NCBI GenBank assembly: GCA_031430855.1
Contig: JANPCG010000013.1
Span: 182,893-246,892 of the forward strand
Source of the DNA: Candidatus Kaiserbacteria bacterium
GTDB lineage: Bacteria > Patescibacteriota > Minisyncoccia > Phycocordibacterales > UBA918
Length of the DNA stretch: 64,000 bases
Direction: 5' to 3'
The notes under the pieces were generated by a model. The model had not been told where the DNA came from. It did not search any database and saw nothing but the letters and a program-made list of their open reading frames with translations. Of this stretch, positions 1 through 64,000 are shown in pieces. Both the position numbers and the translations under genes were made by a program. The number at the start of each line of letters is the position of its first letter. Position 1 is the stretch's first letter.

Positions 1-610
1 AGTTGAATACAGCGATTTTCAGTGTCCTGCGTGTGGTCAATTCTGGCCGGTAGTGGAAGAAGTTTTGGCCGAGTATGGTGATCGGATTAGTTTTGAATAT
101 AAACATTTCCCATTGATTCAAATTCATCCATTTGCGCAACCGGCAGCGTACGCTGCTGAAGCAGCCGGTCAACAAGGAAAGTTCTATGAATACGCCAATT
201 TACTTTTTAAGAATCAGGATACGTGGAGTAAGTCAGCTACCCCAGCCGCCTACTTTGCTGAGTACGCAGAAACTCTTGAGTTAGACATGGACAAATTTAT
301 GCGTCATCAGCGGGCTCCTCTTGTAAAAGACCATGTCCGATCTCAATTTAATGAAGCGAGAGCGCTCGGACTTACGGGAACACCATCGTTTTACCTGAAT
401 GGAGAACGAATGAACCTCACCACAATTGATGAATTTAAAGCTCAAATCGAAGCAGCCGTAAAACCTAATGTCGGATTTAACCTCGATGGCGCGACCCCAC
501 CACTCCAAATGATTCAGGTTGAAGGGGATGTTGAAACTGCTGTACCAGTACCAGGAGCTGAAGCTCCGGCTGAAACGAATGCTGCTCCAGCGGTTCAATT
601 TGGAATTTAA
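1..610 (+). CDS. DsbA-like thiol:disulfide oxidoreductase (thioredoxin fold), 5'-partial
   Basis: Reading frame is open from the window start. CPAC active-site motif is encoded at nt 25-36 (FQCPACGQFW), and the C-terminus is an Ala/Pro-rich tail. The ORF track starts at 53 only because of the first Met. Confidence 0.6.
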   Translation, partial: VEYSDFQCPACGQFWPVVEEVLAEYGDRISFEYKHFPLIQIHPFAQPAAYAAEAAGQQGKFYEYANLLFKNQDTWSKSATPAAYFAEYAETLELDMDKFMRHQRAPLVKDHVRSQFNEARALGLTGTPSFYLNGERMNLTTIDEFKAQIEAAVKPNVGFNLDGATPPLQMIQVEGDVETAVPVPGAEAPAETNAAPAVQFGI

Positions 611-616
611 TCAATA

Positions 617-2005
617 ATGATCGAAAAGCCCTCAAGAGATTCTTCACCGGAAGCCATTGATGAGTATGTTTTTCCGCAGATAGATCGGGTAAAAATACCG
701 GTGAGTCGTGATGTCCTGCCTGACGCGGATAACATAACTGAGCAGAAGAATAAATTTTTAGCTGGTGACGTTGACGAAATAAACTTTACGTACGAGAAAA
801 ATAAAGACATATGGTATGACGAAAAAGAAATAATTCTCCTTGATCTTAAGCATGAGCTCAGTGTAAGACGAGTTTTTCCGGAAATGATCAGGAAGGAGTA
901 TCTCTATGCAATAAATGAAAGACTTGCAAAAATTAGAATGCTGCGGGAGATTCAATTAGCTGAGAAAGATGGCCGTCAGGAGTATCATGCTCGTCGTTTC
1001 GATGCGTATTCTCGCTTCATATATGGTGGGCCACATCCAGAAATCTTTGCTAATGTCATAGCCACATTACAGAAAAAACTTCAAACAAAAGATGGTACTC
1101 CTGACCTGGTGGTTCAACAAGCATATGATCGACTACAAACAATTATCGAGTCCCATCAAAAACTTGACGTGCCAAATTCAATTCCGCCGTTTCAAGCAGA
1201 TGCGCCAAGTGAAGATACTGAAGATGTATTGGTCAATGCAGAGGAGTTAAAAAGAATATTTGATGAAGCAATTCAGGAGACCAGTCTGTCAGATGGGTGG
1301 AAAGTAATAATCGATTCAACCGGAAAACGTAATCATATTTCAGTAAACGGTGGGGTAAAGAAGATCAGAATACCTAACTCAGAACAGCTTGCCCTTCGAA
1401 TTGGGTCAAAGAAATTAACAAAACAAAAGATACTCGGGTTAATTGAACATGAAATTAAAACGCATGCTTTGAGACATCATAATGGTAGTCGCTCAGAGCT
1501 TAAATTGCTGGGGACTGGATTGAGAAACTACATTGAAGGTGAAGAAGGGTTGGCAACCTATCGTGAGCAGCAGGAAACAAAAGTTGATGATTATGCAGGG
1601 TTTAGTCTCTATTTTGCTGCTGGACTAGCTAAGGGACTCGATGGTGGGGGGGAGCGAGCGTTTGCTGCGGTTCATAAAATTTTAAAAGACTATTTTTTGG
1701 TTAATGAAACTGGTGTAACTGAAAGCGCAGCAGCGCAATCTGCTTGGAATGTATGTTTACGAATATTTAATGGCACACCCGGAAATATTCCTGGAGTAAT
1801 TTTTTCAAAAGATACTGTTTATCGTAAAGGAAATATAGCGACGTGGCAGCTGATGAACGCACATAGCTCAGATGATTTTGAGTTGACACTCAGCATATTG
1901 GATTTTGGAAAATTTGATCAAACGAATGAACGACAACGGCAGGTTGTTGCGTCGGTACGTCAGGGTATTACGAATGAAGCACTAGTTGCTCTTGAGGAAG
2001 AATAG
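617..2005 (+). CDS. DUF1704/MATCAP-like zinc carboxypeptidase (QEGLA-motif family), paralog 1
   Basis: HExxH (HEIKTH) followed by GEEGLATYREQQ and DYAG motifs. C-terminal block RIFNGTPGNIPGVIFSKDTVYRKGNIA is shared with the next ORF. Confidence 0.55.
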   Translation: MIEKPSRDSSPEAIDEYVFPQIDRVKIPVSRDVLPDADNITEQKNKFLAGDVDEINFTYEKNKDIWYDEKEIILLDLKHELSVRRVFPEMIRKEYLYAINERLAKIRMLREIQLAEKDGRQEYHARRFDAYSRFIYGGPHPEIFANVIATLQKKLQTKDGTPDLVVQQAYDRLQTIIESHQKLDVPNSIPPFQADAPSEDTEDVLVNAEELKRIFDEAIQETSLSDGWKVIIDSTGKRNHISVNGGVKKIRIPNSEQLALRIGSKKLTKQKILGLIEHEIKTHALRHHNGSRSELKLLGTGLRNYIEGEEGLATYREQQETKVDDYAGFSLYFAAGLAKGLDGGGERAFAAVHKILKDYFLVNETGVTESAAAQSAWNVCLRIFNGTPGNIPGVIFSKDTVYRKGNIATWQLMNAHSSDDFELTLSILDFGKFDQTNERQRQVVASVRQGITNEALVALEEE

Positions 2006-2031
2006 TTGTACTGTCTTCATGATTATAATCT

Positions 2032-3336
2032 ATGACACACTCACGTAACCTCAATTCACCGTATGATTCATTGATTTTTCCTTATATCTTAAGGAATAAC
2101 TCACAATACAGAAAGCGATTTCACATTAGTAACTACCATGAGTTCAAAGTTAATTTTATTTCAGGTACCGAAATTCCTGTAAAATATGATTTTTTATATG
2201 ATCAGAGGTATGAAAAAAAGCTTCAACGGTTAGTTGAATTAGAGACTAAAATTCTCCCACAATCTAATGTTGGAGAGCTTATTGAAAAGTTATATAAAGC
2301 AAAGATTGTTGAGAAGCGAAAGTTACTCATGCTCGTACGTTCTGCGTACGAGGCGCAGGCAAATACAACTGGTGGCTCAGAAGCTGCTCATATGTTTAAT
2401 CAACTTACGAAAGAAGTATTTGGAGCACCGTCACTTGATGTCTTTCGGCAATTAATGTCTACCATTAATGATGACATTAGTTCAGTTGGTTGGGAGTCAA
2501 AAAATTCTGAAGCGTATCATCGGTTTAGTCAAATTGCGCTGGCGAGCGAGGGTGAAAGCACCATTACAAAATTTACTCCAGCTCCACGTAAAGATTTGAG
2601 TGACCATAGCTCGTTTGTGTCAGAGGCGAACGAAGTGGTAGCCTTTTTTAAAGGGAAAATGTTAGCTCTGGGTTTACATGACTGGGCAGTACAAATTAGC
2701 GATAAACCAATTGAGAGTTTTAGAGTGTATGGAAAAAGGAAAGTACTACTGGTGCCGAAAACAAGTGTTATTAAAAGTCGTAAAAATGAACGACGTCTTT
2801 CCATTGATGTAATGGAAGGCTTGTTTGCTCATGAAGTCCTTACACACGTCATACGTGGTGTAAATGGTGCACAATCTGGACTCCTGTTACTGTCTCATGG
2901 TTTAGCTGGATATTTACCTGGGGAAGAGGGCATTGCAACTTTTCGAGAGCAGCAGTATAGCAGTGCGAAAGATTATGCTGGTAAAACGATGTATTTAGCC
3001 TTAGGCTTGGCCTACGGTCTTGACCGAAATGGACAACCAAGAACATTTAGAGAGGTGTATGAGATTTTAAGTGATTACTTTACCCTAAAGTTTGGCGGTT
3101 TTAGTAAAAAAGTACAAGCAAAAGCTTTTGTAACTTGTGCGAGAATTTTTGTCGTAAGTCCACATCAAAATATCCCTCTTATTTTTACTCGAGACATTGT
3201 CTATCGTGAAGGAAATATTGCAATAAACACTGCCGTACAAGCTGATGATACCCTGCTTGAAATATTTGATGTGGGTAAATTTAATCCCGTAAATACTGAA
3301 CACGTTGCAATACTAAAAAGTCTTAATATTATTTAA
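2032..3336 (+). CDS. DUF1704/MATCAP-like zinc carboxypeptidase, paralog 2
   Basis: HEVLTH plus GEEGIATFREQQ, DYAG and RIFVVSPHQNIPLIFTRDIVYREGNIA. Clear tandem paralog of 617..2005. Confidence 0.55.
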   Translation: MTHSRNLNSPYDSLIFPYILRNNSQYRKRFHISNYHEFKVNFISGTEIPVKYDFLYDQRYEKKLQRLVELETKILPQSNVGELIEKLYKAKIVEKRKLLMLVRSAYEAQANTTGGSEAAHMFNQLTKEVFGAPSLDVFRQLMSTINDDISSVGWESKNSEAYHRFSQIALASEGESTITKFTPAPRKDLSDHSSFVSEANEVVAFFKGKMLALGLHDWAVQISDKPIESFRVYGKRKVLLVPKTSVIKSRKNERRLSIDVMEGLFAHEVLTHVIRGVNGAQSGLLLLSHGLAGYLPGEEGIATFREQQYSSAKDYAGKTMYLALGLAYGLDRNGQPRTFREVYEILSDYFTLKFGGFSKKVQAKAFVTCARIFVVSPHQNIPLIFTRDIVYREGNIAINTAVQADDTLLEIFDVGKFNPVNTEHVAILKSLNII

Positions 3337-4091
3337 TCTCTTAGTACAATAGTTGTTACAACAGTATGATCGTATTTTTTGATACTCTCATATTTAAAAA
3401 GTGTGTCTTTGTGAACACAAAGGAATGCCTGGGTAATACATTTGGATGCTTCTTTTGGTTGTTCAAAAATTAACGTATCTGTGGTTACCTTGTCGGTGTC
3501 GAAGGTGTCGGTTTCATATGATCCGGTAGGAAGCTCAATCGAGCAACCTACGGATAGTTTAAAGAGCGCTAGTCCAATACTGGCATTTATTCCGTAAGGA
3601 TTTCTATCTTTACCATGAGAAATCTTTGAGTAGCCATTTTCTATAGCCCAGACATTCATTAAATATTCGGTATAGAGTGACGGTCCTGCAGGCAAACTAT
3701 TATGCTGCCATTCGTTAGGATAGATTCTGTACGCAAAGGTAAGACTCTTAGTTCTCGCTGCAAAAATAGTTGCTCCAACAGATATGTTGTTTTCCTTTAA
3801 TATAAGTATGTAGTAGGGATATTCAGCTTCTTTTCCTAACGTGGTTGCAAAAATGTCATTAACTTTCGGATTATTTTTAACTTGAATAGTAGCGTTGTAA
3901 AGAGGAGTAAACCACTCAAGATGAGTTGAGGTTAAAAGCTCAATGGAATAAGTGACGGTACTCGATTCAATTTTACGTAACGTGGTTTTTATTCGAGATA
4001 AATGATTTTTGCCAAAACCAGCAAATGCGTCATCGGTAAGTTTTTTTGCCCACATATGATGTGAAGGATACGTTATAATCATGAAAATCAA
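3333..4091 (-). CDS. FemAB/Acetyltransf_6-like GNAT-fold protein (putative aminoacyl or peptidyl transferase)
   Basis: C-terminal pattern LYTEYLMNVWAIENGY...NPYG...GLALFKLSVG resembles the Fem-family LLQWEAIKWAKENGY...GLYRFKKGFG block. Overlaps the stop of 2032..3336 by 4 bp. Confidence 0.45.
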   Translation of the reverse strand: MIFMIITYPSHHMWAKKLTDDAFAGFGKNHLSRIKTTLRKIESSTVTYSIELLTSTHLEWFTPLYNATIQVKNNPKVNDIFATTLGKEAEYPYYILILKENNISVGATIFAARTKSLTFAYRIYPNEWQHNSLPAGPSLYTEYLMNVWAIENGYSKISHGKDRNPYGINASIGLALFKLSVGCSIELPTGSYETDTFDTDKVTTDTLIFEQPKEASKCITQAFLCVHKDTLFKYESIKKYDHTVVTTIVLRD

Positions 4092-4206
4092 TCATAACAG
4101 AATTTATTACCATTGAGGTTAGTGAAAGTATTGTTATTTATAGTAAAATGTGTTATAGTACCGACTCCGAAACATTTAAAAATAAATATTTTTAAACCAC
4201 TACTTT

Positions 4207-5499
4207 TTGCAAATAAACAGATCCGTCATATTTACTTCTATGTCCTCCAAAAAAGCAATTTTGTTTGTTGAGCAGTATATGCCTAAAACACTTAAAAGTG
4301 TGAGGGATTATTTTGGTGATATTACACTCATAGTCTTGCGCGATATCAAAAATGAAAAAAATGAAAAAAACCGGCACTTTAAATCCGCTGATGTCATTTT
4401 ATATGTTGATTTTTCAAAGTCGTACAAAATTGCTGAAGCCCTCCTTCCGTATCAAGAATCGTTAATCGCAGTAACGGCTCGTGGCGAAGATGGTGCTAAC
4501 AAATTACGGGAGGTTATTCCACACGTACCCTATTTGCGCACGCCAACTGCTGAATCACTTGCGTGGGCAACTGATAAGTATGAGATGCGAAAACGTTTCT
4601 GGCTCTACGATAAAAAAATTACTCCAAAATTCACTAAAGTAAAAGAAAATACTAAAATTGAACGAGAACGAATAATACAAAAAATTAATTTTCCGATGGT
4701 CGTAAAACCAGCAAACTTGCAAGAGAGTATGTTGGTTGCAATATGTTTTCATGAAGAAGAATTAGAAAAAGTGTTACGAAATATCTTTCGACGCTTAAAA
4801 TCAGAGTATAAAAAATTCAACCGAACGCAGTTACCTACAATCATTTCAGAAGAGTATATGGATGGAGATATGTACTCTATTGATAGTTATGTAAACTCGC
4901 GAGGTAAAATATTTCATTGCCCGATGGTGCGGGTAAAAACTGGTCGTAACATTGGTCATGATGATTTTTATAATTACTTGCAAATTACACCAACTGCACT
5001 CAAAAAAGAATCAATCGAAAAGGCACATAACGTAGCCGAGCTGGCTGTTCATGCGCTTGGGTTGCGAAGCACTACTGCTCATATTGAATTGATGAAAATA
5101 GATGATGTTTGGAAGGTGATTGAAGTAGGTCCGCGTGTTGGTGGGTTCAGAGACTTACTGCATGAACTAAGTTGTGATATCGATCATTCTCTTAATGATG
5201 TATTAATTCGTGTACCAAAAAAGCCAATCATTCCAAAAAAATGTAAGGGTTTTGCTGCGGCGATGAAATGGTTTGCTAAGACCGAGGGGATTATTACCGA
5301 AATGAAAGGAATCAAAAAAATTGAGCAACTTGAGTCTTTCAATAGTATTGTCTTTAACAAAAAGATTGGTGACCGAGCACTATTCTCTAAAAATGGGGGA
5401 AAATCTATTTTTAACTTGTTTTTATTTAATGCTGACCGGGCAAAGTTACTTGCGGATATTCGCCGCGTTGAACAACTGATAACCATTAAAGTTAAATAA
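4207..5499 (+). CDS. ATP-grasp family ligase
   Basis: EEYMDGDMYSIDSYV and HIELMKIDDVWKVIEVGPRVGG (E-x-N/G-x-R-x-GG Mg/ATP site) are typical of ATP-grasp carboxylate-amine ligases. Confidence 0.7.
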   Translation: MQINRSVIFTSMSSKKAILFVEQYMPKTLKSVRDYFGDITLIVLRDIKNEKNEKNRHFKSADVILYVDFSKSYKIAEALLPYQESLIAVTARGEDGANKLREVIPHVPYLRTPTAESLAWATDKYEMRKRFWLYDKKITPKFTKVKENTKIERERIIQKINFPMVVKPANLQESMLVAICFHEEELEKVLRNIFRRLKSEYKKFNRTQLPTIISEEYMDGDMYSIDSYVNSRGKIFHCPMVRVKTGRNIGHDDFYNYLQITPTALKKESIEKAHNVAELAVHALGLRSTTAHIELMKIDDVWKVIEVGPRVGGFRDLLHELSCDIDHSLNDVLIRVPKKPIIPKKCKGFAAAMKWFAKTEGIITEMKGIKKIEQLESFNSIVFNKKIGDRALFSKNGGKSIFNLFLFNADRAKLLADIRRVEQLITIKVK

Positions 5500-5559
5500 G
5501 CCCTAATAAGAGGGGATAGGCTGACGCGCAATCTCTCGTGATTTTGTTATGATACGGGT

Positions 5560-6339
5560 ATGTTCCGTACCCGCGATTTTCTTTTGTTTTTGATTGCAAT
5601 TACCTTTTTAGTATTGGCAATTACGTTTACGATTTTACTTACTGACCACAGTTCGGTTGGTAATGGTATTTCAATTGACACCGAACTCGAAACCACAACG
5701 GCTACCTATACGGCTGAAGTTATTGCTCCCCAAATTGCGCGGGCGGATCGGTTGGCCTCAATGCGGCGAAAGTTAAGTGAAATCACCGCTGAATTCCGTT
5801 CTCCAGAGCCAGAAATTATGCCAGAAGAAAGTACTGAACCTACTGAAGTAGACGATGTGGGTATAATCGTTGAAGCTCAAGCGGTAGAACTCTGTGGTGC
5901 GCAGCGGATACAGACAATTGCGTGGCCATCCGTCCCGCAGCAGTATGAAATTCGAAATGGTAGTCGGGTATTTTATACGTCTGCACCGGGAGTTGTAGTT
6001 GGGACGAGTACTGCACCAGTACTTACGGAAACAATTTTATTATCACTCCCGGTGCGAGCTGATGCGTTACCCTTTAGTTCATGTATTGCCTCGAATGTGG
6101 TGGCAGTAACACCAACTGGAATGCCGATTCGAAATAGTGATTATAAGCAGTATCAAGGACTCGGTGAGGGAACCCTGATTGGCTTTACGCTTGATGGCTT
6201 TGAGTTATATGGGCAAACTAGCAGTCTTGATACTGATGCCTGTGGTGGTGCGGTCGTGAGTGGTGTCTATCGTTACTATCTCTCAGCTGAGCGTCCGGGT
6301 GTGATTGGCTGTTTTGCGGGTATTCCGGCGGTACTCTAG
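5560..6339 (+). CDS. hypothetical membrane-anchored protein
   Basis: N-terminal TM helix followed by an acidic linker and a Gly/Val-rich domain. No recognisable family. Confidence 0.4.
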   Translation: MFRTRDFLLFLIAITFLVLAITFTILLTDHSSVGNGISIDTELETTTATYTAEVIAPQIARADRLASMRRKLSEITAEFRSPEPEIMPEESTEPTEVDDVGIIVEAQAVELCGAQRIQTIAWPSVPQQYEIRNGSRVFYTSAPGVVVGTSTAPVLTETILLSLPVRADALPFSSCIASNVVAVTPTGMPIRNSDYKQYQGLGEGTLIGFTLDGFELYGQTSSLDTDACGGAVVSGVYRYYLSAERPGVIGCFAGIPAVL

Positions 6340-6348
6340 CGATATCCT

Positions 6349-6942
6349 ATGAAATCAATTCTGGCGTTATTGGCAGACTTTGCGAATGGTATTTTTGCCG
6401 TGTTGCTGGCGTCGTACGTGTATCAGACAGAACCCCTCTGGTGGTATTTCATTGTTGGCATGGTTTTGGCAATGTTCCCTGACATTGATGCGGTGCCCGA
6501 ATTGATTGCTCGGGGTAAGGTGGCGGCAAGTGCATTGTATTCCAAAGATCATCGTACTTTCTTACATTATCCAATCTTGTCAGTTTCAATTGGCCTTATA
6601 GCCTGGTATGTATTTGGATTCTGGGGGTTAGTACTCTTGGTCGCGTTTACACTCCATTTAATAAATGATTTATATGGTACTGGCTGGGGTATTCCGTTGC
6701 TCTATCCGTTTACCCGTAAGCGCTATAAGTGTAATCCTGAGTTCTTTTTTAAACGCCGTACACTTCCTGCTGCGACGACTGTTTCAAGTTGGTCAGAGAG
6801 TGAATTACAACAAGCCATAAAGGTGAGTGGTAACGATAATTGGCTTGCTGATACCTATTTAACCCTAAATTGGATTTCGATTACCGAATATTCACTGTTT
6901 ATTATAGCGATAATAGGTATGACAGTCAGTTTGCTATACTAA
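6349..6942 (+). CDS. membrane-bound metal-dependent hydrolase (DUF457/YdjM-like)
   Basis: Multi-TM protein with the H..NDLYGTGWGIPLLYPF segment typical of DUF457. Confidence 0.5.
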   Translation: MKSILALLADFANGIFAVLLASYVYQTEPLWWYFIVGMVLAMFPDIDAVPELIARGKVAASALYSKDHRTFLHYPILSVSIGLIAWYVFGFWGLVLLVAFTLHLINDLYGTGWGIPLLYPFTRKRYKCNPEFFFKRRTLPAATTVSSWSESELQQAIKVSGNDNWLADTYLTLNWISITEYSLFIIAIIGMTVSLLY

Positions 6943-6946
6943 ACCC

Positions 6947-6991
6947 ATGAATACAGATAAGACATTTCCAGAGAGATTTTATTGGGGTGAG
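6947..6991 (+). pseudogene. relic duplicate of the GH1 gene 5' end
   Basis: ATGAATACAGATAAGACATTTCCAGAGAGATTTTATTGGGGTGA (MNTDKTFPERFYWG) versus the true start at 7203, ATGAATAAACAATTTCCACAAGGATTCTACTGGGGTGC (MNKQFPQGFYWG). Confidence 0.5.
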
Positions 6992-7080
6992 AAAAGGGAT
7001 GGGACCCTTTTCGCAAGAGGTTGCCAGCTATTTTGGAAAAATAGCGACAACCTGTACAGCTTCTGTAAGAAGAGAAAACT
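6985..7080 (-). repeat. structured repeat family 1, copy A (reverse orientation)
   Basis: Reverse complement aligns with copies at 31738-31899 and 24515-24595: CTTACAGAAGCTGTACAGGTTGTCG ... TTTTTCCAAAA.AGCTGGCAA ... CTTGCGA-[8-bp hairpin 6991-7012]-TCAC. Confidence 0.6.
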
Positions 7081-7202
7081 CTCGACCCGCTTCCGCAAGA
7101 CCGTGCCAGATATTTCTGAAGCGAAGCGAACAGAATTAACGACACGGTGTACCGTTTCTGTAAGAAACAGACATCAATCAAATTATTTGAAATACTGAAA
7201 CT

Positions 7203-8429
7203 ATGAATAAACAATTTCCACAAGGATTCTACTGGGGTGCAGCCACCGCCTCTTACCAAGTCGAAGGAGGCATCGAAAACACCGATTGGGCCGAAGCCGC
7301 TAGAGCGGGGCGAGTGCCGCAGTGTGGTCTCGCGTGTGATCACTATAATCGGTATGAAGCAGATTTTGATATTGCAAAAAGTCTTGGACATACTGCCCAC
7401 CGATTCTCGGTCGAGTGGGCGCGGATTGAACCTCTGCCCGGTCAATTCAATCAGGAAGCCATTGCTCATTACCGTAGCGTTCTGGCAGCATTAAAACTGC
7501 GCGGCATTACACCGTTTGTTACTTTGTGGCACTTCACGTTACCACTCTGGTTTTCAAAGGCGGGTGGTTTTGAATCGTCTGATGCGCCAGCGATTTTTTC
7601 GCGCTATGCGGCTTTTGTTGTTAATGAATTGGGTGATTATTGTAGTCATTTTGCAACCCTTAATGAGCCAAATGTCTATGCGACACACGGCTATCTCTAT
7701 GGTGCCTGGCCACCGTTCAAGCGGGGTAAGTTTTTATGGAAAAAAATCGGTAAAGAAGATGGCACTTCAGAAAAAACTCACGCTAATGCGCAGTTCATTA
7801 ATTTTTTTGCGTATATGAGAGTCGTGCGTAATTTGGCGAGAGCGCATAATAAGGCTTATGATGCTATTAAAGCGTTGCGACCAGAAGCTCAGATTAGTGT
7901 GGTGAAACACGTACATTATTTTAATGCTGATACCCACTTCTTAAATCGTTTCAAAGCTCGAGTAGCTGCTCAGTTGCAAACCTATAATTTTATGAATCGG
8001 GTGGCAGGCCAGTGTGATGAAATAGGTTTAAATTATTATCGCCATACAAAATTTGGTGATAATCAAAATTACCTTCATACCGATATGGAGTGGGACGTAT
8101 ACCCGAATGGTATTTTTGATGCCATCATGATGCTCCATCGCTACAGAAAACCAATATTTATTGCTGAAGCTGGTTTAGCTGATGAAAACGATGACCTCAG
8201 ACCAGATTACATTCGAGTACAAGTCATGGCTGTATATAGAGCAATCAAAGCTGGCGCTGACGTACGGGGGCATATGTACTGGTCACTGTTAGATAATTAC
8301 GAATGGGCACTTGGGTTCGGGAAGCGGTTTGGGCTTATCGCTATTAATTATGAGACTCAAGAGAGAACGGTGCGTCCTTCAGCATACGTGTATAAGCAAA
8401 TTTGTGAGAGCAATGCCGTAGTAGAATAA
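7203..8429 (+). CDS. glycoside hydrolase family 1 (beta-glucosidase-like)
   Basis: N-terminal FPQGFYWGAATASYQVEGG signature. TLNEP acid/base motif. I-A-E-A-G at the nucleophile position (ITENG-like). Confidence 0.85.
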   Translation: MNKQFPQGFYWGAATASYQVEGGIENTDWAEAARAGRVPQCGLACDHYNRYEADFDIAKSLGHTAHRFSVEWARIEPLPGQFNQEAIAHYRSVLAALKLRGITPFVTLWHFTLPLWFSKAGGFESSDAPAIFSRYAAFVVNELGDYCSHFATLNEPNVYATHGYLYGAWPPFKRGKFLWKKIGKEDGTSEKTHANAQFINFFAYMRVVRNLARAHNKAYDAIKALRPEAQISVVKHVHYFNADTHFLNRFKARVAAQLQTYNFMNRVAGQCDEIGLNYYRHTKFGDNQNYLHTDMEWDVYPNGIFDAIMMLHRYRKPIFIAEAGLADENDDLRPDYIRVQVMAVYRAIKAGADVRGHMYWSLLDNYEWALGFGKRFGLIAINYETQERTVRPSAYVYKQICESNAVVE

Positions 8430-8436
8430 GGGCATA

Positions 8437-9417
8437 ATGGCCTGGATATTTCTCGCAACGGCTGGACAGTTCTTGAATGCGTTGGTGGCATTTTTAGATA
8501 AGTATATTGTCTCTGATGAGACTGCATTGCCAAAACCCTTTGTATACGCTTTTTACTCGTGTATTTTGACCGGGGGTTGGATTGTCATTTATCTGATTGG
8601 GTACATCCCCGGCTTACAAGCAATTGGGGTGCCGCATTTATCTAACGTAGTGACGCCGTCAATTCAAGTGGTGGCGATGGCATTCCTCTCAGCCTACACC
8701 TTTTTTATGGCCCTGGTCTCAATGTATTCAGCCTTGCGGAGTGCAGAAGCGGTCAATGTAATGCCAGTTATTGGAGTCATTTCAGCGATTTCATCTTTGG
8801 GAATGGTGTACTTATTTTTGGATGTAACGTTAGAACCAAATTTTATTTGGGGTATTATCGTATTGTCTTTGGGGACGCTCTTAGTTGCTCAAACATTACC
8901 CCAGATTGAAACAGTTATTCATGTCATTCACAGCGGGGTGTTCTTTGCGCTTCACTTTATTACCATGAAAGGACTTTTCCAGGAAACCAGTTTTGATGAT
9001 GGATTCTTTTGGTCTCGGCTTTGTTTTGTACTTTTCGCTTTGTCACTCTTGTTGGTTCCTACCTATTATAAAAAAATTCGAGAACAAACTGGAGCCACTA
9101 CCAAGAAAACCGGCTTTCTGGTCGTATCAACAAAGATTTTGGCTGGGGTGGCTGCGTTCATGATTCTTAAAGCAACAGATATGGGCGACGTTGCAGTGGT
9201 GCAGGCACTTGATGGGGTTAAGTTTGTATTTATTTTACTCATTTCTATATTCTTCGGAGCACTTTTACCTGATTCTGCAGTTGAACATGTTACCAAGCCA
9301 AGCGAAGTCATTCGGCGCGTTCTGTACGTTTGTGTGATTGTGGTGGGGTACTTTATTCTGTTTGGAAGTGTTGATTATTTAAACTTGTTTACACATGTAT
9401 ATGCGCCGAATTCGTAA
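8437..9417 (+). CDS. polytopic membrane protein (possibly DMT/EamA-like transporter)
   Basis: About 10 predicted hydrophobic helices, located between two glycosidase genes. Confidence 0.35.
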   Translation: MAWIFLATAGQFLNALVAFLDKYIVSDETALPKPFVYAFYSCILTGGWIVIYLIGYIPGLQAIGVPHLSNVVTPSIQVVAMAFLSAYTFFMALVSMYSALRSAEAVNVMPVIGVISAISSLGMVYLFLDVTLEPNFIWGIIVLSLGTLLVAQTLPQIETVIHVIHSGVFFALHFITMKGLFQETSFDDGFFWSRLCFVLFALSLLLVPTYYKKIREQTGATTKKTGFLVVSTKILAGVAAFMILKATDMGDVAVVQALDGVKFVFILLISIFFGALLPDSAVEHVTKPSEVIRRVLYVCVIVVGYFILFGSVDYLNLFTHVYAPNS

Positions 9418-10423
9418 GATACTATTGTGGCTGTTCATAATTTCGCTTATTCTTGTGGGTGTGGTGGCGTGGCTGGCGTATAAACCAGTACCAGAAACTA
9501 TTTCATACGGGATGTCGTTTAATACGGTCTATGCTCGCGAGCTGGGTCTTGATTGGAAAGAGACGTATGACGCAATTTTGCATGATTTAGGCGTTCGAAA
9601 GTTACGGTTAGCCGCTCACTGGCCGATGATTGAACCGGCTCGTGATGTCTATAATTTTGAAGAACTTGATTATCAAATTACTGAGGCAGAAAAGGTCGGA
9701 GCAACAGTGGTACTGGCCGTCGGGAGAAGACTGCCACGTTGGCCAGAGTGTCATGTGCCGGGATGGATTAAAGAACGCGCCTGGGAAGAACAAAAAACTG
9801 AAATTCGACAGTATATTGAAGTAGTCGTAAATCGCTACAAGACAAGTCCGGCCGTAGTGTATTGGCAGGTTGAAAATGAACCGTACTTAACCGTGTTCGC
9901 TTATGAACATTGCGGCGAGTTTGATGAAGCCTTTTTAACTGAAGAAGTAGCTCTTGTTAAATCACTTGATCCAACTCGTCCAACTCTAGTGACTGACAGC
10001 GGAAACTTGGGCACGTGGGCAGGCGCCTATCGTCATGGTGATGCCTTTGGAACGAGTGTGTATGTTCATTTTTGGAATCCTGAATTAGGTCAGTTCCGTA
10101 CGTTACTACCGCCATGGTTTTATCGTGCTAAAGAAAAGGTGATTGCGCTCTATTATGGAGAAAAACCCACCTTTTTAATTGAACTTTCGGCTGAGCCGTG
10201 GTTAGTTGCCCCGATTGTTGAGGTTCCTCTTGATGTGCAATATTCACGGATGAATGTAGAAAAATTTGAAGATATTTTGGAGTATGCGCGGAAAACACGT
10301 TACGAAACCCAATATTTGTGGGGAGCAGAGTGGTGGTATTGGTTACATCTAAAAAATGAATCAGCGATGTGGAATCGAGGTAAAGAATTATATGCGGGTA
10401 CAGCCCCTATGGTAGTCGAGTAG
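9395..10423 (+). CDS. membrane-anchored glycoside hydrolase, clan GH-A (family uncertain, GH5/GH42-like)
   Basis: N-terminal TM helix. Contains WQVENEPYL (NEP acid/base motif of clan-A TIM-barrel glycosidases). Confidence 0.5.
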   Translation: MYMRRIRKILLWLFIISLILVGVVAWLAYKPVPETISYGMSFNTVYARELGLDWKETYDAILHDLGVRKLRLAAHWPMIEPARDVYNFEELDYQITEAEKVGATVVLAVGRRLPRWPECHVPGWIKERAWEEQKTEIRQYIEVVVNRYKTSPAVVYWQVENEPYLTVFAYEHCGEFDEAFLTEEVALVKSLDPTRPTLVTDSGNLGTWAGAYRHGDAFGTSVYVHFWNPELGQFRTLLPPWFYRAKEKVIALYYGEKPTFLIELSAEPWLVAPIVEVPLDVQYSRMNVEKFEDILEYARKTRYETQYLWGAEWWYWLHLKNESAMWNRGKELYAGTAPMVVE

Positions 10424-10426
10424 CCT

Positions 10427-10750
10427 ATGAAAAAAACGTTTATTACTGCAACAAAAAAAGGACAAGCCATTGCCTATGATACGCTCGGATCAGTGGAGGG
10501 GATGGTAACAAAAACAACGACGACGGTTGATTCATATATTGCGCCTGTGCGAACTTCTGTCCTCAAGCGCTACCCTGTTTTATTCTCACTTCTCGTAACA
10601 TTTGGGGTAGCGATGACGTTTTTGGGATTCGAGAAACTGATTACTCAGATTGCCTTTTTAGATAACCACCCACTTGTGTTGTTGATAGGAGGAATCACGA
10701 TTCTGGCGCTTACTGGTACACTTTATAAGAAGCTCAATAAAGCGGTATGA
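10427..10750 (+). CDS. small membrane protein, hypothetical
   Basis: Two predicted TM helices in the C-terminal half. Confidence 0.35.
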   Translation: MKKTFITATKKGQAIAYDTLGSVEGMVTKTTTTVDSYIAPVRTSVLKRYPVLFSLLVTFGVAMTFLGFEKLITQIAFLDNHPLVLLIGGITILALTGTLYKKLNKAV

Positions 10751-11058
10751 CTTTTTGGCATTTTGTTTTTTCATTTCTTTATATTCGTAACTGGCACACT
10801 GGGGTTCGTGAACTGTCGCGACCGCGGGTGGCTCTCTTTGCAGCCGGAATATTTTTAGTGTTATTAGCGCTGACACTCATCAGTTTTTTGCAGGCGCCTG
10901 TTTTCTACGAATCATAATGTATGCACTCTTTGGCTTTTATGGTGGGTTGTTTAATTAGCGCACTGGGGTTTGTTGTGGGTACTTTTTTACTTCTGCAGTA
11001 CTATTTGTAATAGTCAATTTGATTGAATTATTGTCAAAATTAAGACATAATACAAGAT

Positions 11059-12159
11059 ATGTTAAAAATTATTCTGGCGGTTGTGCTTTGTGTCATGCCG
11101 TTACAGTTTGCCGCAGCAGAAACGATTGTTCGGACAGGCGAATCAGTAAATCTGGCACAAAACCAAACCGTTGAGGGTGATTTCTATGGTGTCGGCAGTA
11201 CCATTGCGCTCTCTGGCGCCGTTAATGGTGATGCTCATGTTGTCGGTGGAACGGTAACTGTAAACGGCCCCGTGAGTGAAGATCTCTTTATTATTGGAGG
11301 AACAGTGAATATCAGCGCGCCAATTAATGATGATGTTCGAATTATTTCGGGTGACGTTACTATTTCGCAACCGATTATGGGTAGTTTAGTAGTGCTCTCG
11401 GGGCGACTCAATGTTCTTTCTACTGCCTCGGTTGGTGGCGATATTCTTTTCTATGGTGGAGATGCAACGATTGAGGGAGAAGTCAGTGGTCAAATTCTTG
11501 GTAACGCCGAGCGAATACGTGTTGATGGTGTTGTTAAGGGCGGTGTTGACGTAACAACCCCATTCCTTACACTTGGTGATCGAGCCGATATTACAGGGGA
11601 TGTTCGGTATGAGAGTCAGGTTGAACTGACTCGGAGTACGGGTGCCGTTGTTACTGGTTCTGTTCTCAAAAATGATGTCCAGCAAACGACGACTGTCTCA
11701 AGTGAACTTCGAACGCTGGTGGTGATGTTTTTAATTTCATTGTTTGCAACCCTCTCGTTGTATCTCTTGTTCCGTAAGCGAGTTGAGGCACTCGGTGCTG
11801 CGTCCTTAGAGCGGACAGGCTTTAAGGCTTTCATTGGGTTCGCTGCCCTGATTGTTACTCCGTTTGCAGTCGTCATTCTGTTAGTAAGCATGCTCGGAAC
11901 CGTTGTTGGTTTAATTGGTTTAGCTTCTTTTATTCTCCTTCTCCTACTTTCAATGGCACTCATGAGTGTGGTGGTTGGGAGTTTTTTAGCGCTTGTGGTT
12001 ACCAAAAAACCTTCAGTAAATATTGTAACGATTCTAGGTGGGGCAGCTGCGTTACATGTCGTTCTTTTTATTCCGGTGATTGGACCGATGATTATGCTGG
12101 CTGTATTTTTTATTACGATGGGAACCCTAGTCTTGCGCGGCTATCAAGCGGTGCGTTAA
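11059..12159 (+). CDS. secreted beta-helix repeat (bactofilin/polymer-forming-like) protein with C-terminal polytopic membrane domain
   Basis: Signal peptide followed by repeated GGTV/GDV..I..P motifs (about eight beta-helix rungs), then four hydrophobic helices. Confidence 0.4.
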   Translation: MLKIILAVVLCVMPLQFAAAETIVRTGESVNLAQNQTVEGDFYGVGSTIALSGAVNGDAHVVGGTVTVNGPVSEDLFIIGGTVNISAPINDDVRIISGDVTISQPIMGSLVVLSGRLNVLSTASVGGDILFYGGDATIEGEVSGQILGNAERIRVDGVVKGGVDVTTPFLTLGDRADITGDVRYESQVELTRSTGAVVTGSVLKNDVQQTTTVSSELRTLVVMFLISLFATLSLYLLFRKRVEALGAASLERTGFKAFIGFAALIVTPFAVVILLVSMLGTVVGLIGLASFILLLLLSMALMSVVVGSFLALVVTKKPSVNIVTILGGAAALHVVLFIPVIGPMIMLAVFFITMGTLVLRGYQAVR

Positions 12160-12235
12160 AATTCGCGCTTAATTAGCACTCATATCATTATTTCGTCAAG
12201 CCACCGAGGCTCTGTCGAAATGGTAGAATAGGCCC

Positions 12236-13141
12236 ATGATTCATGCTTTCTGGTTAGTGGTACAAGACTTATTCTGGTTTGCTCTCGGGCGAGAGAAAAA
12301 TGTAATATTTAGTACACCGATGGCGTCTCTACCGCCGCGCCTGCCGGTGGCGAGTTTAGCGGAACCGCTCGCGCCAGTATTGTTACCACAAACGACTCCG
12401 AAGGTAAGTAAAAAGATTTCTCGCGTGTCTGAAATCGAAGTACCAATCACAAAAAAAATTGAAACACCAAGCGACGCTCCACATCCCTTACATGAGCCGA
12501 CGGTCATGTACGTGAGTAATCAGGCAGGCACGCCGTGTCTGAACACTCCGAGTTTTGAGTTTGATGCTGTTATATTGATTATACCGTATGGTGCTGCCGT
12601 GACGGTTGCTACATACAATGGTCGGTATGCGCGAGTGCTTCACGGTAAAGTGACTGGGTGGGTATTTAAAGACGACCTTACGCCGCAGAAAAATACCGTG
12701 TGGCCGGAACTCAAAGAGTGGATGCTCTACCAAGCAGAATCCCCTGAGGTCGAAAAAATCCGTGCCCTTATTGGTGACAATTTCGGGGGTACGAGCCTCG
12801 GGTTACCGCTACAGGGAGCGGAATATATTGCTTTGCGCTTAAAGACTGAAAATCGACTCATTGCCTGGCCGGAAAATCGACCACGGGTACCGGGGAGTTG
12901 GCAGTCAATTCTGAAGGGGGTGGCCGGTATACACAGCACGATACAACCACGGACTGGCTCAGTTATGGAATGGCAAACTGAGTCGGATGGTGGACGCCTG
13001 GCGTACGTTGAGGTAGTGGGGCCTGATAACACTATTACCGTATCGTGTGTCGGATTAATTATGGCTGGGCAATACACAAAACAAGTATGGACTGTCAGCG
13101 AATGGCGTGAATTACGTCCTGTTTTTATCGAAGTGACCTAA
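12236..13141 (+). CDS. SH3b-domain protein, hypothetical
   Basis: PYGAAVTVATYNGRYARVLHGKVTGWVFKDDL resembles a bacterial SH3 domain. C-terminal domain is unassigned. The true start may be the Met at about 12322. Confidence 0.35.
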   Translation: MIHAFWLVVQDLFWFALGREKNVIFSTPMASLPPRLPVASLAEPLAPVLLPQTTPKVSKKISRVSEIEVPITKKIETPSDAPHPLHEPTVMYVSNQAGTPCLNTPSFEFDAVILIIPYGAAVTVATYNGRYARVLHGKVTGWVFKDDLTPQKNTVWPELKEWMLYQAESPEVEKIRALIGDNFGGTSLGLPLQGAEYIALRLKTENRLIAWPENRPRVPGSWQSILKGVAGIHSTIQPRTGSVMEWQTESDGGRLAYVEVVGPDNTITVSCVGLIMAGQYTKQVWTVSEWRELRPVFIEVT

Positions 13142-13167
13142 AGGTTTTCTTTGGTATACTAGTACGT

Positions 13168-13854
13168 ATGCAGCCAGTCGCCTTCTTTGATATTGATGGA
13201 ACCGTTTTTCGTTCAAGTCTACTCATTGAGTTAGTTGACGCGTTGGTTCATGAGAGTGTTTTTCCACCCGAGGCGCGTGATGAGTATCATGAAGCCTTTA
13301 CGAAGTGGCGAGACCGGGAAGGAAGTTACGAAGATTATATTGAAGCAGTGGTTGTGTCCTACATGAGCTACATCAAAGGGGTGCACTATGGTACTTTCGC
13401 AGACATTGGGAAGCGGGTCGTGGCAGTTCATAGTAAACGTGTTTATCGCTATACCCGTGATCTGCTTGTAGATTTAAAAGCCGAAGGGTACTACATTGTT
13501 GCGATATCGCAGTCGCCTAAAACCATTCTTGATGTGTTTTGTACTGAGTATGGTTTTGATAAAGTGTATGGTCGAATCTATGAAATTGGACCACAAGACC
13601 GCTTTACCGGAGTAATGACAGATGTGCATCTTATAGAAAATAAAGCCACGATTGTAAAGCGGGTATTTGAGCATAATCCCAACCTCACGTCGAAAGACTC
13701 GATTGCTGTGGGAGATACGGATGGAGATATTTCTCTCTTGGAGGCAGTAGAGCGTCCGATATGCTTTAATCCAAACGAAACTCTTTACAAGATTGCCATG
13801 AGAAACAAATGGGAAGTTGTCGTTGAACGAAAAGACGTAATTTATCATTTGTAA
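13168..13854 (+). CDS. HAD-superfamily hydrolase (subfamily IB, phosphoserine phosphatase-like)
   Basis: FFDIDGTVF motif I, plus GDTDGD near the C-terminus (motif IV). Confidence 0.7.
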   Translation: MQPVAFFDIDGTVFRSSLLIELVDALVHESVFPPEARDEYHEAFTKWRDREGSYEDYIEAVVVSYMSYIKGVHYGTFADIGKRVVAVHSKRVYRYTRDLLVDLKAEGYYIVAISQSPKTILDVFCTEYGFDKVYGRIYEIGPQDRFTGVMTDVHLIENKATIVKRVFEHNPNLTSKDSIAVGDTDGDISLLEAVERPICFNPNETLYKIAMRNKWEVVVERKDVIYHL

Positions 13855-13861
13855 AAATTGT

Positions 13862-14080
13862 ATGACTAAAAAAAATTTGCACCGAGATGAAGAAACTGCG
13901 TTGGTGGCTGGAGTACTCGGTGGTCTCGCTAAATACTTTGATCAAGATCCAACCTTATTCCGTTTAGCTGCGGTAGTATTTATTGTACTGACGGGAGTTT
14001 TCCCGGGAGTTTTGGTCTATCTCTTGGCCTGGTTTGTGGTTCCTAAACCACCCAAAGCAGATTATATTATCGTGGAGTAA
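13862..14080 (+). CDS. PspC-domain protein
   Basis: LHRDEETALVAGVLGGLAKYFDQDPTLFRLAAVVF followed by a TM helix. Matches the PspC pattern. Confidence 0.7.
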   Translation: MTKKNLHRDEETALVAGVLGGLAKYFDQDPTLFRLAAVVFIVLTGVFPGVLVYLLAWFVVPKPPKADYIIVE

Positions 14081-14082
14081 CT

Positions 14083-15444
14083 ATGGTTGATTCAAGGCGT
14101 GTACGCGAAAAAAATAATAAGCCAGCCCTCCCCGGCCCCGTGGTGTACTGGATGCAGCGCGATCAGCGCGTTCAGGATAACTGGGCTTTGTTGTATGCTG
14201 CAGAAGAGGCTAGAAAATACCAAGTGCCGCTTCTGGTTGTGTTTAATCTGGTTCCGCGCTTTGGAGACACGACATTGCGTCACTATGATTTTATGTTTCG
14301 TGGTTTGAGTGAAGTAGAAGACGAACTCCGTGCTCTCGATATTCCTTTTTATCTCCTACAGGGGAAACCAGAGGTAACATTGTCTGACTTTGTAGCGAAA
14401 CATCAAGTCGGCCAAGTAGTGTGTGATTTTAATCCACTGCGATTTACCGATGATTGGCGGGTTAGGGTTGGTGCTACTATTACCGTGCGATTATGTGAGG
14501 TTGATGCGCACAATATTATTCCGGCGTGGATTGCGAGTCCTAAACTTGAATTCGCCGCATATACACTCAGGCCAAAAATCCACCGGCTCTTACCCGAATT
14601 TTTGACGAAGTTTAGAATGCTTGAAAAGCAGACTGTTCCTGCTACGCTATCTTCTCAAATTGATTGGGAAGGTCTCATCAATGAAGTAGTTACCGATCGC
14701 ACGGTTGCAATAGTTGACTGGCTGGTGCCGGGATCAATCGCGGCGAAGAAAAACCTCGGGATTTTTTGTGCGGAACGACTCGATGCTTATGCTGAAAAGC
14801 GAAATGACCCGACGCTTAATTTTCTTTCGCACCTGTCGCCCTACCTTCATTTTGGTCAATTGAGTGCACAGCGAGTGGCGTTAACCGTCAGTGGTGCTGT
14901 AGCTTCAAAACCATCCCGGGACGCGTACTTAGAGGAGTTGATTGTGCGACGTGAGTTAGCTGATAATTTCTGTTTCTATAATTCTGATTATGATACGGTT
15001 CCGGGAGCTCACGCGTGGGCACAGAAGACAATTTCCGAGCATGCGGATGATAAGCGCGAGTACGTGTACACCGCCCTAGAATTTGAGCAAGCGCAAACCC
15101 ATGATGAGTTATGGAATGCTGCGCAAAGAGAAATGGTTACGACCGGGAAAATGCACGGGTTTATGCGTATGTACTGGGCGAAGAAAATACTTGAATGGAC
15201 CCCTGATGCACAGACTGCGATTACTTCAGCTCTTTATTTAAATGATAAATACTCCCTTGATGGGAGTGATCCAAATGGTGTTACGGGGGTGATGTGGTCA
15301 ATTTGTGGAGTACACGATCGTGCGTGGAATGAGCGTCCAGTGTTTGGAAAAATCCGCTATATGAATTATAACGGCTGTAAACGAAAGTTTGATATTGCTG
15401 CGTATATGGAAAAATTTAGCGAAGAACCAAATCTTTTTGTATGA
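14083..15444 (+). CDS. phr: deoxyribodipyrimidine photolyase (class II CPD photolyase-like)
   Basis: N-terminal VYWMQRDQRVQDNWAL motif, FAD-binding C-terminal domain, W-rich. Confidence 0.8.
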   Translation: MVDSRRVREKNNKPALPGPVVYWMQRDQRVQDNWALLYAAEEARKYQVPLLVVFNLVPRFGDTTLRHYDFMFRGLSEVEDELRALDIPFYLLQGKPEVTLSDFVAKHQVGQVVCDFNPLRFTDDWRVRVGATITVRLCEVDAHNIIPAWIASPKLEFAAYTLRPKIHRLLPEFLTKFRMLEKQTVPATLSSQIDWEGLINEVVTDRTVAIVDWLVPGSIAAKKNLGIFCAERLDAYAEKRNDPTLNFLSHLSPYLHFGQLSAQRVALTVSGAVASKPSRDAYLEELIVRRELADNFCFYNSDYDTVPGAHAWAQKTISEHADDKREYVYTALEFEQAQTHDELWNAAQREMVTTGKMHGFMRMYWAKKILEWTPDAQTAITSALYLNDKYSLDGSDPNGVTGVMWSICGVHDRAWNERPVFGKIRYMNYNGCKRKFDIAAYMEKFSEEPNLFV

Positions 15445-16262
15445 CGCAGGTAGATGAGGTCTTTATTCAAACTGTCCGTGACTATCATCAAAATCATGGT
15501 CGTCATAGCTTGCCTTGGCGAAAGACTCATAATCCGTATCGCATTCTCGTCTCAGAGATTATGCTCCAGCAGACGCAGGTTGAACGAGTAATTCCCAAGT
15601 ACCAGGAATTTTTGAAGCGTTTTCCGACTGTCTCTACGCTCGCTGAGGGGACGCTTGGTGAAGTGCTTATTTTGTGGCAGGGTTTAGGCTATAATCGCCG
15701 CGCCAAGCACTTGTATGAGACGGCTCAAGCAATTGTGACCATACATAAAGGGGTGTGGCCTAAATCGTACGAGGCCATGCTCACTCTTCCGGGGGTTGGG
15801 CCATACACCGCAGGGGCAGTCTGTGCGTTTGCATTTAATACTCCTGTTCCCGTTGTCGAAACTAATATCCGGACGGTGTACATTCATCACTATTTTCCTT
15901 ATACAGAGGCTGTTACTGATACCATGCTTATGCCGATTATTGCTCGCACTCTAAATACGGACAATCCGCGGCTGTGGTACGCAGCGTTGATGGATTATGG
16001 AAGTCATCTTAAGGCGACGATTGGAAACAAAAGTCGACAGAGTCGTCACCATACAAAACAATCGTCCTTCAAAGGGAGTGATCGTTTTATTAGAGGGTCA
16101 ATACTACGACAGCTTGCTCATGTCAAAATTGGATTGACGAAACAAGGTCTCTGCAGTGTTCTTATGGGAACTGAGCGTGAACGTGTGGTATTACAGCTAG
16201 GGAAATTATTAAACGAAGGTTTGGTTTCTAAACAGGGAAGTCGTTACCGTCTCCCTATCTAG
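15441..16262 (+). CDS. HhH-GPD base-excision DNA glycosylase (MutY/Nth-like, lacking Fe-S cysteines)
   Basis: ILVSEIMLQQTQV, LWQGLGYNRRA and LPGVGPYTAGAV (HhH-GPD) motifs. No Cx6Cx2Cx5C cluster. Overlaps the photolyase stop by 4 bp. Confidence 0.7.
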   Translation: MTQVDEVFIQTVRDYHQNHGRHSLPWRKTHNPYRILVSEIMLQQTQVERVIPKYQEFLKRFPTVSTLAEGTLGEVLILWQGLGYNRRAKHLYETAQAIVTIHKGVWPKSYEAMLTLPGVGPYTAGAVCAFAFNTPVPVVETNIRTVYIHHYFPYTEAVTDTMLMPIIARTLNTDNPRLWYAALMDYGSHLKATIGNKSRQSRHHTKQSSFKGSDRFIRGSILRQLAHVKIGLTKQGLCSVLMGTERERVVLQLGKLLNEGLVSKQGSRYRLPI

Positions 16263-17454
16263 TGTCGTGTAAAAAGAGGCTCAAAAAGATACCAATAGTC
16301 ATAGTTGCAGCAAGAACCAAAAATGCCAGGTGAAACGGAAGGACGAGTAGTGCCGCGCTCCCTAAGAGTGCCCCGAGGACTGACCCTAAGGGACGCATAA
16401 GACGAAATAGACTAATGACCGCCGCGTCAGACCCGCTAACTTTTTTGAAGAAATAACTCTCGGTCGTCACCTCTACCATGCTGGCCCCAAATCGACTGAT
16501 AAACATGAGGGTCATCCATACCCAGGTTGCGGCGGCACCGACGGCGGTCACTCCGGCCATGGTGAGGGCTAGAACGAGAAAGCCTAGCGCCATCATTTCT
16601 TTTTCACCAATGTAATCATCAGCGAGGATGCCGACCGGATATTCAAAAATAACATACGCAAAGAGGCCGGCCGCTATAATCGTTCCGACCGCTGTCCAAG
16701 ATAAGCCAACTACACTTACCAGGTACAGAGGGATAAAGACGACGGTCCAGGTAAAAAATACCTGCAGCAGAAAATGCGTAGAGAGTACAATGCGTAAATC
16801 GTACTGTGTCCAGGCTGTTTTGAGCAGGGTCCGAACTTTAACCACGCTGTACGCTGGGTCATAAAAATTCCGAAAAATGGCAATAATGATGACAATAAAG
16901 ATTAATCCAACCATTTGAGCAAGCCAAAAAACCGGGATTAAATTCCCGCTCTCTCCCGCGAGGATACTGATAGAGAGGGGGGCCAAGAGGGCAGCGACGC
17001 TCATGAGGGCGAGGGCGAGACCTCGTTTATGTCCGGTACCCGCCTCGTTCTTGCCAATCAAGGTTTCCGAGAACACATCAATATGAAGATATAAAAGGGG
17101 ATTAATGACGAGGAAAAGAAGGAGTGCAGCAATCGTAATTGTCGGGCTAAAACCAGCACTAAAAACGGAGAGGGTGGCGAGAGAGGCGGCCATTAAAACG
17201 ATACTCATAGTCACGTTACCCCACACGCGAAGGAGGTACGGAATAGTCAAAAAAACCATAATTGATCCAGCTGCGCCAAGCGCGTAGAGGATGCCGACCG
17301 TACTCGGTTGTACAAATTGTTCAATAAATGTCGGTGCGCTGTATCCTACCAGTAGAGCCTGAAAGTTAAATACTACGGCGATGAGGTAGACAAACCAAAA
17401 GTGAATGGATACACACGGGGGATTGACGCAAATGGCACGCGGGCGAAAGAACAT
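16255..17454 (-). CDS. MFS-type transporter
   Basis: About 12 TM helices in a 6+6 layout typical of the major facilitator superfamily. Confidence 0.55.
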   Translation of the reverse strand: MFFRPRAICVNPPCVSIHFWFVYLIAVVFNFQALLVGYSAPTFIEQFVQPSTVGILYALGAAGSIMVFLTIPYLLRVWGNVTMSIVLMAASLATLSVFSAGFSPTITIAALLLFLVINPLLYLHIDVFSETLIGKNEAGTGHKRGLALALMSVAALLAPLSISILAGESGNLIPVFWLAQMVGLIFIVIIIAIFRNFYDPAYSVVKVRTLLKTAWTQYDLRIVLSTHFLLQVFFTWTVVFIPLYLVSVVGLSWTAVGTIIAAGLFAYVIFEYPVGILADDYIGEKEMMALGFLVLALTMAGVTAVGAAATWVWMTLMFISRFGASMVEVTTESYFFKKVSGSDAAVISLFRLMRPLGSVLGALLGSAALLVLPFHLAFLVLAATMTIGIFLSLFLHDTR

Positions 17455-17783
17455 GGTGTCTCTAGTGTACTAGATTTTCCCCTCCCTAGAGCGTGGTCTT
17501 TGTGGAGAGTTGTTGACTTACCACAAAAAATCACCAAAGCAAAAGCACCCCTAAGGGTGCTTTTGCCAGTTGTAGAAACTGTTCCATAAAAAGTATCAGA
17601 TGCTAGGCATGAGAAGTGACCAAATGTCACTTCGCAAGACTCATTGAGTTAGTTTGTGAGTATGGACGAAACAGAATAACCAATGAGTTTAAGAGTGAGT
17701 TGGCGAGGCGTACTAAACGTACGATGAGGCGGCTTGCGATAGTTCCAACAACGCAAATGATGTCTTTTTGGGACAGCTGTCTG

Positions 17784-19805
17784 TTACAAACCTATCAATA
17801 CAGGGATAACCATCGGTGATTTCTGTGTCTTCTGCATCAAAAACTGACTCACAATATCAGTCAATTCGTCTTTTACGTAATCAAGATCAAGCGGGTTCAT
17901 GCGCTCTGTGTATTTCTCGATGGTCTTTTTAATGAGGACACGAGCTTCAGATAGGAGCTGTTGATTCTCGCGGAGGTACACAAAACCTCGAGAAATAATG
18001 TCGGGGGATTTGCGTAACTTTCCGGTTTTAGCATTCACGGTAGCGATAATCACAAACATGCCATCCTGTGAGAGGCTCATACGATCACGTAATACTACCT
18101 CTTGGCGGTTACCAACGGTAAAACCATCAACGACTACCATCTCAGTGGGGATTTTTACCTTGTGACGGATAATTTCGGTACCATTTTTGATATCGATAAT
18201 GGTACCGTTGTCAGGTACAACGATATTTTCTTTTGGAAAACCGTTCTCGACAGCCGCGAAATAGTGGCTCTTAAGGTGATAGTGGTGTCCGTGAACTGGA
18301 ACCAAAAACTTTGGCTTAACCGTTTGGTGAACCCACACGAGGTCTCCGGCGTTCCCGTGTCCTGATGAGTGGACGTGTGAACCCTTATAGTTGATAACCT
18401 TAACATTGCGACGGTAGATATTATCTTTCAATTTTTGGACAGCAATTTCGTTCCCAGGAATGACAGATGAGGAGAGAACGATCGTGTCACGCTCATTGAG
18501 GGTAATTTGTTTGTGCTTATCAGTTGCCATGCGCATCAGAGCTGCAAATTCTTCACCCTGGGCTCCGGTTGAGAGAATAACTATTTTATCAGCCGGGTAG
18601 TTTCCAATATCATTTGCACTAATAAAAGTGGTAGGCTTTACTTCAAGGAGTTTTGCTTGAATGGCAATCTCGATGTTTACTTTAATACTGCGACCCTCCA
18701 TAACAACCTTCTTGCCTAAGGCTTCGCAGATGTTAATAATCGCGATGAGTCGGTCAAACTGTGAGGCAAAGGTTCCTACAATAATTCGTCCGCTTGTGTT
18801 ACGAATAATTTCTTCGAGAGTATCGAACACTTTTGTTTCTGAAGCAGAAAAACCTTCACGGTCGGCGTTGGTTGAGTCACATAACAATACGAGATTATTA
18901 TGCTTTCCAACTTCTTCCCAGGCTTCTTTTTCTTCAACTACAACCTGTCCATCAACGTTAACGAGTTTAATGTCACCGGTAACTACCACGTCACCGTGCT
19001 TCGTTTCAATCGCCAGACCCATAGCGTCAGGAATTGAGTGAGTCACCGGGAAGGTGCGTACTTTGGTGCTCCCAACCGTAAAGCTTTCGCCCTCTTTGAC
19101 GATGTGCATATCAACGGGGTCAATGTGCGGGAATTCCTCTTGTCGTTTGAGGATCATTAAGGACGTGAGGTACTGTGTATAGATTGGTGGATTACCAATT
19201 CGTTCCATAATAAAGGGGATTCCTCCGATGTGGTCGAGGTGGCCGTGAGTAATAATCAAGGCACGAATCTTGTCTTTGCGCTCTTCTAGGTATTGGGTAT
19301 TTGGGAGAATGTACTGGATTCCAGGCGCATTGCTTTCTTCAGATACAAATTGGAAGCCGGCATCGATAACAAGAATGTCGTCTTTTGTTTCGACAATAAT
19401 CATATTTCGCCCAATTTCTTCAACTCCTGATACGGGAATAACACGAACGGTGTCTTCATCAGTAATGAGTGGTAGAACGGGATTTTTTTCATCTGTAATC
19501 GTCATGCGGTGACTGAGGGCCGGGCTTGTCATCGGACGACGACTGTTGCCGCCACTACGACGACGTTTGCCGTCGCGGCCGGACCGTTTAGTCGGGGTGC
19601 CAGTAGCAGAACGTTCAGTTCGCGCTGCTGGAGCTGAGGTAGTTGCAGGAGCGGCTGTGGTGCTACTTAGAGGACGTGGTCCGCGGTGGTGCGTGCGATT
19701 AAATGGCCGTCTTGCTCCACCAGAACGAGGATTGCTCGAAGCTGGTCGGCTCCCTGGGGTCCGCGGTGTGAGTGGGTTAGTTGGTTGTGAATTTTGTGGT
19801 GTCAT
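17784..19805 (-). CDS. rnj: ribonuclease J (MBL/beta-CASP) with ~100-aa Arg/Pro/Ser/Thr-rich N-terminal extension
   Basis: HGHLDHIGG metallo-beta-lactamase motif, beta-CASP region and C-terminal domain. The N-terminus is low-complexity and basic and is encoded by a GC-rich stretch. Confidence 0.85.
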   Translation of the reverse strand: MTPQNSQPTNPLTPRTPGSRPASSNPRSGGARRPFNRTHHRGPRPLSSTTAAPATTSAPAARTERSATGTPTKRSGRDGKRRRSGGNSRRPMTSPALSHRMTITDEKNPVLPLITDEDTVRVIPVSGVEEIGRNMIIVETKDDILVIDAGFQFVSEESNAPGIQYILPNTQYLEERKDKIRALIITHGHLDHIGGIPFIMERIGNPPIYTQYLTSLMILKRQEEFPHIDPVDMHIVKEGESFTVGSTKVRTFPVTHSIPDAMGLAIETKHGDVVVTGDIKLVNVDGQVVVEEKEAWEEVGKHNNLVLLCDSTNADREGFSASETKVFDTLEEIIRNTSGRIIVGTFASQFDRLIAIINICEALGKKVVMEGRSIKVNIEIAIQAKLLEVKPTTFISANDIGNYPADKIVILSTGAQGEEFAALMRMATDKHKQITLNERDTIVLSSSVIPGNEIAVQKLKDNIYRRNVKVINYKGSHVHSSGHGNAGDLVWVHQTVKPKFLVPVHGHHYHLKSHYFAAVENGFPKENIVVPDNGTIIDIKNGTEIIRHKVKIPTEMVVVDGFTVGNRQEVVLRDRMSLSQDGMFVIIATVNAKTGKLRKSPDIISRGFVYLRENQQLLSEARVLIKKTIEKYTERMNPLDLDYVKDELTDIVSQFLMQKTQKSPMVIPVLIGL

Positions 19806-19833
19806 AAAGGTTATTACTATTATTAATTAATTT

Positions 19834-21579
19834 TTATCGAAAGATTGGCCATAGTCGGTCGGTATTTATATGCCAGCTGGCAACGTTCATAAATCGTTCG
19901 CTTGGTCTACTGATATCGGTAATCGGGGTGGTTATCAATTGTGAATCTGAGATATATACCATACTTGGAACATAAAGGAAGATGGCAGGAACTTCTCTAT
20001 TCATGATGTTCGTAGCAGCGAGAATAGAGGCGTCACGTGCTACGGTTGTTGTCGCAACACGCGCATTGGTGAGTAATCGATCTACTTCGATGTTGGCATA
20101 TTGCGCAATATTCAAGCCAGGGTCCTCGCGTTGTGAAGAGTGCCAAAATGGATAGAGATCAACCGCTCGGTTCATATCTAGTCCAAATAATAATGCTTCA
20201 AAATCGCGCGGTCGAATTACTGCTTGGAGTAAATCGCTTTGTTCAAATTGTTCTACCTCTACTTCAACACCAAGCTCTCGCCATGACCGAGCAATAATTT
20301 CAGTGGTCTTTTCAAATACTGGCGTATTGGCTGTGCGTAATGTTAATGAAAGCTTTTCGACTTCTCCGTTGATACGCTTTTCCCAGACGCCCGTATTATT
20401 TTTCACCCACCCACCTTTACTGAGAATAGTGATTGCTTCAGTAATAGCAGGACTTGTTGTGGCGGCAGTTACACTTGCTTGTCCAAACGATTCTACCGCG
20501 TGAGAAAGATTCGGTACAGGGGTATTCATGGGGACACCATAGCCAGAGAGCGCAGTCAGGACGAGGTCCTCTCGTGGTGTTGCTGCAGCAAGTGCTAAAC
20601 GCACTGCTGTGTCACGTAGTGCCGGTGAACGATTCTGGTTAAAGAAAATCGCAAAAACTCTTGGTAACGCCTCTTCGTGTACGGTGTATCCGTGGTCAAC
20701 AAGTTCTTGAACGCGCTCCATTGAAACCCCGGCACTACTCATTACTGAGCCGTCTAAGAGTGCGTCAACTAAACTGGGTTCATTGGTAAAAAATCGAACC
20801 GTAATTTCAGACAGTTTAACCGTTGTGTTTTCACTGAATTTTTCTAATTGATAACTCGTAATCACATTTGATTCATCACGAATAATTTTTTTAATGGCAA
20901 ATGGACCGGTACCGATTGGGTTCGTGTTCCTTTCATTAAAGGTAATTTGTTCCATTGGAATTTCGTTCCAAATATGTCGAGGGAGTATCCCGACGGTAAA
21001 GTTTTCAATAAAGGGAGTGTACGCTTCTTCGAGATTAATATTGAGTTCGTACTCATTTATTTCGTCAACTGTAATTCCTGACCAGTTTCCTCGAAGCGGA
21101 CTTTTGAGGTCAGCATTTTGAATAAGTCCAATTGTAAAAGTGACGTCTCGTGCAGTAAATGGGGTGCCGTCATGGAAACGGATATTTTTTCGTAACAATA
21201 TATTGTACGTTTTTCCATCGTCTGAGAGGGTTACGTTCTCAGCTAAGTCAGGTATGAGTTCACCCTCTGGGTTTATTTTCATTAACCCTGAATACACAAG
21301 AGCAGACATGTCGAGGTCAGCCCGGGTTACGGCGAGCGCCGGGTTGACAAACCGTGGGGTGCCAACTATCCCTTCAATGAGGGTCCCGCCAAGCGCCGGT
21401 GTTTCGGCAATCAGGGTGTTATTAAAAGAAATTCCCGCCCATAAAATACTCGCAATGAGTCCAAAAAATAACACCCGTAAAAGTACCCGATCGCTCGGGC
21501 GAGTTTCTTCAATTCCACCAATAAATCTCCCAATGAGACTAATTTTTTGTGGTCGTACTTTTCTAAACCGAAGTGACAT
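19834..21579 (-). CDS. ABC transporter substrate-binding protein, family 5 (oligopeptide/nickel-type), membrane anchored
   Basis: N-terminal TM anchor. Length and composition fit SBP_bac_5. Confidence 0.55.
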   Translation of the reverse strand: MSLRFRKVRPQKISLIGRFIGGIEETRPSDRVLLRVLFFGLIASILWAGISFNNTLIAETPALGGTLIEGIVGTPRFVNPALAVTRADLDMSALVYSGLMKINPEGELIPDLAENVTLSDDGKTYNILLRKNIRFHDGTPFTARDVTFTIGLIQNADLKSPLRGNWSGITVDEINEYELNINLEEAYTPFIENFTVGILPRHIWNEIPMEQITFNERNTNPIGTGPFAIKKIIRDESNVITSYQLEKFSENTTVKLSEITVRFFTNEPSLVDALLDGSVMSSAGVSMERVQELVDHGYTVHEEALPRVFAIFFNQNRSPALRDTAVRLALAAATPREDLVLTALSGYGVPMNTPVPNLSHAVESFGQASVTAATTSPAITEAITILSKGGWVKNNTGVWEKRINGEVEKLSLTLRTANTPVFEKTTEIIARSWRELGVEVEVEQFEQSDLLQAVIRPRDFEALLFGLDMNRAVDLYPFWHSSQREDPGLNIAQYANIEVDRLLTNARVATTTVARDASILAATNIMNREVPAIFLYVPSMVYISDSQLITTPITDISRPSERFMNVASWHINTDRLWPIFR

Positions 21580-21665
21580 AGAATGAGAGTAAGCCCAAAG
21601 GGGGCTTTTATTGATAAATGGATGTGCGACACCACTATCTGTGCACGTTTTGAATCGTCAGCAAC

Positions 21666-21905
21666 TTAGATCAAAATGTTGAGAAAAGCTGAGAGAACAA
21701 AAAGTATAGCAATACCAATTGAAAACTTAAACAGGAAAAGTTCTGCGCCGCGTCGCTTGTGAAAGGCTGAACTAAAGTTATCACCACCGAAGGCGCCACC
21801 GAGGCTCGATCCACGTTGTTGCAATAAAATAGCTGCAATCAATAGAACGGAGAGGATGATCTGGATAAACGGCAGTGCCGGCTGCAGAATTTGGATAATT
21901 TCCAT
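21666..21905 (-). CDS. secG: preprotein translocase subunit SecG
   Basis: MEIIQILQ...LLQQRGSSLGGAFGGDNF...RGAE matches the SecG pattern. Start taken at the internal Met (21905); the ORF extends to 21926. Confidence 0.7.
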   Translation of the reverse strand: MEIIQILQPALPFIQIILSVLLIAAILLQQRGSSLGGAFGGDNFSSAFHKRRGAELFLFKFSIGIAILFVLSAFLNILI

Positions 21906-22249
21906 GTGACTGACATCGTAGCACAAAGTGCTAAAGTTGTAAAATGAGCCACAGAGCGTAGCGACAATGGCGAATTTTCGCGAGTGTTTTTTATTCCTTA
22001 TAAAAACATCCGCACCTCACCAACCTGATTATCTAATCAACCAGCCCTAGTAGCGACAATGGCGAATTTTTCTCTACGTTGGTGTACTCTCCTTGTTTTG
22101 TTTAGTTGTATCCTTGGATTTAACGTTCCAGCGATTCTCCCGGGGAAGGTCGTATCGGGAACTAAGTAAAATCATGCTCGCTACCGCTTGCTGTTTTACT
22201 TAATAAAAACATCCGCGCCCTGCCAACGTGATTATGTATTGTTACTTTC

Positions 22250-22278
22250 GTGAAGAGTGGCGTCGAATCACTCTTCAC
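22250..22278. promoter_or_regulatory. 10-bp inverted repeat with 9-nt spacer upstream of groES (CIRCE-like geometry, non-canonical sequence)
   Basis: GTGAAGAGTG-N9-CACTCTTCAC, about 150 bp upstream of the groES start. Canonical CIRCE is TTAGCACTC-N9-GAGTGCTAA. Confidence 0.35.
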
Positions 22279-22424
22279 CTATTGCGGATTTTCTTTGAAT
22301 TTTGACGCCATCTTCAAAGCTACGTATAATAGCGTCGCGCGGACGGACGAATTGATTTTATCCCCGCAGGACGTCCGCCTCTAAATAATAAATGTATTAT
22401 CCGCTCAATTTGTAACAGCTATAT

Positions 22425-22757
22425 ATGTCAGAAAATTCAAACCAAAGCGTCAGTCCGATTAAGCCATTAGGAGATCGTGTGGTGGTGAGACCACTAACTG
22501 ATACAGAGTTAGGTACCGTTTCTGCTTCAGGCATTATTATCCCTGAGACAGCTAAAAAAGAAAAACCAGAACAAGGAGTCGTGATTGCGGTCGGAGCTGG
22601 CAAGTGGGACGAAGACGGAGAAAAGCGGATTCCGCTAGAAGTTAAGGTTGGCGATAAGGTTATCTTCTCAAAATATGGGTACGATGAAGTTAAGGTAAAT
22701 AATATTGAGTATTTTATTGTGTCTGAAGCGAGCATTTTAGGAATTTTTACTAAATAA
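22425..22757 (+). CDS. groES: co-chaperonin GroES
   Basis: PLGDRVVVRP and GIIIPETAKEKPEQG mobile loop, about 110 aa, immediately upstream of groEL. Confidence 0.95.
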   Translation: MSENSNQSVSPIKPLGDRVVVRPLTDTELGTVSASGIIIPETAKKEKPEQGVVIAVGAGKWDEDGEKRIPLEVKVGDKVIFSKYGYDEVKVNNIEYFIVSEASILGIFTK

Positions 22758-22771
22758 TCAATTAACTACTC

Positions 22772-24418
22772 ATGGCAAAACAAATATTATATGGTGAAGA
22801 GGTAAAGAAGAAGCTTCAGAAAGGAGTTGATACGGTCGCCAATGCCGTAAAAGTTACCTTAGGCCCCCGCGGGAGAAATGTGGCGTTAGATAAAGGTTAT
22901 GGTGGACCAACTATTACAAATGACGGAGTATCAATCGCCAAAGAAATTACCCTCAAAGATAAGTTTGAGAACATGGGGGCTGAAATCGTAAAAGAAGTTG
23001 CCAATAAGACAAATGAATTAGCCGGAGACGGAACGACAACCGCTACTGTCCTAACCCAGGCGCTCGTAAATGAAGGTTTGCGCCAGACCACTATGGGCCT
23101 TAATTCAATGGCTGTTCGTACTGGAATGGAACATGCAGCCGTTGATGTGGTAGCTGCTTTGCGCTCTATGGCGACGCAGATCACGTCACTTGATGAAATT
23201 AAGCAAGTGGCAACCATTTCTGCCGAAAGTAGCGAGCTGGGAGAAAAAATCGCTGAGACGATTGATAAGGTGGGTAAAGACGGAGTGGTGACAGTTGAGG
23301 AGTCACAAGTCTTTGGTATTGAAACTGAACTCACCGAAGGAATGCAATTTGATCGCGGTTACGTCTCACCCTATATGGTGACAAATCCCGAACGAATGGA
23401 GGCGGCCTATAAAAATGCCCATATTCTCATTACTGATAAGAAAATTTCTTCCGTACAAGAAATCCTCCCCCTGTTGGAGAAAATTGCCCAAACCGGTAAA
23501 AAGGAACTGGTGATTATTGCGGATGATGTAGAAGGTGAAGCGCTTGCAACCTTTGTCGTAAATAAGCTTAAGGGTGGATTTTCAGTCCTCGCGATTAAGG
23601 CGCCAGGGTATGGAGATCGTAAAAAAGAAGTGCTCGCTGACATTGCGGTAACTACTGGAGCCCAAGTGATTACAGAAGATATCGGACTCAAGTTAGAGAC
23701 GACGGAATTAGCGCAATTAGGATCAGCTGATCGGGTCGTTTCTACCAAAGACAATACGGTAATCGTTGGTGGCGCTGGTACCAAAGAAGCGATTGCTGAT
23801 CGGGTCGCGGCCTTAAAGGCGCAGCTTGAAGCTACGACGTCAAAGTTTGATAAGGAAAAAATTGAAGAACGAATTGCAAAACTGACGGGAGGGGTGGCCG
23901 TAATCCGTGTTGGGGCCGCCACTGAAACCGAAATGAAGTACCTGAAGCTTAAAATTGAAGATGCGGTGAACGCCACTAAAGCAGCGATTGAAGAGGGAAT
24001 CGTTCCTGGCGGTGGAACCAGTCTTGCGCGTGCGTCAGCTATTGTTGAAAGTGAGATGCTAAAAAAGAAAGACCTCAGTGCAGAAGAATTAGTTGGCTAC
24101 AATATTGTATTGCGCGCGCTTGAGGTACCGCTCCGTCAGATTGCGGATAATACGGGTAAAATTGATGGCGCGGTGGTGGTTGATAAGGTAAAGGCAGCTG
24201 GCGGTAATGCAGGCTACGATGCTGCAAAAGGTGAAATGGTAGCCGATATGATTAAGGCTGGAATCATTGACCCGGTAAAAGTTGAGCGGGCAGCGGTTCA
24301 GCATGCGGTCTCAGCAGCCGCCATTCTCCTTACGACTGAATGCGCGATTGCGGATGAACCAGAGGAAAGTAAGGGGGCTATGCCAGATATGGGAGGTATG
24401 GGCGGAGGAATGTACTAA
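22772..24418 (+). CDS. groEL: chaperonin GroEL
   Basis: AGDGTTTATVL motif, 548 aa, C-terminal GGM repeat (MGGMGGGMY). Confidence 0.97.
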   Translation: MAKQILYGEEVKKKLQKGVDTVANAVKVTLGPRGRNVALDKGYGGPTITNDGVSIAKEITLKDKFENMGAEIVKEVANKTNELAGDGTTTATVLTQALVNEGLRQTTMGLNSMAVRTGMEHAAVDVVAALRSMATQITSLDEIKQVATISAESSELGEKIAETIDKVGKDGVVTVEESQVFGIETELTEGMQFDRGYVSPYMVTNPERMEAAYKNAHILITDKKISSVQEILPLLEKIAQTGKKELVIIADDVEGEALATFVVNKLKGGFSVLAIKAPGYGDRKKEVLADIAVTTGAQVITEDIGLKLETTELAQLGSADRVVSTKDNTVIVGGAGTKEAIADRVAALKAQLEATTSKFDKEKIEERIAKLTGGVAVIRVGAATETEMKYLKLKIEDAVNATKAAIEEGIVPGGGTSLARASAIVESEMLKKKDLSAEELVGYNIVLRALEVPLRQIADNTGKIDGAVVVDKVKAAGGNAGYDAAKGEMVADMIKAGIIDPVKVERAAVQHAVSAAAILLTTECAIADEPEESKGAMPDMGGMGGGMY

Positions 24419-24514
24419 CCAAAGCCTCTGAATATAACCCACTGCTTTGTCGTGTGTTTATATCTGTCAGTCGCGGTAGGAATCTGCCGCTTCCTCCAGA
24501 ATCTAGTCGCCTGT

Positions 24515-24595
24515 CTTAACAGAAGCTGTACACCTTTTGGAAATCAAAGATTTCTCAAAAGGTCTTGCGACAGTTTCCCAAACTGTCTCACTCGC
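24515..24595 (+). repeat. structured repeat family 1, copy C (in the groEL 3' UTR)
   Basis: CTTAACAGAAGCTGTACA ... AAGGTCTTGCGA-[GACAGTTT ccc AAACTGTC]-TCACTCGC. Lies between the groEL stop and the terminator at 24641. Confidence 0.6.
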
Positions 24596-24640
24596 ATTTG
24601 GGTCATCTCGAATGCTTTGATAATTAAACTGGAAATAGTC

Positions 24641-24673
24641 AAAAAAAGAGTCCTCGTACGGGGCTCTTTTTTG
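24641..24673 (+). terminator. rho-independent terminator of the groESL transcript
   Basis: AGAGTCC-tcgtacg-GGGCTCT stem-loop followed by TTTTTT. Confidence 0.6.
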
Positions 24674-24730
24674 TAATTTAGATAAACGAAAACCGCCGGC
24701 ACAGGGCCGACGGCAGGCGTAAACACGCGC

Positions 24731-25186
24731 TCAAATTGGTTTGCAGTAAAATCCCACCGCTCTGGCTTCGTCGATGTAAATCTCGACGTTATACAGACAT
24801 TTTGCGCATAGCTCGCGCATCCGGAGGGGTGCGTCTGGTGTATGTTCCAGATTCATTTTGTTAGTGTTTCCCTTACTCCAAAAGAACGTGATTCGCTGTT
24901 TCCGAAGTCCCTGAGCTGCTTCGTACACAGTACTCGCTCCAGCATGGTTGAGGTGGTAGCCACGTCCGCTCAGCAGTTCAGAGAGAGGGGCGACGCTTTT
25001 TCTGGGCAGTACCAGTGATGGTGGGCGCGAAGGGCGTGGTGTCCGATTTCGCACTGTCCAATCCCGGGGTATGTCGCCTGGTTGGTCGATTCGAAAGGTG
25101 ACTCGAATGAACGGGGTACTCATGAGTAGCTTCTTGATTTCTTCAGTAGTTGCGTTCGGCATTGGTGTCCCTCCCATAATGAACAA
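24731..25186 (-). CDS. hypothetical protein
   Basis: No confident family. Weak resemblance of GYHLNHAG...GLRKQR to Tpt1/KptA HGT...R.HVH motifs only. Confidence 0.35.
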   Translation of the reverse strand: MFIMGGTPMPNATTEEIKKLLMSTPFIRVTFRIDQPGDIPRDWTVRNRTPRPSRPPSLVLPRKSVAPLSELLSGRGYHLNHAGASTVYEAAQGLRKQRITFFWSKGNTNKMNLEHTPDAPLRMRELCAKCLYNVEIYIDEARAVGFYCKPI

Positions 25187-25237
25187 TGACGGGGTATAGG
25201 GTACTGCTAAGTCCGTTCCCTTGTCAAGAGGGAAAAT

Positions 25238-25861
25238 ATGTTATACTGCAGCTACATTATTGGATTAATGAACATTAGAGATATGACATGGATAATTATT
25301 GGAGTACTTGGTGCCTTAGCGTTGTATGCAATAGTTACATACAACAACTTTGTAAAATTAACACAGCGCACAAAAGAAGCGTGGGCGGATATTGATGTAC
25401 AGCTTAAGCGTCGGTATGACCTGATTCCAAACTTAATTGAAACTGTAAAAGGTTACGCTGCGCATGAACGAGAAACCCTTGATGCTGTGACTGAGGCTCG
25501 CGCCAAGGCTACCCAGGTTCATGTTGACCCAACCGGTATTACGGCTGAACAAATTACCGCTATGGCGGGAGCCGAATCAGCCCTCGGGGCGTCACTCGGT
25601 AAACTGATGGCAATTGCCGAAGCGTATCCTGATCTGAAGGCCAATCAGAACTTCGCGCAGCTACAGACTGAACTTTCTGATACTGAGAACAAAATTCAGG
25701 CAGCTCGTCGTTTCTATAACGGTAATGTACGAGACCTCAAGATTGGTCTCCAGTCTTTCCCAGGTAACATCATTGGAAGCTCATTTGGGTTCAAAGAAGA
25801 AGAGTTCTTTGAATTACCAGAAAACAGTGCTGAGCGTGAAGTGGTGAAGGTTGCGTTCTAG
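25238..25861 (+). CDS. lemA: LemA family protein
   Basis: N-terminal TM helix plus YNNFVKLTQRTKEAWADIDVQLKRRYDLIPNL, characteristic of LemA. Confidence 0.8.
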   Translation: MLYCSYIIGLMNIRDMTWIIIGVLGALALYAIVTYNNFVKLTQRTKEAWADIDVQLKRRYDLIPNLIETVKGYAAHERETLDAVTEARAKATQVHVDPTGITAEQITAMAGAESALGASLGKLMAIAEAYPDLKANQNFAQLQTELSDTENKIQAARRFYNGNVRDLKIGLQSFPGNIIGSSFGFKEEEFFELPENSAEREVVKVAF

Positions 25862-25875
25862 TCCCAATATACTTC

Positions 25876-26805
25876 ATGGCAACCCCCATTCTCATTGGTG
25901 GAAAACGGATTGGCCGAATACGTGCCAGTTGGCTACTCTTTAAAGAGTCGTGGCGATTCTTGGCGGCCGACAAAGAGTTGTTACTCATTCCGGTTGCGGC
26001 GCTTGTCCTCAATCTCTGTTTACTCGGTATCGTGATTGGGAGTACGGTGTTACTGACGCAAAATTCTGAGAATCCACTCTTTACGGGGGATACTCTCCAT
26101 ACGCTTGATTACGTGGTGTTGTTTATGGTGTATGTAGTGGGGGCATTTACCCTGGCTCTGTCGCAGGCTGCTATTACGCATACGGTCTACACTCGTCTCC
26201 ATAACGGAAATGCACGCCTGGGCGAGAGTATTTCCGTCGCGCTCTCCCATGCGGGGACATTATTTGTGTGGGCCCTTATTACGAGTACGGTTGGAGTTAT
26301 TCTCCGGATGATATCTGAACGGTCGCAACTAATAGGTAAAATTGTTGCCGCCCTCATGGGAGCAGCGTGGGCCATCGCTACGTTTTTTGTTATTCCGGCG
26401 ATTGTCATCGATAAAAAAGGGGCCGTAGAATCAATTCCATTTTCTATCACCACCTTTAAGCGAACGTGGGGAGAAACAATTGTAAGTAATATCACGTTGG
26501 GATTATTCTTCTTCCTTGCTTACATGCTGGCCATTATTTCTGTCGTCGGAATGATAATCTTGGGGGTGTACGCCGAGAACCTCATTATTATTTTGACTGC
26601 GTTAATCATCGGTGTTGCGTGGTTAGTGATGGCGAGTTTGGCTCAGGCAGCACTTGAGGGAGTGATAAAAACTGTTCTCTATATTTACGCCACTGATGCG
26701 ACTACGCCGACTAATTTCAATCGAGAACTCCTCGAGGCGATGATGGTTCGGAATCCTCGATCGACGAGCGTAGTCACTCCTTCAACTGCTCCGTCTCTTG
26801 TCTAG
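25876..26805 (+). CDS. polytopic membrane protein, hypothetical (LemA-associated)
   Basis: Six or more hydrophobic helices, immediately downstream of lemA. Confidence 0.35.
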   Translation: MATPILIGGKRIGRIRASWLLFKESWRFLAADKELLLIPVAALVLNLCLLGIVIGSTVLLTQNSENPLFTGDTLHTLDYVVLFMVYVVGAFTLALSQAAITHTVYTRLHNGNARLGESISVALSHAGTLFVWALITSTVGVILRMISERSQLIGKIVAALMGAAWAIATFFVIPAIVIDKKGAVESIPFSITTFKRTWGETIVSNITLGLFFFLAYMLAIISVVGMIILGVYAENLIIILTALIIGVAWLVMASLAQAALEGVIKTVLYIYATDATTPTNFNRELLEAMMVRNPRSTSVVTPSTAPSLV

Positions 26806-26807
26806 CT

Positions 26808-27179
26808 ATGAAAAAAGTTTACTATAATAAACTTGTTCGCGATCTGATACAGGCCAAAATTGAGCGGCGCAGAGAAGGGTATAGTATTCGAACCATTGAA
26901 GATCCGGATGAGTTTGAGCAGGAGTTACTCAAGAAAGTTACCGAGGAGGCAGCAGCTCTCGCGGCAGCCAGTTCTCGTCAAGAATTCCTCAGCGAGTACG
27001 CTGACTTAATGGTAGTGCTCGACGCCCTGACGCATCACCTTGAGTTCTCTGAAGCTGACATTAAAACGGCACTTGCGGACAACGTTGAGAAAAAAGGCTT
27101 TTATAAAAATCGTCATTTTCTCCACTGGTCAGAAGCGGGAGACTATAAAAGTAATGAAACCCCGCAAGGATTGAAATAA
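26808..27179 (+). CDS. MazG-like all-alpha NTP pyrophosphohydrolase (house-cleaning)
   Basis: YNKLVRDLI...EE.EL..K..EE pattern of phosphoribosyl-ATP pyrophosphohydrolase-like/MazG-like proteins. Confidence 0.5.
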   Translation: MKKVYYNKLVRDLIQAKIERRREGYSIRTIEDPDEFEQELLKKVTEEAAALAAASSRQEFLSEYADLMVVLDALTHHLEFSEADIKTALADNVEKKGFYKNRHFLHWSEAGDYKSNETPQGLK

Positions 27180-27208
27180 ACTGAGACTTTATTCGTATAA
27201 CCTTTATT

Positions 27209-28111
27209 ATGGCAACACTCTACACCCATCAAGGCAGTAACATCAGAAAAACCTGGCTTCTCATGGCGTCATTTTTTGTGCTTGTCATAGCGGTTTGTTA
27301 CGCCGTTTCGTTTTATCTCGGTGATCCCTCGATTCTCTATATTGGAGTGGTATTTGCGCTTGTGATGAACGTCGGCAGTTATTGGTATTCTGATAAGCTC
27401 GTTTTGAGTATGACGGGAGCGAAGCCGGTAGCCAAAGCTGATGCGCCCGAGTTGTACAATATAGTTGAAAATTTAGCGATTACCGCCGGCCTCCCGATGC
27501 CAAAGGTGTATATCATGGATGATCCGGCACCGAACGCGTTTGCGACGGGACGAAACCCTGAACATGCGGTTGTGGCGGTAACCTCAGGATTACTCCAGAT
27601 TCTTGATCGGAATGAACTTGAGGGAGTGGTGGCGCATGAGATGGCGCATATCGGTAATCGCGATATGTTAGTAATGACTGTTGCGGTAGTGTTGGCTGGA
27701 TTTGTTGCCATTATTGCCGACTTTTTCTCCCGGGCTCTGATGTTTGGTGGGGGAGATAATCGCGATAGTAAAGCGGGAGTACTGTTTCTTGTTCTTGGTA
27801 TCGTAGGGATTATCCTCGCCCCGATTGCGGCGCAGTTGATGCAGATGGCTATCTCAAGGCGGCGGGAATACTTGGCTGACGCGACCGGAGCACTCCTGAC
27901 TCGGTATCCAGAGGGTCTGGCATCCGCTTTGGAGAAGATTTCGTCGTACAGTCACCCAATGCAGCGTACGAGCCACGCCACGGCCCATCTCTTTATTTCT
28001 GACCCGTACGGAGCGGTAGGGAAGCGTTCGTTTGGACAAAAAATCGGCGGCCTGTTTCAAACGCATCCACCGGCAGCGGAACGAATTAGGTTGCTTCGGT
28101 CTATGGATTAA
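27209..28111 (+). CDS. htpX: zinc metalloprotease HtpX (M48)
   Basis: VAHEMAHIGNRD (HExxH), four TM helices and a C-terminal ...E zinc ligand region. Confidence 0.85.
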   Translation: MATLYTHQGSNIRKTWLLMASFFVLVIAVCYAVSFYLGDPSILYIGVVFALVMNVGSYWYSDKLVLSMTGAKPVAKADAPELYNIVENLAITAGLPMPKVYIMDDPAPNAFATGRNPEHAVVAVTSGLLQILDRNELEGVVAHEMAHIGNRDMLVMTVAVVLAGFVAIIADFFSRALMFGGGDNRDSKAGVLFLVLGIVGIILAPIAAQLMQMAISRRREYLADATGALLTRYPEGLASALEKISSYSHPMQRTSHATAHLFISDPYGAVGKRSFGQKIGGLFQTHPPAAERIRLLRSMD

Positions 28112-28121
28112 TAAACAAAAA

Positions 28122-28148
28122 ACGACACGCGATACCGTGTCGTTTTTT
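28122..28148 (+). terminator. rho-independent terminator after htpX
   Basis: ACGACACG-cgatac-CGTGTCGT followed by TTTTTT. Confidence 0.7.
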
Positions 28149-28187
28149 CCTACTCAGTCAATAGTGGGTATGTAGTACAATATAACG

Positions 28188-29021
28188 ATGTGGAGATTTC
28201 TGCGGCAGTGTCTGGTATTTTGCATCATCGTTATTTTTTTCTCGTTGTTGCTTACGGGGTATTTTTTTCGTACACCGAGTCTGGAGCGAGCCTGGTCACT
28301 TGATCAACGTGTATTGCCCAGCGCAGTGATTGTAGGAGACGAGATTGCGATTTATAACGTGCGTAATTTTACCTACCGGACAAAAGATGACTATACGCCC
28401 TATTACGAAGACCGAACCTACCGTCTCAGTGAGCTCGAGCGGGTAGATTATATCGTTGAGGCTTTTGGGAGTATTGGAGCAGCGCATACCTTTTTAAGTT
28501 TTGGCTTTAAAAATGGTGAGCAGGTGGCTATTTCAGCGGAAATCCGTAAAGAAGAGGGTGAGAAATTTTCACCATGGCTCGGGATGTTACGCCAATATGA
28601 ACTCATGTATGTAATTGCAGACGAGCGAGATGTAATTAAACTTCGCACCAATTATCGTAAAAATCTGGTTTATCTGTATCCCGTGAAAGCCAGTCCGACG
28701 GATATTCAGACATTGTTTGTCTCGATGCTTGAACGCACTAACGCACTTACCAAAAATCCTGAGTTTTATAACACGATTACGAATACCTGTACTACCAACA
28801 TCGCCTCCCATGTTAATGAAATTGCACCGGGACGAATACCATTTGATCTTCGATTATTGTTACCGCAATACTCAGATCGTCTCGCGTATGAATCGGGACT
28901 ACTCGCAACCGATGTGCCGCTTAGTGAATTACAGTCTACCCATCAAATCAATGAGGCGGCGTTGGAGTTTGCTGATGATCCAAACTTTTCGAAGCAGATT
29001 AGGGGTCGTCAGAGTCAATAA
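28188..29021 (+). CDS. DUF4105-like membrane-anchored protein, hypothetical
   Basis: N-terminal TM helix. The VRNFTYR segment resembles the DUF4105 (Lnb N-terminal-like) family. Weak. Confidence 0.3.
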   Translation: MWRFLRQCLVFCIIVIFFSLLLTGYFFRTPSLERAWSLDQRVLPSAVIVGDEIAIYNVRNFTYRTKDDYTPYYEDRTYRLSELERVDYIVEAFGSIGAAHTFLSFGFKNGEQVAISAEIRKEEGEKFSPWLGMLRQYELMYVIADERDVIKLRTNYRKNLVYLYPVKASPTDIQTLFVSMLERTNALTKNPEFYNTITNTCTTNIASHVNEIAPGRIPFDLRLLLPQYSDRLAYESGLLATDVPLSELQSTHQINEAALEFADDPNFSKQIRGRQSQ

Positions 29022-29027
29022 TTATTC

Positions 29028-30023
29028 TTAAAGTTTAATCTTGAGCTGAATAGCTGCTGTTACTGCATCAACACTGTTAGCTGGCGTATTCAATTTTACT
29101 GCAGAATCATATTTACTAAAGTCAGTTTCGCTATAATCAAGTAGGTACGTAGTCTTGTTCTTTTCAGTAATTGGTATCCACGTTGCACTGACAATTTTTA
29201 CTGGCTTCTTTGAAGTATTGTCTATCCAAACTGATATATATGAGTAATCAGCAATGAATTGAGTCACGTTTTCATTTGAAAGGCTTTTAATAAAAGTCTT
29301 ATCAGTAAGTAATCCATAACCTGCTTCATCCAGAGTGAGTGTCTTTGTTAATTCTGTAAAAAATGGCTTAATAGCTGAAGCTTTAAATTCAAAGTTATAG
29401 CGAGTGGTATTAGGAACCGTAATATCATCATCAATATCGTCTGTATATTTTTGCCAAAGTCCGCTATTAGTGGCTGCCAATACCCCCTTAGTAGTTGAAT
29501 TTTTTTCTTCGCTGATTGATTTTGTACTAAAAACTTCAAATAGTGCAGATACTCCTAAACCTTCTCCTATTTTTTCATATTGTGAACCGTTGGCCTTAAT
29601 CCATTTATTGCGTAATGACTTATTTTTAAGTTGCTCTGGTTTGAAATAAATATTTTGCCCATCAGAAATTACCGCCATTTGATAGAGATACTTTGGCTTT
29701 GTTTTGCCCGTTTCAAACGTAATAGTAGAGCTCGAAACACCTAGCTGCGTGGTGTTGGTTGCATAAAACATAATCCCAAACTGGGTTTTACCCGTGTAAA
29801 ATAATGGTTTCTTATCTCCCATTTTTTTATAAACATAGGAAATATTTACGCTATCAACGGTAACATTTTGAGCGTTTTGAGGAATATCAGTTGCCGTCTT
29901 AATAAACTCATTAGGTGAAAGATTGTTCCAATTTGTTTGGGCAAAAACACTATTGGTGTTTACGACATAAATACTAGCAAGTAGTAGGCAAAATATAATT
30001 TTTTTCATTTTTTTAGTATACAA
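29028..30023 (-). CDS. secreted hypothetical protein
   Basis: Signal peptide MKKIIFCLLLASIYVVNTNSVFA. Asn/Thr/Lys-rich. Confidence 0.4.
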   Translation of the reverse strand: MYTKKMKKIIFCLLLASIYVVNTNSVFAQTNWNNLSPNEFIKTATDIPQNAQNVTVDSVNISYVYKKMGDKKPLFYTGKTQFGIMFYATNTTQLGVSSSTITFETGKTKPKYLYQMAVISDGQNIYFKPEQLKNKSLRNKWIKANGSQYEKIGEGLGVSALFEVFSTKSISEEKNSTTKGVLAATNSGLWQKYTDDIDDDITVPNTTRYNFEFKASAIKPFFTELTKTLTLDEAGYGLLTDKTFIKSLSNENVTQFIADYSYISVWIDNTSKKPVKIVSATWIPITEKNKTTYLLDYSETDFSKYDSAVKLNTPANSVDAVTAAIQLKIKL

Positions 30024-30084
30024 GGATGTCTAAAAATAACAAATAAGCCGCCGCTATTTCCGAAGTGGAAGTAGCGGCGGAGCA

Positions 30085-30594
30085 TCAGGCTGTTTCGACC
30101 GGTTTGGTTTGAGCGGCTTTGAATACACGCTTCATTGCTTGCCAGTGTTCTTCGTTCAGCTGCCGATCGATGGCATCAAGAACTTCCGTATATGATGCCC
30201 GGAAGAGCATCATGCCAATGATGGCACTGTAGATCTCATCATCGACTTCGGAAAACCCAGAGAAAGAGACGATTATGCTACTTCCTGGTAGTCGGACGGC
30301 CCCACCGTACCGTTGCTGTTCTGGATCACGGCTCTGACGGCTTGTGGTGTGTTTGGGGTGACCAAGTAACCGCATGGCCTTTTCCCGCGAGAATTCACGA
30401 TACTTGGCCATTTTCTCTGGGGCTGGGGCGCCGACCATCTTGTGGATGAGTTGACTGCCTTCTGCATCGCAGATGTACACGCAGCCCCCGGTCCGGTTGT
30501 CAGCGCAGAAAGCTGCAACGGCCGGTGTGGTCAGACTGAGGACCATTGCAACGTGGTCAAGAAATTTCGGGGTAATTATTGGCGCGTGGCCCAT
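30085..30594 (-). CDS. hypothetical protein
   Basis: No confident family. A terminator hairpin (CCGCCGCTA...TAGCGGCGG) lies downstream at 30040-30080. Confidence 0.35.
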   Translation of the reverse strand: MGHAPIITPKFLDHVAMVLSLTTPAVAAFCADNRTGGCVYICDAEGSQLIHKMVGAPAPEKMAKYREFSREKAMRLLGHPKHTTSRQSRDPEQQRYGGAVRLPGSSIIVSFSGFSEVDDEIYSAIIGMMLFRASYTEVLDAIDRQLNEEHWQAMKRVFKAAQTKPVETA

Positions 30595-30762
30595 CGGTAA
30601 TCCCTTCGGCGGTTTGAGGACAGTTGAACTTCAGGATTCTTTATATCCCGATGGCGCTACCATACAACAGCTGGGGAATGTTGTCTATCCGTAAAGAAAG
30701 AAACGTAATTGAAATTAGGGGATTCGTTGTGAGTGTGTGGTAATTGCGTAAATAAAACTTGA

Positions 30763-31452
30763 ATGTGCACAAAGAACAAAGTAATTAGATATACTATACC
30801 TATGAAAGTTTTAATACTCATTGTAGCAGCGTTCACGGTAGTGAGTGTATATTTTTATTTCACTATTGCTCCGGCCGATGCGCCTTTCTATACCCCGGTG
30901 CTTCCGCTTGATGAAATTATTGATACCCCAATACCAACTACCTCAGCTCCAGCGCAAATTGCGGTGTTTGAAAATACGGATTACGACTTTACGTTTAGGT
31001 TCCGCATCAAACCATATGGATACTCAGTCTTTGAAAACACCCTTGATCAAAATATCGATATAGGCACCTTGTTTGGGGCAACGTTTATGCGTTCTAATGA
31101 CTACAATGAATCAGTCAAAGCAGCAGCTGCAGGTAACGCGATAGACGGACTCCCTTCAATGTCTGTATATGTGTATAGCGCTTCAAAAGTTCTCGATTTA
31201 GAAGCATGGTTAGCTTCAAACAAAAAGATTACCAATTGTGTTGAGGGTGAAATTACGGCAACGGAACTTGCTGGTCAAGATGCCTCGGTATGTCTGTGGG
31301 AGGGGCTTTATCCGGGAACAACCATCGCTCAGATTAGTGATAATAAAATCTACGTGCTCATTGGTACGAGAGAATCAGCTGAAACACTTGATGGTTATTC
31401 GTATGAGAAAGATTTTAACGAGTTGGTGGAGAGCTTTGAACTCATGCATTAA
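30763..31452 (+). CDS. hypothetical membrane-anchored protein
   Basis: N-terminal TM helix, then an extracellular domain. Confidence 0.4.
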   Translation: MCTKNKVIRYTIPMKVLILIVAAFTVVSVYFYFTIAPADAPFYTPVLPLDEIIDTPIPTTSAPAQIAVFENTDYDFTFRFRIKPYGYSVFENTLDQNIDIGTLFGATFMRSNDYNESVKAAAAGNAIDGLPSMSVYVYSASKVLDLEAWLASNKKITNCVEGEITATELAGQDASVCLWEGLYPGTTIAQISDNKIYVLIGTRESAETLDGYSYEKDFNELVESFELMH

Positions 31453-31477
31453 TCATTTCCCGGACTCATGCGTTCGC

Positions 31478-31612
31478 TGCGGAGAGGGGATTCGAAACTT
31501 ACAGTTTCAGTACCCCAATTGGATACTTTAGTTCGCTTCACTTCTAAAGTCTCTCAATCGGGCTTCGAATCCCCACATGAGTGACATTGAGTCACTCATT
31601 CACCCTCCGCTC
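31478..31612 (+). repeat. tRNA-end-flanked structured repeat family 2, copy Z
   Basis: Left end GCGGAGAGGGGATTCGAA and right end (inverted) CACCCTCCGC both mimic the tRNA-Ser 3' acceptor/T-arm. Internal ACTTACAGTTTCAGTACCCC, GGGCTTCGAATCCCCAC and the hairpin ATGAGTGACATTGAGTCACTCAT. Confidence 0.55.
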
Positions 31613-31630
31613 CTTTATTCCATTCAGTCG

Positions 31631-31717
31631 CGGAGGGTGGGAGATTCGAACTCCCGATCAGATTGCTCCGATACTGCCTTTCCAAGGCAGCGCACTAGGC
31701 CACTATGCGAACCCTCC
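31631..31717 (-). tRNA. tRNA-Ser (anticodon GGA)
   Basis: Reverse complement folds as a cloverleaf: acceptor GGAGGGT/ACCCTCC, anticodon loop cTTGGAAa (GGA), long variable arm, T-arm GGGAGTTCGAATCTCCC. No encoded CCA. Confidence 0.85.
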
Positions 31718-31737
31718 ATGTGATTGGCGGTACACCC

Positions 31738-31899
31738 ACTTCTTACAGAAGCTGTAAATTCTACGAATTCTGTACAGGTTGTCGTTACTGCGTAACAGGC
31801 AACCTCCTGAAACAATATATTATACTGTTTCAGCCTATCACTCTTTTTCCAAAAGAGCTGGCAAGGTCTTGCGAAAGTCTCCCAGACTTTCTCACACTC
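31738..31899 (+). repeat. structured repeat family 1, copy B (longest)
   Basis: CTTCTTACAGAAGCTGTA ... CAGGTTGTCG ... [50-nt insert with perfect hairpin CTGAAACA/TGTTTCAG] ... TTTTTCCAAAAGAGCTGGCAAGGTCTTGCGA-[GAAAGTCT ccc AGACTTTC]-TCACACTC. Confidence 0.6.
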
Positions 31900-31963
31900 T
31901 GCCACCTCTCCGTGGTGGCGCTATCATACATTATAATTGTCACTCTTTAAAATATCTGTATAC

Positions 31964-31995
31964 AAAACAACCACCCGTAATGGGTGGTTGTTTTG
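31964..31995. terminator. bidirectional rho-independent terminator
   Basis: AAAA-CAACCACCC-gtaat-GGGTGGTTG-TTTT. Confidence 0.7.
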
Positions 31996-31996
31996 A

Positions 31997-32137
31997 TTAG
32001 CTAGCAGTTTGTCCGTCGCTTGCTATACAAGCTTTGAGTTCATTGGTTTCGGTCCAGCCACATTGTCCCGTTGCTTGTTGTTCACAGCGAGCCGTTTTAT
32101 AACAAGCATATACCGGTCGGTATTCACAGGTTGACAT
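31997..32137 (-). CDS. candidate small Cys-rich peptide (46 aa)
   Basis: Manual translation gives MSTCEYRPVYACYKTARCEQQATGQCGWTETNELKACIASDGQTAS (5 Cys). The stop abuts the terminator at 31964-31995. Below the ORF-track cutoff. Confidence 0.25.
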   Translation of the reverse strand: MSTCEYRPVYACYKTARCEQQATGQCGWTETNELKACIASDGQTAS

Positions 32138-32218
32138 CAATGGCTCATCGGATGCATCGCTACAAAGCTGTGCACTGCAGCCGCCGATGACACACTGAGT
32201 GGTCCTGGCATCCTCACT

Positions 32219-32677
32219 TCAATTGAGTACCTTTACGTAAAACCCTTCGCTCCCATAGAGGGTGTAGGTGCCATCAGTCAATTCCTGGGCGTAGACTTCA
32301 ATGTCCTTTCCAATCATACTTTCGAGGTCACCGATACTTGGCGAACCAATAATCGTTCCGACAGTCTCTTGGCTCCATCCCATAATAACGGTGACATGTT
32401 TACCAGAAACAGTGACATAACATTCGCCGTCTGAGAAGCATCCCGTATTAACTTCTTCCAGTTTTCCAGTAAATGTATCTGCTTTAATTTTTCCTCCTAC
32501 AGCTGGGGTGTCAGTGGGAGGGAGTCGCCGGGCATTCGTATCAGTTGTTGTATCGGTCGTAGTAGCGGGTTCATTTAGGGGCGTATCAGTCGTTGGTGCA
32601 TTAGCGGGCTCCATCACCACCAATAATACGGCCATAACAACAATTAGAATTGCTCCTCCGGCTAAGATTATTTTCAT
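32219..32677 (-). CDS. secreted or membrane-anchored hypothetical protein
   Basis: N-terminal hydrophobic helix, Thr/Asp-rich linker, C-terminal domain. Confidence 0.4.
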   Translation of the reverse strand: MKIILAGGAILIVVMAVLLVVMEPANAPTTDTPLNEPATTTDTTTDTNARRLPPTDTPAVGGKIKADTFTGKLEEVNTGCFSDGECYVTVSGKHVTVIMGWSQETVGTIIGSPSIGDLESMIGKDIEVYAQELTDGTYTLYGSEGFYVKVLN

Positions 32678-32756
32678 ATGACTAAATTATTTCACACTTG
32701 TTCTCCGGTGACAATACACTACAGAGTTTCTTTTGGTTCGTCCTTGATTTAGCTTA

Positions 32757-33290
32757 GTGGTATACTGCAAGATATTACATATGAAACGACAAGATATCTG
32801 GACGTTAGGCACTACGTTTTTGGTGGGGGTAGTTGCGGGTGGGTATATATACGTAACGGGGTTTAAGCCACAATTTGAAGAGTTTACTGGGCAAACGGCT
32901 GAGGTGTATGAAGATCTGGTTATTGTGGGGGAGCAGTACGGCGGGGATGTTCAGGGTACTTTACCATCTTTTCAGTTGGTGAGTGATGCTACCTTTACCT
33001 ATATTCCAGCTACCGGCCCTAATGAAACGCCTATTCCGCAGCAAGGGTCCTTGCCTCGGGCGTTGTGGAATGACCTAAACGAAGCAATAGGGGGTACTGC
33101 AATGAGTGAAAACGCCGAGCTTGTTACGGTGGCGAATTGCACCTCGTTTGTTGACGGAATTGATTATCGCTATGAAATTACGGTTGATTCAGCTGTGTAT
33201 AGCCTTGACACCTGTGGTACTGACTTCACGAGTACCGAACTACGCCAAGCTCTCGACAAAATCTGGAAATATTTTACAACTCTAGAATAA
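32757..33290 (+). CDS. membrane-anchored hypothetical protein
   Basis: N-terminal TM helix. Confidence 0.4.
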   Translation: MVYCKILHMKRQDIWTLGTTFLVGVVAGGYIYVTGFKPQFEEFTGQTAEVYEDLVIVGEQYGGDVQGTLPSFQLVSDATFTYIPATGPNETPIPQQGSLPRALWNDLNEAIGGTAMSENAELVTVANCTSFVDGIDYRYEITVDSAVYSLDTCGTDFTSTELRQALDKIWKYFTTLE

Positions 33291-33415
33291 TGAAAGAGAT
33301 AAAGCTGTGACTCGTACTATAAAGTGAGGGTATGCCCTCACTTTTGTTCGTTAAAAGTTTATCTTATGTCCTATATACAAAGAACTACTTTGAAAATAAT
33401 AATTTGAAAACGTAT

Positions 33416-34057
33416 ATGAATTCAAAATCTCTGTTAATTGCTATTGCTGCGCTCGCTTTGACTGCTTCAGGAGCGCAGGCTTTTTCTGGAGAAACCCTCA
33501 GGCGGGCTGGATTATCAGAATCTCAACGAGCGGCCTTTGCGGTGGCGCGAGATTTGCGCGAAGAAGGAGATACCGAAGGGGCTCGAAATATATTAGTCGA
33601 AGCCGGAATTGATGAGAAAGTAATAGAACGGGTGCGAAGCGCCATTGCTGATGATACTGTAACAAAACACTCCGGACAGTATGCTGCCTTACAGGCGAAT
33701 GATTATGAATCGTTCAAGGTAGCGGTAGTCGGGTTGCCGCTTGCTGATATCATTACGACTGAGGCTGATTTTGAGCAGTTTAAAGCAGCCCATACCTTAC
33801 GACGAAACGGAAATACCAAGTCAGCTGATGCAATTTTTACCGAACTCGGTATGCTGAAGCAGAATGGAAGGGCACATATAGTTAAAAAGCATTCATGGCA
33901 TGAAGAATTAACTGATGAACAAGCGGCTGCTTTTACCGTGGCTCAAGCTGCTAATGATCGTGATGCAATGGAAGCCATAATGGAAGAAGCGGGAATTGTG
34001 AGGGGAGATCGATCGTCCAGTCCAAAATATCTGCGTGATGGTCGGATTCTTGATTAA
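33416..34057 (+). CDS. secreted helical-repeat protein, hypothetical
   Basis: Signal peptide MNSKSLLIAIAALALTASGAQA. Internal repeat (LSESQRAAFAVA...EAGI / LTDEQAAAFTVA...EAGI). The ORF track extends upstream to 33332. Confidence 0.4.
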   Translation: MNSKSLLIAIAALALTASGAQAFSGETLRRAGLSESQRAAFAVARDLREEGDTEGARNILVEAGIDEKVIERVRSAIADDTVTKHSGQYAALQANDYESFKVAVVGLPLADIITTEADFEQFKAAHTLRRNGNTKSADAIFTELGMLKQNGRAHIVKKHSWHEELTDEQAAAFTVAQAANDRDAMEAIMEEAGIVRGDRSSSPKYLRDGRILD

Positions 34058-34139
34058 TCACACAGTGTAACTTCTTTACCCACCGCGCCCTCTATGTGAG
34101 AGCGGCGCGGTTCGTGGTATTTAGTGCTACACTAGAGCT

Positions 34140-34799
34140 ATGCGATGGACTATATTTTTGTTCTCTATTTGGGTGTTTGTAACAACTTTCTCTACTGCGG
34201 GAGCCTATACTGCGGTGCTTGAGCCGGTGGCTACTCCCTACGAAGTAGTGACAATTAACGACGATCCTATGATTGAGCGGTCGATTTTAGGTGAACTCGA
34301 AGGTTCTCCTGAGATGTTTGAAATAACGTCAGACGTTGAGTTTACCCTTACGGTCGAAATACGAGCACTAATTGAATCAGCTACTTCTCCAGAATTTGCT
34401 GGTATTATCATTCGGCAAAAAGAGAGTCGGGGAGTCGAAGAGGTGGCGCGCTTGTGGGCCACTGATGCAGATTGGCTACGAGTCGTCCATAAAGAAACGG
34501 GACTGCCTTATTACGCTGGTCCTTTCTGGAGTCAAGTGATGCCAGCAGGAACGTACCGGATTGAAGTGAGTACACCCGAAAATAGTGGGAAATATATCCT
34601 CGTTATTGGCAGCCAGAGTGATAGTAATGGCTACCTTGAAAGTATTCGTAATGTAGCTCTGACCTATGAATTTTATGAAGCGTCGACAATCCGGATGTTT
34701 AATTCTCCCTACATACATTACCCGCTGGGAATTCTTCTCCTGATCTTGTTATTAGGAGGAACGTGGTGGTGGCATCGGTCACGAATTTCCCATGCTTAA
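34140..34799 (+). CDS. secreted protein with C-terminal TM anchor, hypothetical
   Basis: Signal peptide and C-terminal hydrophobic helix followed by WWWHRSR. Confidence 0.4.
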   Translation: MRWTIFLFSIWVFVTTFSTAGAYTAVLEPVATPYEVVTINDDPMIERSILGELEGSPEMFEITSDVEFTLTVEIRALIESATSPEFAGIIIRQKESRGVEEVARLWATDADWLRVVHKETGLPYYAGPFWSQVMPAGTYRIEVSTPENSGKYILVIGSQSDSNGYLESIRNVALTYEFYEASTIRMFNSPYIHYPLGILLLILLLGGTWWWHRSRISHA

Positions 34800-34904
34800 A
34801 TTTATTGTGATTGTACTCGCGGCAGTTATCTTTGCCTGGTTCTTCTATCAAGGGTTTAGTGGACAGCCATATAGTTTGCCGGCATTTTTGCAGTTTTAAT
34901 TGAT

Positions 34905-35162
34905 ATGGGCTGGTCTGTTTACATGCTTCGCTGTGCTGATGAGACGATATATACTGGGGTGACTACAGATCTGGAGCGACGGGTTCGTGAACATAACGGG
35001 GAGGTGAAAGGTAAGGGAGCTAAATATACCGCCGTTCGTCAGCCGGTGGTATTGGTATATTCAGAATCGTGTTCTAATCGCAGTGCGGCACAAATGCGAG
35101 AGTATACTTTGAGGAGCAGCAGTCGAATTGAGAAATTACGGCTCATTAAGCAAAAAAGTTAA
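34905..35162 (+). CDS. GIY-YIG domain nuclease (UPF0213 family)
   Basis: WSVYMLRCADETIYTGVTTDLERRVREHN is a GIY-YIG motif. Confidence 0.8.
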   Translation: MGWSVYMLRCADETIYTGVTTDLERRVREHNGEVKGKGAKYTAVRQPVVLVYSESCSNRSAAQMREYTLRSSSRIEKLRLIKQKS

Positions 35163-35212
35163 AAAACGTTCCCCCGCACAGATGTGGCGGGGGAAGTTGC
35201 GTCGTCGTGTGA

Positions 35213-35812
35213 TCAGCCATTGCGGAACAGACGCTTTAGGGTAGGCATGATGTACTGATCGTATGGATCAATGTAGCCAAGAACACTAAGAACAGACTCC
35301 TTTATCTGGTCAGTGAATCGTGGTATCCCAACACCAACTGTCCGTAGCTGGCTCGTAATCTCAGGCCAGTGCGTGAGAAATACTCGTGCCGAGCGTTTGC
35401 GGTGGTAGTTACTCGTCACGATGGTGAGGGTAGTCGGAGTGATACCATGGCTGCGCAGCAGGCCGTGCACCAGACGTGGATGTTCTGACGTCGCGCGGGC
35501 TTCCGGTTCAAGTATGGTTCGGGAGGTGAGTCCATAGATAAACGTATCTAGGATGCGATCGACGTGGTCCTTGGTCTGAATCCCCATGAGAGGATTTGAT
35601 TCCGCCGTCAGCGTCTTGATGTACTCGAGCGCCCGTTCTGCTTCGGACGGGAATTCCTTTCGAGTTTTTCCGCCAGTGATAATAAGACGGCTTGTCGGTG
35701 TCGCTCGGGCGAGCTCTACACCTTTCTTTATCCGCTCAATGAAATCAGCTGTGCAGGTACCGTCAGGGTTCAATTTGTGGCCGAGGACAATAATGATAGG
35801 GATGGCTGGCAT
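35213..35812 (-). CDS. DUF218/YdcF/SanA-family protein
   Basis: IIVLGHKLNPDGT...LIITGG pattern of DUF218 proteins. Confidence 0.55.
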   Translation of the reverse strand: MPAIPIIIVLGHKLNPDGTCTADFIERIKKGVELARATPTSRLIITGGKTRKEFPSEAERALEYIKTLTAESNPLMGIQTKDHVDRILDTFIYGLTSRTILEPEARATSEHPRLVHGLLRSHGITPTTLTIVTSNYHRKRSARVFLTHWPEITSQLRTVGVGIPRFTDQIKESVLSVLGYIDPYDQYIMPTLKRLFRNG

Positions 35813-35911
35813 AAAGGATGTCCTTTTAACGGGTGACGTTTCTTAAAAAATAGTATCACAAAAATTCATTTTGTATAGGTTCTCCTAGTCACAGGATTTT
35901 CTTATTTTTGT

Positions 35912-36502
35912 ATGATACTGCGGTATTATTACAGCATGAAAAGAAAACGCCGCGCGGTAGTCATGTGGGCAGTTATTTTAGTATTGTTAGGCCAAGCGGT
36001 GACGTTATGGTACTTTGGTCAGCCATTTTTTTGTGAATGTGGAGAGATAAAGGTTTGGGAAGGGGAGGTTGCATCAGCGGGAAATTCACAACAGCTCACG
36101 GATTGGTACACGTTTTCACACATCATTCACGGCGTTTTGTTTTTTGGACTACTGTCACTGTTCGCGAGGCGGATACCTTTCGGATATCGACTTGTTATTG
36201 CCCTCGGTATAGAAGTTGCGTGGGAGGTGTTTGAGAACACGCCGTGGTTAATTAATCACTATCGCCAACAAGCGTTGGCGGCTGGGTATACCGGAGATAG
36301 TATTTTTAATTCAATTTCTGATAGTGTCGCGATGATTATTGGCTTTATTCTTGCGTGGCGGACTCCGGTGTGGGTGAGTGTAGCTTTTGTAATTGCCGCT
36401 GAGCTATTCGTGGCCTTTATGATTCGTGATGGTTTGACGCTTAACATCATTAATCTCATCTATCCGTTTGAATTTATTCGGGCGTGGCAAATTGGTGGGT
36501 AG
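35912..36502 (+). CDS. polytopic membrane protein, hypothetical
   Basis: Four to five hydrophobic helices. Confidence 0.35.
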   Translation: MILRYYYSMKRKRRAVVMWAVILVLLGQAVTLWYFGQPFFCECGEIKVWEGEVASAGNSQQLTDWYTFSHIIHGVLFFGLLSLFARRIPFGYRLVIALGIEVAWEVFENTPWLINHYRQQALAAGYTGDSIFNSISDSVAMIIGFILAWRTPVWVSVAFVIAAELFVAFMIRDGLTLNIINLIYPFEFIRAWQIGG

Positions 36503-36503
36503 G

Positions 36504-37403
36504 TTAGTCTCGTACTACTACTTGCGTGCCCAGATCAGCCCAATTGTAGAGTCTCTCCGCATCTCTAGGATTTACATTCACGCACCCGTGAGAGTATGGT
36601 TTACCAAAACTCTGATGCCAGTACGCCCCGTGAATGACAGCTCCTTCTTTCGTAAAGTATAAATTCCACGGTACTCCGGGAAGGTCATAGTATTGTTTAG
36701 AAATTCCCGGGAGCGGTCCTTGCATATATCGCGTTGGTGTTTTCATGTAGACAGTAAATTCTCCGCGTGGGGTAGGAGTGAGTTCAAGCCCGGTCGAAAT
36801 TTTTATATCTAGGTATATTTCTTCACCGTTGTAGGCTCGCAATGATTGTTCTCCACGGTCTACGATAATTCGTTTACTGGTAGGGGGTGTGGTATTCGAA
36901 ATCCACTGTGGTCCTTTTTCAGTAAAGGGAATAGTAAACTCGCTTGCGATATACCAGTCACCGCCAACTCGTTCAGAATAACGAAGGGTCTCGTCAAAGA
37001 GTATCTTGTACCAAAGGAGACCATCTTTTTCGATAGCTGCATCTGTATCAGCGCGTAAGACCACATCATTTCTAAGCTTTGTGACAACTGCTGCTTCGAG
37101 ACCTGGACCGCTGCGGATTCGCACACAGTCTCCATTAAAATTGTAGTCACAACTACTCGTGACCATGATGTATGACAAGCGGGGGTACACTTCTGATGTT
37201 AGGGGAGGTTTTGTACGTGGTGCAGTGCTAGTGCTCGAGGTCGCTATCGCCGGAGGTTCTGATTGAATTACCGAGACCACTTTTTTAGTTTGAGCTTTTG
37301 GTGTGTCACTGATGATTGTCCATAGAATTAAGGTAATCAAACCAAGGATGAAAAAAATAATAAGTGCTACTAGGTGCCGGGAATAATACTCAAGTCGTGT
37401 CAT
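36504..37403 (-). CDS. L,D-transpeptidase (YkuD fold)
   Basis: Catalytic AIHGAYWHQSFGKPYSHGCVNV motif. N-terminal TM anchor. Confidence 0.8.
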   Translation of the reverse strand: MTRLEYYSRHLVALIIFFILGLITLILWTIISDTPKAQTKKVVSVIQSEPPAIATSSTSTAPRTKPPLTSEVYPRLSYIMVTSSCDYNFNGDCVRIRSGPGLEAAVVTKLRNDVVLRADTDAAIEKDGLLWYKILFDETLRYSERVGGDWYIASEFTIPFTEKGPQWISNTTPPTSKRIIVDRGEQSLRAYNGEEIYLDIKISTGLELTPTPRGEFTVYMKTPTRYMQGPLPGISKQYYDLPGVPWNLYFTKEGAVIHGAYWHQSFGKPYSHGCVNVNPRDAERLYNWADLGTQVVVRD

Positions 37404-37490
37404 ATCCCTTAAGTATATAGTGGTGGATATAAAAAACGCAGCAATTGACCGTGTTTAAAAAAACGTATGGTGCTTAGTTAAAAGAGTAAG

Positions 37491-38078
37491 ATGGTATACT
37501 TGAAACCTATGTTTCGTAAATATCAAAATATTGTAGCTGTAGGTAGTATTGTGGTTGCAGCCTTCGTCACCCTCACTGCACTGACTCCGTCAGCATTTGC
37601 TCAAGCTACCACTACTGCTACTACCACAGCTAGTTCTACCCCGGTTGGTATTACATGGGAAAATCAGACTGAGGTAGAAAAGCGAGTCCGGGAGCTGTTC
37701 GCTTTCGCGCCTGTAATGATCGAGATTGCTCGTTGTGAATCAAAGTTCCGTCAGTTTACTGATAATGGTAATGTATTGCGGGGCGGTGGAAATGCGGGCA
37801 TGATTGGCGTCTTCCAATTTTATGAAGCAATTCATGCTACCCCTGCACTTGCCCTTGGATTTGATATTACTACTACTGAAGGGAATCTTGGGTATGCACG
37901 GCATCTCTATACCGAATCAGGCACTCGACCCTGGGCCTCATGTGTGCCTGATGTGATACCTATCGCCCCAGTTATGTCTGCGGCAAATAAGGAGTTGCAA
38001 ATTAAACTTCTGACTAAGGTCGTTGCGTTATTACAAGATTTGTTGAAAATGGAGTTAGCAAAACAGAAAGGGAATTAA
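37491..38078 (+). CDS. secreted hypothetical protein
   Basis: Signal peptide and a Thr/Ala-rich linker. Confidence 0.4.
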   Translation: MVYLKPMFRKYQNIVAVGSIVVAAFVTLTALTPSAFAQATTTATTTASSTPVGITWENQTEVEKRVRELFAFAPVMIEIARCESKFRQFTDNGNVLRGGGNAGMIGVFQFYEAIHATPALALGFDITTTEGNLGYARHLYTESGTRPWASCVPDVIPIAPVMSAANKELQIKLLTKVVALLQDLLKMELAKQKGN

Positions 38079-38261
38079 AATTTTATATGAAAAGTCACCT
38101 GTTGCAGAGCTGCCGGCGGGTGATTCGATACTCGACTCTTAAAAGGTGAAATAAAGTTATAGGAGAGATTTCTTGCTTATAAAATTTTTAATAAAATCAT
38201 GAAGCCGCCTGGCAGGGTTACTGCGAGGCGGCTTTGAAGTGAGAGAAGGATCTTGCTATTT

Positions 38262-38792
38262 CTATGCCGAGGCTTTAGCAATCCTTGCTTGTTCTTTGGG
38301 GGTAGCCAGGTCCGTAGACTTGGTAAGGTCGAGGAAGATTGTCCCTTCGATGTGGTCATATTCGTGGAGACATACACGAGCAGCGAGATCGTCGAGGGTT
38401 TCCTCTTCCTGATGGCCATTCCGATTGGTAAACGAGATGGTTAGCGACTTGGGACGTTCAACTCTCCCAAAGATGTCCGGGATACTCAGACAACTTTCCC
38501 AAAGCGTTTCCGTCTCGTCCGAGTACCCAACGATGGTCGGGTTGATAATGGCCTTCGGATCCATCACGAGAGCGTTGGGGTAGCGAGGAGTCGGCCTCGA
38601 AGAGATGATGAAAAGCCGGAGCGGCTGATACACCTGCGGCGCTGCGATGCCGAGACCTTCGGCATCTTGACACGTATACATCATGTCATCGATAAGAGTC
38701 TGGATGTCAGGATCGTGGATGTCTTCGACTTCCTTCGCTTTTCCGCGCAGGATAGGGTGACCAAGCTGGCTGATTTGGAGTAAAGTGGGCAT
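38262..38792 (-). CDS. def: peptide deformylase (copy 1, in a GC-rich patch)
   Basis: GLGIAAPQV, ESCLSIP and HEYDHIEG motifs. Local GC about 55% versus about 45% for the window. Confidence 0.85.
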   Translation of the reverse strand: MPTLLQISQLGHPILRGKAKEVEDIHDPDIQTLIDDMMYTCQDAEGLGIAAPQVYQPLRLFIISSRPTPRYPNALVMDPKAIINPTIVGYSDETETLWESCLSIPDIFGRVERPKSLTISFTNRNGHQEEETLDDLAARVCLHEYDHIEGTIFLDLTKSTDLATPKEQARIAKASA

Positions 38793-39037
38793 GTTGCCCT
38801 CCTCTCAAGGTTTGTGTTTACACTCGTAAGAAAGATCAAACTGATACGTTTCAGTCATATTTGATAATAAAACTAAAAATCGTATCAGTAAAGGGTTGCT
38901 ATAGAAGCTCTTAAAAATATAGCCATTGCTCTTTTTGATATGGTTACTATTTCTTTACATGGAATTTAATCTGTGTACACTACGTAGTGGAATCAGTAAC
39001 TGCTGGTTCTTGAACCGAAAACAATGGAGGTACGAAC

Positions 39038-39574
39038 ATGCCGTGGGATCAAGCGACGTTTGGGGCAGTGAGTGCGGGTTTGCGGCGTAGTGCTGCGGAA
39101 GGGGACTTCGTTCCCTACGAGTGGAATGCTGGCATTCAACACAACAAAGACGGGGGCTACTCGATCTACGGCTGCGGCTTGGGCCAGATTGCTTGGTTTG
39201 CAGCTGTCTTCAAAGGCGGGGCGAAATATGCACGTCAGATGCTGCCTGTCGGCTCTGGGCAGACCGAGGTGAATGTTGTGCTCAAGGCCGTCGGACTGAC
39301 GCGGGCCGAGATCAAGCAGCTGGACCCGCAAGCGCTCTGGTCGCGTTTTGACTACGAACTTGAAGATGCCTATCGTGACCGCAATGATGACCCTGAGCAC
39401 TTCATCGCCATGTCGGGGTGGCTGGCCGAGTTCTTCATCAATGAACTCGAAAGTGTTCCGGTTGTGCCCGAATCGACATTGTCGGTTTCGGTTCCCGCCA
39501 CCAGGTCGTCGATCAAGCTGAAAGACTTCTTTCCGGCATTGTTCGGAAAACAGTCGGTTCCAGAACTGGTCTGA
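39038..39574 (+). CDS. hypothetical protein encoded in a GC-rich (~60%) patch
   Basis: Strong GGAGG Shine-Dalgarno 8 nt upstream. No known family. GC is far above the window average. Confidence 0.45.
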   Translation: MPWDQATFGAVSAGLRRSAAEGDFVPYEWNAGIQHNKDGGYSIYGCGLGQIAWFAAVFKGGAKYARQMLPVGSGQTEVNVVLKAVGLTRAEIKQLDPQALWSRFDYELEDAYRDRNDDPEHFIAMSGWLAEFFINELESVPVVPESTLSVSVPATRSSIKLKDFFPALFGKQSVPELV

Positions 39575-39622
39575 ATCCAGTCAGGAGACAATTCGACCAG
39601 TCTACGGTCGGAAAAAAGCAGA

Positions 39623-39651
39623 AGGAGCGCTCACACTCGGGCGCTCCTTTT
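39623..39651 (+). terminator. rho-independent terminator
   Basis: GGAGCGC-loop-GCGCTCC followed by TTTTT. Confidence 0.7.
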
Positions 39652-39760
39652 TATTATGCTCTGTTTTTTGTCTTTAAAATTTTATATTTTTCTAACACTA
39701 CTACATGGAGTCATGTGGTAGTGCTACACGTTGTCGTGCCTAAGCATAAGTAAAATTACC

Positions 39761-39994
39761 TTATGGTGCAGGAGTTGGAGTTGGAGTTGGGGTAGGAGTG
39801 GGAGTTGGAGTGGGAACTGTGACGTTAATCTCGGTTTTGTCTGAATTTGCTGGGTCGGACGCGGAACCTAACATGCCAGTTTGATAGAGAACGATACCTC
39901 CCACAATGAGCACTGCGATGATGATTACCATGGCGGTTCCTCCCATGCTGCTGTCATCAGAATTCGGTGTATTTGTAATAATTGTGTCAGCCAT
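39761..39994 (-). CDS. small membrane-anchored protein with (Thr-Pro)n tail
   Basis: One TM helix, then TPTPTPTPTPTPTPAP. Confidence 0.4.
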   Translation of the reverse strand: MADTIITNTPNSDDSSMGGTAMVIIIAVLIVGGIVLYQTGMLGSASDPANSDKTEINVTVPTPTPTPTPTPTPTPAP

Positions 39995-40177
39995 AAACGT
40001 ATGAATTAAATTTGTAAATTTGAAAAAATAATTTCTCTATAAATATGCCGTTTTAATGACAAATATGTGACAAAATAGTATAAGCAAAACCCTGTGTGGG
40101 ATTTTTACTTCCCGTTCCTGTGTCTCAATTTACTCATGTATCACAGGTTTTGAAAAACTCAAAAATAAGTTTTGCAT

Positions 40178-40861
40178 CTACTCGGTATCAGTAGCGCGAG
40201 CGAGGGGTTCATTTTTAGTATCCTTAGCCATTGTTTCGTTTTCAGTAATTACTTCATCAGTAACTGCCTCGACGACTGAATCGACAACTGGTATGTGGAT
40301 TCGACTGATGTATAACGAACAGAGAACAACGGCAATGAAGCCCCCAAACGCATCGAGCATCAAATCAATCATTGTGTCGTCTAAGCTCCCGACTTGCATA
40401 TTAGTGCCCAAGAAATTATCAAGGCCATATTCAATAATTTCCCACATTCCACCGATGCCCATACTGAATAAGAAGGCGAAGAGGAGTATAAGTGCACGGG
40501 GGAGTTGTAATTTATTATGTACGTAGTAAATGTATAACAAAAGAAAGCCGATGAATCCAAATGCTATAGCTGAGATGAGATGGAGAAAAGCATCGTACCA
40601 ATGCCAGCGGTCATATAGTCCGCCGAACTGACCGAGAAAAACAGAAATAAAAATAAAAGTAATGACAAAATATATAAAAAAGGCTGGGACGTGAACGTTG
40701 TGAATACCTTTAAATAAATGGGGGATCAGTGAAACAGCGAGCATAAGTGCTCCAGCTACGATCATTACAATATTATCAGTGTATATGGCGTAACTAGTAA
40801 GGCCCACTAAGAGAATGTTTACTAAGCCAAGCTGGATATAATTTTTGTGGAGTTTAAACAT
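40178..40861 (-). CDS. polytopic membrane protein, hypothetical
   Basis: Six hydrophobic helices. Confidence 0.4.
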   Translation of the reverse strand: MFKLHKNYIQLGLVNILLVGLTSYAIYTDNIVMIVAGALMLAVSLIPHLFKGIHNVHVPAFFIYFVITFIFISVFLGQFGGLYDRWHWYDAFLHLISAIAFGFIGFLLLYIYYVHNKLQLPRALILLFAFLFSMGIGGMWEIIEYGLDNFLGTNMQVGSLDDTMIDLMLDAFGGFIAVVLCSLYISRIHIPVVDSVVEAVTDEVITENETMAKDTKNEPLARATDTE

Positions 40862-40991
40862 ACATAGTTGTAAATTGATTCATTTAAATACTAAAAACTG
40901 AATTTAGAATAGGTATCAAGTCGCGTCTACCCAAATTCGCTTAGCGAGGAAGAAAAGGATGCTGTGTTCTGAATGGAATGGATGATGGATG

Positions 40992-41294
40992 CTAGAATAT
41001 TCCAATCCCAAAAGCGAGTACGATTATGGTTATAAATAAGAGAACGACACTGCCAAGGAATAAGTAATCCGCCACCCGCTCATACGTGATTGCTCGTCGA
41101 GAAAGTTGGGAACGGATTGAGAGATATGAAAGAAAAATACTCAACAGAAGTAGTAGTGAAATAGCCGCCATCGAACGCATGATTTCAATATTCTCATTGT
41201 TATCGGTGATATGAATACCGGTAATGATAAAAAAACATATACCCAAGAGATTGGCTGATGTGGTAAGTATGTGGGGGAGTTTTGAGTCGTTCAT
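40992..41294 (-). CDS. small polytopic membrane protein, hypothetical
   Basis: Three hydrophobic helices. Confidence 0.35.
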   Translation of the reverse strand: MNDSKLPHILTTSANLLGICFFIITGIHITDNNENIEIMRSMAAISLLLLLSIFLSYLSIRSQLSRRAITYERVADYLFLGSVVLLFITIIVLAFGIGIF

Positions 41295-41406
41295 GGTGAA
41301 GTATGAAGTATACCTTATTTGGTGTTATGTTTGTTCTCAAACTGGATTATTTTTAGTGAGAAAGAGTTGAAAACGGTTATTTAAAAAACCGCCCTCCAAC
41401 GGTCTT

Positions 41407-41667
41407 TTATAAAGACTGTTGAGGCGGTAAGATTCCCATCTCTTTTGCTGCGGCGCGCATTGCTTCACTAACCTTATTGAGTGCTTCTGCGCGCTCGACC
41501 AGCATTTCGAAAAATGATTCGAATACCGCTGGGCCGAATCCTTCGATAGCGAGAAGTACGCTGGCTGCAATAGCGAACTTGCGCGTGTCTTCGTCCGAAG
41601 ATTTCTTTCCGTCTTCGATCAAAGCAGCGAAGCGGTTCTTCAAAGCTTGGTCCATTTGTTTCCTCAC
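41407..41667 (-). CDS. hypothetical small helical protein
   Basis: Preceded by TTGACA-N17-TACTGT on the minus strand and followed by the terminator hairpin CCGCCCTCCAACGGTCTTT/AAAGACTGTTGAGGCGG. Confidence 0.4.
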   Translation of the reverse strand: MRKQMDQALKNRFAALIEDGKKSSDEDTRKFAIAASVLLAIEGFGPAVFESFFEMLVERAEALNKVSEAMRAAAKEMGILPPQQSL

Positions 41668-41774
41668 TTCATGTTCTGTTCACTTGAAACAGTAGCACAG
41701 TATATGTGCTATGTCAATATTTGGTGTCATAAATTGGGCTGGTTCAGAACTCTTTGTAAATAAATAGAAAATGC

Positions 41775-41871
41775 TATTTAAAAAGAAAACCGCCCTCCGT
41801 CGTAACGAAGTTTGGTTTTCGTTTCCACCCCGCCTAGGACTTTCCACCCCGCCTAGGACTCTCCTAGGCGG
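41775..41871 (-). ncRNA. candidate sRNA with its own promoter and terminator
   Basis: Minus-strand -35 TTGACA (41900-41905), 17-bp spacer, -10 TATTAA (41877-41882). The transcript starts in the 9-bp palindrome CCGCCTAGG-actct-CCTAGGCGG, continues through a tandem repeat (GGTGGAAAGTCCTAGGCGG x2) and ends in GGAGGGCGGTTTTCTTTTT. Confidence 0.35.
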
Positions 41872-41876
41872 AGTCT

Positions 41877-41905
41877 TTAATAGTACAGTATATGTGCTAT
41901 GTCAA
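41877..41905 (-). promoter_or_regulatory. sigma70-like promoter (TTGACA-17-TATTAA)
   Basis: Read directly from the minus strand. A near-identical module is at 41693-41720 upstream of ORF 41407..41667. Confidence 0.45.
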
Positions 41906-41912
41906 TCCCTTG

Positions 41913-42043
41913 CTCCCGGGGCAGGAATCGAAGCTTAACGCTTCAGTACATCCTGTCGCTATTTTGTTCGCAAGGTCCAAAATAAGCAGGCAGGGTCTTC
42001 GAATCCTGACACGAGTGACGTTTAGTCACTCGTTTCCGGGGAG
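41913..42043 (+). repeat. tRNA-end-flanked structured repeat family 2, copy X
   Basis: CTCCCGGGGCAGGAATCGAAGCTTAACGCTTCAGTACATCC ... GCAAGGTCC ... GGGTCTTCGAATCCTGACACGAGTGACGTTTAGTCACTCGTTTCCGGGGAG, followed by the terminator-like hairpin CCACACTTGCGTGTGG. Confidence 0.55.
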
Positions 42044-42583
42044 TATATAAAAGTAAAGACCACACTTGCGTGTGGCCTAAACTTTTATATGCTCCAATTG
42101 TTCTGGTCGATTAGAACTTTTTATATGCACAATGATAGCAGGGTGATGGTGCCTTTTTTAAATGTAACACGTCCCAGTAACTAACCGCCAACACAAGGCT
42201 CGCCTAGCGAGTATTCTTTTTCGCATTCTATCTCTACCTGTGATACTTTCCAGATATACATAGCAGAAATAGCGACACAAAGTATAAGAGCGAAGTACAG
42301 AAACTTTTTCATTAAAGAAATTGTACCATGTCTAATTGCGTACATATGATGTCAATGAAATATCAATGTGGTGTATGTGTTCCGTAAGCTGGACGGGTCC
42401 AGAACTCTTGGTAAATAGATTTAGACAAGCAAATTGGTCACAAATTCAAAGAGAATTGGATTGGAGTGGGATTTTGTATTTTTACCAAAGGCAAGTACTT
42501 CAGAACTTGGGTGTATAAAAAAGAAAAACCGCCGCTTCGTTATGAGACGAAGCGTTGGCTTTTCGTCCCACCGAAGTGGCGGT

Positions 42584-43153
42584 TTACACGTTCACCCAAG
42601 GAGCGGTTGCAAGTATCCACGCCTGTCGCAAATCATCGACAGGCATCAGGTCGCGTAACTTACCCACCGGGTAAAGAGGGCGGTCGTTGGGGTCTTCTGA
42701 TAGAACGATGTGCGCCTCCCCGATATCGACGATGAACGACTTTTCTAATACGTCAAAGCGTTTGATATTCGCCCCGACTACTTGTGGGCTGAACTCGTCC
42801 CACTTCTGGCCTGAGAAGTTGGACATCAGTGGTCTGTGAATGTTGTATTGTTCGGGATGTGCCCCTAGACACTGTCCGTTGACTTTCAACCAGCAAGCGG
42901 CTCCCCATAGACAGAGGATGAGCCATTCTCCAGACTGGCTTTCATCAGCTTCGAGGTTGAAGCCGACGAAGCCAGGACCACCCTGTCCATACGTTCCACA
43001 GGAGGGAGAAAACTCGATAACTTTTCGGCCAATGAGGCTGCCGAAGTCGATATTTCTCCTGAGTGATACATCATTATCGCCGTATGCTCGAATGATCTTG
43101 CTTTCTTTTTTCACGATCGCCTCCGTTTCAAAAGTGTTAAATCCAAAAAACAC
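42584..43153 (-). CDS. hypothetical protein
   Basis: No known family. Followed by a strong terminator (CGCTTCGT..ACGAAGCG nested in AAACCGCC..GGCGGTTT, then T-run). Confidence 0.4.
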   Translation of the reverse strand: MFFGFNTFETEAIVKKESKIIRAYGDNDVSLRRNIDFGSLIGRKVIEFSPSCGTYGQGGPGFVGFNLEADESQSGEWLILCLWGAACWLKVNGQCLGAHPEQYNIHRPLMSNFSGQKWDEFSPQVVGANIKRFDVLEKSFIVDIGEAHIVLSEDPNDRPLYPVGKLRDLMPVDDLRQAWILATAPWVNV

Positions 43154-43275
43154 TATACATTAGATTTGTATAGTGTCAATGTTTTTCTCCCTGGGCAGGA
43201 GTTTCTCCCTCGACTAATTTTCTAGCGAAAATTGTCTAGGCACCGACTCGCTGTTGTTGCACAACATGCTCCGTC

Positions 43276-43318
43276 GTTCGAATCCTGACGAAATGTGCGC
43301 AGGCACATTTCTCCCAGG
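43276..43318 (+). repeat. family 2 partial copy W (right half only)
   Basis: CGTTCGAATCCTGACGAA-[AAATGTGC gcag GCACATTT]-CTCCCAGG. Confidence 0.4.
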
Positions 43319-43362
43319 TCGCTCGTACAGAAAACACCAGACAAAAGATGTCTGGTGTTTTC

Positions 43363-43492
43363 TTTACTCGCTTCCCGGGCAGGATTCGAAGCTTACAGCT
43401 TCGGTACACCTTGCGGATTTTCTTTCGCAGGCTCAAGAAAAATCTCGCAAGGTCTTCGAATCCTGACGAACGTGACATTTAGTCACGTTCTC
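43363..43492 (+). repeat. tRNA-end-flanked structured repeat family 2, copy Y
   Basis: The left end CCCGGGCAGGATTCGAA is identical to 17 nt of the adjacent tRNA-Asn 3' region. Internal GCTTACAGCTTCGGTACACC, CGCAAGGTCTTCGAATCCTGAC and hairpin GAACGTGACATTTAGTCACGTTC. The right end CTCCCGGGGAGCC is the inverted tRNA 3' end. Confidence 0.55.
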
Positions 43493-43502
43493 CCGGGGAG
43501 CC

Positions 43503-43533
43503 AAAAAATCAAAAACCACACTTGCGTGTGGTT
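43503..43533 (-). terminator. rho-independent terminator of tRNA-Asn
   Basis: CCACAC-ttgc-GTGTGG followed (on the minus strand) by TTTTTGATTTTTT. Confidence 0.6.
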
Positions 43534-43547
43534 AAAGATTTTTACGG

Positions 43548-43619
43548 CTCCCCGGGCAGGATTCGAACCTGCGACCAATCGATTAACAGTCGACTGCTCT
43601 ACCGCTGAGCTACCGAGGA
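43548..43619 (-). tRNA. tRNA-Asn (anticodon GUU)
   Basis: Reverse complement TCCTCGG-TA-GCTC-AGCGGTA-GAGC-A-GTCGA-cTGTTAa-TCGAT-TGGTC-GCAGG-TTCGAAT-CCTGC-CCGGGGA-G. Canonical 72-nt cloverleaf, no encoded CCA. Confidence 0.85.
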
Positions 43620-43897
43620 AGGTGGCTACTACTTTTACCTCATCTACACTTTAGTTTCGAATGACTCGATGCGCAGTCGACTTCGTCGACCTTCGTACCG
43701 AAGCTGTCCACTCATTCGTCTCTTTCATTCGCTTCGCTCTGAAAGATATTGAATGAGTCTTGAGAAGTGACATTGAGTCACTTCTCACTAAGCTACCTAA
43801 GGAAGGTGGCTACTTACTTACCAGAAGTTGGTAAGTTGTTGTATTGTACAGAAAAATCGCTAAAACTCAAATTTTCTAAGGGGAAGTCAGTTAGGTA

Positions 43898-44359
43898 CTA
43901 CTTTGTATCGGAATTGGTGCAGATGGCCTTAATTACTTTGAGGAAACCATACAGTTGGGTTGGACTGGTACCCTTTAGCCATTGTCGACTTTCGGCGCGG
44001 AGGAGCGGTTCAACCGTGGTAACGATTTTTTTTCCAGCACTCGTGAGGGTAGAGAGTCGTACTCGTTTATCAACGGTGTCGGGGGTAACACTGACATATC
44101 CAAGCTTAACTAAGGCCTCAACTCGTTTGGTGGTAAAAGGAGCTTCAACCCCTAGCTGATCAGAAAGATCAATCAATCGACAAGGTTTTTCGTTTGTTTC
44201 ATAGAGAATACCTAAAATTGCCCAGTCTACGCTGGTAATAGAGTAGGGGGTCAGTACTGTATCAGTATGGTCCTTAAGTACTCGATGCGCTCGAGCTAAT
44301 TGAAGACCAACTTCATAGGTAGCGGGCGCTTTGATTTTAGGAAATATGCTCTTTATCAT
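43898..44359 (-). CDS. MarR-family transcriptional regulator
   Basis: Winged-helix region LTPYSITSVDWAILGILYE...CRLIDLSDQLGVEAPFTTKRVEALVKLGYV. Confidence 0.75.
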   Translation of the reverse strand: MIKSIFPKIKAPATYEVGLQLARAHRVLKDHTDTVLTPYSITSVDWAILGILYETNEKPCRLIDLSDQLGVEAPFTTKRVEALVKLGYVSVTPDTVDKRVRLSTLTSAGKKIVTTVEPLLRAESRQWLKGTSPTQLYGFLKVIKAICTNSDTK

Positions 44360-44518
44360 GTGAATGTGTTTAGCTTAGATGGTAGGGGAGTTTCTGTAAA
44401 GAGTGGTAAGCAGTGATGCAGCCGCTATTCAGGGGTGTCTCTTGCAAAATTTTACTAGTCATTTATGATGTATATATACTTAACTAGATTAAGTATATAT
44501 TTACTATAACTATACCAT

Positions 44519-45163
44519 ATGAATAATTATGTTATTGCCGGAATTGCTGTTGTGTTATTAATAGGAGGATTTTTGTTGATAAACAACATGAACGACACTG
44601 ACGATACCGTGGCACAAACTGCCGCTATGAATGCTGAAGCTGAGCGCATGGCTGCAGAGAAGAAGCGGAATGATACAAAGATGGTTGACGCTCAGCCGGC
44701 TGCCCCTGTTGGAGTAGAGGTTGGTGGCGCTATGATGGTGCCAAGTCTTGATATTGTTGATAACGCTGCCAAGGCTTCAAACGTAACGACAGTCGTAGCT
44801 GCAGTGAAAGCGGCGGGCTTAGTCGATACCCTGAAGGGTCCTGGTCCATTTACCGTATTTGCACCAACCAATGATGCGTTCGCGAAGCTTCCTGCTGGTA
44901 CTGTCGATACGTTACTTAAACCCAGCATGAAGGCGGACCTCACCAGTATCTTGACCTATCACGTTGTGTCTGGTCGGTATACTGCGGCTGATCTTAAAGA
45001 TGGTATGACACTTAAAACGGTTAACGGTGCTACCCTAAAGATCACTGTTGTTGGCGGAAAAGTTATGATTAACGGTAATGCTATGGTTGAAACAGCTGAT
45101 GTGATTTCGAGTAACGGTGTCACACACGTGATTGACACTGTCTTGATGCCACCAAAAGCGTAA
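44519..45163 (+). CDS. fasciclin (FAS1) domain protein, membrane anchored
   Basis: [22 protein letters not shown] and LTYHVV are FAS1 signatures. N-terminal TM helix. Confidence 0.8.
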
Positions 45164-45250
45164 CGTCAGTTATTAGGAAACTAAAAAACAAGACCCCTTA
45201 CCGGGGTCTTGTTTTTTAGTAATGATTAGAGTGATATACTGTATGCAACT

Positions 45251-45538
45251 ATGCTTAATCTTTTTATAAAACCCTATTGTCCATATTGCGCGCGAGTTAT
45301 TGCGGCGAATGAAACCATTAAGGCGCCTGTCGAATGGCTCGATATTACGAGTAATTCTCATATCAAAGCTGATCTGCTTGATAAGGGTGGTAAAACTCAA
45401 GTGCCGTTTTTAGAAGATACCGAAAAGGGAGTTATGATGTATGAATCGGATGACATTATTGCGTACCTTCATGCGCATTATGGTAGGGGCACAGAACCAA
45501 ATGTGCCGAAAGCGGGGAATGTCTGTCCGATTGAGTAA
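45251..45538 (+). CDS. glutaredoxin-like protein
   Basis: CPYC active site, TQVPFL (cis-Pro region) and a thioredoxin-fold length. Confidence 0.8.
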   Translation: MLNLFIKPYCPYCARVIAANETIKAPVEWLDITSNSHIKADLLDKGGKTQVPFLEDTEKGVMMYESDDIIAYLHAHYGRGTEPNVPKAGNVCPIE

Positions 45539-45646
45539 GTAATACAGAAGGGGTAAAGTTCGGTATACTATAGTCAGTAGGTGAGTAGCTGTCAGTTGTA
45601 GTCACTTACTATCATGAGGGTTTACTAACATAAGCCAATCCACGCT

Positions 45647-46009
45647 ATGTCATTTCCAACCATTGTATTTAAGTTTACCCATACGCCGGTGGTGTACCAA
45701 TTAGAAGACCTGGTTACACAAAAATTTCAGTCACTTGAGCGGTATGTAGGGGGTAAAACTGCTGTCCGGTGTGAAGTCGAGTTTGTGAAAGTTGCCCCGC
45801 ATCAGAATGGATCAATCTATCAAGTTGAAGTGAATCTATGGGTTGATGGTGTAATGTATCGGGCCGAAGCGGTAGAAGAAAGTTTTGATAAAGCAATTGA
45901 TGCGGTGCGGAGCGAACTTGATACTGAACTGGGGCGCGCTCGAACGAAACGAATGAGTCTCTTTCGTCGTGGTGCACGAAAAATGAAAGCGCTGATGCGG
46001 GGTGAATAA
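45647..46009 (+). CDS. hpf: ribosome hibernation-promoting factor (HPF/RaiA short form)
   Basis: About 120 aa with the LERY..., V.V.. and SFDKAIDAVRSELDTELGRARTKR pattern of the HPF/YfiA family. Confidence 0.6.
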   Translation: MSFPTIVFKFTHTPVVYQLEDLVTQKFQSLERYVGGKTAVRCEVEFVKVAPHQNGSIYQVEVNLWVDGVMYRAEAVEESFDKAIDAVRSELDTELGRARTKRMSLFRRGARKMKALMRGE

Positions 46010-46304
46010 AATAATTATGACAGAAAAATTTAGAGTCATTGAAGGCGGTAAAGCCCAAGACGGTAAAACCTTGCCGCGTGTTCACGAGAAAATTAAGCAC
46101 GCGATAATGCCATTTGCTCATTTTGATGATATGGCTACTGAAGTAGTTGATATCTCATACTATCGTGACTTCTCAAATGATGAACTAGCGTATGAGGTAG
46201 AATCGCTCACTGGTAAGTTGCAAGATCCGGGGGGAGAATTGAGTGATTTGTTGAGTCGAGCAATTGCCTTGGAAGCCTGTATTTCGTTACGAATTGGGTC
46301 TTAG
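46002..46304 (+). CDS. hypothetical protein
   Basis: 100-aa ORF, no family. Confidence 0.3.
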   Translation: MNKIIMTEKFRVIEGGKAQDGKTLPRVHEKIKHAIMPFAHFDDMATEVVDISYYRDFSNDELAYEVESLTGKLQDPGGELSDLLSRAIALEACISLRIGS

Positions 46305-47182
46305 GTTGAACGGAAGTAGGTATTCCAATCCATTTCGTTTTTACCCTCTGGAATGATGCGGGTAATCAAGAGTGACCCGTCTGCAGAGAGGTTCGCGTGT
46401 TTTATTTTGATACGTTTTCCCTCGTGGATAAAAAAGGTCTCAGGCCAACCAGCAAAAGCTCGAATTTTAAGTAACGCTTGATAGGCCTCATTTCCAGCCG
46501 GAAGGTCATATGGATCAATCGTCAATTCACTCATTGATTTATCTATTTTTGTACAAAACGTCGCCCCGGCATGGTTTTGAGGAGTGACAGTAATTTCTCC
46601 GGCAATCCACTGCGGGATTACTGAAGCTAATAGTGCCCCTCCTTGATGAGCGAGGCCTGTGTCCAAAACATTGCCAGGAACTGGCCAATGCTCGGGTGGA
46701 ATAGTTGCTAGAAGCTGCGCGATAATGGGACCATGATCTAATTCTGCATCCATTTGCATAATGGTTACTCCGGTTAAGCGCTCGTCGGTTAATATGGCGC
46801 TTCGAATCGGGCTCGCACCTCGTAGTTTTGGTAATAAAGAAGGATGAACATTTAAGACCCCATGTTTTGGGAGTTTGAGTATCCATTCGGGAATGAGCTT
46901 TCCATAGGCAGCGACAATTAAGAGGTCCCACGTTGTCTCGCTTAGTTCAGGTACTGCGGCGGGATCTTTGAGGGTGGTCGGTTGAATGACGGCAATGGAG
47001 TGTGCCTCCGCCCATACCTTGGCTTCAGGTGGAGTGAGTATCTGTTTTCGTCCCACGAGAGCATCAGGATTGGTTATTACGAGTGACGGTAGATACCCTG
47101 ACTCTCTCAGTTTATCGAGGACAATCGCAGCAATCTCCGGCGTTCCAAAAAAAGCAAATTTAAGGTTGTTAGTATTTTCCAT
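46301..47182 (-). CDS. fmt: methionyl-tRNA formyltransferase
   Basis: KFAFFGTPEIAA N-terminus, HPSLLPKLRGASPI motif and C-terminal Fmt domain. Start set at MENTNN; the ORF extends to 47212. Confidence 0.85.
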   Translation of the reverse strand: MENTNNLKFAFFGTPEIAAIVLDKLRESGYLPSLVITNPDALVGRKQILTPPEAKVWAEAHSIAVIQPTTLKDPAAVPELSETTWDLLIVAAYGKLIPEWILKLPKHGVLNVHPSLLPKLRGASPIRSAILTDERLTGVTIMQMDAELDHGPIIAQLLATIPPEHWPVPGNVLDTGLAHQGGALLASVIPQWIAGEITVTPQNHAGATFCTKIDKSMSELTIDPYDLPAGNEAYQALLKIRAFAGWPETFFIHEGKRIKIKHANLSADGSLLITRIIPEGKNEMDWNTYFRST

Positions 47183-47308
47183 AATCCAAACAACTATACC
47201 GCAACGAGCCATATCAGCAACCAGTGCCTCTTTATCATCTGCGGGGTCCGACCCCGCAGATATGGGTGACTATAATTTGTGATGTCATCCCTAATTTTTG
47301 GTTAGGAG

Positions 47309-47839
47309 TTACGCTGCTTCTTTAATTTCCTTATGCTTCTTGAGATCGTCTTTGTGCCAGACTTTCTCGGCTCGGTCGGTAAAGAGAATGCCGTCGAGGT
47401 GGTCGTACTCATGTTGGATAATTTGGGCCAAGAGAGTCCCCGCTCCACGTTCGTAGACCTTACCGTTCTCGTCGTAGGCACGTAACGTGACATTAGTTGA
47501 ACGCTTCACCAGTCCATAGTATTCAGGAATTGAGAGACAGCCTTCACCTACCTCGTGGGTTTTTTTGGAAAACTTAACAATCTTTGGGTTGATAGCTATG
47601 AGGGTGGGGAGGGCGTCACGGTCTTTACTCTGGTCTTCGATAATAAAAATGCGTTTCGAAACGCCAATTTGAGGAGCGGCAATAGCAACTGCGGTAAAGC
47701 CATCAACTTTGTATGACTTTAGCGCGCTCCGCATATCCTTGAGGATTTTTTTCACTGTCCCATCAGAAAACTCCGCTGGAGTGATTTCCTCGGCAATGGC
47801 ATGTAGGGCGGGATGGTTTGAGGGGACGAGAGTCGTCAT
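47309..47839 (-). CDS. def: peptide deformylase (copy 2, def-fmt arrangement)
   Basis: GFTAVAIAAPQIG, GEGCLSIP and QHEYDHLDG motifs. Start at MTTLVP; the ORF extends to 47890. Confidence 0.85.
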   Translation of the reverse strand: MTTLVPSNHPALHAIAEEITPAEFSDGTVKKILKDMRSALKSYKVDGFTAVAIAAPQIGVSKRIFIIEDQSKDRDALPTLIAINPKIVKFSKKTHEVGEGCLSIPEYYGLVKRSTNVTLRAYDENGKVYERGAGTLLAQIIQHEYDHLDGILFTDRAEKVWHKDDLKKHKEIKEAA

Positions 47840-47934
47840 AGGGTGGTTGTATGGGGTACTATAGCGTATTTGGTTATAAAAATGAAGCAAAACAACAACC
47901 GCAAGGTTGTATGTTTTGCTTCGTTCCCGTTGCT

Positions 47935-48035
47935 GTCATTCCTTACAGGAACAGTACACCCTTTGGATAGTTTCTTCAAAACTATCTCAAATGGTTTTGA
48001 AGAGTGACATTTAGTCACTCTTCAACCCAGGCAGA
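47935..48035 (+). repeat. structured repeat family 2, variant copy V
   Basis: CCTTACAGGAACAGTACACC ... GAAGAGTGACATTTAGTCACTCTTC-AACCCAGGCAG, preceded by CCGCAAGGTTG. Confidence 0.45.
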
Positions 48036-48143
48036 ATCGCTGGAACATCTGCTCTAAATTACTTAAAACTGTATCCGAAGTAATACTCTACAAGTGATAT
48101 AGAAAGCCGCGCAGCCCATGGTGTGGGTGCGCGGCGCAGGGGA

Positions 48144-48809
48144 TTACGGTAGCAACGGTTCGATCTTGATGGCGCGGACCATCCGTTTGATGGTGGTGCG
48201 AGCAGTTTCAAGTTCCTTGTCGAGCTGTTCCAGTTCGTCACCGAAGAAGAGTTGGTAGAGGCTTGATTTGATCCCTGCAATCATGAGTTGCGGCAGGCTC
48301 TTTAAAGCCTGCCAACCTTCGAGTCCGATGATGATCCAGAAGATTGGACCCAAGACGGTGCCGGCCAGGGTCAAGATTAGTAGACCAAGTCCGCCCCAGA
48401 ACGCGTCGTTGTCACGCTTGGTGAGAATTTGCTTCTTCTGACGGTCCACGTGCTGCTCGTAGTTGTGGATCAAGGGCTTGAGCCCGGTCTCCATTTTCGT
48501 TGCGAGGATATCGCGGTCGATGGCAGGGTAGGCTGACCGGACTACAATGCGTGGTCGGGCCTGCTTGCCTGCGTTGAGGGCGTCTTCAAATGCCCTAAGG
48601 TCAAACGACAGCGTGTAGTCTTCTGGATCGGTGCTCGCATGGTTGCAGGTCACTTCGACCAAGATCGGCGTAAAGGTTTGGTCGAGGCGATCCAAGATGC
48701 CCCCGAAGTTGGTCGACGTAATAGTTTCAGTGACACTCGATAGGACGCTGTTTATTGCCGCCGAGGTGGCTTTTCCGGCAATTGAAAAAGCTTTCGCAAT
48801 GAGGCTCAT
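48144..48809 (-). CDS. hypothetical protein (GC-rich, inserted between priA-like and def)
   Basis: About 55% GC, one or two TM helices, no family. Confidence 0.4.
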   Translation of the reverse strand: MSLIAKAFSIAGKATSAAINSVLSSVTETITSTNFGGILDRLDQTFTPILVEVTCNHASTDPEDYTLSFDLRAFEDALNAGKQARPRIVVRSAYPAIDRDILATKMETGLKPLIHNYEQHVDRQKKQILTKRDNDAFWGGLGLLILTLAGTVLGPIFWIIIGLEGWQALKSLPQLMIAGIKSSLYQLFFGDELEQLDKELETARTTIKRMVRAIKIEPLLP

Positions 48810-48880
48810 GTTCGTGACTCCGGTTTTGGTTGGGATGTTCTTCTGTTTAGTATAATGTCACAAAAATAGCAAAAGTCAAT

Positions 48881-50800
48881 CTACACAATGCGATCGGGGT
48901 TAATAGTAATTTGAATATAAGGTGGTAAATGTCGCAGAGTCTCTACGACCGTTTTTAGAGCATCGTTGGTATTGAGACGAATGAGGCAATGACGTAACGG
49001 TTGGTTCGGCGTTGAGGTCGGATTGGTGTAGAACTGTCCGGTCACCCCGGTCGGCATAAGGACTCGTTTAATGAGGGCTTCCGTATCAGTCACAATTTGT
49101 TGACTGCCTTGCCAGGACAAGAACACAAACGTTGAAAAGGGAGGATACTTGAGCATTTGGCGTAAATCAATTTCATCATCATGAAAGCGGTCAACGGCAC
49201 CCATCGAGGCATAGAGTAATAAGTCATCTGTTTCGCTCCGGGTTTGGACCATAACCTCGCGAGCAGTTTGTTCGCGCAGGCTCAACATCAAGCGAAACAC
49301 TGACTCATCAGCGCGCCAGGAAGGTACGGTGCGCACCGCATCCAAGGAGACAATCGCCGAGAGGTGAATATTCGAAGGAAAATACGGCATCACCATTTGT
49401 GTCCCTAAAAGGATAGCGCCTTTCTGTTTTTCAAACTCGGCTTTCATTCCCGCACTTCGTTTGTGAGTGGTGGCTGTGGTGTGGTCAAAAACCGTCAGGG
49501 GTACTTGGGGGAACTTCTTGCGGCATTCATCTTCCACTTGCTGAATCCCAATCCCACGTTCGCGCAGTCGCCACGAACCACACTGTGCGCAGGTGTCAGC
49601 AGCACGCACTCGCCTGCCCGAAGTAGAGGAAATGAACCAGCGTTCTTCGGCGCCGTCAGCCGCGCGAGAACGAATGAGAGAATAGGGAGTGTTCGAATCA
49701 GGACAGCGAAAAATATAGCCACAATCAAAACATGCAACAACGGGTGCGAGGCCTCGCCTCGCAGCGTAGAGGAATACATTATGACGTCCCTCGAGAGTGG
49801 TTTTAATACGGGTAACCAATTCAGGACTAAAAAGTTGAAATGGTGTTTCGGTAGTCGGTTTGTCCGTTTGACTAATTATGGTTAATTTGGCAGGTAGAGA
49901 AAGCCGCTTGGGGTGCTCTCCGTGGGTTTGATAGATATCTTCGCGACGTTTGTACTCATCCTCAGTCCGGGTCAGGGTATCACCTAAAATTATGGTTCGA
50001 CCTGACACTTTGGCGAGGATTTTAAGTACCTCACGATGATCGAGGTTTGGGCGAGTACGCATCACATAGTGCGGACTGGCTGCTTCATCAATAATAATTG
50101 TGGTGAAGTCTGGTCGATCGAGGTAGGCAAAACTCGGAGTGGCGATTGTTAATGTAGCGCGCGAGAGATCTCCAAACGCTGCGTACGCTTTTTGTCGTTC
50201 ACTTTTACTCTGGGTACTGGAGAAACGAATCACCCGTTCAGCAATTCCATGAGAGAGCGACTCATACGCTGCGTTGACTTGTGGGCTAGTTGGCACGACC
50301 AGCAGTACCGAACCTCGATGAGCAAAGGCACTCCGAATGGCGCTCTGGTAGCTCACGAATCGTTCGGCGGTTGGTGCAGAGAGTATTTGTGGAATGCTGT
50401 CTTCATTACCTAAACTGGTTCCGCTATTCGGAAATGGTAAATCACCACTCCTCACGTCGGGTGGTAAAAGGGCATACAGCAGGGCACCTTTTTTGGCTGG
50501 CACGACGGCGACGAGTTCATCAACAGCAGAGAGTAGGGTGCCCGAGATGCTGGTCGTGCTTGTTTGTGGTGGTAGTTTACGTAACGAAAACGTGGCTGCC
50601 TTCAAGGCAGTTTTTGTACTCGATACGGGATTACTATCAACCACAATACCCTGCATAGTTTTGCCTCGAACGGGGATTGTGACAATTGCTCCAAGCTGAT
50701 ACGTGGTGCTTGAGAAGTACGATAACGAGTCAATATGTGTGCCGCGGACGAGGGGAATGACTTCAATAACGAACATTAGGGGTAGTATACCAATAAGCAA
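48881..50800 (-). CDS. priA: primosomal protein N' (PriA)-like, helicase motifs apparently degenerate
   Basis: C4 zinc ribbon CFDCGY...CAQCGSW. LLVVPTSPQ and IIIDEAASPHY align to PriA motifs Ia and II, but no GxGKT Walker A was found and DEEH reads DEAA. Confidence 0.5.
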   Translation of the reverse strand: MLIGILPLMFVIEVIPLVRGTHIDSLSYFSSTTYQLGAIVTIPVRGKTMQGIVVDSNPVSSTKTALKAATFSLRKLPPQTSTTSISGTLLSAVDELVAVVPAKKGALLYALLPPDVRSGDLPFPNSGTSLGNEDSIPQILSAPTAERFVSYQSAIRSAFAHRGSVLLVVPTSPQVNAAYESLSHGIAERVIRFSSTQSKSERQKAYAAFGDLSRATLTIATPSFAYLDRPDFTTIIIDEAASPHYVMRTRPNLDHREVLKILAKVSGRTIILGDTLTRTEDEYKRREDIYQTHGEHPKRLSLPAKLTIISQTDKPTTETPFQLFSPELVTRIKTTLEGRHNVFLYAARRGLAPVVACFDCGYIFRCPDSNTPYSLIRSRAADGAEERWFISSTSGRRVRAADTCAQCGSWRLRERGIGIQQVEDECRKKFPQVPLTVFDHTTATTHKRSAGMKAEFEKQKGAILLGTQMVMPYFPSNIHLSAIVSLDAVRTVPSWRADESVFRLMLSLREQTAREVMVQTRSETDDLLLYASMGAVDRFHDDEIDLRQMLKYPPFSTFVFLSWQGSQQIVTDTEALIKRVLMPTGVTGQFYTNPTSTPNQPLRHCLIRLNTNDALKTVVETLRHLPPYIQITINPDRIV

Positions 50801-50884
50801 AACAACATGCGACTGCTGGAGAGAATTTTAAAAAAAGATTAATCGGCCGCACCCTTGGGTGCGGCCGACCTCGTGCCTGCGACT

Positions 50885-51403
50885 TCAGAATGGTATTTCG
50901 TCCTCGCCGTCATCCTCGTAGACTGGCGGGTTATCAATTCGGTATTTGATTTCAGTGACCATCGCCTCAAAGTCAAAGTCCGCGATGGATTTCCACATCC
51001 GCCGACGGGATTTGGTATACGGATTGTCTTGCAAGTGGAGGTATTCTCCGTACCGCGGCAGCCACATGACTTTATCGAAGGTGTCTCTTGGGCCAATAAA
51101 GATTTCCTCGTACGCTCCGCCTTGGTACGTTACATGTACCTTGTACCCACTAAAGCGAGGAATGTTCGAGCGTAAGACCTCTGTGGTAAGTGTAAGCTGC
51201 CGCATGTTCGCAGCCGCCTTCAACTTTTCGGTAACAATGGCCGCCGTCGCTGTCGCTTGCTCGTAATTGAATTCACTGCGGATGCGGCGCAGTGCTGATT
51301 CCCCGCGACTCACAAACGAACCGAGACCTTGCTTCGACTTCCATTCTTTATGAATGTTCCGGATAGCTGTACGGAACAATTTATTCATGCGCTGTTCGTC
51401 CAT
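50885..51403 (-). CDS. hypothetical protein
   Basis: 172 aa, no family. Co-directional and upstream of the priA-like gene. Confidence 0.35.
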   Translation of the reverse strand: MDEQRMNKLFRTAIRNIHKEWKSKQGLGSFVSRGESALRRIRSEFNYEQATATAAIVTEKLKAAANMRQLTLTTEVLRSNIPRFSGYKVHVTYQGGAYEEIFIGPRDTFDKVMWLPRYGEYLHLQDNPYTKSRRRMWKSIADFDFEAMVTEIKYRIDNPPVYEDDGEDEIPF

Positions 51404-51463
51404 CGCGTGTCATCCTCTCGTGTGAACTGTTTGCGCTACTGTACCAAGACCTATATCCAAAGT

Positions 51464-52963
51464 CTAGAACTCGTCGAGATAGTTGATTTGTGCTCCCAGG
51501 CTTGCGAGGCGCGCAACGAGGTTCTCGTACCCGCGATTGATACTGTAGATGTTGCGCAGGACTGAACGTCCTTGGGCGCCGAGCATGGCAATTAAGAGGA
51601 TGGTAGCGGGTCGGAGGGCTGGTGGGCAGATGAGTTCAGCGGCACGGAGTGAGGTCGGGCCCGTGATATAGATTCGGTGTGGGTCGGCGAGCACCGTATC
51701 AGCGCCAAGCTTCTCAAGTTCGGTAAAATATATCGCTCGCTTTTCATACATCCAGTCATGAATAAGGGTCTGTCCACTGGCTTGGGTCGCTATGACGGCA
51801 AAGAAGGGGAGATTATCTGCGTTAAGACCCGGGTATGGACGCGAGTGTACTTTCTCAGGCGAAGCATGTAGTTTGCTCGGTTTGATTTTGAGGTCGACTA
51901 ATTTGGTCTGGCCATTATGGGAAAAATACGGTTTTGTGGCAGTATATTGTAATCCCATTTTTTCAAGGACTAAGAGCTCTAGTTCAAGAAATTCAATCGG
52001 AGCGCGTGTGATAGTAATAGCTGAGTTTGTGACAATCGCTGCTGCAATAAAGAACATACTATCAGTTGGGTCTTCAGCGAGGGTGTATTCAAGATTCTGG
52101 TGAATATCAGAAACGCCGGTGACAGTAAGCGTGGTGGTACCAATGCCGTCAATCTGAACGCCAAACAATTTTAAGAATACACAGATCTCCTGCACCATGT
52201 AGTTTGCTGATGCATATTTAATAATGGTGGTGCTCGGTGTCCGGGCCGCGGCAAAAAGTGCATTTTCGGTTACGGTATCGCCTGATTCATAGAGAATAAT
52301 CTCAGTCGGCTTTTTTGCGTCGTATTGCACCTTAAAGGCATCTTCGGTGGTTTCTATGCTCACGCCAAAATGCTCCAGGGCATAAAAATGAGGACGCACG
52401 GTACGACTCCCGAGCTTGCAACCACCGGATTGGGGGAGCGAGAACTGATTAAAGGTGTGAATCAGTGATCCAATAAACATGACAATACTGCGAGTCTTGC
52501 GCGCCGCCTCAATATTAATTTTTTTGAGGTCATATTTTTTAGGTGGTTCAAGGGTGAGAGTGCTTCCGGTCCACGTAATGCGCATTCCAATACTCTCGAG
52601 AACTTCGACGATGCGGTATACCTCTTCGATTTTTGGCATATGGTGCAAAGTGGTCGTGCCGCGATTCAAGAGTGATGCGCACAAGAGCCCCACAGCTCCA
52701 TTTTTGCTCGTATTTGTTTCAATGGTGCCTGACAATTTCTTTTGGCCGACAATTTCTACATTCACGGTCCCGGGGGAAAGGGTAATCAGGTTTTTGCCGA
52801 GGGCATGACTGATTTTCTTTAACATCTCGGCACTAATGTTCTGAGTGCCTGATTCGAGGCGTGCGACGGCACTTTGGGTTGTTTTTAGTTTTTTTGCTAA
52901 CGCCGTTTGGGTGAGTCCAACTGATTCCCGCAAATCCGAGATACGATTACCGATGTTTTCCAT
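51464..52963 (-). CDS. murA: XRE-type HTH domain fused to UDP-GlcNAc 1-carboxyvinyltransferase (MurA/EPT fold)
   Basis: N-terminal LTQTALAKKLKTTQSAVARLESG (HTH_XRE), then MurA-like KLSGTIETNTSKNGAVGLL and active-site Cys in SGGCKLGSR. Start set at MENIGN; the ORF extends to 53044. Confidence 0.6.
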   Translation of the reverse strand: MENIGNRISDLRESVGLTQTALAKKLKTTQSAVARLESGTQNISAEMLKKISHALGKNLITLSPGTVNVEIVGQKKLSGTIETNTSKNGAVGLLCASLLNRGTTTLHHMPKIEEVYRIVEVLESIGMRITWTGSTLTLEPPKKYDLKKINIEAARKTRSIVMFIGSLIHTFNQFSLPQSGGCKLGSRTVRPHFYALEHFGVSIETTEDAFKVQYDAKKPTEIILYESGDTVTENALFAAARTPSTTIIKYASANYMVQEICVFLKLFGVQIDGIGTTTLTVTGVSDIHQNLEYTLAEDPTDSMFFIAAAIVTNSAITITRAPIEFLELELLVLEKMGLQYTATKPYFSHNGQTKLVDLKIKPSKLHASPEKVHSRPYPGLNADNLPFFAVIATQASGQTLIHDWMYEKRAIYFTELEKLGADTVLADPHRIYITGPTSLRAAELICPPALRPATILLIAMLGAQGRSVLRNIYSINRGYENLVARLASLGAQINYLDEF

Positions 52964-53049
52964 ATTTTTACAACATAGCATATCTGCTATGTTGGTGTCA
53001 TTGTTATAATGGTGGAAAACCAGTGGTGGTGGTACACTGTGCACGCTAT

Positions 53050-54063
53050 ATGTTTGATAGATTTACGCCCAAAGTTGGCATCGATCTCGGTACCACGAGT
53101 GTGTTGGTATTTGTGCCTGGACAGGGCATAGTGCTGAACGAGCCGTCGGTAGTTGCTGTCGGTGAAAACAACCAAGTCTTGGCCGTCGGAGCCGAAGCCA
53201 AGCGCATGATTGGACGAACTCCCGAGAGTATTCGAGCTTATCGTCCGATGAAAGACGGCGTAATTGCTGATTACCGCGTGACCGAGGCGATGTTACGTTA
53301 CTTCCTTGGTAAGGCGCTCAGTCGTTACAATCTCTTTAAACCTGATGTGATGGTGTCGGTACCGGCGGGAGTGACCTCGACTGAACGTCGAGCCGTGGTA
53401 GAAGCTACGATTAAAGCGGGCGCTCGCAATGCCTACGTGGTCAAGGAGCCAATTCTTGCCGCCATTGGTGCCGGGGTTCCGATCTATGAGCCGCAGGGCC
53501 ACATGATTGTCGATATTGGCGGTGGCACAACTGACGTGGCGGTTATATCGCTTGGTGGAATTGTAGCGTCTAATTCAGTCAAATGTGCGGGCAATCGGAT
53601 TGATGCCGCTATCATCAACTTTGTGAAAAAATCACGAAATCTCTCAATCGGAGAAAAGACGGCGGAAGAAGTAAAAATTAAAGTCGGGTCGGCCCTACCC
53701 CTCGAGGAGGAGTTGGTCATGGATCTCAAAGGTCGAGATGTGTTCACGGGGCTACCGCGTACGACTGAAATCCGGACAAATGAAGTCGTGCGAGCAATCT
53801 CAGGCGAGTTACGAGAAATGATTAAAGCAATCAAAGATGTATTTCAAGACACTCCACCCGAGTTGGCGTCAGATATTATTGATGGCGGGATTATTATGAC
53901 GGGAGGTACGTCACAGCTGCGCAATTTTCCCGAGTTAGTAAAACGCCGGACAGGCGTTAAGGCACAGCTTGCGGACCAGGCCTTGTTTTGTGTGGTGAAG
54001 GGGACGGGAGTGGCTTTGGAACATCTGGCTACCTACAAACGCGCCATCCTCACAAAACGTTAA
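53050..54063 (+). CDS. mreB: rod shape-determining protein MreB
   Basis: VGIDLGTTSVLV phosphate-1 motif. Actin-fold, 337 aa. Confidence 0.9.
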   Translation: MFDRFTPKVGIDLGTTSVLVFVPGQGIVLNEPSVVAVGENNQVLAVGAEAKRMIGRTPESIRAYRPMKDGVIADYRVTEAMLRYFLGKALSRYNLFKPDVMVSVPAGVTSTERRAVVEATIKAGARNAYVVKEPILAAIGAGVPIYEPQGHMIVDIGGGTTDVAVISLGGIVASNSVKCAGNRIDAAIINFVKKSRNLSIGEKTAEEVKIKVGSALPLEEELVMDLKGRDVFTGLPRTTEIRTNEVVRAISGELREMIKAIKDVFQDTPPELASDIIDGGIIMTGGTSQLRNFPELVKRRTGVKAQLADQALFCVVKGTGVALEHLATYKRAILTKR

Positions 54064-54392
54064 TTTTTGCGAATAGCTTTGTCGAGTCGGTAATTTTATC
54101 AGGCAACGTATTACTAAGTACGTCTTCTTCTAAAATTACCGTCTCTCCGCGCTCTTCATCAAAAATAATCGTTTTTGTACCAAAGCGCTAATTTTTTAAA
54201 ATTACTTTGCCGCAGCAAGAATTTATTCAGTCCACGTACTATTCAGTGCGACTTCTTCCAAAATCCTCAACTCCCCGCACTCTTTATCAAAAGGTAACAT
54301 TTCAAAAAAACAGCGTGTGTGTTTATCTGTGGTTGACTTATAGAGGTCTGGTCGCTATGATGCCGCACGGAGCCACTAAACATTGGTGGTGA

Positions 54393-54770
54393 TTGCACAA
54401 AGACAAGGGGAACGTTATGTTTGGATGGAATGTAGTTTTAAGTGTGATGGTCGTTGCTATCGCTGTGGGGTTGCTTTACCTCACTTGGAAGCAGTACCAA
54501 CAACCGGCACACTTTCGCGTCACGCGAATGACTGATGAAATGATCCGTGCGTACTTGGATTCCCGAGTGCTCTATGGTGTCTGTGCGGCACTCTGTATTC
54601 TGTCGGTCGCTGCTTCGATCCTGATTCTGATCTGGAACGGAGTTGGTGCGCTGGTGGTGGTACCGTTTGCTGTCACATCGGTACTTGTCCTCGGGATTCT
54701 GTTCCTTGCGGAGATGATTCAGCGTCATGAATTTTGCCGCCCGACGCGGTCAAAGAAAACGACTGCGTGA
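54393..54770 (+). CDS. small membrane protein, hypothetical
   Basis: Three hydrophobic helices. Confidence 0.35.
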   Translation: MHKDKGNVMFGWNVVLSVMVVAIAVGLLYLTWKQYQQPAHFRVTRMTDEMIRAYLDSRVLYGVCAALCILSVAASILILIWNGVGALVVVPFAVTSVLVLGILFLAEMIQRHEFCRPTRSKKTTA

Positions 54771-55030
54771 GACGGTGTCACGAGCGCACTACGGTGCTCG
54801 TAATGAAAGGTGGACGGTCCATTCTGGGACCGTCCTTTCTTTATGTCTTTTTGGTAGTACTTATTCTGAACAGGCAAGACCTGTGCAAAATCTATTTGTT
54901 ATTAATAGGAGAGAGGCTAGACAAAAAGGTATAAAAACGGTATTGTATTCGGGTTTTCGGGCGCGCCCATGTTAGATGCGCGCCTTTCTCTGTTTAGTAA
55001 GGGCAGGAAACGTTAATTTTTAATCTTTAT

Positions 55031-56812
55031 ATGTCTAAGGAAATTCGTAACATTGCGATTATTGCGCACGTTGACCATGGTAAGACGACGTTAACTGATG
55101 CTCTCATGGAGCAAACTGGTTCTCGTGAAAAAGGAGCTTCAATGGATAGTAACGCACTCGAACTAGAGCGAGGTATCACTATTTACGCCAAAAACACTTC
55201 GGTTGAATATAAAGATACTAAAATTAACATCGTTGATACGCCAGGCCACGCCGACTTCGGTTCAGAGGTGGAACGAGTACTGCGTTCAATTGATTGTGTG
55301 CTTCTCGTGGTTGATGCGCAAGAAGGACCAATGCCACAGACCCGGTTTGTACTCAAGAAGTCACTTGAACTTGGTCTCAAGCCAATTGTGGTCGTGAATA
55401 AAATCGACAAGCCAGCGGCTGATATCGATCGCACCGAAGAGCAGGTACTTGAACTCTTTCTTGAACTCGGAGCAAACGATGAGCAGTGTGACTTCACGAC
55501 GGTGTATGCCATCGGTCGCGAAGGAAAGGCGAAGCGTAAAGTAACCGACGAAATGGTAGACCTCTCACCCCTCTTGGATGTAATTTTGGAATTGGTACCA
55601 CCAGCGCGAGCATTTGTACCGGGCGAGGCTTTGCGTGCTCAGGTATTTAACCTCGGCTACGATAACTTCCTTGGTCGTCTTGCGATTGCTCGTGTCTACG
55701 AAGGTTCAATCAAAGCGAATCAGCAGTTATTGATCAAGCACGAAAACGATGAGACGCGGAAGGGTAAGGTTGTAAAACTTTCAACCTTCCACGGTATTTC
55801 TAAAGTAGAAACCCCCGAAGCGTTTGCGGGTGATATTGTGATGATTGCGGGATTTGAAAATATTAATATTGGTGACACACTTACCGATAGTGATGCAGCA
55901 GAACCACTCCCGGCGATCAAGGTTGATGAGCCAACAATTGCGCTTCAATTTATGCCGAACGCCTCACCATTCGCTGGTCGCGAAGGTAAATACGTTACCT
56001 CACGCCAAATCAAAGAACGTCTCGAGAAAGAACTCGAAGTAAACGTTGGATTACAGGTTGATTTTGCTTCTGGCGATACGTTTGAAGTCCGCGGACGTGG
56101 AGAAATGCACATTGCGATTTTACTCGAGAATATGCGTCGTGAAGGCTACGAACTCGCGGTCTCACAACCACAGGTAATTATCAAAGAAATTGATGGGGTA
56201 AAGTCTGAACCGTTTGAAGAAGTTACTGTTGATATTCCATCTGAATACCAAGGAGCCGTCATTGAACGATTGGGTACCCGCGCGTTTACGATGACTAATA
56301 TGATTGTGCATGAAAACCAGGTCCGTATTATTCTCGAAGGACCAACTCGTGGACTTTTGGGCTACAAAAACCAATTTGTGGTTGATACGAAAGGTGATGG
56401 TATTTTGGCCTCACGAGTGCTTGGATTCCGTCCATACGCGGGTGAAATTAAGAAGCGTCAGGTTGGCTCAATGATTTCTATGATTCAAGGCAAGGCACTT
56501 GGCTTTGCGCTCTACACGCTCCAGGATCGCGGCCAACTCTATATTGGTGCCGGAACTGAAGTGTATGAAGGAATGGTGATTGGTAACACGAGTAAAGGTG
56601 AAGAAATGACGGTAAATCCAACCAAAGGTAAGCAGCTTACGAACATGCGCTCGGCGGGTACTGACGAAGCAATTAACCTTATTAATCCCCGAATTATTAC
56701 GATTGAAGTTGGACTCGAAATCATGTCTGACGATGAATTCCTCGAAGTAACACCGGAATCAGTTCGTCTCCGTAAGGCAAAACTTAAAGAGGGTGACCGC
56801 AAGCGAGGGTAA
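55031..56812 (+). CDS. typA: translational GTPase TypA/BipA
   Basis: IRNIAIIAHVDHGKTTL, DTPGHADF and NKID G-motifs, EF-G-like domains. 593 aa. Confidence 0.9.
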   Translation: MSKEIRNIAIIAHVDHGKTTLTDALMEQTGSREKGASMDSNALELERGITIYAKNTSVEYKDTKINIVDTPGHADFGSEVERVLRSIDCVLLVVDAQEGPMPQTRFVLKKSLELGLKPIVVVNKIDKPAADIDRTEEQVLELFLELGANDEQCDFTTVYAIGREGKAKRKVTDEMVDLSPLLDVILELVPPARAFVPGEALRAQVFNLGYDNFLGRLAIARVYEGSIKANQQLLIKHENDETRKGKVVKLSTFHGISKVETPEAFAGDIVMIAGFENINIGDTLTDSDAAEPLPAIKVDEPTIALQFMPNASPFAGREGKYVTSRQIKERLEKELEVNVGLQVDFASGDTFEVRGRGEMHIAILLENMRREGYELAVSQPQVIIKEIDGVKSEPFEEVTVDIPSEYQGAVIERLGTRAFTMTNMIVHENQVRIILEGPTRGLLGYKNQFVVDTKGDGILASRVLGFRPYAGEIKKRQVGSMISMIQGKALGFALYTLQDRGQLYIGAGTEVYEGMVIGNTSKGEEMTVNPTKGKQLTNMRSAGTDEAINLINPRIITIEVGLEIMSDDEFLEVTPESVRLRKAKLKEGDRKRG

Positions 56813-56935
56813 TTAAATATAAACCATAAAGACAAAAACTAAGGGTGAGGAAGCGTTCCGCTTCCTCACCCTTAGTTTTTGTTTATAAAAAGAATATACT
56901 TAATACTAGCAGAAGTGTGGTATAATATTAAAGTT

Positions 56936-57139
56936 ATGGATTTAACTAAATTCAAAAATGTAGTTTGGAAAGAAGGCGAACACTATGTTGCGCAGTCTTT
57001 AAACGTAGATGTTTCTAGTTTTGACGACACCAAAGAAGGCGCTCTAAAGAATTTACGGGAGGCACTCGAGCTTTATTTTGAAGACGTAGACATGGATACC
57101 GTTCCGATGATTGCAGAGGTCGAGTTTGCGAGTGTATAA
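56936..57139 (+). CDS. hicB: HicB-family antitoxin
   Basis: UPF0150-like pattern WKEGEHYVAQSLNVDVSSFDDTKEGALKNLREALELYFE. A TATAAT box is 10 nt upstream of the ATG. Confidence 0.65.
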   Translation: MDLTKFKNVVWKEGEHYVAQSLNVDVSSFDDTKEGALKNLREALELYFEDVDMDTVPMIAEVEFASV

Positions 57140-57141
57140 AT

Positions 57142-57357
57142 ATGCCAAGACTGCATTCTTCGATGCAGATTATAAAAATGCTCAACCAACATGGTTTTAT
57201 TTTTATTTCTCAAAAAGGCAGTCATGCGAAATATCGAAAATTGGTAGGAGATATTGTTTCTACGGTCATTGTCCCGACCCCGCGTAAGGAAATTCCTCTC
57301 GGGACGTTTCGTTCGATTGTTCGACAGTCAAAGTTGAGCATAGAAGATTTTGATTGA
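57142..57357 (+). CDS. hicA: HicA-family mRNA interferase toxin
   Basis: KMLNQHGFIFISQKGSHAKYRK is a YcfA/HicA motif, about 70 aa. Confidence 0.7.
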   Translation: MPRLHSSMQIIKMLNQHGFIFISQKGSHAKYRKLVGDIVSTVIVPTPRKEIPLGTFRSIVRQSKLSIEDFD

Positions 57358-57400
57358 TGGCTATGTGGTGAGTTTGGTATATTAGATATACTAAGAGCCT

Positions 57401-58225
57401 ATGTTAGATATTTCAAAAAAGAGTTTATTGCTTGGTGGATTGTTGCTCGTTGCCTTTATTGGAATAGGATACACACTTTTTATGTCACCAGAACCTATAA
57501 AGATACCAGTGGTAAGCGATAATATGGAATCTGAATCAGAAGTAGTGGCTGCGAGCCTGCCGAAAGTTACGCCAATTGAGCATGCGAGTTTTTACCTCGA
57601 ATGGGGTGATGAAGTAATCTACTTTGATCCGGTGGGTGAAGTTGCTGACTACAGTGCCTATCCAAAACCAACCGCTATTTTTATTACTGACATTCACGGT
57701 GATCACCTGAACAAAGATGTCATTGCGGCACTCCTGAGTGAAGGGGTTGATTTGATTGTTCCAGCGGCCGTAAAAGACGAGCTGCCAACTGATTTAGCGA
57801 CTCGCGCGACGGTAATGGAGAACGGTGCCGTTTTTGCTTTTCGTGATATTACCGTCACTGCCGTTCCAATGTATAACCTCCCGGGAGACAGCGAGAAATT
57901 TCACATCAGCGGCCGTGGTAATGGCTATGTGCTCGAGCGTGATGGCGTCCGTGTCTATAATGCGGGTGATACGGCGGGCACCCCTGAAATGAAAGCACTC
58001 GAAGATATTGATGTTGCATTTGTGCCGATGAACCTCCCGTACACTATGGATATTGCTGAGGCAGCCGAAGCAGTTCTCGCCTTTGCGCCAAAGGTAGTGT
58101 ATCCATTCCACTATCGTGGACCAGATGGATTAAGTGATGTTGAAGCCTTTAAAGCGATGGTTACGACAGCTAATCCCAACATTGAAGTTTTTTTGGCAAA
58201 GTGGTATCCCGAAGCAGCTGAGTAA
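57401..58225 (+). CDS. MBL-fold metallo-hydrolase, membrane anchored
   Basis: ITDIHGDH (HxHxDH) motif. N-terminal TM helix. Confidence 0.65.
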   Translation: MLDISKKSLLLGGLLLVAFIGIGYTLFMSPEPIKIPVVSDNMESESEVVAASLPKVTPIEHASFYLEWGDEVIYFDPVGEVADYSAYPKPTAIFITDIHGDHLNKDVIAALLSEGVDLIVPAAVKDELPTDLATRATVMENGAVFAFRDITVTAVPMYNLPGDSEKFHISGRGNGYVLERDGVRVYNAGDTAGTPEMKALEDIDVAFVPMNLPYTMDIAEAAEAVLAFAPKVVYPFHYRGPDGLSDVEAFKAMVTTANPNIEVFLAKWYPEAAE

Positions 58226-58292
58226 TTACCTGTGTAAAAGGAAACGACCAGGCCAAGGAGGCTTGGTCGTTTTTCGTTCTGCAGTCGCCTGT

Positions 58293-58652
58293 TCAGAGAT
58301 GACGGGCATACACGCGGCTGGGACTGGTGATGCCGGACATATACATGACGGCGAAACTAAATTGTTTCAGTTCGGGGAATTCCCGAAGCAACCAGTCACG
58401 CAGTTGGTCGGCGTCGACTGATGTCGTTATTGTCGGGTTGGCCGTCAAAGCGAAGTTGAAGGTGGCGCAGTTGGTACTGTAGTGTTGATCAAGACGGGTG
58501 ATGACCTGCGTTTTGAGAACAGTCACTTCCGCTTGGTCGACATTGAAAACCGTGCCAAAATAGTGACAGAGCGCGGCACTGTTTTTCTTCAAGAATTCGC
58601 GAGCACGCTTGCCGTCTTCAGGCGGCAGAAAAGCACAATCAGTCATGAACAT
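58293..58652 (-). CDS. hypothetical protein
   Basis: 119 aa, no family. Confidence 0.3.
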   Translation of the reverse strand: MFMTDCAFLPPEDGKRAREFLKKNSAALCHYFGTVFNVDQAEVTVLKTQVITRLDQHYSTNCATFNFALTANPTITTSVDADQLRDWLLREFPELKQFSFAVMYMSGITSPSRVYARHL

Positions 58653-59377
58653 CAGACAACTCCAGTTGGATCAGGGGACGATTCTCTCGGTACCGTACTC
58701 CAATCGCAGGGGTTCTGCAAGCTCTTTAACTCTGTATGCAGGTATGATAGCGTAATGAAAGATATTGGAGGGTACGAAAAATGGCCAAACGAATCACCGA
58801 TCACGACCAAGCTCGACGGGTGAGACTGAACCAAAAGCGGGCTCGTAAAGCCATAGCGAGGCGACAGAAGAAAGAAAAGCAGCTGCTCGAACAAATGCCG
58901 TCGCTGTCGAATCTGAAGCGACTGAGTGCTCGCGATATGCAGTTTTTGGTAGATAAACTTTCTCCCGGAACAATCTAAGGCGCTGATACACCGGCCGTAG
59001 CCTCGTTTATCTGGCTACACAAATCAGATCCGGTATGAAGAAGAAGTGAGACGAGACGAGAGGCCGCCCTTCTTCAAAAGGGCGGCTTTTACTTGCAGAG
59101 TAGTCGCGGCTTTGCTAGTCTCTTTCTTAGGCAACCAACAGGAGGTTTTATGTCCACGAAGAAGCTTACGATGGCACAGGAAGCGAATCGCAGTGAACTG
59201 CTGCGTCGGCGCGCGAAGAAACGGGCGCACCGGGACGGCTCGATGGCCGAAGAAGAAAGTCGGGTCCAGTCCGAGCAGGGAAGCGGAAACGAAGCTTCCC
59301 AGATGGAAGGCTGACCAGGCCAGGCGGTAAAAAAAAACGGCGCTCCCTAATTCTCTGGGAGCGCCGTTCATTCGTTT

Positions 59378-60088
59378 TTAGTTGATACCAAGTTCCTGTA
59401 AAAACGCCTCCAGTTCTTCCCCTGCTACTTTTCGATATTGATTCGGTTTGAGGTTCTTGAGTTCAATATTGGCAATCCGAACTCGCTTTAAAGATTTTAC
59501 TTGGTACCCCAAGGCTGCACACATCCGTCTGATTTGGTGCTTCTTGCCCTCGGTCAATATAATATTAAATTTCTTGGTGTTTTTTCCTGATGGCGTTACT
59601 TTTGCTGGTTTGGTTGTATAGCCTTCAATGTCCACACCGTTTTGCATCAGGTGGGCAAAGAGGGTAGAGATGTCTTTATCGACTTCTACACTGTATTCTT
59701 TTTCGTGGCTATTGTCGGTGTCTAAGAGTGGTCCAACGATGCGTCCGTCGTTACTGAGGATGATCAGGCCTTCTGATGCCTTATCGAGTCGTCCAACGGG
59801 ACTCACATCGGTAATGCCAAAATCACGTTCGAGACGCATCACGATATCAACCTCTTTTTCGCCTGGGGAGTGGGTGATAGTACCACGACCTTTGTAGTAG
59901 GCGAGGTATTTTTTGGTTTTAGTTTCGCCTTTAAGGGCGACTTTGTCTCCTTCATTGATCGATTGGCCCATTACGGCCTTTTTGCCATTCACCGTAATTT
60001 GGCCACGTTCAATTAAAGTATCGGCCTCCCGCCGTGAGGCGATGCCGGTATGAGCGAGATATTTGTTGATGCGCATGGGGAATTCCAT
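59378..60088 (-). CDS. RNA pseudouridine synthase (RsuA/RluB family) with S4 domain
   Basis: MRINKYLAHTGIASRREADTLIERG (S4 domain) and VGRLDKASEGLIILSNDG catalytic Asp motif. Confidence 0.85.
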   Translation of the reverse strand: MEFPMRINKYLAHTGIASRREADTLIERGQITVNGKKAVMGQSINEGDKVALKGETKTKKYLAYYKGRGTITHSPGEKEVDIVMRLERDFGITDVSPVGRLDKASEGLIILSNDGRIVGPLLDTDNSHEKEYSVEVDKDISTLFAHLMQNGVDIEGYTTKPAKVTPSGKNTKKFNIILTEGKKHQIRRMCAALGYQVKSLKRVRIANIELKNLKPNQYRKVAGEELEAFLQELGIN

Positions 60089-60505
60089 AAGACAAAAATT
60101 ATAGCATAAAAAACAGATTTGGCAATTTTTATGAGTGTAGTCATTTTTACCACTACACAGTATTTTTTATAGACACAAACGGCACTTGTTGTTACCGTAT
60201 AAATAGAGTCTCGAACAAGAAGGGAAACTGAAATGACTCCTGATGAGTTTATGTATAACTACGTCGCGACAGCGCAGTCACATTGTGCCTTAAAGGCGTT
60301 TGATGGTGACGGCACTATCTACGCCATTACCAGTTTGAACTATACTTTTGGTCAAGCTTTGCAAATGGGGGTTGATCTCCTCTATGCCGGCTTGATTGAT
60401 CGGTATATCATCTGGTGCGACTTTGGCATCATGATCTGAACCGTCAAAAGAAAATGGCCGGGACTATCATTGTCCTGGCCATTTCGTCCTTCAGGTGATT
60501 GTTGG

Positions 60506-61081
60506 TTATTCTTTGGCTTTGAGGGTGTACGTAATCCCGGTGACTTTAACCATATCATTACTAAATAACTTGGCGTTCATGCCGGCTGTCGGGGTGACAT
60601 AATACTGCAGTTCTGAGGGATTCAGTTGTGCGTTAATCTTTTTTCCTTTGTCTACCATGATAAAGGGTAGTGCCGTCATCTGTGTCTTATAGTCAGCTAC
60701 TTTTGTTCCGGCAGGCATCGTGAGGGCGACGACAAAGGTAAAATCAGCAGCTTTACCAGCGGGGAGGTAATACATACCATTTTTAATTTCTGCCGTACTT
60801 ACTACTAATGCCGACATTGTACCAAGGTTACTGGTCGTACTCCCCGTCATGAGTTCGTAGGAAACAGCATCCCTTGTTGGCATAGCTCCGCGTACAGCAC
60901 TGATCGGAATATATAATTCCCGATTAAGAAACCCAAAGCGATACGTAATAGTGTAAAGCGCGGTCGTGTCGCTATACTGGCGAGCAGATTGACTGGTAGT
61001 TTTGTATGCGAACGACAGTTGCGGAACCGCGATAATAACCATTGCTGCGCATATAAAAGCTTTCATACATGTTGTTTTCAT
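60506..61081 (-). CDS. secreted hypothetical protein
   Basis: Signal peptide MKAFICAAMVIIAVPQLSFA. Confidence 0.4.
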   Translation of the reverse strand: MKTTCMKAFICAAMVIIAVPQLSFAYKTTSQSARQYSDTTALYTITYRFGFLNRELYIPISAVRGAMPTRDAVSYELMTGSTTSNLGTMSALVVSTAEIKNGMYYLPAGKAADFTFVVALTMPAGTKVADYKTQMTALPFIMVDKGKKINAQLNPSELQYYVTPTAGMNAKLFSNDMVKVTGITYTLKAKE

Positions 61082-61154
61082 AATCCCTAGTGTAGCACCG
61101 GTCTATCTGATTTAACAACCGAGAAAGAAACTGCGGTATACTGCGTAGTAAACT

Positions 61155-61751
61155 ATGTCACCTGAGCTCTATCCAAACGACATGACCGACCGTGACATTG
61201 TCGCGGCGGCCCGCAAAACGCCAGACGCGTTTGCGGTTTTGGTGGCACGCTATGAGGCGAAATTAGATCGCTATATTATGCGTTTGGGGGTGAGGCGGCC
61301 AGAAGATCGCGAAGACGTGCTCCAGGAAATTTTTATTAAAGTCTATCGTAACCTCAACAGCTACGATGCAGACTTGTCATTCTCGTCCTGGATTTATCGC
61401 ATTGCCCACAATGAAGCGATTACGTTTTATCGAAAATTATCGGTCCGACCGGAAGGACATCAAATCGATGACGGTGACGAGTTATTCTCTTGGCTACTTG
61501 ATTCCGAAGTAGCGTCAGCGGAACGTCTCTTTGACGAAACCGTTAGTAGTGCAGTTTTACATAAAGCCCTACAGGCCCTCGAGCCAAAGTATCGTGACCC
61601 GATAATTTTGCGTTATTTTGAATATCGGGAGTACGATGAAATATCAGACATTCTAAAAATACCCATCGGGTCGGTTGGGACCCTCATCCATCGCGGCAAG
61701 AAGCGCCTCGCCGAACTGATACCACAAACCCATATCTCCCCAACACCATGA
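61155..61751 (+). CDS. ECF-type RNA polymerase sigma factor
   Basis: Region 2 LQEIFIKVYRNL...SWIYRIAHNEAITFYRK and region 4 EYDEISDILKIPIGSVGTLIHRGKKRL. Confidence 0.85.
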   Translation: MSPELYPNDMTDRDIVAAARKTPDAFAVLVARYEAKLDRYIMRLGVRRPEDREDVLQEIFIKVYRNLNSYDADLSFSSWIYRIAHNEAITFYRKLSVRPEGHQIDDGDELFSWLLDSEVASAERLFDETVSSAVLHKALQALEPKYRDPIILRYFEYREYDEISDILKIPIGSVGTLIHRGKKRLAELIPQTHISPTP

Positions 61752-62638
61752 ATCAAAATAATACACAACCAATTACCCCTGTCGCCTCGAGTGTCCTCGA
61801 GCGTATTCAAGCGGAGAACTTAGCACCCCGGCCACGCTATACCTTTGTGGTGCGTGAATGCGCACTTTGGCTCTTGTGGGGGTTGACGGTCCTCTTGGGT
61901 GCGGCCGCCCTTGCAGTGATGTTGTATGTCGGCATGAACGCGACCTATGCTCTGTATGAAGTGACGCATCGAAATTTTGTCACGTTTGTATTTACTGTCT
62001 TGCCGTACGTTTGGCTAGTTTTATTAGCGCTTATGGCCTATTTCTCGGTATATGAGTTGCGTCATACCAAGCGGGGGTATAAATATAGTGCTCTGCAATT
62101 AGTTGGGAGTAGTTTCTGTTTAAGTCTCGTCGGTGGCATGCTGTTTCATTCCGCTGGTTTTGGGTACTTCCTTGATCAAACCCTTGGCAAACAAATTGCG
62201 CATTATATGTCGATGGAAAAAATGGAGTTAAAAATGTGGCAGATGCCTGCCTCGGGCCGTTTGGTCGGGATGGTTGTGCCGCGTCCGGAGGTGATGAGTC
62301 GCGACGCGGTTCTACAATTTGAAGATAAAGATGGCATGAATTGGAAACTGAGTAGCACTGAACTCACTCCGTACGAGATGGAACTTTTGTCCACCAAGAG
62401 TCGGGTTCGGTTATTAGGCACCAGTACGGCTCCTGAAGTTTTTCACATTTGTGCCGTTTTTCCGTGGATGTTTGAGAAAGCCATGGGACGAGCTGATATG
62501 GAGCGAGAACGTGGTCTCTTTGAAGAGCGCATCAACTATCATTCTCGCATGACGACAACCAACCCCGGTTTAGCAGAAACTATTCCAACTGACGAATTGT
62601 GTGCCCATCTCGAGACGATGGGGCAGCGGGGACGATAA
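61748..62638 (+). CDS. putative membrane anti-sigma factor (inference from position)
   Basis: Overlaps the sigma factor stop by 4 bp. Three or four TM helices. No family signature. Confidence 0.3.
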   Translation: MNQNNTQPITPVASSVLERIQAENLAPRPRYTFVVRECALWLLWGLTVLLGAAALAVMLYVGMNATYALYEVTHRNFVTFVFTVLPYVWLVLLALMAYFSVYELRHTKRGYKYSALQLVGSSFCLSLVGGMLFHSAGFGYFLDQTLGKQIAHYMSMEKMELKMWQMPASGRLVGMVVPRPEVMSRDAVLQFEDKDGMNWKLSSTELTPYEMELLSTKSRVRLLGTSTAPEVFHICAVFPWMFEKAMGRADMERERGLFEERINYHSRMTTTNPGLAETIPTDELCAHLETMGQRGR

Positions 62639-62770
62639 CGGAATCTGATTTTTTAACAACTAGACACAAGCTTTTTTCTGTTGCTTGACCTTGCTTTTCT
62701 TCATAAAGGGGTATACCATTTCACAAAACGGAGAGAATCAACATTAACCATTTTACTTTTTAATAATTTT

Positions 62771-64000
62771 TATGAACATATTTACTAGAACCGGTTCAAA
62801 AATAGCGCAAATGTTTGCTATTTTAACGGTCTTCACCTTACTTGTCGGTGTTTTACCAATGAGTGCGCAGGCCGTCGTAATTGATGGTCCGCCCCCAACT
62901 ATTATTGATGTTTGTTCAAATATTGAATTATCTCAGCTCGAAACACCGGAAGGAATGACAAATAATGATGGTATTTGTACCCTTATCGAGGCTCCTATCG
63001 TTGATATTTGCGCCAATCTTGAAGGTGATCAAACCGTTGTTCCGGAAGGACGAGTGCTTGAAGGAGACAATCAGTGTGTCCTGCGAGGTGATGAAATTGA
63101 GGAACCGGCAATCTGCGCCGATGATGAAGCTGTTAATTTTGAACAAGAAGGTAAGTGTCGTTATGAAGAAATCGACGATACGCCAACTCCCCCTCGAATA
63201 ATTAATACTTGTCTTGTACCTAGTACGCTCGGAGATGAGAGTGAGTTCGTAATGGGCGATTCTGGTGAGAAAACGGTAGCAGAAATGCTTGCTCTGCACG
63301 GTTATGGAGCAATTGATACTGATGCTGATCAAATTAACTACCAGGTTTGGAATTTAGCTAATGATACTGCGGTGTCAGTTACTTTTACGATGCGTGTCCT
63401 TGGGAAGCGCGCGGGGAATACTCAAATTGTCGGGTACTACAAAGCGGGTGATGACCTGACTTTTACAACAGCCTTGACCCAAAGTCTTGATACTGATGGC
63501 GAAGAGTCTGTTTCGGTTACCATCCCGGCTGAGTACGCTAATAGTTTTGGGTTTGCCTTGCAATCAGCAGATAAGACCTGGTTTTCAGAGAAATCACTCA
63601 ATAGCGACGAAGCAGACCATGTCGCAGTCTACAATCCATCTGCGAATACCTACCTCCTCGCGTTTGAAGACTTTAATAATCTTGGTGATGGTGACTACAA
63701 CGACATTGTGATTGAAATTGATGAAGTTACCTGTAACCGAACACCACAGGTAATTAACTCATGTTTAATTCCTTCTACCTTAAAAGATAAGGGCGAATTT
63801 ATTATTGAAAGTGATTCGGGTGAAAAGACGGTAGCTGAAATGCTCGCTGATCATGGTTATGCTTCAGTCGATATTGCAGCAGACCAACGAAATTACCAGG
63901 TCTGGAATTTAGCTGATGCAGACGCTGATTCGGTCACATTCACGATGCGTGTCCTTGGGAAGCGTGCGGGGAATACCCAAATTGTCGGATACTACAAAGC
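62771..64000 (+). CDS. secreted tandem-repeat protein (DUF4114-like domains), 3'-partial
   Basis: Open frame to the window end, missing from the ORF track because it has no stop. Signal peptide. Two copies of an ~190-aa repeat containing NYQVWNLA, TFTMRVLGKRAGNTQIVGYYKAGDD and FEDFNNLGDGDYNDIVIEI (the GDxDYND signature of DUF4114). Confidence 0.55.

Follow-up and report, generated by a model that had tools for sequence, protein, structure and literature searches.

The window, a 64,000-nucleotide stretch of a contig from Candidatus Kaiserbacteria, contains two tRNA genes with structured repeats around them, tRNA-Ser(GGA) at 31630-31717 (minus strand; ARAGORN; Rfam RF00005, 53.9 bits) and tRNA-Asn(GTT) at 43546-43619 (minus strand; ARAGORN; Rfam, 71.7 bits). 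An earlier note on this DNA had described repeats at 31478-31612, 41913-42043, 43276-43318, 43363-43492 and 47935-48035 as a family 2, and the sequences are indeed present as described. The note had put the number of copies at about five to eight. When the window was scanned with R1, a covariance model made from the copies of relatives, at least 10 significant copies were found, with E values from 4e-18 to 1e-5. This single model matches both family 2 and the family 1 of the note, in agreement with the proposal that they are one superfamily.

tRNA-Ser has elements on both sides, and all of them are antisense to the gene. Copy Z (31478-31612, plus strand; core at 31493-31605) was recognized by R1 with 55.3 bits (E = 2.3e-10) and folds with a z score of -5.7. 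On the 5' side of the gene lie a further copy of the core at 31755-31835 (plus strand; 33.9 bits, E = 1.2e-5) and, as a weak match of R1 (17.3 bits, E = 0.057), a partial copy at 31841-31897 (plus strand) that is composed of GGTCTTGCGA, the hairpin AAGTCT-CCC-AGACTT and TCTCAC.

The surroundings of tRNA-Asn are more elaborate. The gene shares a bidirectional intrinsic terminator (43504-43543, terminator-like sites on both strands) with copy Y, and this terminator is the centre of a palindrome that reaches into the 3' strand of the tRNA-Asn acceptor. Copy Y itself spans 43363-43502 (plus strand; core at 43387-43495; 57.8 bits, E = 6.5e-11; fold z score, -8.2). A further palindrome at 43313-43379, detected as an inverted repeat with 31-nt arms that are 81% complementary and with a terminator-like hairpin at its centre, links the left arm of Y to the right arm of unit W. 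What had been noted as a partial copy of 43 nt is, in fact, a degenerate full unit at about 43188-43320 (plus strand), in which inverted repeats were detected; R1 matched it weakly at 43251-43317 (11.6 bits, E = 1), and its fold z score is -4.8. W consists of a left arm CTCCCTGGGCAGGAG, TTCGAATCCTGAC, the hairpin GAAATGTGC-GCAG-GCACATTTC and a right arm TCCCAGG, with another repeat module in place of the first and middle hairpins. On the 5' side of tRNA-Asn lies the best canonical copy of the window (43689-43790, plus strand; 90.3 bits, E = 4.3e-18). Directly after it, at 43790-43812, comes a duplicate of 43608-43630 (nucleotides 1 to 13 of tRNA-Asn plus leader), which the earlier note had already seen and which sequence comparison confirmed, and beyond it a promoter scan gave a promoter-like site at 43870-43843 on the minus strand. 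Copy X (41913-42043, or 41912-42095 with its terminator, plus strand; core at 41929-42039; 45.3 bits, E = 3.6e-8) has tRNA-Asn-like arms and its own terminator palindrome (42040-42095, an inverted repeat), and no intact tRNA follows it. Because X with its terminator is a paralogue of about 77% identity of Y with its terminator, the X/Y pair is partly a local segmental duplication.

The remaining copies lie away from the two tRNA genes. Copy V (47937-48027, plus strand; 86.8 bits, E = 2.6e-17) has a canonical core and no tRNA-like arms; it is a family-1 copy, and tRNA-like ends, contrary to what had been stated, are not found on every full copy. A tandem pair on the minus strand is formed by copies at 6985-7074 (68.6 bits) and 7080-7169 (42.7 bits). 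Two canonical copies sit between a stop codon and a terminator: one at 17607-17715 (minus strand; 60.7 bits, E = 1.5e-11), downstream of an ORF that carries RNase J domains, and one at 24510-24593 (plus strand; 44.5 bits, E = 5.7e-8), whose hairpin 3 has a CCC loop and which follows groEL, an ORF that matches Cpn60_TCP1. The hairpins at 17613-17633 and 43762-43786, previously regarded as isolated, are both hairpin 3 of full copies.

Fold and conservation of the core

The core of the family is about 90 to 110 nt long and has three hairpins (the orientation of the model is the plus strand for Z, X, Y and V). Hairpin 1 is short with an invariant TTACA loop and is followed by CTGTMCAC, hairpin 2 is long and variable and is followed by GTCTTGCGA, and hairpin 3 is followed by TCTCAC. 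The conserved stretch reaches from 9 nt before the TTACA loop to 2 nt beyond TCTCAC. Hairpins 1 and 3 are no more than about 8 nt away from the 5' and 3' limits of the core, respectively. In the window, GTGAC-N5-GTCAC occurs 6 times (0.04 expected; 0 of 100 shuffles) and TTCGAATCC occurs 7 times (0.76 expected). The window copies fold far better than shuffled sequences on both strands, with z scores from -4.8 to -8.6.

What is conserved in the core is the fold of a single strand, either RNA or single-stranded DNA. In a MAFFT alignment of 39 sequences, 17 of 27 pairs had compensatory changes. In larger sets of copies, 95.3% of the cells were paired in 107 copies from 448 kb of genome loci (68.5% in shuffles), and 94.6% were paired in an independent set of 118 metagenome copies (67.7% in shuffles), which had been seeded without constraining hairpin 3 and in which all 27 pairs had compensatory changes. 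These further copies, 225 in all, come from genomes of Patescibacteria and from metagenomes, and the family is clearly not confined to the window. The single-stranded motifs of the core are almost invariant across the classes of Patescibacteria. Counts of G-U versus A-C pairs (68:58) single out neither strand, and the single U-G pair that is frequent marks a subfamily. An outer closing stem common to the family was considered and rejected; it was found in just 15 to 25% of the copies, approximately.

No element matched Rfam 15 in scans of the window and 32 loci at the gathering threshold or in a scan of 18 kb at E ≤ 5, and we found no description of such repeats in the literature, as the earlier note had supposed for annotation. 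The repeats form a large and apparently undescribed three-hairpin family of Patescibacteria. Apart from the two real tRNAs, the tRNA covariance model and ARAGORN gave no match between 31000 and 49000, even with the threshold relaxed to E ≤ 5, and no tRNA-like character could be detected in the conserved core.

Distribution and orientation of the copies

Matching loci are mostly metagenome-assembled genomes of Candidatus Kaiserbacteria, Paceibacterota, Nomurabacteria and Saccharibacteria, and the spread of the family is patchy but broad among genomes of Patescibacteria (CPR). With about 1 copy per 6 kb, the window is denser than the fetched loci (about 1 per 10 to 30 kb); by extrapolation, a genome would have tens to perhaps 100 or more copies. 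The copies are intergenic, beside housekeeping genes such as those for EF-G, ClpP, GroEL, FtsZ and SecDF, and are strongly enriched next to tRNA and 5S genes: in two sets of fetched loci, 21 of 34 and 33 of 63 tRNAs had a copy within 250 nt, counts that bear out the earlier view of a dense dispersed repeat linked to tRNA genes. Most members of the family are, however, far from any tRNA and have no tRNA-like arms.

Orientation is biased. Adjacent copies were antisense rather than in the sense of the tRNA at ratios of 22:5 and 27:7 in the two sets (49:12 in all, about 80% antisense), and relative to flanking genes the ratio was 69:35, the reverse complement of the model usually being co-directional with the gene. 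These biases point to selection or a directional mechanism. About one-third of the copies have the orientation opposite to that of the majority. A phage as the vehicle was rejected; none of the viral contigs contained the core, and five hairpin matches there were due to chance.

tRNA-derived arms and local rearrangement

The family-2 copies Z, X, Y and W have one layout: the tRNA, the bidirectional terminator, an inverted tRNA 3' end, the core and a direct copy of that same end. Read from the tRNA, its 3' end (T1) is followed by the terminator, the inverted acceptor 3' strand, hairpin 3, the inverted T-stem and T-loop, hairpin 2, hairpin 1 and a direct copy running from the T-loop to the 3' end (T2). 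Such units are about 150 to 180 bp long and non-coding, and they finish in a tRNA-like 3' end and then a terminator; Y and its counterpart on contig L017 read ...GGGGAGCCA. The arms of Y are CTTCCCGGG / CCCGGGGAG and CAGGATTCGAAG / CTTCGAATCCTG, and the left arm is identical in 17 of 17 positions to the complement of the tRNA-Asn 3' end (CCCGGGCAGGATTCGAA), as had been reported. Those of Z, which enclose the core, are GGGGATTCGAA / TTCGAATCCCC and GCGGAG.. / CACCCTCCGC. The right arm of Z, CACCCTCCGC, lies 19 nt from tRNA-Ser and is indeed the inverted tRNA-Ser 3' end that had been claimed (10 of 10 positions).

The same was seen elsewhere. Exact copies, 15 to 21 nt long, of the end of the adjacent tRNA were found at tRNAs for Asn, Ser, Tyr, Trp, Leu, Arg, Gln, Gly, Pro, Phe and Val, and direct repeats of the tRNA 3' end, exact over 17 to 21 nt from the T-loop to the 3' end, lie downstream of the tRNA and are sometimes in tandem. 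The 5' arm is an exact complement of the tRNA 3' end and not a copy of the tRNA 5' strand; in locus L052, for example, tRNA-Tyr begins with GCGTCGG and the arm of the unit is GTGCGCCGGAG. A protein gene also has this layout at its 3' end, and a relative has an empty site there (L046 versus L023). The arms copy the adjacent tRNA's own 3' end, and the statement that the elements are built from tRNA ends holds only for the arms of the family-2 subset.

The elements spread or rearrange locally. We found nested copies, in which one element lies inside the hairpin-2 loop of another, and extra copies of tRNA and 5S genes that are split by elements at hairpin loops. In an interrupted second 5S gene, the pieces are 100% identical to the intact copy and two elements lie inside in opposite orientations. 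Intron-like splicing of this 5S copy is unlikely, because the two inserts are oppositely oriented and their removal leaves a 1-nt discrepancy. Presence and absence also differ between relatives. The window is syntenic with the Candidatus Kaiserbacteria contig L017 (84% identity), which has an orthologue of Y (84% identity) and lacks X and W. Of the tandem pair, the copy at 7080-7169 is missing in locus L061, where the copy at 6985-7074 has an orthologue whose stems have been preserved by multiple paired changes at a DNA divergence of about 30%.

Origin and significance of the repeat

We consider Z, X, Y, W and V to belong to a dispersed repeat that is structured, non-coding and non-autonomous and that colonizes the ends of stable-RNA genes, a reading to which we assign a probability of about one-half. 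That the repeat is mobile is deduced from its distribution, because no partner such as a transposase, a recombinase or a reverse transcriptase came to light. Its tRNA-like arms would then be by-products of templated copying rather than a targeting device. Where the hairpin-rich element adjoins the tRNA terminator, copying could proceed through fold-back, through extension of a palindrome or with the help of microhomology at TTCGAA, a palindrome in the T-loop; it would leave the intact tRNA untouched and surround the core with a helix that resembles the acceptor and T arm of a tRNA. This fold-back origin is a model, and no intermediate was observed. In a compact genome, the flanks of tRNAs may offer safe sites, since leaders and trailers are removed by RNase P and 3' processing. 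The data would be explicable without any host function.

REP/BIME, ERIC, BOX, Correia and Rickettsia palindromic elements are small structured intergenic repeats of bacteria. The elements described here resemble them in being non-coding and intergenic, about 100 nt long, present in many copies and rich in stable hairpins, and also in occurring in either orientation, sometimes tandem or nested, co-transcribed with their neighbours and without a gene of their own. They differ in their three hairpins, which near-invariant single-stranded motifs connect, in lacking terminal inverted repeats and the GTAG-type REP signature, in occurring across classes of Patescibacteria and in their strong linkage to tRNA and 5S genes, with copies of the gene ends.

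Alternatively, the copies could be host non-coding RNA modules whose reverse complement is co-transcribed with tRNAs and mRNAs and serves in processing, stability or insulation; the family-2 units would be cloverleaf-like tRNA mimics with an acceptor helix and three arms, recognized by tRNA-processing enzymes. Indeed, near-invariant single-stranded motifs occur together with covarying helices, the orthologue in L061 has been conserved by compensatory changes, and both features are at least as compatible with selection for a host function as with selfish DNA, although gene conversion between copies could produce a similar picture. The significant co-orientation with tRNAs and flanking genes, the position of the RNase J and groEL copies ahead of the terminators and the tRNA-like ends of the family-2 units point in the same direction. 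A host RNA would not, however, be expected to lie the other way round in about one-third of the cases, to be nested or to split gene copies, with two opposed elements in one 5S copy. Moreover, arms that copy whichever tRNA adjoins look like the outcome of a DNA-level process, and the G-U versus A-C counts pick no strand. We regard a host function as possible but doubtful.

A second alternative is a novel type of bacterial mobile element, rich in hairpins, that spreads by templated copying without a classical transposase, SINE-like, chimeric with tRNA and 5S sequences and possibly tRNA-derived. Such an element would enter single-stranded loops (the T-, anticodon and D-loops of tRNAs and loop C of 5S rRNA), and both a direct and an inverted copy of the adjoining gene end would be made, through fold-back DNA synthesis or via an RNA intermediate, with the live gene left intact. 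This origin seems unlikely.

Ty3 and the Dictyostelium TRE are tRNA-gene-targeted elements of compact eukaryotic genomes. The family resembles Ty3, TRE and the tRNA- or 5S-derived SINEs in its enrichment at tRNA flanks as safe sites and in its tRNA/5S chimeras, but the host here is bacterial, and no reverse transcriptase or polymerase III logic is known for the family.

Integration by a tyrosine integrase at the tRNA T-loop would leave remnants in which the direct copy is the displaced attachment site and tandem units accumulate. T-loop and anticodon-loop crossovers are typical for tRNA-targeting integrases, and the downstream direct repeats of 17 to 21 nt with their fixed orientation and occasional tandem arrangement, as well as the variability of the X-Y region relative to L017, are as expected for such remnants. 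Direct tRNA 3'-end repeats downstream, sometimes tandem, are also known from attachment-site duplications of islands and from rtT, repeats of 178 bp that follow E. coli tyrT and contain a tRNA 3' segment. The units described here, however, are about 150 to 180 bp long, always contain an inverted copy of the same tRNA end and have a conserved, dispersed three-hairpin core, and between their direct repeats there is no integrase or cargo, with no Phage_integrase among the matches listed. The same layout at the protein gene end and at 5S genes and the position of most members far from any tRNA also argue against integrases, and we consider this origin quite improbable.

The earlier note had likened the elements to REP/MITE-type repeats or IS200/IS605-dependent passengers, among other things; such passengers would depend on a Y1 HUH transposase, and one may add omega-RNA-like scaffolds of a TnpB/IscB-type protein encoded elsewhere. 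With DDE-type MITEs, the repeats share the many copies (10 in the window and 225 in the fetched loci) and the differences in presence between relatives, but not the terminal inverted repeats or the fixed target duplication. Like PATEs (miniature elements derived from IS200/IS605) and REPIN/RAYT elements, the repeats form hairpins close to their two ends and lack both inverted terminal repeats and a target duplication: the ends of the core, ..CTTACAG.. and ..TCTCAC, are not inverted copies of each other, inverted arms are confined to the family-2 subset and vary with the adjacent tRNA, and no terminal inverted repeat is common to all copies. A target duplication of fixed length was not found (the best combination of k-mer and offset occurred in 10 of 65 copies, versus 2.9 expected), and longer flank repeats, where present, varied in length from about 13 to 60 nt. 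Also, the tail after TCTCAC is variable and in some copies matches nearby sequence. However, such matches seem to be duplications of the immediately adjacent flank in either sense rather than guides. Unlike PATEs and REPIN/RAYT, the two end hairpins are dissimilar, and no conserved target motif or tetranucleotide precedes the left end, the information content being at background from -9 upstream, with only a weak TTC at -8 to -6. There is no replication-strand bias either, with 34 copies on the G-rich strand and 40 on the C-rich one. A cognate Y1 transposase did not come to light: TnpA, TnpB or integrase genes were not enriched in 235 neighbouring ORFs (25 commonest families listed per set) and were absent from the approximately 40 window ORFs scanned, the genes beside the copies were housekeeping genes and not those of an effector (TnpB, IscB or Cas), and no autonomous version with 5' and 3' halves parted by an ORF was present in the fetched loci. 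Dependence on such functions is unsupported, and we judge it very improbable.

Diverged tRNA pseudogenes or tRNA-derived fragments without a family identity of their own, suggested by arms that copy tRNA 3' ends and give a cloverleaf-like topology, are extremely improbable, because neither the tRNA covariance model (E ≤ 5) nor ARAGORN matched the elements, most copies have no tRNA-like arms, and the 5' arm is an inverted 3' end and not a tRNA 5' end.

Three known systems were rejected as well. A homing guide of a CAST, and with it a cyanobacterial origin of the DNA, had been suggested by RNase J, fasciclin and the link to tRNA; both ideas were dropped in view of the 84% synteny with a Candidatus Kaiserbacteria contig and because no Cas12k or Tns genes appeared. 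tigRNAs lie in arrays beside Tas genes, and the group I tRNA introns of Patescibacteria are hundreds of nucleotides long. tigRNAs are reported to be 36 nt long and these introns to be inserted at position 35/36. The elements fit neither the features of tigRNAs nor the site and size of the introns.

The reading as a dispersed repeat that colonizes stable-RNA gene ends retains part of the interpretation in the earlier note, which is partly supported overall. Patescibacteria have genomes of about 1 Mb that had been regarded as poor in repetitive or mobile DNA. An element that flanks about half of the sampled tRNA genes would be a significant unannotated part of these genomes. It reshapes tRNA and 5S loci, which have acquired duplicates of gene ends, additional copies that are interrupted and long palindromes that surround terminators. 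It probably also gives rise to errors of annotation in the form of spurious ORFs and missed or false tRNA fragments, and the covariance model R1 would permit its systematic annotation. The family would be new in either case, as a module of host RNA or as a means by which selfish DNA maintains itself in a minimal genome.

Copies of one repeat family

The five stretches described in the earlier note as elements bounded by tRNA ends (copy Z at 31478-31612, X at 41913-42043, W at 43276-43318 within a unit of ~43188-43320, Y at 43363-43492 and V at 47935-48035) indeed have the sequences described. The two tRNA genes of the window, tRNA-Ser(GGA) at 31630-31717 and tRNA-Asn(GTT) at 43546-43619, are encoded on the minus strand. 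As had been reported, copy Y is identical over 17 nt to the complementary strand of tRNA-Asn at its 3' end, the right end of copy Z is the inverted tRNA-Ser 3' end (10/10), and the segment 43608-43630 is duplicated at 43790-43812. GTGAC-N5-GTCAC was observed 6 times in the window (0.04 expected) and TTCGAATCC 7 times (0.76 expected), and each copy folded on both strands with z values of -4.8 to -8.6 relative to shuffles. R1, a covariance model of the element core, matched 10 copies in the window with rough E values of 4e-18 to 1e-5, plus two weak partials. This single model matched both repeat families of the earlier note, which had suspected their unity, and it also placed in the same family the GTGAC-N5-GTCAC hairpins that had been called isolated; the hairpins are there, their isolation is not. 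Since R1 finds these 10 copies, what had been called family 1, family 2 and isolated hairpins is a single family. Rfam returned no family match to any copy, either at the gathering threshold or at E ≤ 5. Unit W has in place of its first two hairpins a recurrent module at 43232-43290 (GGA(T/C)TCGAACG(A/G)CGGAGC, a hairpin and then GCGAGTCG, read on the minus strand), which is also found beside elements in other genomes (loci L025 and L035). Just upstream of copy X lies a 26-nt repeat pair with 96% identity (41693-41718 and 41881-41906).

The search of relatives that the earlier note had proposed was positive. Scanning one genome per species for GTCTT-N(4-16)-GTGACRTTKRGTCAC gave 85 loci, of which ~55 clearly carry the same element. 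Nearly all of these are from Patescibacteria metagenome-assembled genomes (MAGs) (Ca. Kaiserbacteria, Paceibacterota, Nomurabacteria, Saccharibacteria and "Patescibacteria group"); a few are labeled Patiriisocius, Azotimanducaceae and Acidimicrobiales MAGs, labels that may be binning errors. The core was absent from the viral contigs searched. Synteny was found between the window and both a Ca. Kaiserbacteria contig (L017; 84% identity) and a Patescibacteria contig (L061; ~70% identity); the syntenic L017 locus lacks copies X and W, and L061 lacks 7080-7169.

A three-hairpin core under selection

A MAFFT alignment of 39 relatives gave a consensus of three hairpins linked by near-invariant single-stranded motifs, with compensatory change in 17 of the 27 pairs. 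In the orientation of the model, which is the plus strand for Z, X, Y and V, the unit reads (ttc) NNNN-C-TTACA-G-NNNN, CTGTMCAC, a long variable hairpin, GTCTTGCGA, a 7- to 10-bp hairpin and TCTCAC(cc). Conservation reaches background 9 nt before the TTACA loop and 2 nt past TCTCAC, and the unit is therefore ~90 to 110 nt long. In the genome loci, R1 found 107 copies in 448 kb, in which 95.3% of the paired cells could pair (68.5% when shuffled, at most 42.5% with the partners slid) and all 27 pairs had compensatory changes. A second, independent sample, drawn from metagenome contigs with a seed pattern that left the third hairpin unconstrained, yielded at least 118 copies in 100 of 120 loci fetched from the metagenome matches listed; pairing was 94.6% versus 67.7%, and the third hairpin covaried freely. 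The 107- and 118-copy alignments were fitted to the model and are thus biased towards it, and the MAFFT alignment agrees with them. Covariation, for which the earlier note had proposed a test of the hairpin, was found in all three sets. Because pairing and compensatory change occur in all three alignments, the fold of the element is under selection in the single-stranded state. The ratio of G-U to A-C counts (68:58) did not indicate which strand folds. In the copies examined, the core has no terminal inverted repeats and there is no fixed target duplication. A different multicopy repeat with a GTGAC-ATTT(A/G)-GTCAC hairpin occurs in the uncultured bacterium UMGS1001 (L007, L012, L016, L059 and L072) and is not matched by R1; this hairpin may be a module common to both.

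Copied gene ends and rearranged stable-RNA genes

Read in the sense of the tRNA, the copies with tRNA-end arms (family 2) have one order. After the tRNA comes a bidirectional terminator, then the acceptor 3' strand as an inverted copy, the third hairpin, the T-stem and T-loop, again as an inverted copy, the long hairpin, the TTACA hairpin and a direct copy from the T-loop to the 3' end, with 15 to 21 nt identical to the adjacent tRNA, often followed by a further terminator and a further unit. This layout was identical in every case, at Asn and Ser in the window and elsewhere at Tyr, Trp, Leu, Arg, Gln, Gly, Pro, Phe and Val. The 5' arm does not copy the 5' strand of the tRNA but is complementary to its 3' end. 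One long palindrome in the window (inverted repeats I2, I3 and I6) consists of the 3' end of tRNA-Asn, the terminator and the right arm of Y; a second (I1) joins W to Y, and X carries one of its own. A protein gene in L023 shows the same pattern of target, inverted target, element and target at its 3' end, and the related L046 has an empty site there. Given this layout and its recurrence at a protein gene, the arms are copied from whatever adjoins the element; they are neither a fixed part of it nor a tRNA pseudogene.

Stable-RNA genes are also split, one of several indications, along with the nesting described below and the copies lacking from L017 and L061, that the elements have spread and rearranged locally. 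In two Kaiserbacteria genomes (L026, 3570-4012; L077, 360-900), an intact 5S rRNA gene and a terminator are followed by a second 5S copy that is interrupted at nt 23/24 and nt 44-46 by two oppositely oriented elements. The pieces in L026 are 100% identical to the intact gene, a sequence identity that suggests gene conversion or recent origin. In L030 (4191-4382, minus strand), an element lies between nt ~24-36 and nt 37-74 of tRNA-Ile, and its long-hairpin loop holds a complete tRNA-Ile, in the 16S-23S spacer. Two elements in L040 are flanked by tRNA-Glu fragments upstream of the intact gene. Of 117 elements, 25 are bordered by such additional pieces of tRNA or 5S genes, with breakpoints in the T-loop, anticodon loop, D-loop or 5S loop C. 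In the window, the copy at 43689-43790 has the intact tRNA-Asn on one side and, on the other, a promoter-like site (43870-43843, minus strand) with the old tRNA start. Nesting was seen downstream of tRNA-Pro in L080, where a canonical copy occupies the long-hairpin loop of a family 2 copy, and other repeats are nested in this loop in L043 and L046; there (L043, 7001-7172; L046, 4991-5153), the nested sequence is a long palindromic element (CTTTCAAGTGAACGAGCGAAGTAAAAAT..ATTTTTACTTCCGAGTGAACGCTGAAAG) that is a further repeat family. The 23S rRNA genes contain a group I intron (L065, 4235-4453), an unrelated 100-nt insertion near the 5' end (L065) and an 891-nt insertion (L026).

Neighboring genes and the nature of the element

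The cognate TnpA, TnpB, integrase or RAYT gene envisaged in the earlier note did not emerge among the window ORFs scanned. These ~40 ORFs were housekeeping genes (RNase J, GroEL, MreB, BipA, two def genes, fmt and a sigma factor), with no transposase, integrase, reverse transcriptase, TnpB or Cas among them. The 113 and 122 ORFs scanned beside elements in the two samples were diverse housekeeping genes, no family recurring more than three times, and mobile-element families were not enriched among the commonest families listed. Two paralogues of peptide deformylase and a formyltransferase fall within the same 10 kb (38262-38792, 47309-47890 and 46301-47212), and ORF 51464-53044 joins an N-terminal HTH_3 to an EPSP-synthase/MurA-type domain, which, should the ORF call be correct, is an unusual fusion. 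Two adjacent ORFs at 617-3336 match the MATCAP (tyrosine carboxypeptidase) family, and a 639-amino-acid ORF at 48881-50800 has no Pfam match. The window also has a 12-nt tandem repeat (39764-39811) and a 188-nt repeat pair with 79% identity (63258-63445 and 63813-64000).

Relative to co-directional flanking genes, based on crude ORF calls, the model orientation was antisense rather than same-sense in 41:24 and 28:11 cases in the two samples (total, 69:35). The association with tRNA genes was strong and held in both samples: of the tRNAs in the loci, 21/34 and 33/63 had a copy within 250 nt, with antisense-to-same ratios of 22:5 and 27:7. Given this bias relative to both genes and tRNAs, the strand usually cotranscribed with the neighbors is the reverse complement of the model; for Z, X, Y and V, this is the minus strand. 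Orientation was unrelated to GC skew (34:40); the skew is positive along the entire window (1-64000), making the plus strand leading-type throughout. The density was ~1 extra copy per 10 to 30 kb in the loci, a value biased upward because the loci were picked for containing an element, versus 1 per 6 kb in the window.

A new family of nonautonomous, structure-bearing dispersed repeats is the best-supported reading. A host function for the element is a serious rival, for which the invariant junction motifs, the compensatory evolution in an orthologous copy and the orientation bias speak. Readings as an integrase-dependent, IS200/IS605 or guide-RNA element or as a pseudogene each fail at least one defining test. 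The tRNA-like arms probably arose by templated copying, which may have proceeded through fold-back or extension of a palindrome at the terminator, or through microhomology between TTCGAA, a palindrome in the T-loop, and TTCGCAAGAC within the element.

The general kind, small structured intergenic repeats such as REP, ERIC, BOX, Correia and RPE, is already familiar. No publication on such repeats in Patescibacteria was found in the library searched, an absence that is not proof of novelty. Unfamiliar features are the three-hairpin core, whose linkers are invariant, the distribution over Patescibacteria classes and the element's systematic association with copied ends of tRNA and 5S genes. In a compact genome, the element would have colonized the surroundings of stable-RNA genes and their spare copies; tRNA flanks are probably tolerated as sites because processing removes leaders and trailers.

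Follow-up and report, generated by a model that had tools for sequence, protein, structure and literature searches.

Genomic islands that arise through repeated site-specific integration at tRNA genes have been described under the Islander principle and as the tycheposon islands of Prochlorococcus (PMC4383910; 10.1101/2020.12.28.424599). In Ralstonia phiRSM, a G2P-type rolling-circle Rep is encoded beside a serine recombinase, and integration takes place at the 3' end of tRNA-Ser (PMC4471427); inoviruses have also been reported in CPR bacteria (PMC6813254).

Here, we analyzed a 64-kb stretch of DNA (hereafter the window) from an uncultured, ultra-small CPR bacterium, Candidatus Kaiserbacteria, with emphasis on a minus-strand island at positions 41668-43897 that the original prediction had described as nearly free of ORFs. 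With confidence and doubt in about equal measure, we read this island as a stack of small mobile gene cassettes built up behind tRNA-Asn. As in tRNA-anchored islands and tycheposons, an intact tRNA gene stands at one end and partial copies of its 3' portion are scattered through the variable region; further shared traits are the outward displacement of older elements by newer ones, decayed remnants, integrase-less cargo and the presence of some large serine recombinases. The present island differs from those in several ways: the displaced tRNA copy forms part of a branched inverted repeat that is conserved and has a 5' arm complementary to it (hereafter the unit); the cassettes, each equipped with a promoter and a terminator, are tiny (0.3-1 kb); the organism belongs to the CPR; and tblastn recovered no serine recombinase homologue from the 64-kb window.

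Integron attC sites and the CTXphi attP(+) hairpin are folded single-strand recombination sites that use tyrosine recombinases (IntI and XerCD). The attC cores read RYYYAAC/GTTRRRY, and integron cassettes are promoterless and lie next to intI/attI. Like these sites, the units conserve structure over sequence, possess inverted arms 60-90 nt apart that pair into a target-like duplex, and bound short cassettes in arrays beside one fixed site. Unlike in the integron, unit ends are by inspection tRNA-derived rather than GTTRRRY, the cassettes carry their own promoters, no IntI was noticed, and single-strand folding is presumed; the absence of attC cores at the unit ends and of promoterless cassettes led us to reject an identity with attC sites and integron gene cassettes.

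Organization of the tRNA-Asn island

Read on the minus strand, the island passes from tRNA-Asn through units Y, X and W (each ~135 nt) to the small cassettes (Table 1). The predicted tRNA-Asn was recovered by both ARAGORN and Rfam. Group I introns that lie within tRNA genes are common in Patescibacteria; we rejected this candidate, as the window holds no intron match and its tRNA-Asn is uninterrupted. A published account of Patescibacteria introns covers those at position 35/36 only and does not describe downstream repeats (PMC13011429). An intact tRNA gene at one border, direct repeats of its 3' segment within the island, and variation in content with breakpoints at repeats in the L002, L011 and L104 comparisons (below) characterize tRNA-anchored integrative islands, and each is found here.

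Table 1. Features of the island and related elements of the window (positions are those of the window)
Feature	Position	Strand	Evidence or remarks
tRNA-Asn(GTT), island anchor	43546-43619	-	ARAGORN; Rfam tRNA, 71.7 bits; CCA not encoded
Spacer T1, bidirectional terminator-like hairpin (AACCACACGCAAGTGTGGTT + T-run), between tRNA-Asn and unit Y	43512-43545	-	
Unit Y	43369-43502	-	Covariance model R1, 86.5 bits; fold z-score -8.3
Hairpin T2 (AAAACACCAGACA..TGTCTGGTGTTTT), downstream of unit Y	43330-43362	.	Inverted repeat I1
Unit X, diverged unit	43187-43320	-	Fold z-score -4.3
Promoter of the 176-aa gene, TTGACA-16-TATAGT	43152-43179	-	11/12 consensus positions; begins directly after the unit X arm
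176-aa cassette gene (189 aa if from upstream GTG)	42584-43114	-	10 homologues, 49-98% identity
Cassette terminator (ACCGCC...GGCGGUUUUUCUUUUUU)	42512-42583	-	Fold -33.7 kcal/mol, z -6.7; homologous terminators in L011
M module, ~150 nt, includes GGTCCAGAACTCTTGGTAAATA	42374-42533	-	83% identity to three or four L011 copies
Diverged promoter module and putative 43-aa ORF (MKKFLYFALILCVAISA...)	42181-42352 (ORF 42181-42312)	-	ORF translation
Decayed tRNA-Asn 3' fragment (..TAATCGACC..GGAGC) and T1-like hairpin	42049-42118	-	L002 departs from the window inside it
Unit W	41909-42048	-	Covariance model R1, 69.2 bits
Candidate empty cassette (earlier sRNA candidate)	41780-41906	-	Promoter module 41878-41906, palindrome, 19-nt x2 repeat, cassette-type terminator
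M-module remnant (41730-41765) and promoter module (41693-41718), ahead of 86-aa ORF (41407-41667)	41690-41765	-	Repeats D5, D9
Z, T-loop-less unit relative, directly upstream of tRNA-Asn	43620-43815	-	R1 partial match 43690-43761, 28.2 bits
tRNA-Ser(GGA) (31630-31717), then a unit (core 31482-31578), outside the island	31470-31717	-	Best-scoring unit in the window, 95.9 bits

Unit Y comprises, in order, the 5' arm CUCCCCGGG, the P2 hairpin GUGAC-UAAAU-GUCAC, CAGGAUUCGAA, P4, GUAC, P5 and, at its 3' end, UUCGAAUCCUGCCCGGGAAG, which is a copy of tRNA-Asn from the T-loop to the 3' end. Y, W and X had earlier been grouped as copies of one repeat family; this holds for Y and W, which are recovered by a covariance model (R1) built from relatives, whereas X, missed by that model at E<=1, has only its ends in common with the other units. 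The diverged unit X has compensated arms (CCUGGG/CCCAGG), its own P2, GUCAGGAUUCGAA and a core unlike theirs; its 3' arm, GAGAAACUCCUGCCCAGGGAG, has decayed and resembles the units of the syntenic locus in a related genome (L011). Unit W is 88% identical to the L011 units across the hairpin and 5' half, and hairpins of the T1 type also stand ahead of W and of both L011 units. Copies of the tRNA-Asn 3' segment of the TTCGAATCCTG type lie at 43380-43390 and 41922-41932, with a decayed copy in unit X, and on either side of Z stands an imperfect direct repeat of ~28 nt (D8, D13), composed of the 13 nt upstream of tRNA-Asn plus its first 15 nt. The mirroring of the tRNA 3' end by these repeats had been overlooked, as had the second copy behind tRNA-Ser. 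Both tRNA genes of the window carry a unit, and about ten copies or relatives occur in the 64 kb, including T-loop-less relatives located between genes at a distance from all tRNAs (7004-7168 and 47932-48030).

Cassette genes, promoters and terminators

The cassettes are each made up of a promoter, a short ORF and a terminator, the terminators being homologous; in one cassette, the sRNA candidate, the ORF is lacking. The description of the island as nearly ORF-free was misleading, as it holds a conserved 176-aa gene, and the 43-aa ORF and the 86-aa ORF, the latter immediately beyond the island, each follow a copy of the promoter module. A 78% identical copy of the 176-aa gene lies between two units in L011; the encoded protein matches no Pfam or PHROG family, and the gene was rejected as an obligate partner of the units, since homologues occur in L012-L017 without them. 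No homologue of the 43-aa ORF was found among the fetched loci. The L011 copies of the M module each sit after a cassette terminator, and the module ends, as judged by eye, in a decayed stretch resembling the T-loop to 3' end (GAGTTCTGGACCCGTCCAGCTTACGGAAC).

Where at least five strong terminator hairpins had been predicted, we counted 14 terminator-like sites, a clear excess over the 2.9 +/- 1.8 of shuffled sequence, and every GGCGGTTTTTCTTTTT hairpin is the minus-strand terminator of one of the cassettes. No excess was seen for promoter-like consensus sites (5, where 3.8 were expected), the single strong one being that ahead of the 176-aa ORF. Several repeats named in the original prediction were recovered: a 26-nt promoter-like module at 41693-41718 and 41881-41906 (96% identity), CCACACTTGCGTGTGG twice within 47-nt repeats (D4), the AAACACCAGACA..TGTCTGGTGTTT hairpin (I1), the shared GGTYCAGAACTCTTKGTAAATA module at 41730-41765 and 42385-42420 (D5), and the palindrome CCGCCTAGG-ACTCT-CCTAGGCGG at 41849-41871. 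A tandem repeat given as 17 nt is in fact 19 nt x 2 (41822-41859, D10). In the ~95-nt sRNA candidate, a promoter module directly adjoins a cassette-type terminator, with no ORF; the stretch could still be transcribed.

Distribution of the units and their association with tRNA genes

The unit family is CPR-specific and widespread: it was recovered in six CPR genome loci and in at least 120 stretches of metagenome sequence, and the tRNAs that it follows are of at least 20 kinds. A unit pattern search detected none in 2.9 million viral contigs (IMG/VR), 50,697 phage records (INPHARED) or 72,556 plasmid records (PLSDB). The Rfam search suggested earlier, performed with Rfam 15 at gathering thresholds on the whole window and at E<=10 on the region, matched tRNA only, with all other hits at E>0.3 and far below cut-offs. 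Literature searches turned up no description of the unit, and this family of branched hairpins, each reproducing the 3' end of the tRNA that precedes it, is apparently undescribed.

Of the 139 units examined, 90 lie within 400 nt downstream of a same-strand tRNA, and in no case is an opposite-strand tRNA the only one. Identity between unit and tRNA most often stops exactly at the tRNA 3' end, and 65% of tRNA-unit spacers contain a terminator-like hairpin. The Asn tRNA keeps its units across lineages (the window, L061, L103, L130 and L051). Arrays of unit, cargo and unit are common and were observed, with one arm type per locus, in L022, L059, L041, L051, L083 and L011; tandem arrays of 3-5 units also occur.

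Sequence-structure features of the unit

The unit is a ~130-nt branched inverted repeat, whose outer stem is formed by the last ~20 nt of the local tRNA, from T-loop to 3' end, as the 3' arm, and its Watson-Crick complement as the 5' arm. An optional hairpin, P2, interrupts this stem, which closes a conserved junction made of the long hairpin P4, the linker GUAC and the short hairpin P5. The core (P4, P5) covaries strongly: the share of paired cells is 93.5%, compared with 71.1% in shuffles, and the covariation score is 0.523, compared with 0.144 in shuffles and <=0.145 in slid controls. Units from Saccharibacteria, Kaiserbacteria, Nomurabacteria and many metagenomes share the three-hairpin architecture, the GUAC linker and a GUA loop despite turnover of the stem sequences. 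Among pairs of units with near-identical cores, the arms differ in 51 of 86.

REP/BIME, ERIC, Correia, RUP and MITE repeats are likewise short, abundant, structured and intergenic, often lying beside terminators; unlike them, the units have outer arms copied from the neighboring tRNA and divergent copies with compensatory changes. MITEs are defined by fixed terminal inverted repeats, duplication of the target site and near-identity among copies; the units were rejected as MITEs because their arms vary by locus, following the tRNA, and the window copies are 74-81% identical.

The composition of the pairs bears on whether the fold acts in DNA or RNA. At tRNA G.U sites, including Ala G3.U70, which becomes A-U in units, 14 of 16 informative positions in the 5' arm are Watson-Crick complementary to the 3' arm, a result that rejects the unit as a remodelled tRNA gene with a 5' arm copied from the tRNA 5' strand. 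The numbers of G.U and A.C are symmetric in the acceptor arms (18 versus 26) and in P4 (34 versus 24), and the two most variable pairs of P5 lack any G.U. Only the T-stem pairs show a G.U excess (31 versus 9, p=7e-4), and a clear sense-strand G.U signature for the whole unit was rejected. In 71 of 109 units the discriminator takes part in a pair, which, together with the lost G3.U70 identity pair, rejects an aminoacylatable tRNA mimic (tmRNA-like or minihelix); stems often extend beyond the tRNA end. The units also lack the cloverleaf with D, anticodon and T arms that defines RF00005 tRNA, have no tRNA or tRNA-like Rfam match even at E<=10, and are passed over by ARAGORN, which calls true tRNAs only. 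Judged by eye, their anatomy also departs from that of tmRNA (or of its tRNA-like domain), a hammerhead-type three-way junction, a T-box, type III toxin-antitoxin repeats, retron RNA, and the guide RNAs of IS110 (bridge RNA) and TnpB/IscB (omega RNA), and these candidates were set aside. Since the pairing is Watson-Crick-biased and largely strand-symmetric, a DNA-level attachment-site role is favored over an RNA role; the T-stem G.U excess and the far higher covariance-model score of the sense strand (96 bits versus 18 bits on the other strand) nevertheless leave room for a sense-strand RNA role.

Serine recombinase elements and variation among relatives

Among proteins encoded near units, the serine recombinase alone stands out as enriched, in a cluster that is inflated by spurious ORFs antisense to tRNA and unit. 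These large serine recombinases, of ~490 aa and all encoded outside the window, at the homologous positions of other loci, are convergent to the tRNA, and element sequence begins 0-2 nt after the unit arm in L104, L077, L134, L100 and L038, and 0-2 nt after the true tRNA in L139, L140 and L134. Pfam searches detected Resolvase, Recombinase and Zn_ribbon_recom domains in the recombinases of L104, L077, L134, L113, L138 and L140, and the first two only in that of L139. In five of the loci examined (L104, L077, L138, L139 and L140), the recombinase is accompanied by a G2P-type rolling-circle Rep matching PF23343 and phrog_3419. The 583-aa and 309-aa neighbors match no family; no gene for pI/Zot, the morphogenesis ATPase that an inovirus-like element would carry along with such a Rep and coat genes, was recognized in the examined recombinase elements; and no relatives of the recombinase were found in IMG/VR. 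These elements resemble phiRSM in the pairing of Rep with serine recombinase and in integration at a tRNA 3' end; unlike phiRSM, with its small resolvase-type enzyme and 13-bp core, they encode large serine recombinases, and the units are not part of them.

The elements of L139 and L140, fetched regardless of units, sit on true tRNAs with no unit anywhere in the locus, and the unit is therefore not required by these two elements. L134 had hinted that the unit is the far end of such an element; we rejected this on L139 and L140 and on the right-hand region of L104, which carries other hairpins and no unit. A unit was never observed as part of a free element.

The synteny comparison called for in the original prediction showed that L011 keeps the tRNA-Asn-anchored layout with partly different cassettes. 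L002, from another sample of the same strain, diverges from the window exactly at the boundary of the pseudo-tRNA end, and the occupied locus L104 diverges from the empty loci L035, L110 and L123 exactly at the arm end. These differences, with the recombinase elements that adjoin such repeats elsewhere, bear out the earlier view of a mobile-repeat hotspot rather than decayed coding sequence.

A proposed attachment-site role and its alternatives

We propose, at even confidence, that the island is a zone, anchored on tRNA-Asn, in which small gene cassettes without an integrase have accumulated, and that the units are DNA-level attachment sites. The cassettes would be set apart by intact or decayed copies of the stretch from T-loop to 3' end of the tRNA. 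Because the 3' arm of the unit is indistinguishable from the tRNA 3' end, recombinases that target tRNA ends, presumably such as the large serine recombinases encoded beside a rolling-circle Rep, would recombine at the unit; new elements and cassettes would therefore pile up behind the tRNA and leave it unharmed, with direct repeats permitting tandem amplification and loss. We infer that the units themselves are recombined, rather than adjoining the true site, and that the fold acts as single-stranded DNA or a cruciform, for example in rolling-circle replication. Two observations escape this account. Serine recombinases require a 2-bp match only, which does not explain the 20-nt identity and complementary 5' arm, and a pure attachment-site role does not explain the T-loop-less relatives far from tRNAs. 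Also weighing against it are the lack of a serine recombinase homologue in the window, the recombinase elements of L139 and L140 that do without a unit, and the failure to find units in the viral, phage and plasmid collections. A more speculative extension, which we consider unlikely, is that the units are folded-DNA recombination sites like attC or the CTXphi attP(+) hairpin, their stem rebuilding the tRNA-3'-end duplex; recombinases acting in trans would capture and stack integrase-less cassettes at tRNA genes, possibly circulating as single-stranded rolling-circle products, in a CPR-specific integron-like system that may use serine rather than tyrosine recombinases.

Among the alternatives, the best surviving, though still rather unlikely, holds that the units are structured small-RNA genes on the tRNA strand that mimic the acceptor/T-arm helix and are trimmed by RNase P and RNase Z, serving as a decoy, a regulator or a stabilizing end of neighboring transcripts, with recombinases adjoining them only through their likeness to tRNA. 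Strong covariation around a conserved three-way junction, kept across very distant CPR lineages, fits such a role, as do the invariable co-orientation with the tRNA, the end of tRNA identity at the discriminator (the expected RNase Z cut site), the T-stem G.U excess and the T-loop-less relatives, which in four other intergenic regions run in the same direction as the flanking genes. However, G.U is as rare as A.C in P4 and the acceptor arms and absent from P5, tRNA G.U pairs are turned into Watson-Crick pairs with destruction of the Ala identity pair, and the mostly paired discriminator makes the end unlike that of a tRNA; moreover, a terminator separates tRNA and unit in about two-thirds of cases, a promoter would have no space, and no Rfam family matches.

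That the host keeps the units as decoy landing pads, a spare tRNA 3' end in a stable palindrome drawing integration off the essential tRNA, strikes us as improbable. Elements do insert after unit arms with the upstream tRNA untouched, and the presence of a unit at both tRNA genes of the window and the retention of units by the same tRNA types, such as Asn, suit this idea; yet the recombinases here insert after, not inside, the tRNA, so there is no damage to avoid, the conserved P2, P4 and P5 would be superfluous for a decoy, and tandem arrays of 3-5 units look like amplification rather than design. Little probability likewise attaches to neutral scars, in which displaced tRNA 3' fragments would have been made palindromic by fold-back or template-switch repair and homogenized by gene conversion, with covariation as a mutational by-product. 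Complementarity that is Watson-Crick-only and strand-symmetric, stems overrunning the tRNA end, identical cores with different arms and the commonness of decayed copies (X, M ends, Z) are what such scars would leave, but repair accidents would not repeatedly recreate an architecture, GUAC linker and GUA loop that are kept across lineages while stems turn over.

Finally, it is very improbable that the island is chiefly an sRNA or regulatory-RNA locus whose 41883 promoter copy drives a switch-like transcript of ~95 nt, as first suggested: a promoter-like module does precede a 97-nt stretch that folds strongly (-45.3 kcal/mol, z -4.4), ends in a U-tract and shows the predicted alternative CCUAGGCGG pairings, but the proposed TTGACA-N17-TATTAA promoter fails the consensus scan, the terminator half is homologous to cassette terminators, the stretch has no counterpart in the syntenic L011 island and no sign of conservation, and the other promoter modules precede ORFs; modules and hairpins are better read as promoters and terminators of small cassette genes.

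Implications

Whichever role applies, the units break assemblies (contig L001 ends inside the island), and their antisense strand yields spurious ORFs. If they are RNAs, they would constitute a large new class of tRNA-linked structured RNA. Large serine recombinases are genome-engineering tools, and if the units are recombination sites, they would represent a compact, programmable tRNA-end mimic relevant to the specificity of these enzymes. The units also offer a ready marker for variable cassettes in CPR metagenomes. The genomes of CPR bacteria (Patescibacteria) are tiny, and few routes of gene exchange are thought to be open to these organisms; the unit family, with at least 120 copies that follow tRNAs of at least 20 kinds and often form arrays with cargo between them, may be a major overlooked one.

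Layout of the island

On the minus strand, the island at 41668-43897 reads from the MarR gene outward as an ordered series of tRNA-derived, repeated and coding segments, among which units Y, X and W are branched inverted repeats of ~135 nt lying 3' of tRNA-Asn. All motifs listed in the original prediction were recovered within it, and the proposed richness in strong terminator-type hairpins was borne out (14 terminator-like hairpins against 2.9 +/- 1.8 expected). Consensus promoters showed no such excess, at 5 against 3.8 expected, and the proposed sRNA, a promoter module joined to a cassette-type terminator, is most simply an empty version of the cassettes (promoter, short ORF and terminator) found here. 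The 176-aa ORF, with ten homologues at 49-98% identity, is a real gene; it matched no Pfam or PHROG family. Elsewhere in the window, two 1-kb stretches (4001-5000 and 29001-30000) have a markedly low G+C fraction of 0.34, vs ~0.45 in the remainder.

Features of the island in minus-strand order
Feature	Coordinates	Strand	Position
MarR gene	44359-43898	-	First in island order
Z, structured stretch of ~190 nt	43620-43815	-	Between MarR gene and tRNA-Asn
tRNA-Asn(GTT)	43619-43546	-	Directly after Z
Bidirectional terminator hairpin, unit Y, second hairpin, unit X (in that order)		-	After tRNA-Asn
Strong promoter TTGACA-16-TATAGT		-	3' of unit X, 5' of 176-aa ORF
176-aa ORF with own terminator		-	Downstream of TTGACA-16-TATAGT promoter
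M module, ~150 nt	42374-42533	-	After terminator of 176-aa ORF
Diverged promoter module and 43-aa ORF		-	After M module
Decayed tRNA-Asn 3' fragment and copy of first hairpin		-	After 43-aa ORF, before unit W
Promoter module fused straight to cassette-type terminator (proposed sRNA)		-	After unit W
M remnant, second promoter module, 86-aa ORF with terminator		-	Last in order

Unit architecture and covariation

Read along the tRNA strand, a unit opens with a 5' arm complementary to the acceptor 3' strand of the tRNA. Hairpin P2, frequently GUGAC-UAAAU-GUCAC, may come next; a stretch complementary to the T-stem 3' strand, together with GGAUUCGAA, then leads into the long hairpin P4, and GUAC separates P4 from the short hairpin P5 (GAANNN-GUA-NNNUUC). 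The unit closes with GAAUCC, after which the T-stem 3' strand, the acceptor 3' strand and the discriminator are those of the tRNA itself. Folding far exceeds that of shuffled sequence (z -8.3 for unit Y), and the units had no match in Rfam. Across an alignment of 110 cores, standard pairs filled 93.5% of cells (71.1% when shuffled), double-sided changes occurred in 606 cells (200 when shuffled), and the covariation score reached 0.523, compared with 0.144 for shuffled sequences and <=0.145 with slid partners; the three variable pairs of P5 were almost never broken. Constancy at T-loop positions is uninformative, because the metagenome sample was picked by the T-loop pattern.

Phyletic spread and association with tRNA genes

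A pattern derived from units Y and W matched six loci in a set of 185,579 species genomes, each of them in a CPR/Patescibacteria MAG (Saccharibacteria, Kaiserbacteria, Nomurabacteria and 'Patescibacteria group'). With the T-stem left free, the pattern matched at least 120 metagenome stretches and none of 2.9 million viral contigs. A same-strand tRNA lies within 400 nt upstream in 90 of 139 units, at a median distance of 64 nt, and no unit among the 139 has solely an opposite-strand tRNA upstream. The anchoring tRNAs span at least 20 tRNA/anticodon types, Ser being the commonest, and the identity run between unit and tRNA begins in the T-loop and most often ends exactly at the tRNA 3' end. Both tRNA genes of the window, Asn and Ser, bear a unit; that of tRNA-Ser(GGA) (31630-31717, minus strand) lies 58 nt downstream at 31482-31578 and has the window's best score, 95.9 bits.

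Relatives of the unit core without a T-loop (P2, P4, GUAC and P5) occur at 7004-7168(+), 47932-48030(-), 31745-31900(-) and in Z; all are intergenic and co-oriented with flanking genes, two of the four lie just upstream of tRNAs, and they represent units that have decayed or else members of a wider family. Z itself has a ~28-nt direct repeat of the tRNA-Asn 5' end on either side. Among the fetched related loci (L-numbers), many ARAGORN calls (L035, L050, L100, L101, L104, L113, L123, L125) gave a tRNA-Ser with anticodon ACT (A34), which is odd for bacteria and may be a true CPR peculiarity or a miscall. L006 (1-90) carries, 5' of its unit, the 3' part of tRNA-Asn alone, from U36 onward (TG|TAATCGATTGG...), consistent with a group I intron at the 35/36 site reported from Patescibacteria (PMC13011429).

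A DNA-level or RNA-level role

P4 and the acceptor arms contain few G.U and equally few A.C pairs (34 vs 24 and 18 vs 26, respectively), and the two most variable pairs of P5 have zero G.U, all of which points to DNA. So do the placement of the discriminator inside the stem in 71 of 109 units and the terminator-like hairpin, mostly bidirectional, in about two thirds of tRNA-unit spacers. At positions where the neighbouring tRNA has G.U, the Ala G3.U70 identity pair included, 14 of 16 informative cases show a 5' arm that is Watson-Crick complementary to the 3' arm instead of repeating the tRNA's own 5' base. Since the 5' arm follows the complement of the 3' arm and the stem often spans the discriminator, the 5' arm repeats the tRNA 3' end in inverted orientation.

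That the units act as RNA is favored by the T-stem, where G.U exceeds A.C (31 vs 9), by the strong strand specificity of the unit sequence model and by the co-orientation of the four T-loop-less relatives with flanking genes. We consider this role the less likely of the two and, on balance, provisionally prefer a DNA-level role. By analogy with integron attC and the CTXphi attP(+) hairpin, the unit could be the folded-DNA site of an integron-like cassette system, a reading that we consider rather unlikely. A tRNA 5' half is ruled out by the lack of the tRNA's own 5' base at G.U sites, and a chargeable tRNA mimic by the replaced Ala G3.U70 and the often paired discriminator.

Cassette arrays and strain differences

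Many loci, namely L022, L059, L041 (6.2 kb), L051 and L083, carry several units of the same arm type with ORFs between them. Units also occur in close tandem, at a period of 127-180 nt. The syntenic relative L011, whose 176-aa protein is 78% identical, has the order tRNA-Asn, cassette, M, unit, 176-aa cassette, M, another cassette, M, unit; its cassettes each start with a TTGACA promoter directly behind a tRNA 3' end, whether real or decayed, and finish with a homologous terminator and M. L002, from the same strain in another sample, leaves the window inside the decayed-tRNA-end boundary and continues into sequence absent from it. Of 86 pairs of near-identical cores, 51 carry unrelated arms, including a pair whose 64-nt core is 100% identical; exchange or templating therefore acts on cores and arms separately.

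M recurs 3' of cassette terminators, with L011 copies at 1805-1961, 2880-3033, 3373-3521 and 5387-5489; it has GAGTTCTGAA at both start and end, and an antisense frame of ~40 codons (ELLVN.FRQANWSQIQRELD.SGILYFY..QVLQN) stays open in both organisms. L001, like L002 an independent assembly of the same strain, ends at window position 43759 and L002 diverges at its 2380-2460, both inside the island: repeats break assembly, and cassette content varies between samples.

Serine recombinase elements at unit arms

Large serine recombinases (Resolvase, Recombinase and Zn-ribbon domains) were the sole protein family enriched near units, with their genes convergent on the tRNA. Element sequence begins 0-2 nt past the '...CCGC' of the unit arm in L104, L077, L134, L100 and L038, and 0-2 nt past the true tRNA in L139, L140 and L134. 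L104, L035, L110 and L123 share a tRNA-Ser and unit at ~95% identity, and between L104, which holds the element, and the other three, which are empty, homology ends exactly at the arm end. A G2P-type rolling-circle Rep precedes the recombinase in five loci. phiRSM filamentous phages provide a precedent for a serine recombinase acting at a tRNA-Ser 3' end (PMC4471427), and CPR inoviruses have been reported (PMC6813254). The CPR recombinase family is large (2,436 matches at E<=1e-30); tblastn found no homologue in the 64-kb window, and neither units nor cassettes were seen as free circles. L139 and L140, found via the recombinase, have no unit, which makes the unit a look-alike target or a separate passenger rather than a part of these elements.

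Recombinase ORFs run antisense into the unit or tRNA (L104 5979-7748; L134 3-1367; L139 10001-11515; L140 1075-2559), reading through the T-loop as, for example, GFEP or FES, so that their C-terminal tails vary with insertion site; the L104 protein has 590 aa, vs 496 aa for a homologue that is 95% identical to it. A spurious 'protein family' also arose from short antisense ORFs across tRNA and unit. L134 (2735-3756 and 5357-6355) has an IS630-type transposase (HTH and DDE_3) within the recombinase element and a LAGLIDADG-domain ORF just upstream of tRNA-Ser. Beside the Rep/recombinase element of L138 (11607-21013), a weak SMODS-domain gene, a Peptidase_S24 gene, another large serine recombinase and an N6_N4 methyltransferase together resemble a defence or mobile island.

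Proposed accretion at the tRNA gene

The island fits known accretion at tRNA genes, the pattern that it shares with Islander (PMC4383910) and with tycheposon islands, in which 'partial tRNAs' are pushed outward (10.1101/2020.12.28.424599). The branched inverted-repeat module mirroring a tRNA end appears to be new, being absent from the searched databases and from the descriptions that we found in the literature. The best-supported mechanism is attachment-site mimicry by unit DNA: the unit would offer a mimic usable by tRNA-end-targeting recombinases, and the direct repeats would permit amplification and loss.

Follow-up and report, generated by a model that had tools for sequence, protein, structure and literature searches.

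Gene organization of the locus

The window, a 64,000-nt stretch of a Candidatus Kaiserbacteria contig, carries on its minus strand a gene (51464..52963) encoding 499 aa plus stop, in which an XRE/Cro-C1 type helix-turn-helix (HTH) domain is fused to a MurA (enolpyruvyl transferase) domain. The gene was delimited from the ORF list, Pfam and NCBIfam matches and the architecture of its homologues. An earlier note had described a 500-aa product here; the ORF itself stood, at the same locus on the minus strand, and its length was corrected to 499 aa. Both peptides quoted in that note, LTQTALAKKLKTTQSAVARLESG and GGCKLGSR, were found in the protein. The HTH domain, with the recognition helix TTQSAVARLE, spans aa 1-55 (52799..52963, minus strand) and is followed by a flexible linker at aa 56-67 (52763..52798, minus strand) and the MurA domain at aa 68-499 (51467..52762, minus strand). 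Within the latter, the codon of Cys182, the equivalent of Cys115 in E. coli MurA, lies at 52418..52420, where gca on the plus strand reads TGC on the gene strand.

The ORF starts with ATG and gives the N-terminus MENIGNRI. Divergent to it lies mreB (53050..54063, plus strand; MreB_Mbl, E=2.5e-128; NF010539, 434 bits), and the 86 bp between the two start codons (52964-53049) agree with the distance of about 85 bp reported before. It had also been claimed that the next in-frame Met upstream would extend the ORF into mreB. This was incorrect: that Met (MLCCKN) is encoded by an ATG at 52981, which falls within the palindrome described below and short of mreB, and the two ORFs overlap only when a mechanical GTG start at 53044 is paired with a mechanical GTG extension of mreB. 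The choice of the shorter start is supported by the homologues, which are 499-500 aa long and begin at the MENIG position.

Domain architecture of the fusion protein

Pfam detected HTH_3 at aa 9-59 of the full protein (E=1.3e-14, 54 bits; cut-off 23), and the N-terminal region scanned alone scored 57 bits (E=2.1e-15) against the same cut-off. In the AF2 model (pLDDT 92.4 over the whole protein), this region formed a four-helix bundle with helices at aa 4-14, 19-26, 30-38 and 45-55, while the linker had a pLDDT of 63-74, dropping below 50 at aa 62-64. The XRE-type HTH proposed from the sequence was thus confirmed by both profile search and structure prediction. Its closest relatives are antitoxin-type XRE domains, and its recognition helix, T(T/S)QSA(V/I)xR(I/L/M)E, hardly varies within the fusion family.

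The remainder of the protein matched EPSP_synthase (PF00275, aa 73-485, E=1.5e-43). Among NCBIfam models, the MurA subfamily NF006873 was above its cut-off (311 bits, cut-off 297), and the murA equivalog TIGR01072 (301 bits, cut-off 392.7) and NF009470 (211 bits, cut-off 552) were below theirs; the protein was placed in a distinct MurA subclade. Sequence matches in the PDB were MurA (E=3.7e-50), and the top Foldseek matches of the AF2 model were all MurA, with target-normalised TM scores of 0.91-0.93. An identity as AroA (EPSP synthase) was rejected, with TIGR01356 scoring 81 bits against 287 and AroA structures ranking under all MurA structures.

Catalytic residues were mapped onto E. coli MurA, whose sequence was checked to be identical to 1UAE. 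The equivalents in the fusion are K87/N88 (K22/N23), R158 (R91), C182 (C115), R187 (R120), D383 (D305), R409 (R331), R451 (R371) and R477 (R397), and GGCKLGSR aligns with GGCAIGQR or GGCAIGSR of solved MurAs. In a 147-sequence alignment, the equivalents of K22, N23, R91, C115, R120, D305, R331, R371 and R397 were invariant in all 146 sequences of the close fusion family (clade A, clade B and Nonomuraea), the 147th being a known pseudoenzyme member. The mapping found no equivalent of Asp369, a position occupied by Ala or Pro throughout the subclade, HTH-less members included. With every catalytic residue except the Asp369 equivalent retained, the MurA domain is apparently active. These results bear out the earlier description of a complete MurA fold with its active-site cysteine context, and the proposed comparison with MurA and AroA gave MurA as the family, with the Cys115, Asp305 and Lys22 equivalents in place. 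MurA is the first committed enzyme of peptidoglycan synthesis and the target of fosfomycin, which acts on the catalytic Cys115 in E. coli.

Distribution of the fusion and loss of the HTH domain

Relatives of the protein are encoded in 250 species-level genomes, and 77 of the 80 that were fetched carry the fusion. The HTH+EPSP architecture was present in 120/120 best database matches (77-100% identity, 483-536 aa), from many independent assemblies. A frameshift or misassembly, named earlier as what would refute the fusion, was ruled out by this recurrence. Carriers are CPR bacteria, namely Kaiserbacteria and other Paceibacteria, together with cultured Nonomuraea actinomycetes (protein WP_214634277.1), and fusions reach down to 30-40% identity. 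One 529-aa protein with 44% identity (P0126), fusion-like by length, was dropped, as it had neither a Pfam HTH nor the operator.

Three Kaiserbacteria (L070-L072) encode a 76%-identical MurA without the HTH in the same place, with mreB on one side and priA on the other; no detached HTH gene was found at these loci. The MurA domain therefore has a function without the HTH. Neither a second MurA-like gene nor a separate HTH gene was found in the window or in loci L001-L080.

A conserved palindrome overlaps the predicted fusion promoter

The intergenic region contains a candidate operator (52971..52994), identified as an inverted repeat and by conservation, whose core is the 16-bp palindrome ATAGCA-N4-TGCTAT (52975-52990) and whose arms here extend to 10 nt (CAACATAGCA / TGCTATGTTG). 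It is the single perfect ATAGC-N6-GCTAT site in the 64 kb; a search of the window for a wider regulon added only a one-mismatch match at 36392, which is within chance expectation. A promoter scan predicted the fusion promoter on the minus strand (52972..53001), with a -35 ATGACA (53001-52996), an 18-nt spacer and a TG-extended -10 TATGTT (52977-52972). The -10 overlaps the promoter-proximal half-site of the operator and stops 8 nt short of the ATG; with a transcription start site deduced from this position, the fusion mRNA is probably leaderless or nearly so. The overlap recurs in related loci, as does the closeness to the start codon.

Upstream DNA was available for 68 of the 69 clade-A fusion loci (L001-L069), and in all 68 the palindrome occurred exactly once per locus, always upstream of the fusion. 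It is the element with the highest information content and the best conservation in the murA-mreB intergenic region. Its distance to the murA start codon is mostly 9-16 nt, compared with 47-2859 nt to mreB, in these 68 loci; an Rfam search of loci with operator-to-start-codon leaders of 110-250 nt returned no match. The palindrome is absent from the HTH-less loci L070-L072, where L070 retains only a half-site doubling as -10. Outside clade A, the operator reads ATATCA-N4-TGATAT in clade B and in L082, L083 and L087, and ATCTCA-N4-TGAGAT in L078 and Nonomuraea; in Nonomuraea it stands within DNA of 68-70% GC, and the arrangement TATGTTGT-N6-ATG reproduces the spacing of the window fusion. Both half-sites therefore change together between clades. 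The recognition helix varies in parallel, TTQ pairing with ATAGCA and TSQ mostly with ATATCA or ATCTCA; L085, with the imperfect ATAACA-N4-TGCTAT, is an exception. L079 had no palindrome directly upstream of its gene. HTH and operator are kept over a range of enzyme-domain identities from 100% to about 30%. The direct coupling of MurA to transcriptional control put forward in the earlier note is thus supported by comparative evidence, in that the predicted -10 of the fusion's own gene lies under a conserved palindrome that is lost with the HTH and co-varies in its half-sites.

The same palindrome occurs at XRE antitoxin operons

Of 122 metagenomic occurrences of the exact 18-mer TATAGCATATATGCTATA, 78 had a related XRE HTH gene no more than 1.2 kb away, compared with 2/86 control points, and 76 of these 78 genes are transcribed away from the site. 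They belong mostly to Gp49/HTH_3 antitoxin-type operons, and their helix reads TKQSVISRLESG. A MurA fusion abuts only 8 of the 122 exact sites. The palindrome is thus not specific to MurA fusions, and binding by a different XRE protein is conceivable. HigA-type XRE antitoxins with Gp49 (HigB-like) toxins thus resemble the fusion in a nearly identical recognition helix (TKQSVISRLESG vs TTQSAVARLESG) and in the identical 18-bp palindrome at their own promoters. They differ in being 90-130 aa long and usually preceded by a toxin gene, whereas the HTH here is covalently joined to a housekeeping enzyme. An identity as a type II antitoxin was rejected, as the neighbours are mreB, an unassigned 172-aa ORF and priA, with no adjacent Gp49.

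The mreB neighbourhood

A -10-like TGGTACACT was read from the sequence upstream of mreB (53030..53038, plus strand), clear of the operator, and TAC(A/T)(C/A)T is kept 10-15 nt upstream of mreB in related loci. This element may serve as the mreB -10, although the promoter scanner did not list it. Divergent mreB was found in 71/72 clade-A loci, the three HTH-less ones included, the exception beginning near a contig end without upstream DNA. An mreB neighbour is missing in clade B, in the Nonomuraea fusion and in the more distant fusions L082-L087. Because the operator holds its distance to murA and varies in its distance to mreB, and because fusions of other clades stand elsewhere, the adjacency is lineage-specific synteny that is incidental to the system, in which the operator goes with murA and not with mreB. 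The location beside mreB emphasized in the earlier note was confirmed as a fact of gene order.

Proposed function of the fusion protein

We consider it probable, at roughly three chances in four, that the protein is an autorepressing, bifunctional trigger enzyme, that is, a MurA whose HTH would repress its own gene. From the computed architecture, active-site residues, conservation of the fusion and co-varying promoter palindrome, we infer DNA binding, dimerization, enzymatic activity, and repression as opposed to activation. In the proposed mechanism, a flexible linker of about 12 residues connects a Cro/XRE-type HTH with a MurA (UDP-GlcNAc enolpyruvyl transferase) competent for catalysis, and two HTH domains would bind as a dimer to the 16-bp ATAGCA-N4-TGCTAT, whose half-site centres, 10 bp apart, face the same side of the helix. 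Located between the gene's own predicted -35 and -10, the palindrome overlaps the -10, and its occupancy would therefore block RNA polymerase. Negative autoregulation of this kind would hold the MurA concentration constant.

Several observations count against this explanation. A palindrome needs a dimer, whereas the usual view of canonical MurA is that of a monomer; in addition, the TIGR01072 cut-off was missed, no Asp stands at the D369 position, the palindrome also fronts genes other than MurA fusions, and L079 is without a site directly upstream. Fusion relatives with a plain MurA next to them have, moreover, turned into pseudoenzymes.

A more speculative extension is that DNA binding responds to the ligands bound by the MurA domain. 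UDP-GlcNAc, PEP or UDP-MurNAc shift MurA between open and closed states, and this shift could gate DNA binding, which would make the protein a one-component feedback sensor for the flux of cell-wall precursors. Related fusions in which catalysis is lost while fold, HTH and operator persist prompted the idea. In its full form, which we regard as tentative and rather less than an even chance, the open/closed state would control dimerization of the HTH on the palindrome, the protein would both catalyse and report flux to its own promoter, and the same scaffold would repeatedly have become dead, UDP-sugar-sensing regulators beside murA-murB and Mur-ligase operons.

Alternative explanations

The protein might instead be a pure regulator, its MurA-like domain serving as a ligand-sensing or dimerization module while a separate, plain MurA does the chemistry. 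Seven related fusions (P0132, P0133, P0137, P0144, P0146, P0234 and P0249) have indeed lost C115, R120, R91 and other catalytic residues; those with DNA fetched kept HTH and operator, although L085 and L086 have an imperfect operator. For three of the seven (P0132, P0133 and P0137), the divergent neighbour is a plain murA, followed immediately by murB in two cases, and the family therefore also yields dedicated regulators. The missed equivalog cut-off and the missing D369 equivalent point the same way. Nonomuraea, moreover, retains a catalytically intact fusion copy and, as an actinomycete, presumably already has a canonical MurA, so that intact residues are no proof of being the sole enzyme. 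Against this, none of the nine core catalytic residues varies among the 146 sequences and decay is seen where a plain MurA is adjacent, HTH-less orthologues with 76% identity occupy the identical locus, and neither the window nor L001-L080 holds a second MurA-like gene. We therefore judge a purely regulatory role to be unlikely for the window protein.

Much less probable is a tether resembling RodZ, which binds MreB through a cytoplasmic XRE-type HTH. Here the HTH would bind MreB rather than DNA and recruit MurA to MreB filaments, as the divergent mreB of 71/72 clade-A loci might suggest, and the N-terminal XRE-like HTH and the cell-wall and cell-shape context beside mreB are shared with RodZ. 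The fusion differs in having no HTH_25 match (13 bits, cut-off 24.6, vs 57 bits for HTH_3) and no membrane anchor: it has no transmembrane segment, and the rest of the protein is MurA. Fusions without an mreB neighbour (clade B, Nonomuraea and L082-L087) and HTH-less MurAs that keep the mreB synteny speak against a tether as well, and a co-varying promoter palindrome is what a DNA-binding HTH would be expected to have. The HTH_25 score, the operator and the synteny led us to reject MreB binding as the main reading in favour of DNA binding. Least credible of all is that the HTH is an assembly or frameshift artefact or the relic, without function, of an antitoxin gene that had been captured. The closeness of the HTH to antitoxin-type XRE domains, with an operator common to both, fits such a capture, but hundreds of independent assemblies, and isolate genomes as well, share the architecture, and the conservation of HTH and operator down to about 30% enzyme-domain identity is incompatible with neutral decay.

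Comparison with known systems

The preferred reading, an autorepressing MurA, would place the protein beside BirA, PutA and NadR, which also combine a DNA-binding domain and an active pathway enzyme in one polypeptide and have an operator at their own or their pathway's promoter; the PutA target is likewise a divergent promoter region. Judged at the level of sequence, the fusion joins the same two elements, a DNA-binding domain and a competent enzyme, at a promoter of its own pathway. Those trigger enzymes use a winged HTH or ribbon-helix-helix, unlike the Cro/XRE HTH_3 here, and act in other pathways with other enzymes. In BirA, a reaction intermediate drives dimerization and DNA binding, whereas ligand control of the fusion is speculative. 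Canonical MurAs (1UAE and others) share the fold and the catalytic Lys, Asn, Cys, Asp and Arg set. They differ in that the fusion has about 67 extra N-terminal residues (HTH and linker), seen in no solved MurA, has no Asp at 369, scores under the equivalog cut-off and belongs to a distinct subclade. BzdR-type regulators, with an XRE HTH fused to a shikimate-kinase-like sensor domain, likewise join this type of HTH to an enzyme-derived domain and are the closest parallel for the pseudoenzyme branch; the match to NCBIfam NF006015 was confined to the HTH part of the fusion. The BzdR sensor fold is different, and the enzyme domain of the window protein still looks active.

Implications for MurA control

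No account of an HTH-MurA fusion turned up in full-text searches of the literature. How MurA level and activity are controlled is an active question, and the solutions known so far act after translation, through ClpCP/ReoM-controlled proteolysis in Firmicutes, MurA-LpxC coupling in Pseudomonas, or feedback by UDP-MurNAc. Because cultured Nonomuraea carry an intact copy with the same operator arrangement, a direct test of the hypothesis does not depend on cultivating CPR bacteria. The family spans a natural series, from plain MurA through the apparently active fusion to a pseudoenzyme regulator beside plain murA, that is useful for studying enzyme-to-sensor evolution. If the proposal is true, MurA acting on its own promoter would constitute a direct transcriptional feedback loop, which would fit the regulator-poor genomes of CPR bacteria, and a central cell-wall enzyme would join the short list of trigger enzymes.

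Domain architecture and enzyme domain

The fusion gene (51464-52963, minus strand) starts with ATG and encodes a 499-aa protein (MENIGNRI...), rather than the 500 aa of the earlier note. The fusion of a helix-turn-helix (HTH) to a complete MurA claimed there was confirmed by Pfam matches to HTH_3 (aa 9-59, E=1.3e-14) and EPSP_synthase (aa 73-485, E=1.5e-43). The top NCBIfam matches were MurA models and the AroA score fell far under its cut-off, pointing to MurA rather than AroA; the protein scored above the cut-off of MurA subfamily model NF006873 (311 vs 297 bits) and below that of the murA equivalog TIGR01072 (301 vs 392.7 bits). In an AlphaFold2 model built from a 100-sequence alignment (mean pLDDT 92.4), four helices at aa 4-55, in agreement with an HTH fold, were followed by a low-confidence linker (aa 56-67) and then by a MurA fold modelled with high confidence. 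The top Foldseek matches in the PDB were exclusively MurA structures (target-normalised TM 0.91-0.93), all lacking an N-terminal HTH.

Mapping onto E. coli MurA (sequence identical to PDB 1UAE) showed that the fusion retains the equivalents of K22, N23, R91, C115, R120, D305, R331, R371 and R397, among them the active-site cysteine reported earlier. These nine residues were invariant in 146/146 close fusion-family sequences, the 147th in that alignment being a known pseudoenzyme member. The catalytic set departed from E. coli MurA at D369, whose equivalent is Ala or Pro across the whole MurA subclade, HTH-less members included. No second MurA-like gene was found in the 64-kb window or in loci L001-L080. 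Three Kaiserbacteria genomes (L070-L072) encode an HTH-less MurA, 76% identical, at the same spot between mreB and priA, and no detached HTH gene was found near it. This placement indicates that the locus is a murA locus and that the enzyme domain has its own function.

Distribution and genomic context of the fusion

A search of 5.8 billion proteins returned 120 best matches (77-100% identity; 483-536 aa), all with the same two domains; the many separate assemblies that they come from carry the labels Kaiserbacteria, Paceibacteria, Nomurabacteria or Parcubacteria. This rules out an assembly artefact. When each GTDB species was represented by a single genome, 250 genomes contained a relative; 77 of the 80 fetched encoded fusions, so that conservation of the architecture was established. 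Among 1.84 billion cluster representatives, fusions reached down to ~30% identity and included a 246-member cluster from cultured Nonomuraea species (53% identity) with intact catalytic residues. The Nonomuraea sp. NEAU-A123 gene (JAHFZZ010000002.1; 7972-9530 of locus L081) adjoins a phage-type integrase gene. This neighbour and an AT-rich operator kept in GC-rich DNA (below) suggest an old horizontal transfer, and Nonomuraea offers a tractable experimental host. A neighbour-joining tree placed all fusions and a few HTH-less relatives in one MurA subclade. Public annotations call the fusion proteins MurA or "helix-turn-helix domain-containing protein", and full-text literature searches found no description of the fusion.

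The divergent neighbour, mreB (53050-54063, plus strand), lies 86 bp away, start codon to start codon. On the 3' side are a 172-aa ORF without a family match (50885-51403, minus strand), shared by only a handful of related loci (L005 and L007, weakly L027 and L051), and a divergent 639-aa PriA gene (48881-50800, minus strand; TIGR00595 169 bits, below the 230 cut-off; no Pfam match). The downstream priA is kept in nearly all clade-A loci (the close fusions, L001-L069, and the HTH-less L070-L072) and may be co-transcribed with murA. Elsewhere in the window, two paralogous MATCAP-like (PF08014) proteins and then an ATP-grasp protein are encoded at 617-5499 (plus strand), with a single opposite-strand ORF between the pair and the ATP-grasp gene; such a peptidase/ligase pairing is unusual for a small CPR genome.

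A candidate operator at the fusion promoter

We extracted the murA-mreB intergenic regions from related loci. Amid otherwise variable sequence, a 16-bp palindrome, ATAGCA-N4-TGCTAT, was conserved and had by far the highest information content. Its core lies at 52975-52990, with arms extending to 10 nt (52971-52994), and the perfect ATAGC-N6-GCTAT occurs once in the window, at this site. In 68/69 clade-A fusion loci, those with upstream DNA, exactly one site was present, always upstream of the fusion gene. Because it lies mostly 9-16 nt from the fusion start codon and anywhere from 47 to 2859 nt from that of mreB, the candidate operator is assigned to murA, not mreB. A promoter scan predicted ATGACA as the -35 and TATGTT (52977-52972, minus strand) as a TG-extended -10, which overlaps the murA-proximal half-site and ends 8 nt before the ATG. 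This geometry suggests autorepression and, from the inferred transcription start, a leaderless or near-leaderless mRNA.

In six loci (L004, L005, L022, L030, L047, L058), 110-250 nt without an Rfam match separate operator and start; these stretches may represent 5' leaders or insertions of small elements. On the mreB side, a conserved GTGGAAAA (mreB orientation; 53012-53019) and a conserved -10-like TGnTAC(A/T)(C/A)T 10-15 nt upstream of mreB (53030-53038) point to a possible second promoter in the shared region, again near-leaderless. The sole other near-operator in the window (36392-36407, one mismatch) is expected by chance and lies ~100 nt past the stop codon of a YkuD-type L,D-transpeptidase gene (36504-37403, minus strand).

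Co-variation of the site with the HTH

The palindrome was absent from all three HTH-less loci; in L070, the operator half doubling as the -10 is all that remains. Clade B fusions (L073-L080; 57-60% identity), which have no mreB neighbour, carry ATATCA-N4-TGATAT, with ATCTCA-N4-TGAGAT in L078. The Nonomuraea gene has ATCTCA-TATG-TGAGAT (ATCTCATATGTGAGAT) 13 nt upstream of its ATG, an AT-rich site kept within 68-70% GC DNA, with the same -10-to-ATG spacing as the window. Among distant loci, L082, L083 and L087 carry perfect ATATCA-N4-TGATAT, and L085 and L086 versions with one mismatch. P0126, considered as a further fusion, was rejected, having neither a Pfam HTH nor a site. Both half-sites change together between clades, the pattern that binding by a symmetric dimer would predict. 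Among fusions the recognition helix, T(T/S)QSA(V/I)xR(I/L/M)E, is nearly invariant; TTQ pairs with ATAGCA and TSQ mostly with ATATCA or ATCTCA, the exception being L085.

A metagenome scan for the exact 18-mer TATAGCATATATGCTATA returned at least 120 loci, showing that the palindrome is not exclusive to MurA fusions. Among the matches listed, an HTH-MurA gene adjoined 8/122 sites and a related XRE HTH gene lay within 1.2 kb of 78/122, transcribed away from the site in 76 of the 78; control points in the same contigs had one near 2/86. Also among the matches listed, the adjacent XRE proteins were mostly HTH_3 proteins of 90-130 aa, in many cases with a Gp49 (HigB-like) gene ahead of theirs, pairs that look like toxin-antitoxin operons. 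Their HTH consensus GLTQKELAKKIGTKQSVISRLESG closely resembles GLTQTALAKKLKTTQSAVARLESG of the window. The 18-mer thus seems to serve one XRE subfamily widely as an operator, and the palindrome is the putative cognate operator of that subfamily, which includes the fusion HTH. DNA binding by the fusion HTH is strongly supported by this result, which also hints at its origin.

Proposed regulatory role of the fusion

The coupling to transcriptional control proposed in the earlier note is supported by the conserved, co-varying candidate operator. Judged from sequence, murA most likely regulates itself negatively: its product would bind the operator at its own promoter, and this binding may plausibly be under ligand control. 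The proposed arrangement, an autoregulating enzyme with a DNA-binding domain, would make it a trigger enzyme like BirA and PutA. The adjacency to mreB stands as described, as the synteny of one clade, and is best read as context rather than mechanism, because it persists without the HTH (L070-L072) and is absent from other fusion clades. A RodZ-like role, in which the HTH would bind the MreB protein encoded next door, is unlikely.

Seven relatives at 30-40% identity (P0132, P0133, P0137, P0144, P0146, P0234, P0249) have lost C115, R120, R91 and other catalytic residues. Those with fetched DNA (L082, 95-5003; L083, 3558-7503; L085, 2714-6740; L086, 4735-7554; L087, 3388-7467) retain both the HTH and an operator, the latter with one mismatch in L085 and L086. 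The P0132, P0133 and P0137 genes are divergent from a plain murA of a different, distant clade in the neighbour-joining tree, with murB directly downstream for P0133 and P0137 (L083, L085) and a Mur ligase gene in that place in L082; Mur ligase or Ddl genes follow in all three loci. P0249 comes after murB and a RelA/SpoT gene, and P0144 is the last gene of a NUDIX-nucleotidyltransferase operon with operator-like sites. The proteins of L082, L083 and L085-L087 seem to be pseudoenzymes that regulate genes for cell-wall precursors. Loss of catalytic residues with a kept HTH and operator beside plain cell-wall genes indicates that the scaffold also became a dedicated regulator of such precursor genes. 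This branch lends credence to a regulatory role of the HTH in the active fusions. It is also a hint, short of proof, that the MurA fold acts as a sensor.
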